Virus record (IMG/VR): IMGVR_UViG_3300044655_000681 | From: an uncultured virus (IMG/VR IMGVR_UViG_3300044655_000681) | Lineage: Duplodnaviria > Heunggongvirae > Uroviricota > Caudoviricetes | DNA: 20,000 bases | Reading direction: 5' to 3' (one strand) | Part shown: positions 1-20,000 of the stretch, piece after piece | Position numbering within the stretch: the stretch's first letter is position 1 | Layout: each line of letters opens with the position of its first letter | Position numbers and translations under genes: made by a program | The notes under the pieces: model-generated | The model's database searches: none | The model's input: only the letters and a program-made list of their open reading frames with translations | Told to the model about the DNA's origin: nothing

Positions 1-1
1 A

Positions 2-271
2 AAATTAGACATCGCCGAATACATTTTGGGTTTATGTCAAGAAGAGTATGAACTACAACGTGTGGCCCAAGAGTTATTACTATATCAAGAACGTGATTTG
101 TTTGATCTACTGCGTTACTTAAAATATCTAGTAGATACCTTGCGCAAAAATAATGTAGTATGGGGAGTAGGACGAGGATCAAGTGTAGCAAGTTATGTAC
201 TATTCTTGTTAGGAGTACATAAAATTAACAGTATATATTATGATTTATCTGTGGAAGAATTCCTCAAATAA
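2..271 (+). CDS. DNA polymerase III alpha (DnaE)-like fragment, 5'-truncated by the window
   Basis: Frame is open from position 2 (KLDIAEYILGLCQ...). Contains the family C polymerase motif WGVGRGSSVASYVLFLLGVHKINSIYYDL..EEFL and stops at TAA 269-271, before the PDID catalytic motif. Confidence 0.85.
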   Translation, partial: KLDIAEYILGLCQEEYELQRVAQELLLYQERDLFDLLRYLKYLVDTLRKNNVVWGVGRGSSVASYVLFLLGVHKINSIYYDLSVEEFLK

Positions 272-274
272 ATA
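269..274 (+). promoter_or_regulatory. TAAATA late-promoter-like element
   Basis: Core of the T4 late promoter TATAAATA, upstream of SD AGGAG (285-289) and ATG 297. Overlaps the preceding stop codon. Confidence 0.5.
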
Positions 275-296
275 CGCATATAATAGGAGAAACAAA

Positions 297-761
297 ATGT
301 CAAATATCTATAGAACTGCTGGTGGGAAACAGATTAATATGGATTCGTTGCGTATAGCAAATGAAAGTGTTATTGCTGTAGGTAATATGAGAACAAATGC
401 TCGCGGTGACCAATTAGGCCCCGGTGGCAATGTAGTTAAATCTAGAACACAATTATTACAAGATTATCATAAACTTAATACCCCAGTTATTAATCATTCA
501 CCGTTGGAAGAAGATTCTGCGCCTGCTAACGATATCAAGGCAGCTATGGCTAATACTAGAAAATTAAAAACCCCCACAATCGGTGCTGCTCCCAATCCGG
601 TGATCGAAGAAGAAGAAGTATCAGAACCGGGGTATGTAAAACCTCGTGGCAGTTTTGCTGAAGCAGTAGCAGGCCAAACTGAAGTTAGTACTGAATTATT
701 AGATCCAAAACCATTGAATGGTAGTTTGGGCAGTCAAGCGCAAGGCGTACAACGCATTTAA
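297..761 (+). CDS. hypothetical phage protein
   Basis: Start moved to ATG 297 because SD AGGAGA lies at 285-290. N-terminus MSNIYRTAGGKQINMDSL, low-complexity C-terminus. Confidence 0.75.
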   Translation: MSNIYRTAGGKQINMDSLRIANESVIAVGNMRTNARGDQLGPGGNVVKSRTQLLQDYHKLNTPVINHSPLEEDSAPANDIKAAMANTRKLKTPTIGAAPNPVIEEEEVSEPGYVKPRGSFAEAVAGQTEVSTELLDPKPLNGSLGSQAQGVQRI

Positions 762-770
762 AGGATAGAT

Positions 771-1127
771 ATGGCTAGTGTATTTGAACCAGATAGAGTT
801 AAAAAAATTAGAGCATTACAAGATCACGTTATTGTAACTGATATGAATTTTGATCAAAAGATCAGCTACGGTGGCATTATTATACCTAACACTGACGGTA
901 AGTTAGAGGGTATCCATCCTAGATGGGGTCGTGTGTATGCTATCGGTAACCGGCAACGTGATATTCGTGTAGGACAATATGTCCTGGTTAAACACGGTCG
1001 TTGGACTCGGGGCGTTGACATTATCGACGATGATGGTGAAAAAACTATACGTCGAGTTGATCAAAATGACATCTTAATGATCAGTGATGAACCGGTACAA
1101 GATGAAACTATCGGAAGAGGCTTATAG
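771..1127 (+). CDS. groES: GroES/Cpn10 co-chaperonin
   Basis: IRALQDHVIV, GGIIIP, GRVYAIG, IRVGQYVLV and DILM match the Cpn10 pattern. SD AAGGA upstream. Confidence 0.85.
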   Translation: MASVFEPDRVKKIRALQDHVIVTDMNFDQKISYGGIIIPNTDGKLEGIHPRWGRVYAIGNRQRDIRVGQYVLVKHGRWTRGVDIIDDDGEKTIRRVDQNDILMISDEPVQDETIGRGL

Positions 1128-1129
1128 TA

Positions 1130-1158
1130 TTGACAATTAGATTTTTTTATGTTAATAT
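1130..1158 (+). promoter_or_regulatory. sigma70-type (early) promoter
   Basis: TTGACA 1130-1135, 17-bp spacer, TGn extension and TAATAT 1153-1158, in an intergenic gap upstream of the clamp loader operon. Confidence 0.7.
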
Positions 1159-1186
1159 ATAACTTATTAAAAATAAAGGAACTAGT

Positions 1187-1351
1187 GTGAATAACTTAGA
1201 TCAAGTAGTGATTGACCAACACAATCTGGCACGTCAGGTTGAAGAAGTATTCGGGCAGTGTAAACTCAGCATAGAAATGCGTAGAATTGCTGATACACTT
1301 TCGACTCTTAAAAGTCCACTTAAACAATCAACAGCTAAAGGCGATCAATGA
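1187..1351 (+). CDS. small hypothetical protein (54 aa), not in the ORF track
   Basis: SD AAAGGA, GTG start, MNNLDQVVIDQHNLARQVEEVFGQCKLSIEMRRIADTLSTLKSPLKQSTAKGDQ. Its TGA overlaps the next ATG (ATGA). Confidence 0.7.
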   Translation: MNNLDQVVIDQHNLARQVEEVFGQCKLSIEMRRIADTLSTLKSPLKQSTAKGDQ

Positions 1352-2268
1352 AACAATTATGGGTAGAACAATACCGTCCCAACGATGTGGATGGTTATGT
1401 GTTTCGCGATGAAGCACAACGAACACAGGTTAAACAATGGATTAAAGAAGGTAGTATTCCGCACTTACTGTTCTCAGGAGCAGCAGGTATTGGTAAAACT
1501 ACCCTAGCTAAGATCCTTATCAATCAATTGGGCATCGACGAATATGATCTATTAGAACTAAATGCGTCTCGTGAGAATAACGTAGACACAGTTCGTGATC
1601 GTATTACTAACTTCGTACAAACTATGCCTTTTGGTAAATTTAAGGTTGTATTATTAGACGAAGCTGATTATCTAAGTCCAAATGCGCAGGCAGCTTTACG
1701 TGGAGTTATGGAAAGCTATAGTGAAACAGCACGTTTTATCTTAACCTGTAACTATCCACACAAAATTATCCCAGCACTACATAGTCGTTGTCAAGGCTTT
1801 CACATTGAGAAAGTTGACCATACTGAGTTTACAGCACGTGCGGCAACTGTGTTAGTAACAGAAGGTGTGGACTTTGACTTAGATACCTTAGATAGTTTTG
1901 TAACTACTACCTATCCAGACCTGCGTAAGTGTTTAAACCTGCTACAAATGAACAGTGTTGATGGTAAGTTAAAACCACCAATTGGCAGTAGCGCAGGCTC
2001 GGCAGATTACAAATTAGCAATGGTTGATTTATTCAAACACGGTAAAATTCGAGAAGCCCGCAAGCTATTATGTGAACAGGCTCGCCCAGAAGAAATGGAA
2101 GAAATTATCTCATGGGCATATAATAACTTACAACTCTGGAGCAACAACGAAGAAGGGCAAGACGAAGCAATTCTTACTATACGAAAGGCAGCAGTTAATG
2201 CTTCTTTTGTGGCAGATCAAGAAATAAACCTTGCCGCTATGATGGTAGAACTCTCACAAATTAAATAA
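1348..2268 (+). CDS. clamp loader ATPase subunit (RFC small subunit / T4 gp44-like)
   Basis: LWVEQYRP, Walker A GAAGIGKT, ELNAS, Walker B LLDEAD, AQAALR and the SRC arginine finger. Confidence 0.92.
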   Translation: MKQLWVEQYRPNDVDGYVFRDEAQRTQVKQWIKEGSIPHLLFSGAAGIGKTTLAKILINQLGIDEYDLLELNASRENNVDTVRDRITNFVQTMPFGKFKVVLLDEADYLSPNAQAALRGVMESYSETARFILTCNYPHKIIPALHSRCQGFHIEKVDHTEFTARAATVLVTEGVDFDLDTLDSFVTTTYPDLRKCLNLLQMNSVDGKLKPPIGSSAGSADYKLAMVDLFKHGKIREARKLLCEQARPEEMEEIISWAYNNLQLWSNNEEGQDEAILTIRKAAVNASFVADQEINLAAMMVELSQIK

Positions 2269-2285
2269 GCAACGTAACCAGAATG

Positions 2286-2293
2286 TATAAATA
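2286..2293 (+). promoter_or_regulatory. T4-type late promoter TATAAATA
   Basis: Exact TATAAATA in an intergenic gap, followed by SD AAGGAG and ATG 2313. Confidence 0.65.
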
Positions 2294-2312
2294 ACATTAT
2301 AAGGAGATTATA

Positions 2313-2939
2313 ATGACATTATGCGCATTTGGGTGTGGTAGCAAAGCAAAATTTATTCAAAAGAATGGCAAGGAAATATGTGAAGTTAAGGCAAGTAAAT
2401 GCCCTGCGCTAAGAGCAAAAAATATAAGTAATACTGGCAGAAGATTCTCTGCAGAGCATAAAGAAAAACTTAGTAAATCAAATAAAGAAACAAAATCTAA
2501 ACAAACCATTGTAGCATGGAATAAAGGAATAACAAAAGAAATTCATTCTGGGATGATGGCAGTTTCAGAAGCACAAAAGCGTATAGCAATAGAGCAAATT
2601 ACTAAAATTATCTCATCAACTGATCCGATATACAATAACTTCAGAAAATACAGAAGTAGAATAGTAACTAGATCAAATTATAATTATAAATTGAATAAAC
2701 AGTTACTAAACCCAGAAAATAAAAAAATTGGGAGGTTTGGGGATAATGTTTATCATTTAGATCATCTCTACCCTGTGGCAGAAGGTTTTAGATATAGTGT
2801 ACCAATCGAACTAATGTCGGCTGTTGAGAATTTACAAATTTTACCATATAAAGAAAATATTTCAAAAAGTAATAAATTGATCAATGATACTCCGGTGTCG
2901 ATAAAACAATACTTAAAGGAACAACAAATTGGCAAATAA
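2313..2939 (+). CDS. free-standing HNH-type homing endonuclease with NUMOD3-like DNA-binding motif
   Basis: N-terminal CxxGCG..C..C, NUMOD3-like GRRFSAEHKEKLSKS, AWNKG, and C-terminal YHLDHLYP...NLQILPYKENISKSN. More AT- and Lys-rich than its neighbours. Confidence 0.7.
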   Translation: MTLCAFGCGSKAKFIQKNGKEICEVKASKCPALRAKNISNTGRRFSAEHKEKLSKSNKETKSKQTIVAWNKGITKEIHSGMMAVSEAQKRIAIEQITKIISSTDPIYNNFRKYRSRIVTRSNYNYKLNKQLLNPENKKIGRFGDNVYHLDHLYPVAEGFRYSVPIELMSAVENLQILPYKENISKSNKLINDTPVSIKQYLKEQQIGK

Positions 2940-3228
2940 AAGCATTTATCTAATAGCAAAATACGCAGGTGTTCCAAAAGATCCAACACAAACTAGTAAA
3001 CCAGGATACATGAAAAATCCTGAGAATATTCATTATGATGAACAAGTATACATTGCTCGTGGCCTAAGGCAAAAAGACCTTCAAAACCAAGTAATTTTGA
3101 ACCTAACTGAAGAGAAAATCATTAAAAACATCTTCAATCCTGGCAAATCTTTTGAAGAAATCTTTACTCACTACTATGACAGCTATGCTGACTATATTGA
3201 CGATTGTGTTAATCAACTAAATTCTTAG
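2929..3228 (+). CDS. hypothetical protein
   Basis: TTG start with SD AAGGA inside the endonuclease 3' end; 99 aa ORF. Confidence 0.7.
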   Translation: MANKSIYLIAKYAGVPKDPTQTSKPGYMKNPENIHYDEQVYIARGLRQKDLQNQVILNLTEEKIIKNIFNPGKSFEEIFTHYYDSYADYIDDCVNQLNS

Positions 3229-4261
3229 TTAGAGAATTATTGATTAATGGTTGCTCTTTAACGCCACAGTGACTATTACAACGCAATAGTCTTCCATCTT
3301 TATAACTAGTCTTAGCCCAAGAGTCTTCTACCTTACTAAACCACTCCATACATTCACGTAAAGGGTGGTTTAACGCATTTATTTTTTGATCTGCTATCAA
3401 TACTTTTACCTGCTCATTACCCCAAGAAGTTGCGGGCCCGTAAGTACTAGAATACATACCTAAATAACAACACGGGCTTATATCACCGTTAGAAGACACA
3501 TAAATTGATCCTTCATTTATAATCTGACAGACTATTTTTTCGTGTACAGGTTCTTGATAGTTTGGACCTGGGAAATTAACAATAACATCTTCTAATTCTT
3601 TATGATATGTTTTATATTTTCCTACGTCTCTAGTACCAATATCATGTGAATAGTCACCATTACGATCGTATACAGTGCCTTGATTCCTACTATGATCAAC
3701 TAGTTCAAACTCAGCGAATCCCAAATCTACCGACATTTGCCTACATGCGTCAATCTGATGTTGATTATGATCAAATTTAATCATTTTCCATCTAGCACAA
3801 CCACCTGCGGCTATATATGTTTTTGCATTGTCTATTACTCGTTGCCAATCAGTGTCTATTCGATACAGATGATGTGTATCTGCTAGACCATCTAGACAAA
3901 AGTGAATTTCTATATTCTTAGTTGCTCCTAATTGATGCCAGAAGTCTTTAGTCCTGGCACTACCGTTGGTGCTTATAAATACTTTTAATTTTGTATTGTT
4001 TGTTTGGAAATATTTGATAATTTCTAGAGCATCTGACGCTAGCATAAAATCACCAAAATTACCATTTAGGTAGATATCTCGCAATCGACTTACAAAACTA
4101 ACGTCAAACATAGTTTTAATATTATCAAGAGAAAGAGAAGTTACTGGGTAACCTAAATTCATCGGGTACCCATGAAAGTTTCTAGGGCACAGAGGGCACC
4201 TAGCATTACAATTTGAAGAGAGCTCTAAATGTAGAGCCCTCACGTCCTCATATTTAATCAT
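3209..4261 (-). CDS. radical SAM protein with C-terminal SPASM/Twitch-like domain
   Basis: CNARCPLC (CxxxCxxC), GNFGD, STNG, FCLDG, and C-terminal C...GDISPCC...C..HC. Confidence 0.9.
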   Translation of the reverse strand: MIKYEDVRALHLELSSNCNARCPLCPRNFHGYPMNLGYPVTSLSLDNIKTMFDVSFVSRLRDIYLNGNFGDFMLASDALEIIKYFQTNNTKLKVFISTNGSARTKDFWHQLGATKNIEIHFCLDGLADTHHLYRIDTDWQRVIDNAKTYIAAGGCARWKMIKFDHNQHQIDACRQMSVDLGFAEFELVDHSRNQGTVYDRNGDYSHDIGTRDVGKYKTYHKELEDVIVNFPGPNYQEPVHEKIVCQIINEGSIYVSSNGDISPCCYLGMYSSTYGPATSWGNEQVKVLIADQKINALNHPLRECMEWFSKVEDSWAKTSYKDGRLLRCNSHCGVKEQPLINNSLTKNLVD

Positions 4262-4266
4262 GCAAT

Positions 4267-4272
4267 TATTTA
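4267..4272 (-). promoter_or_regulatory. TAAATA late-promoter-like element, leaderless arrangement
   Basis: Minus strand reads TAAATA-attgc-ATG with no SD. Sits inside the inverted repeat ATGCAAT/ATTGCAT (4260-4278). Confidence 0.55.
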
Positions 4273-4277
4273 TTGCA

Positions 4278-5021
4278 TTAAATTTCCTTGTAAATTTTTA
4301 ACACCTCCGCAACCGCCGGATGGCGCATAATGTCTCTACTCGCAAATTCTACACCGGCTACGTACTTACTGTGTTGGTACTGTTCAACAAGACCCTTAAA
4401 GTCTAGTAGACCGTTGTCAAGTTCTTTACGGTCAGCCTGACGTGTATCACCTGTTACCACTATTTTGGATCCATCACCGAGTCGCGTTAGGAGCATCTTC
4501 ATCTGTCCAGGAGTGGCGTTTTGCATTTCATCTGCTACTATCCAACTATCCTTAAAAGTGCGACCTCTCATATATGCCAGTGGAGCTATCTCTATTTGTT
4601 GTTCTTCTAGCATACGGGTAATTTCTTTTGGACTCCAGTACTCTGCCATAACATCAAACAGAGGTCTAGTCCACGGTTCCATCTTAGCGTTAATATCACC
4701 TGGTAGGAAACCATGCTTCTCATCATCCACCCCTACCGCTGGACGAGTTAGTACAATCTTCTTCACCTCCCCTTCTTTATAGGCTTTAATACCGGCTAAC
4801 ACGGCTAACATGGTTTTACCCGTACCGGCTGGACCTGTGGCAAAAACAATGCTTTTGTCTTCGTTGGTCAATAAACTAATATATTCTTCTTGATTTATAC
4901 TTTTAGGAATCAGTTGGACTGATTTACGTTGCTGGACATAATTATTAAAACTTAATACGTTCTTATCTTCTGTTGCGAATGCTACTGCGTTGTTACTGCG
5001 TGATCTGCGATGTCTTGACAA
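4278..5021 (-). CDS. phoH: PhoH-family ATPase
   Basis: GPAGTGKT, LTRPAV, GFLPG, PLAYMRGRTF, DEMQN, LTRLG, GDTRQAD, RHP. Start reassigned to TTG at 5021, 6 nt after SD AAGGAG (5033-5028). Confidence 0.93.
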   Translation of the reverse strand: MSRHRRSRSNNAVAFATEDKNVLSFNNYVQQRKSVQLIPKSINQEEYISLLTNEDKSIVFATGPAGTGKTMLAVLAGIKAYKEGEVKKIVLTRPAVGVDDEKHGFLPGDINAKMEPWTRPLFDVMAEYWSPKEITRMLEEQQIEIAPLAYMRGRTFKDSWIVADEMQNATPGQMKMLLTRLGDGSKIVVTGDTRQADRKELDNGLLDFKGLVEQYQHSKYVAGVEFASRDIMRHPAVAEVLKIYKEI

Positions 5022-5071
5022 TTGAAGCTCCTTTGAAGTGTTGTACCGATTAAAGGCATCATGTACACAGA

Positions 5072-5077
5072 TATTTA
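5072..5077 (-). promoter_or_regulatory. TAAATA late-promoter-like element upstream of phoH
   Basis: TATTTA on the plus strand in the intergenic region, about 50 nt upstream of the phoH start. Confidence 0.45.
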
Positions 5078-5138
5078 AGAGCAATTTTTTGGAGGAAAGT
5101 GAGTAGTTATATTTTTAAGATCTAGACTAAGTATTAAG

Positions 5139-5654
5139 CTACCTATGCCACTCAGCATAGATTCTATTTCCAGTATCCCATCTAGCAACGGCCAACCTAA
5201 AACCAAACTGTTCTGCAAATTCGGCTTGTTTAGCAATAGTCCACGGATAAAAGTCTATAAGTTTACACTGGTCATTGTTATGATCTGCTAGTCCCGGATT
5301 ACAACGCCAGTAGATGCGTGCTTTAGGTTTAAGGGCCCTAACTACTATGTTAATTTGATTTAGTATCGTAGCTTCATTGCCGAAGTTAATACTTCCTAAA
5401 CAAAAGGCTACATCGTAACGCTTAACTGGATTAAAATCTTCTACAGCTATTTTATAATCAGCACTTTCGTTAGCAGGATCTATACCAATTAGATCCGGTA
5501 TTCGTAATTTAAATTCATTAAATCCACAACCAACGTCAATTACCTGCTCACCGGATTTAATTTTATCCACTAAGCTCCACCCCGAATAAGTGTATTGGTC
5601 TAAGTTAGATTGCCAAACTGTTGAAAAATAATTATTAAGGTCTTCTTGTCGCAT
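5139..5654 (-). CDS. class I SAM-dependent methyltransferase
   Basis: Motif I VIDVGCG, IGID, YDVAFCLGSINF, LKPKARI. Confidence 0.8.
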   Translation of the reverse strand: MRQEDLNNYFSTVWQSNLDQYTYSGWSLVDKIKSGEQVIDVGCGFNEFKLRIPDLIGIDPANESADYKIAVEDFNPVKRYDVAFCLGSINFGNEATILNQINIVVRALKPKARIYWRCNPGLADHNNDQCKLIDFYPWTIAKQAEFAEQFGFRLAVARWDTGNRIYAEWHR

Positions 5655-5669
5655 ATAATTAATTATATG
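5652..5669. promoter_or_regulatory. perfect 18-bp palindrome CATATAATTAATTATATG carrying both divergent start codons
   Basis: Self-complementary. CAT 5652-5654 is the methyltransferase start and ATG 5667-5669 is the next gene start. Each strand reads TAATTA-N5-ATG. Confidence 0.65.
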
Positions 5670-6233
5670 ACATTACCAAACCACATATTTTTCACAGGTG
5701 TTCCGGGAAGCCGGTGGAGTGGGATTGCACAAGTATTAGAAACAATACCTGGTATGAATACCAGTGACCGTACACCCGAACGTAACTACACCCACCATAC
5801 CTATACAGGACACGTGGGGGCATATTTTGGTCGTGGTATGGAGCTTGACGCTATTCCTGAAGCTAGTTATGTAGATCAAGCATGGGCAGAACTAGGTGGG
5901 TGTAAGTTAGTTAAAAGTCATGATTGGGCATATAAATTAAATGAACTGCCCGGTTGGATCATGCTAGTGTATCGTCCGGACATGAGCAGTTATGCTTGGT
6001 GGCACGAAGCCGGTGGATTTCAAATCAAATATCCCTGTTATGATGCCTACAAGGATAGTGTGGGTATGTTGAGTGAAATTACAGCACAGAATAAAGCCAT
6101 CTTAGAGTTTGGTATGATAAATAACTGTAAGTGGGAGTATTTCACATCCGGGTGGATTAAAGAAAACTTCAACGCAGACATTAATGTAACTAACATCTGG
6201 CCAGATATACTAGTTACATTGATTAAAAAATAA
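5667..6233 (+). CDS. P-loop / sulfotransferase-like protein
   Basis: N-terminal IFFTGVPGSRWS resembles a PAPS-binding loop; LVKSH and MLVYRP follow the sulfotransferase-fold pattern. ATG 5667 preferred over TTG 5646. Confidence 0.5.
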   Translation: MTLPNHIFFTGVPGSRWSGIAQVLETIPGMNTSDRTPERNYTHHTYTGHVGAYFGRGMELDAIPEASYVDQAWAELGGCKLVKSHDWAYKLNELPGWIMLVYRPDMSSYAWWHEAGGFQIKYPCYDAYKDSVGMLSEITAQNKAILEFGMINNCKWEYFTSGWIKENFNADINVTNIWPDILVTLIKK

Positions 6234-6252
6234 CGTTATTATAGGAAATAAA

Positions 6253-6942
6253 ATGAACTCAAAACAATTTGTTGCTAAACTAGCACAAGATAATGAAGCA
6301 CTATTTCGAGCAAGTGAAATGAACGTTGAAGCATACTTTGCTAGTAACCCTAGCCAAGAAGCACTAGTAGAACACTTTACTGGTCGTATGGTTAACGAAC
6401 GTATGAACATGGTTGAAATCTCAGCTAAAGTAGCTAGCGCACCTGCTGATACATCAGTGGAAGACCTAGCATTATTAAGTAAACAAGCATTAGATGAAGC
6501 CAACCATTTCCGTATGGTTAAAGAAGTAATTGAACACATCACAGGCGAGAAAGTTGATGTTGAAGCGGCTATTGCAGCTGAAGCAGCTAAACCAACTGCT
6601 AAAGGTGCTGCGCTATTAGCTAAGTACGAAGCACAAAACGATCCATTGGCACTTGCGGCTTATCAATTCATTGCTGAAGGTCGTGCAGAACGTGTATGGA
6701 ACAAAATGGCTGAATGTATTCAAGACGAATTCATTAGCACAACATACGCTAAGATTGCTAAAGATGAAGGCTTCCACAGCAACATCGGCCGTCGTAGTTT
6801 AGAGTTGTTGGCTACAGATGCTGATACACAAGCACGCATTGAGCAAATTGCTCGCACAATGCGTATGGACTTGTTCGCTGTATCATGTATGAATACAACA
6901 GCAACGTCAGAAGCTGTAAAATTAATGAACAGTGCTTACTAA
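6253..6942 (+). CDS. ferritin-like diiron carboxylate protein
   Basis: All-helical. Ligand pattern E (NERMN), DEANH, E (AEGRA), DEGFH, i.e. two ExxH motifs. SD AGGA upstream. Confidence 0.8.
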   Translation: MNSKQFVAKLAQDNEALFRASEMNVEAYFASNPSQEALVEHFTGRMVNERMNMVEISAKVASAPADTSVEDLALLSKQALDEANHFRMVKEVIEHITGEKVDVEAAIAAEAAKPTAKGAALLAKYEAQNDPLALAAYQFIAEGRAERVWNKMAECIQDEFISTTYAKIAKDEGFHSNIGRRSLELLATDADTQARIEQIARTMRMDLFAVSCMNTTATSEAVKLMNSAY

Positions 6943-6969
6943 GCATAATTAATTATATAAGTTTCAAAC

Positions 6970-6993
6970 AAAAGGGACTTAGGTCCCTTTTTT
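6970..6993 (+). terminator. intrinsic terminator
   Basis: Stem-loop AAAAGGGAC-TTAG-GTCCCTTTT running into a T tract, just after the ferritin-like gene. Confidence 0.8.
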
Positions 6994-7009
6994 AATGACC
7001 AGGATTTCA

Positions 7010-7240
7010 ATGAAAGATTATACAAAGATAGTCAAATGGTTTTCAGCAACAATGATCTTATGTGCTATGCCTTTACATATTTTAGGTATCACTCCCTGGA
7101 ACAGTATCTTACAAATCATCGGTGCTTTCGGTTGGGTTTATGTAGGATTTAAATGGAATGAAAAAAGTTTAATTACCAACTTCTTGCCGCAGATCTTTAT
7201 GATCATTGCTGGATTAATTTACTTTGCCTATTACAAATGA
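7010..7240 (+). CDS. small membrane protein (about 3 TM segments)
   Basis: Hydrophobic throughout. SD AGGA at 7001-7004 favours ATG 7010. ATGA overlap with the next gene. Confidence 0.7.
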   Translation: MKDYTKIVKWFSATMILCAMPLHILGITPWNSILQIIGAFGWVYVGFKWNEKSLITNFLPQIFMIIAGLIYFAYYK

Positions 7241-7773
7241 AAATAGCAATTACCCAACGACAAACAGTAATCAACGGAATCACGTACGACTGCCTTGAAC
7301 AAGGTTGGTACCGTTTATTCTTCGAGCATGAATTAATTATTGTACCAAATTTAGTTCATATAGACTTAGATGTAGATATGCTAGTCTTGTCGGGTGGAAA
7401 TCATACAGAAGCACGCCGCAAAACAGAACTTTGGTGTTGTGAACAAGCAGACAGAACTGGTATTCCTATCTTAGGTGTCTGTCATGGGGCATTCTTTTTA
7501 AACTATGCGTTGGGTGGAATAAATGCGGAAATACACGGCCATCGTAACATTGAACATACCGTCACTATGGAAGGTGAAGAACACACAGTAAACAGCTATC
7601 ATGAACAGTGTATATACGAATTAGGAAAAAATTTAAAACCAGTAGCGTGGACTGACAGTCACACAGAAGCATTCAAACACGTAAACAAACCTATATGGGG
7701 ATTGGTATGGCATCCGGAACGCATGGATGATCCAGTATTGCCCAGTGATTTGAGGAAATTAATTAATGGCTAA
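7237..7773 (+). CDS. class I glutamine amidotransferase / peptidase C26 (gamma-glutamyl hydrolase-like)
   Basis: LSGG, nucleophile motif LGVCHG, VNSYH and catalytic WHPE. Confidence 0.88.
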   Translation: MKIAITQRQTVINGITYDCLEQGWYRLFFEHELIIVPNLVHIDLDVDMLVLSGGNHTEARRKTELWCCEQADRTGIPILGVCHGAFFLNYALGGINAEIHGHRNIEHTVTMEGEEHTVNSYHEQCIYELGKNLKPVAWTDSHTEAFKHVNKPIWGLVWHPERMDDPVLPSDLRKLING

Positions 7774-8395
7774 GAAGATGTTAATATTGACTGGTCCGCA
7801 AGGGGCCGGTAATCATCTATGGAGTAAAATCTTTAGTCTACATCCGGAAGTCTACGGGTGGAAAACTCTATTAGACAACTATTGGGAAGCACATCGTTTC
7901 GCAGAACCGTTTGCCGAATACTGGCGCAATCCTGAGTTACTAAAAGAATTTGATTGGTCGCAAAGTGATTACTATTTTACCAGTATCAGCGTACCATTGG
8001 GTATAGGTGATGCTAAATGGTCACCTGATATAGAAATGTTTGTTAGGAACTTAATGCGTGTCGGCATACATCCCGAGTTAGTAGTGTGTGGCAGAGATCA
8101 AAATATTCTACACCAACAACAGACTAGGCTACGAGGTGAAAATACAATTCCATTATTAATGTCAGCATTGGAATATACCTTTATAGCTCCAAAATTTATT
8201 AGTTATGAGTTATTACAACTATATAAACAACAATACATCAAAACATTAAATTTTAATATACCTGTTGCTTGGGATGATCTTAGGATTAACGAATTTTTAG
8301 CAGAAGACAGTAACGCAAAATACGTTAAGTATGTAGAAGAATATTTTTTAGACGAATGTAATCGTACTGGAACAGTACTAAAACAAAAACCATGA
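7766..8395 (+). CDS. P-loop / sulfotransferase-like protein (paralog A)
   Basis: ILTGPQGAGNHLWSKIFSLHP; clearly homologous to the next ORF. Confidence 0.55.
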   Translation: MAKKMLILTGPQGAGNHLWSKIFSLHPEVYGWKTLLDNYWEAHRFAEPFAEYWRNPELLKEFDWSQSDYYFTSISVPLGIGDAKWSPDIEMFVRNLMRVGIHPELVVCGRDQNILHQQQTRLRGENTIPLLMSALEYTFIAPKFISYELLQLYKQQYIKTLNFNIPVAWDDLRINEFLAEDSNAKYVKYVEEYFLDECNRTGTVLKQKP

Positions 8396-9042
8396 AAACG
8401 TTATTAATAATCACAGGGCCGCAGGGCAGTGGCAATCATTTATTCAGTCGTATCTTAAGTACACATAGTAGTGTAGGTGGATGGAAAAGCCTACTAGACA
8501 AGTATTGGGTTCCTAGCGACGAAGAACCTTTTGCCGAGTTTTGGGTACACCCAGAACGCTTAACAGAAGAACACTTTGATGGGTATGACTACTGGTTAGC
8601 TAATGTTAGTTGCCCGTTCTTCTTCGACGGCACACGCTATATACCTAAAATACTCGAAGTAGCCAAACAAGCCCGTGGCTTTGGAATTGACGTTAAGATT
8701 GCTATTATCACTCGAGATATGAATATTAACGCAGAACAACAGTTACGTGTACGTAAGGAAATAACTACCCCAATTGCGCAGGATTATTACTATAATCATC
8801 TCATTCCCAGCGATTTTCCTATACATTTCCTATCAAACGAAGCCTTATTTTTACACCGAGAGCATTACCTAGGTTACGTAGAAAGAACTTTGAGTTTCCC
8901 TATAGACCGCACTAATCCTAATATTTTTAAGTTTTTAGATCAAGATCCTAATGCTAAGTACGTTAAGCATGTAGACGAATATTGGCTGGATCAAGAAGTA
9001 TGGCACGGTGTACAAGCAAAGAAAGCTCGCGGAATTGAATAA
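8392..9042 (+). CDS. P-loop / sulfotransferase-like protein (paralog B)
   Basis: IITGPQGSGNHLFSRILSTH. Shares GWKxLLDxYW, EPFAExW, RDxNI..QQxRxR and NAKYVKxVxEYxLD with paralog A. Confidence 0.55.
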   Translation: MKTLLIITGPQGSGNHLFSRILSTHSSVGGWKSLLDKYWVPSDEEPFAEFWVHPERLTEEHFDGYDYWLANVSCPFFFDGTRYIPKILEVAKQARGFGIDVKIAIITRDMNINAEQQLRVRKEITTPIAQDYYYNHLIPSDFPIHFLSNEALFLHREHYLGYVERTLSFPIDRTNPNIFKFLDQDPNAKYVKHVDEYWLDQEVWHGVQAKKARGIE

Positions 9043-9045
9043 ATA
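9040..9045 (+). promoter_or_regulatory. TAAATA late-promoter-like element
   Basis: At a gene boundary (overlapping a stop codon), upstream of the operon that leads into the lysis genes. Confidence 0.45.
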
Positions 9046-9068
9046 ACATAAAGAACTAGTGAATTACT

Positions 9069-9599
9069 ATGGCCAAACCACTTAAAGATATTATTGAAAA
9101 CACAAAAGAAATATTCATGACAGACAGTGCTCTGAATAGTCTATTAGACTTTGAGCGTGTATTGGATGAATTAGATCTATACGTATTTGCTAACTGGAAA
9201 CAAGGTGAACTTGTAGAAGGCCCAGTATACGAAAAATATTTCGTGAGTTGTACGTTTATGTGGCCGTATAAACTAATGCCTGACCCGCGCGGCGGCGAGC
9301 GACTATTAGACTACGACTGTGAAGTTTACTATAGTAAAGATACGTTAGAATATCCTGTCAAAGTAGAAAATCCCGACGATTTTGAACCGGGTACTAAAAT
9401 GCCAAAAATGGGCAAAAAGCCTGTGTGGTTAGTAACAGTAGTAATGCCTAAAAAACTAATGCAGGAAATTAATCAAGGTAGCTTAGAGTTAGAAAGTGCT
9501 ACGCTTGACATGGAAGATGTCGAACAGGCCTACGAAGAAGGTGACGATAGCTCTACAAATTTTGATCAAGAAGACGTAAATGCGCAACCAACAGCTTAA
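9069..9599 (+). CDS. hypothetical phage protein
   Basis: 176 aa ORF with an acidic C-terminus; no recognised motif. Confidence 0.75.
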   Translation: MAKPLKDIIENTKEIFMTDSALNSLLDFERVLDELDLYVFANWKQGELVEGPVYEKYFVSCTFMWPYKLMPDPRGGERLLDYDCEVYYSKDTLEYPVKVENPDDFEPGTKMPKMGKKPVWLVTVVMPKKLMQEINQGSLELESATLDMEDVEQAYEEGDDSSTNFDQEDVNAQPTA

Positions 9600-10137
9600 T
9601 GAAAATTTAGAAATGGGCGATCTAAAACGCCTAGTACACAATGAACTACACATTGATGAATACAAGTCAAAAATGGGTGGAGATGACGCTGTGTGCGTAA
9701 TTAGTTTCAAAGTTTCTGGGAAAGAGCCAGCTGCCGACCTAGTTAGCTTTATCGAAAAAGGCTACGATTGGGTCTTAGATGCTGATGTTAGCTCAGGTGA
9801 GAAAGAGGGCGGCGACTACCTAGTGTTTGTTGAGATAGATCGTAGAACAGATGTACCAAAAGATATTGTACAATTAATCGACGATATCAATAACCTAACA
9901 GAACAAACGTTAGAAGGGTGGCGTGTTCGTTATCACAAATCAGCGACTGAGCATCCGCTAACAGTTGACGCACTTACAAAAATTATACCGTTAACTCCAG
10001 AAGCATATCGCAAAAAGTTTAACAGTAATCAAGAAGAGTTAGATCAACTCAAAACAGCAGCTGGCGTCGAAGTTACAACTAAAGCACCTAAAAATGAATA
10101 CACCGAAAGTTTGAGGGTAGCAGCTGGTATCAGATAA
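9580..10137 (+). CDS. hypothetical phage protein (possible virion protein)
   Basis: 185 aa ORF overlapping the previous gene. N-terminal QLNE resembles a head-protease site. Confidence 0.7.
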   Translation: MRNQQLNENLEMGDLKRLVHNELHIDEYKSKMGGDDAVCVISFKVSGKEPAADLVSFIEKGYDWVLDADVSSGEKEGGDYLVFVEIDRRTDVPKDIVQLIDDINNLTEQTLEGWRVRYHKSATEHPLTVDALTKIIPLTPEAYRKKFNSNQEELDQLKTAAGVEVTTKAPKNEYTESLRVAAGIR

Positions 10138-10152
10138 CAAAAGGAATCAATA

Positions 10153-10998
10153 ATGCAGATAAGCGCAGCAATAATCAAATCACTATTTCCAAAATACAAA
10201 CACCCAGAAGACCTAGCAGAAGTACTTACAGAGCAATTTGAAAAGTACGAGATTAACACAGTTAATCGTGCGGCAGGCTTCCTGGCACAATGCGGACATG
10301 AGTCAGCAGGCTTTACAATTCTCAAAGAAAACTTAAACTACTCAGCAGAGGGTTTAAACAAAATCTTTAAAAAATACTTCCCTACACTAGCAGACGCAAC
10401 TCCTTATGCTCGAAATCCACAAAAGATTGCTAATAAAGTATACGGTAATAGAATGGGCAATGGTCCAGAGTCTAGTGGCGATGGATTTAAGTTCTGTGGT
10501 CGTGGCGCTATTCAACTTACGGGTCGCGATAACTATACACAGTTTGCTAAATCAGTAGGATTAACTGTAGAAGAAGCAGTAGCAGACTTAGAAACCTTAG
10601 ATGGTGCTATTGAGTCGGCTTGCTGGTTTTGGAAAAAGAATGGCTTAAACGCTATCTGTGATGCAGATGATATTGTTAAAATGACCAAACGTATCAACGG
10701 TGGTACAATTGGCTTAGAAGACCGTACAAAGCACTACAAAGAAGCTAAACACTTATTAGGTGGTGGACACGTAGCAGAGTCACATGCCGCACCTGCTACA
10801 GCTACAGAGTACGTAACAGTGCGTGTAGGTAGCAATAACGACACAGTTAAAGCAGTACAAAAGGCTCTAGGACAAACAGCAGATGGCAAGTTTGGTCCAG
10901 GTACAGAGAAAGCAGTTAAAGCATGGCAAACAGCGCACGGGCTAACAGCAGACGGTATTGTTGGTCCAGCAACTATCAAAAAAATGCTAGGAGAATAA
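10153..10998 (+). CDS. modular endolysin: glycoside hydrolase family 19 plus C-terminal peptidoglycan-binding domain
   Basis: FLAQCGHES, ENLNYS, GRGAIQLTGRDNY, SACWFW and TKRINGG are GH19 motifs. VKAVQKALG..DGKFGPGTEKAVKAWQ..GLTADGIVGPAT matches PG_binding_1. Confidence 0.93.
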   Translation: MQISAAIIKSLFPKYKHPEDLAEVLTEQFEKYEINTVNRAAGFLAQCGHESAGFTILKENLNYSAEGLNKIFKKYFPTLADATPYARNPQKIANKVYGNRMGNGPESSGDGFKFCGRGAIQLTGRDNYTQFAKSVGLTVEEAVADLETLDGAIESACWFWKKNGLNAICDADDIVKMTKRINGGTIGLEDRTKHYKEAKHLLGGGHVAESHAAPATATEYVTVRVGSNNDTVKAVQKALGQTADGKFGPGTEKAVKAWQTAHGLTADGIVGPATIKKMLGE

Positions 10999-10999
10999 C

Positions 11000-11461
11000 A
11001 TGTTCTTACTACATTTTTTGCCAGATGGATTCTTACAACTTATTATTAACATTGTACTATTAACAGGCGCTGGCTTAACTGGCATCGGTTTCTTTCTAGT
11101 AGGATTTATCCCTGGTCTGCGCAATTACAAAACTCTAATACAAATTGTTGGTGTTATTCTATTAGTAGTTGGTATCTACTGGAAGGGTGGCTATGGTGTT
11201 GAAATGGAGTGGCGTGCTAAGGTCGCTGAACTAGAAGCCAAAGTTGCAGCTGCTGAAGTTAAAAGCAAAGAAGTAAACACAATAATAAAAGAAAAGATCG
11301 TTACTAAAACTAAAGTAATACACGATACTAAAGTAATAACCAAGCAGGTTCTTAAAGAAGTTGAGAAGCGTATTGATAGTGAATGTACTATCTCGCCAGA
11401 AGTAATTGACATATTAAATGCCGCGGCACGTAACGAAACTCCAAAAGGAGTACAACAATGA
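11000..11461 (+). CDS. inner-membrane spanin (Rz-like)
   Basis: N-terminal TM segments then a coiled coil (KVAELEAKVAAAE) and a late Cys. Follows the endolysin and overlaps the lipoprotein gene. Confidence 0.75.
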   Translation: MFLLHFLPDGFLQLIINIVLLTGAGLTGIGFFLVGFIPGLRNYKTLIQIVGVILLVVGIYWKGGYGVEMEWRAKVAELEAKVAAAEVKSKEVNTIIKEKIVTKTKVIHDTKVITKQVLKEVEKRIDSECTISPEVIDILNAAARNETPKGVQQ

Positions 11462-11721
11462 GATACTTATTAGTTTTAGCAATATTTTTAGCTGGGTGCG
11501 CAACGACGGTACCAGTTAAACCAAAATGGCCAGAGGTTCCTGCTGATTTAACAACTACCTGCGATAAGTTAGGTGAAGTTAAAGCAGATACTAAAAAGCT
11601 AAGTGAAGTAGTAGGTGTAGTTGTAGACAATTACGCACTGTATCATGAATGTCACGTTAAGGTGGACGGTTGGACTGATTGGTACAATGAACAGAAAAAA
11701 GTCTACGAAGAAGTTAAATAA
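11458..11721 (+). CDS. outer-membrane lipoprotein spanin (Rz1-like)
   Basis: Lipobox FLAG-C, a Pro-rich stretch (VPVKPKWPEVPA) and additional Cys residues. Confidence 0.8.
   Translation: MRYLLVLAIFLAGCATTVPVKPKWPEVPADLTTTCDKLGEVKADTKKLSEVVGVVVDNYALYHECHVKVDGWTDWYNEQKKVYEEVK
11715..11720 (+). promoter_or_regulatory. TAAATA late-promoter-like element upstream of the holin
   Basis: Upstream of SD AAGGAG and ATG 11749. Confidence 0.45.
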
Positions 11722-11748
11722 TATTATAATAACACAAGGAGCAAGACA

Positions 11749-12039
11749 ATGACAACTCAAGCAGAAAAGAAATCAGAAGATTGGATGACCACAAAATGGC
11801 GTCCGTTAATGGCTGTAACATATATGGCTACTATCTGGTTTGATTTTATTTTAGGACCGATCCTATTCAACATACTACAATACTGGAATCCAGGACAAGC
11901 AATTGGCATGTGGGTACCGTTGACCTTACAAGGTGGTGGTTTATACCATATCTCCATGGGTGCTATTTTAGGTATCGCAGCTTGGACACGCGGTAAAGAA
12001 AAAGTAGCAAGCATTGAAGCAGGTGAAGCGGGAAAGTAA
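11749..12039 (+). CDS. holin (GTA 3TM-holin-like)
   Basis: 96 aa, KWRP motif, two hydrophobic segments, charged C-terminus (RGKEK), located in the lysis cassette. Confidence 0.75.
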   Translation: MTTQAEKKSEDWMTTKWRPLMAVTYMATIWFDFILGPILFNILQYWNPGQAIGMWVPLTLQGGGLYHISMGAILGIAAWTRGKEKVASIEAGEAGK

Positions 12040-12072
12040 CAGGGTTTGAGGACACCCCCGTAACAAGTCCTT
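12030..12072 (+). promoter_or_regulatory. putative programmed -1 ribosomal frameshift signal
   Basis: In-frame G_GGA_AAG (12030-12036) directly before TAA, a 5-nt spacer, then possible pseudoknot stems GGGT/ACCC and GAGGAC/GTCCTT. Confidence 0.7.
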
Positions 12073-12275
12073 CAGAGCCTGTTTGGTTAAGCCAAAGCGC
12101 ACCAGAGGATAACGTACCTGTAGCAGCAGATCAACCAGCAGTGGTTAACGACCCAGAAGTTGCTAAAGGTTATGCTGAAGCTATTTCAGGCTATACTGCT
12201 CCAGAAGCAACAGAAGTTGTGACTGAACCCGTAGCAGTTAGTACAGATCGTCCATTGCGTAGGAAAAAATCGTAA
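12036..12275 (+). CDS. -1 frame C-terminal extension of the holin (79 aa)
   Basis: Open frame VTGFEDTPVTSPSEPVWLSQSAPEDNVPVAADQPAVVNDPEVAKGYAEAISGYTAPEATEVVTEPVAVSTDRPLRRKKS*. Bounded upstream by TGA 12024-12026, with no ATG of its own. Confidence 0.65.
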   Translation, partial: VTGFEDTPVTSPSEPVWLSQSAPEDNVPVAADQPAVVNDPEVAKGYAEAISGYTAPEATEVVTEPVAVSTDRPLRRKKS

Positions 12276-12299
12276 CAGGTAAATTGAAGTAGTAAATAT

Positions 12300-12328
12300 A
12301 AAGGAGAGCTTGACAGTTCTCCTTTTTT
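12300..12328 (+). terminator. intrinsic terminator after the lysis cassette
   Basis: Hairpin AAAGGAGAGC-TTGACA-GTTCTCCTTT followed by a T tract. Confidence 0.7.
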
Positions 12329-12338
12329 ATTATATAAT
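12310..12338 (+). promoter_or_regulatory. consensus sigma70 promoter for dnaJ
   Basis: TTGACA 12310-12315, 17 bp, TATAAT 12333-12338. ATG follows 7 nt downstream with no SD. Confidence 0.8.
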
Positions 12339-12345
12339 ACATACT

Positions 12346-13188
12346 ATGACAGACGCATATCAAACACTAGGTGTAGCACGCGGTGCTACTGAAGATGAAA
12401 TTAAAAAGGCATATCGCAGACTAGCAGCCAAACATCATCCTGATCGCGGTGGCAATACTGCTAAGTTTCAAGAAATACAAAGCGCCTACGAAACATTAAC
12501 TGATCCCCAAAAACGGCATCAGCACGACAATCCAAGTCCATTTAGTAGTTTTGACCAAGGTGGACCTAACAGCAGTCATTTTGAATTCCATTTTGGCGGG
12601 GGTGGCCCACAAGATATATTCGAACAGTTTTTTGGCGGACAGGGCGGGCACAATCCATTCCGTCAACAACAGCAGCCGCGACGCAATAAAGATCTACGTA
12701 TTAGTATATCAGTTAGTTTAGATACTACATTAGAGCAACAGACTAAAACCATTAGTGTACAGACTACCAAAGGTGATCGATTTAATGTTGACATTACTAT
12801 CCCACGTGGGGTAAACAACGGAACTACTATTAAGTACAGTCAGATGGGTGACAACTTCTTTGAGTCATTGACAAGGGGTGATCTTTATGTTATTATTAAT
12901 GTTCAGCCTGATAGTAGATTCGAGTTGTACGGTATTAATCTAGTGACTACATTAGAAATTAGCAGTATAGATGCTATGCTAGGTATAGACAAAGAAGTAC
13001 AGGGCTTAGAAGGAAAAACATTCTTAGTTAAAATCCCACCAGGATGCCAATACGGTACTAAGTTTGGTTTAAACGGACAAGGTCTATATCAAATGAATTC
13101 TGCTGTTAGGGGTGATTTAGTAGTGAATGTTACTATTAAAACTCCTGTACTAACAGAAGAACAAAAAAGCATACTTAAAACAATTTAA
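12346..13188 (+). CDS. dnaJ: class B (CbpA-like) DnaJ co-chaperone
   Basis: J domain with HPD, G/F-rich region, C-terminal domains (GDLYV, GDLVV), no zinc finger. ATG 12346 preferred over TTG 12310. Confidence 0.9.
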   Translation: MTDAYQTLGVARGATEDEIKKAYRRLAAKHHPDRGGNTAKFQEIQSAYETLTDPQKRHQHDNPSPFSSFDQGGPNSSHFEFHFGGGGPQDIFEQFFGGQGGHNPFRQQQQPRRNKDLRISISVSLDTTLEQQTKTISVQTTKGDRFNVDITIPRGVNNGTTIKYSQMGDNFFESLTRGDLYVIINVQPDSRFELYGINLVTTLEISSIDAMLGIDKEVQGLEGKTFLVKIPPGCQYGTKFGLNGQGLYQMNSAVRGDLVVNVTIKTPVLTEEQKSILKTI

Positions 13189-13195
13189 CTATCCA

Positions 13196-13201
13196 TAAAT
13201 A
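13196..13201 (+). promoter_or_regulatory. TAAATA late-promoter-like element upstream of clpA
   Basis: Intergenic, before SD AAAGGA and GTG 13220. Confidence 0.45.
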
Positions 13202-13219
13202 TTTTTAAAGGAACAGTCT

Positions 13220-15523
13220 GTGTCATTAAAATCAAATCCTGATATAGAAGAAATCATACAATCAGCAACAACGTTGGCTAAAGAGTATAAACATGAATAT
13301 GTTACTCTAGAACATCTGTTAATAGCGTTAATAGAGTTTCCAAACTTTAATAAACTATTAACTGAGTTTGGTGCTGATCCAGAAGGGTTAGTTAGCGATC
13401 TTTATGAATACGTTAGTAAACAATATCATCTAGTTAATCTAGCAGATCAAGAAATTGTTCCACAACGTACACATAGTTTAGAACGTGTGTTTAACCGTGC
13501 GTTTACACAGGTGCTGTTTAGCGCACGTGAAATGATGGATCCTATTGATTTATTTCTAAGTATCAGCCAAGAAAACAACAGTCATTCTGCTTACTTTATG
13601 CTTAAATGGGGCATTAATCGCAAACAACTTGTAGAATTCTATACACAAGAATTTGCTCCTGTAGATCCTAAGGCCAAGCCTGCTACAGGAAAAGGCAAAA
13701 AAGACTACGCAGATAAGATCCTTGATGAATTCTGTACAAATCTTAATAAACAAGCAGAAGATGGTAAGATTGATCCGGTCATTGGTCGTGAATATGAGTT
13801 AGAAGAGATTGCTCAGGTATTGGCACGTCGTCATAAGTCAAACGTACTAATGATTGGTGATCCTGGTGTGGGTAAAACTGCTATTGCCGAAGGTATTGCC
13901 TACAAGATTATTAATAAAGAAGTACCAGATTACCTTAAAGAGTACACAGTCTACAACCTAGAGATTGGTAGTTTATTAGCTGGTAGTAAATATCGCGGCG
14001 AGTTTGAAGAAAAACTTAAAGATGTACTAGCGGCATTAGAAGAAAAAGGTAAAACTATCTTGTTTATCGATGAAGCACATCAAATGCAGGGTGCCGGTAG
14101 TGGATCTAGTAGTAGTGTAGACTTTGCTAATATGATTAAACCTGCCCTAAGCAAGGGTAATATTAAAGTTATTGCTAGTACTACCTACGAAGAATATACT
14201 AAGTCATTTGAAAAAGACCGTGCCTTAATGCGTAGGTTTTACAAGCTGTCAATCGACGAGCCTAGCCCAGTTATTGCTAAAGATATATTGCGTGGACTTA
14301 AAGAGCACTTTGAAAAGTTCCATAACGGTGTTATCTTAGATGAAGCAATCGAAGCCGCTGTTGACTTGAGTGTTCGTTATCAAACAGATCGTCGACTACC
14401 AGACAAAGCAATTGACTTGATTGATATGAGTTGTGCTCGACTAAAAATTAAAAACTCTACATGGGTTGTTAACAAGGATGAAATTGTTGAAACGTTAAGT
14501 AAAGCTACTAAGATCCCAATGGAAAACTTAGATAATAAAGAAAGCACAGCAACATTACTTAATATTGATACAGTTATCAAAGAACGTTTATACGGGCAAG
14601 ATTCAGCAGTAGATCAAGTATTAGAAAAGATCTATGTAGCCAAAGCAGGTATGAAAGCCCACAACAAGCCTGTAGGTAACTTCTTATTCTTAGGGCCAAC
14701 AGGTACAGGTAAAACAGAACTATGTAAACTGCTAAGTGAAAACTTAAGCATGAAACTAATACGCTTTGATATGAGTGAATATCAAGAGAAGCACAGTATG
14801 GCTAAACTTATTGGTGCTCCTCCAGGTTATGTGGGTTACGAGGATGGCAATCTAGGAGGTGGGTTGCTAATTAGTGAAGTTGAGCGTAACCCACATTCAA
14901 TTATCTTGCTAGATGAGATTGAAAAGGCACATCCTGATATTAGCAACCTGTTGTTAAGTATCATGGACGAAGGTGTTATTACTGGTAGTAACGGTAAGAA
15001 AGCAGATTGTCGTCATGCTATCCTTATTCTAACAAGTAATTTAGGTGCTGCTGATAACGAGCGCAACAGCATTGGTTTTGGACGTGACCTACAGAAATCG
15101 GGATCAGACGACGAAGCAGTTAAGAAATTCTTTAAACCAGAATTCCGCAATCGTTTAGATGCTGTGGTTAAGTTTAACAAGCTAGATAAGATCAACATGA
15201 AAAAAGTTGTTGCTAAATTCATGCTTGAGCTTAACGATTTACTAGGTGAACGTCATATCAAAGTACATGCGACTGAAGCATTGATTGATCACTTAGTTGA
15301 AGTTGGGTTTGATCCAGCTATGGGTGCTCGCCCACTAGGTCGTAAGATCAGCGAACTTATTAAAGTTCCGTTGAGTAAAAAGATTTTGTTTGAAAATATT
15401 CGTGAAGGTAGTATTATTACCGCAGGTTATATTAATAACGCAGTTGAATTTATTATTACTGAACCTACTATCGACTTATTAGAAAACAAAACAGTTGACG
15501 AAAACGGTTACATTGTAGCATAA
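13220..15523 (+). CDS. clpA: ClpA-like Hsp100 ATPase
   Basis: N domain (HEYVTLEHLL), NBD1 GDPGVGKT/FIDEAH, pore loop KYRGEFE, NBD2 GPTGTGKT/GYVG/LLDEIEKAH, IGF loop, no ClpB middle domain. Confidence 0.92.
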   Translation: MSLKSNPDIEEIIQSATTLAKEYKHEYVTLEHLLIALIEFPNFNKLLTEFGADPEGLVSDLYEYVSKQYHLVNLADQEIVPQRTHSLERVFNRAFTQVLFSAREMMDPIDLFLSISQENNSHSAYFMLKWGINRKQLVEFYTQEFAPVDPKAKPATGKGKKDYADKILDEFCTNLNKQAEDGKIDPVIGREYELEEIAQVLARRHKSNVLMIGDPGVGKTAIAEGIAYKIINKEVPDYLKEYTVYNLEIGSLLAGSKYRGEFEEKLKDVLAALEEKGKTILFIDEAHQMQGAGSGSSSSVDFANMIKPALSKGNIKVIASTTYEEYTKSFEKDRALMRRFYKLSIDEPSPVIAKDILRGLKEHFEKFHNGVILDEAIEAAVDLSVRYQTDRRLPDKAIDLIDMSCARLKIKNSTWVVNKDEIVETLSKATKIPMENLDNKESTATLLNIDTVIKERLYGQDSAVDQVLEKIYVAKAGMKAHNKPVGNFLFLGPTGTGKTELCKLLSENLSMKLIRFDMSEYQEKHSMAKLIGAPPGYVGYEDGNLGGGLLISEVERNPHSIILLDEIEKAHPDISNLLLSIMDEGVITGSNGKKADCRHAILILTSNLGAADNERNSIGFGRDLQKSGSDDEAVKKFFKPEFRNRLDAVVKFNKLDKINMKKVVAKFMLELNDLLGERHIKVHATEALIDHLVEVGFDPAMGARPLGRKISELIKVPLSKKILFENIREGSIITAGYINNAVEFIITEPTIDLLENKTVDENGYIVA

Positions 15524-15549
15524 TAATTTTTGTCAGCAAAGGGCTCCGA

Positions 15550-15555
15550 TAAATA
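15550..15555 (+). promoter_or_regulatory. TAAATA late-promoter-like element within an SD-sequestering hairpin
   Basis: Flanked by GGCTCC (15542-15547) and its complement GGAGCC (15572-15577), which includes the SD. Confidence 0.55.
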
Positions 15556-15581
15556 ATATGAGTATATTTTAGGAGCCTACC

Positions 15582-15749
15582 ATGGCAAAATTACATGAAG
15601 AAGTAGTAGTAATCAAAGTTAGTACATTACTTAAAGATGACGTAACAGCAACTCCGGTATTACTAACTAATGATACAGTAGTAAGTTTAGAAGCAGTAGT
15701 AGCAGAACTAGTTGGCGGAAACGTACTAGTTGAAGTTCAAGTAGCATAA
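15582..15749 (+). CDS. small hypothetical protein (55 aa), not in the ORF track
   Basis: SD AGGAG; MAKLHEEVVVIKVSTLLKDDVTATPVLLTNDTVVSLEAVVAELVGGNVLVEVQVA. Confidence 0.75.
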   Translation: MAKLHEEVVVIKVSTLLKDDVTATPVLLTNDTVVSLEAVVAELVGGNVLVEVQVA

Positions 15750-15775
15750 TTTAATTCAATAAAGAGAGATTTTCA

Positions 15776-16552
15776 ATGGCTAAACGTATTAAACCAAATC
15801 AACCTGCTATGATGCAGGCACCCGTAGCACAGCAACCACAACAACAATTTGACTTTAGTAAAGTACATATCCACTTTGGTATTCCTTGTTATGGTGGTAT
15901 GGTGTCAGAACCTACTATGACTAGTTTCTTACGTTTTATCCTACTAGCTAGCAAAGTGGGTCTACAATGGTCATTGGACACAATGGTTAATGAGTCATTA
16001 GTTACACGTGCTCGTAACAACTTAATGGCTAAGATGATGACGAACACTTCGGCCACGCACTTTATGTTTATTGACGCAGACATTCGTTTCCAACCAGAAT
16101 CGATCCTACAAATGATTGCTACTGATAAAGACGTAATTGGCGGGTTGTATCCTAAAAAAGCCTTGCCAATCAGCTATGTAATTAATGTTAAACCTGGTAC
16201 AGTTATTCAAAACGATATTTTTCCAGTAGACACCATGGGCACAGGCTTTATGCAGTTTAAACGTCACGTATATGAAAAACTAATCGAAGCTCATCCAGAA
16301 ACAAAATATGTAGATGATGTTGGTCTAGGTAAACAATATGAGCCATTCATGTATTCAATCTTTGATTGTAAGATTGATGAAAAAGGTCACTATCTAAGTG
16401 AAGATTGGTTATTCTGTCGTCGTTGGGCTGCTATCGGCGGTGAGATCTATGCTCACGCTAAAGTACTGTTGAACCATTCAGGACACTATGAATTTGCCGG
16501 TGACTTAGATGTTCTTACTGGCAATAAAAAAGTAGACCCGAGCAAACCTTAA
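15776..16552 (+). CDS. GT-A fold glycosyltransferase-like protein
   Basis: IPCY, SLVTRARN, DxD in FIDADI, GTGFM, SEDWLFC. Confidence 0.75.
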   Translation: MAKRIKPNQPAMMQAPVAQQPQQQFDFSKVHIHFGIPCYGGMVSEPTMTSFLRFILLASKVGLQWSLDTMVNESLVTRARNNLMAKMMTNTSATHFMFIDADIRFQPESILQMIATDKDVIGGLYPKKALPISYVINVKPGTVIQNDIFPVDTMGTGFMQFKRHVYEKLIEAHPETKYVDDVGLGKQYEPFMYSIFDCKIDEKGHYLSEDWLFCRRWAAIGGEIYAHAKVLLNHSGHYEFAGDLDVLTGNKKVDPSKP

Positions 16553-17001
16553 TGACTACCGAATCTCTTAATTTTGTTGTGAGTCTAAGTGCTAAAATGT
16601 GGCGTAAAAAACCACAGTTTAGTATTTGGATTGACGAAGATCCTGTAATACAAAGTGAATTGCCCGATGAGCAAGGCCATGTATTTAAGTTCACACATGA
16701 AATTGGTGAAGGTGAACATTCGCTTAAGATACGTTTAGAAAATAAAGATTTATCGGATACAGCTAAGAATGAAGACGGAGAAATAATCAACGATATGTTA
16801 CTCAACATCGACAACATCGAAATTGATGAAATATCGATTGGCAGCTTATTGTGGACCGCCGAATACCACCTCGACAATCCGCAAGAATACCAAGGTGAAA
16901 CTATCACTAAATTAGATCAATGCGTTAACCTAGGATGGAATGGCACTTATATCCTTAAATTTTCTAGTCCTTTTTATATTTGGCTATTAGAAAAACTTTA
17001 A
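16552..17001 (+). CDS. hypothetical protein (beta-rich)
   Basis: 149 aa ORF coupled to the previous gene by a TAATG overlap. Confidence 0.7.
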   Translation: MTTESLNFVVSLSAKMWRKKPQFSIWIDEDPVIQSELPDEQGHVFKFTHEIGEGEHSLKIRLENKDLSDTAKNEDGEIINDMLLNIDNIEIDEISIGSLLWTAEYHLDNPQEYQGETITKLDQCVNLGWNGTYILKFSSPFYIWLLEKL

Positions 17002-17003
17002 GC

Positions 17004-17009
17004 TAAATA
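17004..17009 (+). promoter_or_regulatory. TAAATA late-promoter-like element, leaderless arrangement
   Basis: TAAATA-cagta-ATG (17015), no SD. Confidence 0.55.
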
Positions 17010-17014
17010 CAGTA

Positions 17015-17902
17015 ATGTTTATTACTGACCTTTTTGAAGACAATTCTGTAAAACATGCGAGCTTTTGCTTTGGTCGCATGAATCCGCCTACCGTTGGCCA
17101 TGCTCAACTAATTAATACTGTAGCCAAAGCTAGTCAAGGTGGCGACTATTTTGTCTTTGTAAGTCAATCACAGGACAGTAAAAAGAACCCCTTAGATTAC
17201 GCTACAAAAATTAAATTCCTACGTGCGCTATTTCCGGATCAGGCGGGCCACATTGTAAGTGAGCCTACCGTTAAAACTATCATGGATGTTATCCATTGGT
17301 TATATGCCAAAGGTTATCGTAGTATTACTATGATAGCAGGTAGTGATAGATTAGGTAGTTTTCAAGAACTATTACCTAAATACAACGGGGTAGAAGGTGT
17401 TAATGGTGCGTATTATAAATTTGATAACATCAACTTTGTCAGCAGTGGCGAACGTGATCCTGATGCAGAAGGTATAGCTGGCGTTAGTGCTAGTTCAGCA
17501 CGTGAAGCTGCTAAAGCAGGTAACTTGGAAGCATTTGCGCAGGCAACCGGAGCAGGTAAACTAGCTGAACCGTTGTATAATGCTGTACGTAAAGGTATGT
17601 TGTTAGCGGACCCAGAACTAGCAGAATCAGTACCAGCACATGCTCCAACAGGAAAAGAGTGGGATCGTTTACCGGAATGGAAAAAAGAATGGTATCGTAA
17701 TTGGACAGGTGGGTTATGCAAACATCCCCAGCCATATCACGAACCGCGTTGGTGGGACCCCGACAGACCAATGTCAGAGTGTAGCGGATACATTCCCAAA
17801 AACAAAAAAGAAGCCAAAGATCCACGCTGGTCAAATGCTCTGACCGTAGATGTAACTACACAAACCCCCGCCAAAAACGCCAAAGCTCTAAGACTAGTAT
17901 AA
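17015..17902 (+). CDS. cytidylyltransferase-family (HxGH) nucleotidyltransferase with C-terminal extension
   Basis: FGRMNPPTVGH, KNPL, AGSDR, SASSAR. About 90 extra residues follow ELAE. Confidence 0.8.
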   Translation: MFITDLFEDNSVKHASFCFGRMNPPTVGHAQLINTVAKASQGGDYFVFVSQSQDSKKNPLDYATKIKFLRALFPDQAGHIVSEPTVKTIMDVIHWLYAKGYRSITMIAGSDRLGSFQELLPKYNGVEGVNGAYYKFDNINFVSSGERDPDAEGIAGVSASSAREAAKAGNLEAFAQATGAGKLAEPLYNAVRKGMLLADPELAESVPAHAPTGKEWDRLPEWKKEWYRNWTGGLCKHPQPYHEPRWWDPDRPMSECSGYIPKNKKEAKDPRWSNALTVDVTTQTPAKNAKALRLV

Positions 17903-18228
17903 TGGCAACGTACACCCTAACTGCGGATATTCATTGTTCTCGCCCATCATGGGTATTTGAAGAACGTAACAAAAAATTTCAAGATACAAGATATAGAATT
18001 TACATCAACAACGAACTTATGATCGAAAGGTCGTGGGTTTGGGGTAATGATAAATTCGTTCGTGAAGAACTTATTATAGAAGTCGAACCTGGTAGTATAT
18101 GTAATTTAAAATTAGAACCAGCAGTGCTTAATATTGCCCAGGCTAAATTTGATATAACTAATCTCACTAAAAATAGATTACCATACAATTCAACTAGATC
18201 TAATTTAGAACTATCCTTTGTGATCTAA
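17902..18228 (+). CDS. hypothetical protein
   Basis: 108 aa ORF coupled to the previous gene by a TAATG overlap. Confidence 0.7.
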   Translation: MATYTLTADIHCSRPSWVFEERNKKFQDTRYRIYINNELMIERSWVWGNDKFVREELIIEVEPGSICNLKLEPAVLNIAQAKFDITNLTKNRLPYNSTRSNLELSFVI

Positions 18229-18234
18229 TAAATA
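18229..18234 (+). promoter_or_regulatory. TAAATA late-promoter-like element
   Basis: Lies between the anti-SD ATCCTT (18213-18218) and the SD AAGGAT (18241-18246). Confidence 0.55.
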
Positions 18235-18253
18235 CACTATAAGGATATAGACC

Positions 18254-18418
18254 ATGAGACTTTCAGAATTTGCTACAAAATCAATTAAAGAAGACGCTAG
18301 CGGCGGTGGCACTAGTTCCGGTGCTGTAGCTACATCAATCGGAGGTGGTGCTGGTTTTGGATTAAGTCCTTTTATGCGCCAACCGGCAAAACGTAAAACA
18401 AAAAAGAGAACAAAATAA
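18254..18418 (+). CDS. small Gly-rich protein with a basic tail (54 aa), not in the ORF track
   Basis: MRLSEFATKSIKEDASGGGTSSGAVATSIGGGAGFGLSPFMRQPAKRKTKKRTK. SD AAGGA; TAATG overlap with the next ORF. Confidence 0.75.
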   Translation: MRLSEFATKSIKEDASGGGTSSGAVATSIGGGAGFGLSPFMRQPAKRKTKKRTK

Positions 18419-20000
18419 TGGATATGAAAAAACTATTAGAAGCCGTAACTAAGTTTGCGGGCGAACCTGAACAAAAGCCAGGTGATCAAGTACGTGGTAC
18501 TGATGTGGCTAAAAAAGGCAGTAAAGAACATCCTTTTAAAGGTCGTCTAGTCGGTGATAGTAAAGACAATATGCTCAAGGGTCTAACGCAAGTATCCGAA
18601 GAAAAGGGATTAGAATGGGATTTAGCTGAAGCATTTGCTAATTTTAATGAAGATGATATTGGTGTAGAACCAAAACGCCCAGCACGTAAAGGTAGCCGTC
18701 CTAGTCGTCCGTATACCAAAAACGATAAGCCAAGTAAACGTTACACTCCAGTTAAAGAAGGGTGGAACACAGGCAATAATCGTGTAAGTTTGCCAGACAG
18801 CCCACATACTTACTGGAGTGGTACTGGCGTATTACAAAAAGAATATGATGCACTATATAATGAATTGGTTCCTAGTCAGGGCAAAGCAGATACTATTGAA
18901 GGTGAAGTATTACGTGCGTCTAGTAAAATTGTTTATCGTCACTATAATGACGGTGATGAATTTAACGAAGCAAGTTTTGATCAATTAGAGCCGTACATCG
19001 GTGCTGTTGCTAACTACGATGATCTAGCACATAAGGCTATAGAGTTTGCTCTTAAAGCCAATGGTAACTATACTCCAAATCCAGATTGGGATAGCTTAGA
19101 CGTTATGGACTACGGTCCTGCGGAAGAAGAAGAGTATGATGATGAAGATGACGATTATGATAGCTGGGATCATGATGACGACGAAGATTTATTAGGAGAA
19201 GGCGAACACGATGCTGAGTTTATCGACCACGAAGATAATTGGTACAATATGGCTGACTGGGCTCGTGCAGAATTTAAAAAAGGAAAAACAGTACAGGATG
19301 TTATTAAATATCTACGCGACAATGATTATTTAGGTCCGCAAGATACTAACAACTTTATGAAAACAGTACGTGGTGAAAAGTGGAATGAATCAGTTGAAGA
19401 AGGCATGGAAGAATTTGCCAAATCTCAAGCTAAACAACGTGCAGCAAAAAGAAAATCAATTCCTTGGCCTAAAGAAGTTCCGACTGATGCTGAACAAGAG
19501 CGTAATCGCACTCGTGATGAAGAAGAAAACGATCCACATCCTTATACACAAGTTGGTGAAGGTGCGGCTGATGTTTACTCAATAACATCAGAAAGAAATG
19601 GTAGAGAGCGTAGCAAGTCTGGAACATTGGCTGAACTTATTGAATACTATAGCTACACATTAGAAACTGGTAAATCATACGAACATGAACGTGGTAACAG
19701 AAAAATCAATCTTAACCCAAAAAGTATCGAATCATTGGTACAAAATTTAAACAATGCTAAAGACAATGCTGCAGCCAATGGTAGTAGCAACGAACGCTTT
19801 TACGTAGATCATAGCAATATGGCAGAAGGTCGTGGTCCTAGCAAAGGTCTACACAAAAAAGTTACTATCGTTAAAGGTCGTGATGCTGGTAAAACTGGAT
19901 ATGTTCGTCAGATCAAAACTGACAAGTTAAGAAATCGTGTATATCTTGACCTAGACTTAGAAGATGGTGGGCAAGCAGTAGTGCTTAAACAAGATGTACG
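18418..20000 (+). CDS. long multi-module protein (at least 527 aa, 3'-truncated), putative internal head polyprotein with a KOW-like module
   Basis: No stop codon from ATG 18418 to the window end (MDMKKLLEAVTKFAGEPEQKPGDQVRG...). Repeated V/L/M-X-E-G motifs. KOW-like KVTIVKGRDAGKTGYVRQI near 19858-19914. Confidence 0.85.
   Translation, partial: MDMKKLLEAVTKFAGEPEQKPGDQVRGTDVAKKGSKEHPFKGRLVGDSKDNMLKGLTQVSEEKGLEWDLAEAFANFNEDDIGVEPKRPARKGSRPSRPYTKNDKPSKRYTPVKEGWNTGNNRVSLPDSPHTYWSGTGVLQKEYDALYNELVPSQGKADTIEGEVLRASSKIVYRHYNDGDEFNEASFDQLEPYIGAVANYDDLAHKAIEFALKANGNYTPNPDWDSLDVMDYGPAEEEEYDDEDDDYDSWDHDDDEDLLGEGEHDAEFIDHEDNWYNMADWARAEFKKGKTVQDVIKYLRDNDYLGPQDTNNFMKTVRGEKWNESVEEGMEEFAKSQAKQRAAKRKSIPWPKEVPTDAEQERNRTRDEEENDPHPYTQVGEGAADVYSITSERNGRERSKSGTLAELIEYYSYTLETGKSYEHERGNRKINLNPKSIESLVQNLNNAKDNAAANGSSNERFYVDHSNMAEGRGPSKGLHKKVTIVKGRDAGKTGYVRQIKTDKLRNRVYLDLDLEDGGQAVVLKQDV

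Follow-up and report, generated by a model that had tools for sequence, protein, structure and literature searches.

The holin-family gene that closes the lysis cassette of a large tailed phage carries a slippery heptamer directly at its stop codon, followed by an H-type pseudoknot and an open -1 frame; very likely (with a probability of roughly 0.9) programmed -1 frameshifting yields two isoforms from this gene, one of 96 aa and a predicted long form of 175 aa (96 + 79). The DNA analysed, called the window here, is a stretch of 20,000 nucleotides from an uncultured virus, and its relevant features are collected in Table 1. The first-pass annotation had proposed this same pair of isoforms; every coordinate it claimed for the ORF, the heptamer, the -1 frame and the stop codons checks, and the proposal has strong support from the conservation of heptamer and tail, the constraint on synonymous positions, the covariation of the pseudoknot and the homology of the tail. 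The wider explanation, in which the frameshift cassette supplies a mixed oligomer and the tail tunes holin triggering, is put forward with moderate confidence.

Table 1. Features of the lysis cassette and of the frameshift site in the window
Feature	Position	Strand	Basis
Endolysin, 281 aa, glycoside hydrolase 19-like catalytic domain and C-terminal peptidoglycan-binding domain	10153..10998	+	Pfam, PHROG
i-spanin-like protein, 153 aa	11000..11461	+	PHROGs Rz-like spanin, E 2e-5
o-spanin-like lipoprotein, 87 aa	11458..11721	+	Pfam LysC, 33 bits (above cut-off); PHROGs Rz-like spanin
Shine-Dalgarno-like AAGGAG, 7 nt 5′ of the holin start	11736..11741	+	sequence reading
Holin-family ORF, frame 0, 96 aa, two-helix membrane hairpin (predicted short isoform)	11749..12039	+	Pfam, PHROG, AlphaFold2
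Slippery heptamer G_GGA_AAG, phased X_XXY_YYZ	12030..12036	+	sequence, conservation
Frame-0 stop codon TAA directly after the shift site	12037..12039	+	sequence
-1 frame, 79 codons, acidic Pro/Ala/Val-rich tail, predicted disordered	12036..12275	+	codon usage, homology
Pseudoknot stem 1 (12042-12045 with 12054-12057), beginning 5 nt past the heptamer	12042..12057	+	pairing in relatives
Stem 2 of the pseudoknot, 12047-12051 pairing with 12070-12074 (relatives reach up to 6-7 pairs)	12047..12074	+	covariation
Basic C-terminal motif D-R-P-L-R-R-K-K-S of the -1 tail	12246..12272	+	conservation of RPxRR end
Intrinsic-terminator-like hairpin closing the lysis cassette	12300..12325	+	sequence

The holin frame ends with GCG GGA AAG TAA, and G_GGA_AAG is, as annotated at first, phased for -1 slippage and placed directly before the stop. 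The -1 frame is closed by a TGA 5′ of the heptamer (12024-12026) and is then open to a TAA (12273-12275); it lacks an ATG, a GTG is found at 12141, and its phage-like codon usage was borne out when scored with the window genes as reference, the tail reaching 0.23 versus -0.45 and -0.25 in the other frames. Previously described as acidic, Pro/Ala-rich and ending in RPLRRKKS, the tail retains that description in its composition; of its end, RPxRR recurs in 36 of the 38 loci termed type A below. It is homologous to the in-frame tails of two relatives (L014 and L022), and this homology starts directly after the heptamer. Among the 6108 codon positions of the 27 ORFs of the window there are 162 phased relaxed heptamers; a pseudoknot score of at least 21 follows four of these, and the holin site is the sole perfect heptamer with such a score, which 30 of 1500 random positions also reach as a chance control. 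Imperfect heptamers with pseudoknot-like pairings scoring 21-26 are located at 5171 (-), 16301 (+) and 16606 (+); they are within the chance rate of about 2%. According to passages of a review (PMC5009743), G_GGA_AAG is highly shift-prone in E. coli and usual spacers measure 5-9 nt; the 5 nt found here lie within this range for stimulators of -1 frameshifting.

A 1-nt assembly error, which the first-pass annotation had named as a possible refutation, is contradicted by contigs of two runs from separate studies, which span 11937-12319 and 11960-12319 with zero differences and zero gaps; an assembly slip as the source of the frame break is excluded by the base-for-base agreement of these independent contigs. 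Neither of these two runs is the one flagged as a possible source of the window. In none of the four runs compared was an indel listed, these being contigs, in which minority indel transcripts cannot show. For this reason slippage by RNA polymerase, not by the ribosome, could be invoked as the maker of the second form, the more so as the two mechanisms interchange in dnaX (sections of PMC3711429). Yet the site lacks a run of at least eight equal bases, the usual slippage motif in the same sections of PMC3711429; a codon-phased motif with a 3′ pseudoknot at ribosome spacing is present in both polarities of the cassette (see below); and an RNA contig of a relative crosses the slip site without a gap, although this is one short contig from an RNA run and not informative on expression. 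Polymerase slippage is thus considered highly improbable.

Relatives were collected as 35 loci via protein, the best 80 of 468 viral matches and, from metagenomes, the best 80 of at least 480 (both by alignment-based search, with some contigs present in both collections), together with two cultured-phage regions; of the resulting 170 rows, including the window, six were cut by a contig end and dropped, leaving 164 complete loci. A phased G_GGA_AAR at the stop, designated type A (tail gained by the -1 shift), is found in 38 of the 164 (28 with AAA, 10 with AAG), which correspond to 33 distinct genes and 25 distinct 55-nt contexts. The frame-0 stop follows the heptamer after 0, 1 or 3 codons in 33, 1 and 4 of these loci, respectively. 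In 36 of the 38, an open -1 frame of 62-93 codons leads to an RPxRR end; the length varies, the frame is kept. The homolog alignment suggested in the first-pass annotation as a check has thereby found heptamer, covarying pseudoknot and -1 ORF all conserved. The two exceptions are L104, which is cut by the contig end, and L103, whose cassette (L103:2273-2330) has a stop four codons into the -1 frame that also breaks a stem-2 pair while the remaining tail is intact; a natural null, readthrough or an assembly error are possible explanations. A pattern scan for further cassettes returned seven contigs, all among the loci already collected. Four listed proteins are odd: in P0043 the holin core is continued by what corresponds to the +1 frame in type-A genes, and P0045, P0047 and P0054 are type-A short forms with extra N-terminal sequence, which in two of them resembles the upstream small gene; these are probably indels or mis-called starts.

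Constraint at the slip site is visible at the level of codons. GGA is preceded by an NCG codon in all 33 distinct type-A genes while the encoded residue varies (Ala 20, Ser 10, Pro 3); in gene bodies 82 of 820 NCN codons (10%) end in G, and GGA accounts for 37 of 302 Gly codons. Over 29 type-A tails the mean codon-usage score is 0.149 versus -0.47 and -0.33 in the other frames, and the other two frames contain at least three stops each across the tails. In 28 distinct tails the body has a net charge of -5 to -16 and the last nine residues one of +4 to +6. Pairing energies with the anti-Shine-Dalgarno sequence range from -3.2 to -13.0 across the 33 type-A genes, with no element at a fixed spacing.

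It could be argued that there is no recoding at all, the -1 frame being either a gene of its own that is started independently, what is left of a formerly continuous gene in decay, or the product of an assembly error; the GTG at 12141, which had been named beforehand as a candidate for independent initiation, the existence of continuous relatives and the internal stop of L103 would fit. However, the type-A -1 frames share no start codon position, and the whole -1 frames of L012, L015 and L094, all complete tails, are devoid of ATG, GTG and TTG. Intact frames in 36 of the 38 loci, homology to in-frame tails that begins right behind the heptamer, identical independent contigs and the presence of a shift cassette in the close relatives that look continuous are further arguments against it, and there seems to be very little chance that this idea is correct.

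The 25 distinct type-A contexts align without gaps. Stem 1 contains three invariant G-C pairs in 25 of 25 contexts. Its synonymous positions are fixed as well, the Gly codon being GGG in 25 of 25 (4 of 302 in gene bodies) and the C-ending codon NCC likewise in 25 of 25, which is why protein constraint is no explanation for stem 1. The H-type pseudoknot of the first-pass annotation stood with regard to stem 1 and to the covarying knot as a whole, whereas its stem 2 was one base off: in the register 12048-53/12067-72 pairing is feasible for the window sequence itself, but only 62% of the cells pair in the 25 contexts, and sliding by +1 improves this to 83%, with four pairs changed on both sides. 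Two of these stem-2 pairs switch between G-C and A-U in eight sequences each with zero unpaired cells, and a third between C-G and A-U in five. For the whole type-A pseudoknot 86.5% of the cells pair, and the covariation, which counts sequences rather than independent events and carries no kinship correction, is 0.258; 0 of 500 shuffles reach this value, and controls in slid registers give 0.02-0.13 (maximum 0.126). A competing hairpin (12038-12083; stem 2 plus flanks) is predicted in the window at -19.3 kcal/mol, by eye not generally among the relatives; its 5′ arm would sit inside the ribosome at the shift site. Rfam returned five matches at E values up to 5, all far below their own cut-offs. 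A covariance model scores the window and two type-A controls at 32-50 bits and gave no match under E 0.1 in 97 loci without the frameshift cassette.

Six close relatives (L014, L017, L018, L022, L023 and L027; four distinct) have the long form in frame 0 and are designated type B (tail lost by the -1 shift). Their genes encode 180-191 aa and look continuous, and their tails align with the type-A -1 tails. The first-pass annotation had counted homologs with one continuous ORF against frameshifting; such close relatives do exist, but they themselves carry a shift cassette. In type B the pseudoknot is retained, one base farther downstream, and the slippery site ahead of it reads G_GGU_UUU or A_CCU_UUU; a ribosome slipping there into the -1 frame would meet a stop as its first new codon, from which short forms of 95-99 aa are predicted. 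In L017 and L018 stem 2 is of different sequence and still pairs. In a mixed alignment of six A and four B contexts, 7 of 11 pairs are changed on both sides (6 of 7 for stem 2), and the covariation of 0.489 is reached by 0 of 500 shuffles. Among 371 protein matches to L014, 42 of the 120 listed have an X-F-[N/S] junction (S-F-S 27, G-F-N 9, D-F-N 3, three singles); judged by their protein sequence, these are presumably type B, with Phe-Asn/Ser codons hiding the -1 stop. A DNA pattern for the commonest reversed subtype gave zero matches and a protein scan with P0025 only nine contigs, all already known, so this subtype is known from protein only.

Identical 84-aa membrane cores occur with both polarities, and of the 48 loci with an identity of at least 78%, 44 have either the type-A or the type-B cassette. 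On a DNA tree of the holin core, type A as one clade is rejected (p-AU 0.0007) and type B as one clade is not (p-AU 0.33; four rows); a DnaJ tree, with a long-branch warning, has the B rows in three places, and the protein tree, of 77 rows, was built by a quick method from 84 columns. By these sequences the holin core is mosaic, and the trees do not fix the number or direction of polarity flips. Since both polarities retain both products, the mixture appears to be what selection keeps; the opposite polarities among relatives suggest that having both forms is what matters.

The cassette is absent from 120 of the 164 complete loci. In 117 of these the number of residues after the core is at most 20 in 45 and more than 40 in 56, and the tail-less or the tailed form can apparently serve alone in such members. 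Of 45 listed proteins ending in RPxRR, 11 lack the F-[N/S] junction; by sequence, some relatives seem to make only the long form. A scan of GTDB found six loci, none with the frameshift cassette, and led to no host assignment.

The order of the lysis genes is endolysin, i-spanin-like, o-spanin-like and, as last of four, the holin-family ORF, followed by the terminator-like hairpin. The endolysin matches Pfam PG_binding_1 with 54 bits, Glyco_hydro_19 with 24.6 bits, slightly below cut-off, and PHROG 181 (endolysin) with E 8e-78; Pfam gave no match for the i-spanin-like protein. Neighbourhoods were inspected in 43 of the 164 loci. An o-spanin-like gene precedes the holin-family gene in 25 of the 25 cassette-bearing loci inspected and an endolysin gene is present, within fetched DNA, in 23; all 25 cassette-bearing loci and 11 of the 18 cassette-free ones have lysis genes (endolysin or spanin) close to the holin-family gene. 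The gene is single-copy in 5 of 5 records searched, and the lysis cassette of the window contains no second holin candidate. In most relatives two small genes lie between o-spanin and holin (for example L008:1835-2248 and L099:1761-1967), one encoding about 135 aa that begin like a lipoprotein, the other 64-84 aa; both are absent from the window (11721-11749), L017 and L018. Profile searches assigned them to no clear family, and they are candidates for lysis regulators. In 13 of the 43 inspected loci (for example L014:3141-3854) holin and dnaJ are separated by a Methyltransf_24 gene, which the window lacks. In the window, a sigma-70-type promoter with a perfect score of 12/12 (12310-12338) precedes dnaJ, and its -35 box is located inside the terminator-like hairpin.

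From family profiles and gene order the protein of the lysis cassette is likely to be a holin. It matches Pfam GTA_holin_3TM (PF11351) with 27.8 bits, above the curated cut-off of 24.8, at profile positions 56-117 of 123, and PHROG 3427 "holin" with E 1e-7; two relatives score 25.3 (P0025) and 22.9 bits (P0002, below cut-off) with PF11351. In the nearest Atlas clusters 25-64% of the members belong to the GTA_holin_3TM family, and NCBIfam gave no match for the ORF. The family comprises 1065 representatives at E 0.001. AlphaFold2 models the short form as a helical hairpin (pLDDT 87.9; helices 12-46 and 58-95) and a natural long form as the same two helices with an unstructured tail; unlike GTA_holin_3TM, with three helices, both models have two long helices, and the sequence has two hydrophobic stretches. 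The 19-residue hydropathy peaks of the ORF are 1.58 and 1.1, the second helix being weakly hydrophobic. Each helix is bordered by basic residues and the loop carries no charge, a pattern that suggests both protein ends to be inside. Foldseek found no match to the model in the PDB; another fold search gave a best Z of 6.8, to generic helical hairpins, and the only viral models matched belong to the same family.

Alternatively, the frameshift might be real and the protein an accessory one, membrane- or virion-associated (a scaffold, lysis regulator or tether) with a stoichiometric role like that of gpG/gpGT or DnaX tau/gamma. The PA5oct homolog gp306 is annotated "structural protein, ESI-MS/MS", that is, from the virion; no lysis gene is annotated near the homologs in Phosso, Atu_ph07 and Callisto; and in 7 of the 18 cassette-free loci inspected no lysis gene is near within the fetched DNA. 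Five loci with cassette-free homologs (L024, L025, L046, L056 and L112), likewise with no lysis gene in the fetched DNA, place them among what we take to be T4-like head-completion and baseplate-hub genes. Moreover, a link to a tested holin was not reproduced: a part of a preprint (bioRxiv 10.1101/790493) reports TeaA as a PF11351-linked holin by remote homology, but ICP1 ORF137 (TeaA; L278:725-1273) gave no hmmscan match to PF11351 at E 0.05, and neither it nor ORF138 a profile match to a 20-sequence alignment of the family. On the other hand, both Pfam and PHROG holin matches are above threshold, the gene is the last of the endolysin-spanin cassette in all 25 cassette-bearing loci, lysis genes are near 11 of the 18 others in different gene backgrounds, and the window's lysis cassette offers no other holin candidate. 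An accessory role is therefore regarded as unlikely.

In the explanation favoured here, the compact H-type pseudoknot, 5 nt downstream of the heptamer, would confront the ribosome while tRNA-Gly is on GGA and tRNA-Lys on AAG. The majority of ribosomes, or at any rate many, would stop at the next codon and release the 96-aa two-helix membrane hairpin; a fraction would slip back by one base (tandem tRNA slippage) and add the 79-aa disordered, acidic tail with its basic RPxRRKK end, giving 175 aa. Having the same membrane part, the isoforms should insert alike and mix in one oligomer, of which only some subunits would carry the tail. The tail would most likely tune holin triggering, whether sterically, through its charge or as a tether for a partner, and the frameshift rate would set the mix; that the tail is a regulator of lysis timing seems reasonably probable. 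The basic C-terminus of lambda S has a like role in tuning triggering.

A strict holin/antiholin pair in the manner of lambda S105/S107, in which the pseudoknot cassette sets the ratio of holin to tailed regulator and the shift rate is the lysis clock, would be a special case of this explanation. Holin/antiholin pairs from one gene are known (in part of PMC9636201), cytoplasmic holin domains have been shown to be regulatory sites that tune triggering in phiKZ (in part of PMC12894885), and both forms are retained in both polarities. But phages whose 84-aa cores are identical differ in polarity, by which the ratio would be inverted unless shifting is at about 50%, and in the cassette-free loci a short end or a long tail apparently serves alone. 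That near-identical holins differ in their default product implies that the shift rate is high (about 1:1) or that the ratio is loosely constrained; for comparison, the ratio of the two lambda products is about 30:1, and shifting in E. coli dnaX occurs at 50% (passages of PMC5009743 and PMC3711429). A mixed oligomer, with a regulatory tail on some of its subunits, agrees better with this than a strict minor antiholin does, and we doubt that the frameshift rate acts as a clock in this sense. If it did, swapping the slippery site would flip the polarity (Gly-Lys, tail gained; Gly/Pro/Ser/Asp-Phe, tail lost), and lysis time would evolve by recoding and might respond to the translation state of the host.

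The arrangement resembles several known systems in part. Lambda gpG/gpGT and related tail-chaperone shifts (passages of PMC5009743) share the G_GGA_AAG-type heptamer at the end of frame 0 and the C-terminal extension, and the GGGAAAG extension of the Kuravirus capsid protein (part of PMC9965538) shares the short and the C-terminally extended product; those are tail chaperones or capsid proteins, whereas here a membrane protein of the lysis cassette is concerned, whose pseudoknot covaries and some of whose relatives have the polarity reversed. Bacterial dnaX likewise makes two nested products, tau and gamma, from one gene, with both polarities in the family, the reversed type being the one in which the long form depends on the shift, and employs A_AAA_AAG or poly-A together with a stem-loop and Shine-Dalgarno stimulator or polymerase slippage (passages of PMC3711429 and PMC5009743). 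Unlike in dnaX, the polarity here differs between close phage relatives, the pseudoknot being kept and the slippery site swapped, and no Shine-Dalgarno-like element is found at a fixed spacing. Lambda S105/S107 and phage 21 S68/S71 are also two forms from one holin gene; these differ by 2-3 N-terminal residues through two start codons (part of PMC9636201), in contrast to the forms predicted here, which would differ by a 79-aa C-terminal tail through recoding in the elongation phase. As to a dual start of the lambda S type, the gene has one Shine-Dalgarno-like motif, before Met1, and none was seen by eye before the conserved Met13. Non-standard decoding has been proposed for lysis control in MS2 (coat/lysis frameshift) and in a Lactococcus phage (lysin from two overlapping genes; both cited in part of PMC10274946) and in the form of stop-codon recoding biased to lysis genes (part of bioRxiv 10.1101/2021.08.26.457843); as far as described there, none of these cases involves isoforms of a holin or a holin gene with a heptamer-pseudoknot cassette.

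A literature search over titles and the beginnings of abstracts, with few subscription papers and with supplementary frameshift lists (PMC10274946, PMC3711429) outside its scope, found no paper on frameshift-made holin isoforms. The word "holin" is absent from the first 300,000 of the 449,034 characters of the Atkins review (PMC5009743) and from the text of PRFect (PMC10274946) and of the GeneTack survey (PMC3711429), and "frameshift" from that of a holin/spanin review (PMC9636201). Lysis timing sets the burst size of a phage, and the known two-form holins act at initiation, by dual start; if the proposal is true, a conserved switch in the elongation phase is a new control point of lysis, phage frameshifting extends beyond tail, capsid and polymerase genes, and standard annotation has missed a long (or short) product in dozens of genomes. 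The opposite polarities in close relatives constitute a natural experiment, with matched cassettes of one small pseudoknot and two slippery sites; the frameshift cassette measures about 50 nt and the gene less than 600 nt.

In the window, which belongs to the genome of a large tailed phage, are a DnaE fragment and genes for GroES, a clamp loader, PhoH, DnaJ and a ClpA-like protein; a search of the window for tRNA genes found none. Two of its virion proteins have their nearest cultured relatives in PA5oct-like Pseudomonas phages (38.7%) and Atu_ph07 (34%). Contigs of relatives of 219 kb and 202 kb are rated 62% and 56% complete, from which a phage genome of about 350 kb follows. All 24 runs listed with a match to the window stretch are lake or freshwater metagenomes. 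A block of metabolic appearance (3209-9042) encodes a radical SAM protein, PhoH, a class I glutamine amidotransferase, which resembles gamma-glutamyl-CDP-amidate hydrolase, and several ORFs without assignment; two ORFs in it (7766-8395 and 8392-9042) have N-termini that are alike. At 2-271 a DnaE-like ORF ends, stopping at about residue 390 of the profile, which suggests that the gene for DNA polymerase III alpha is split.
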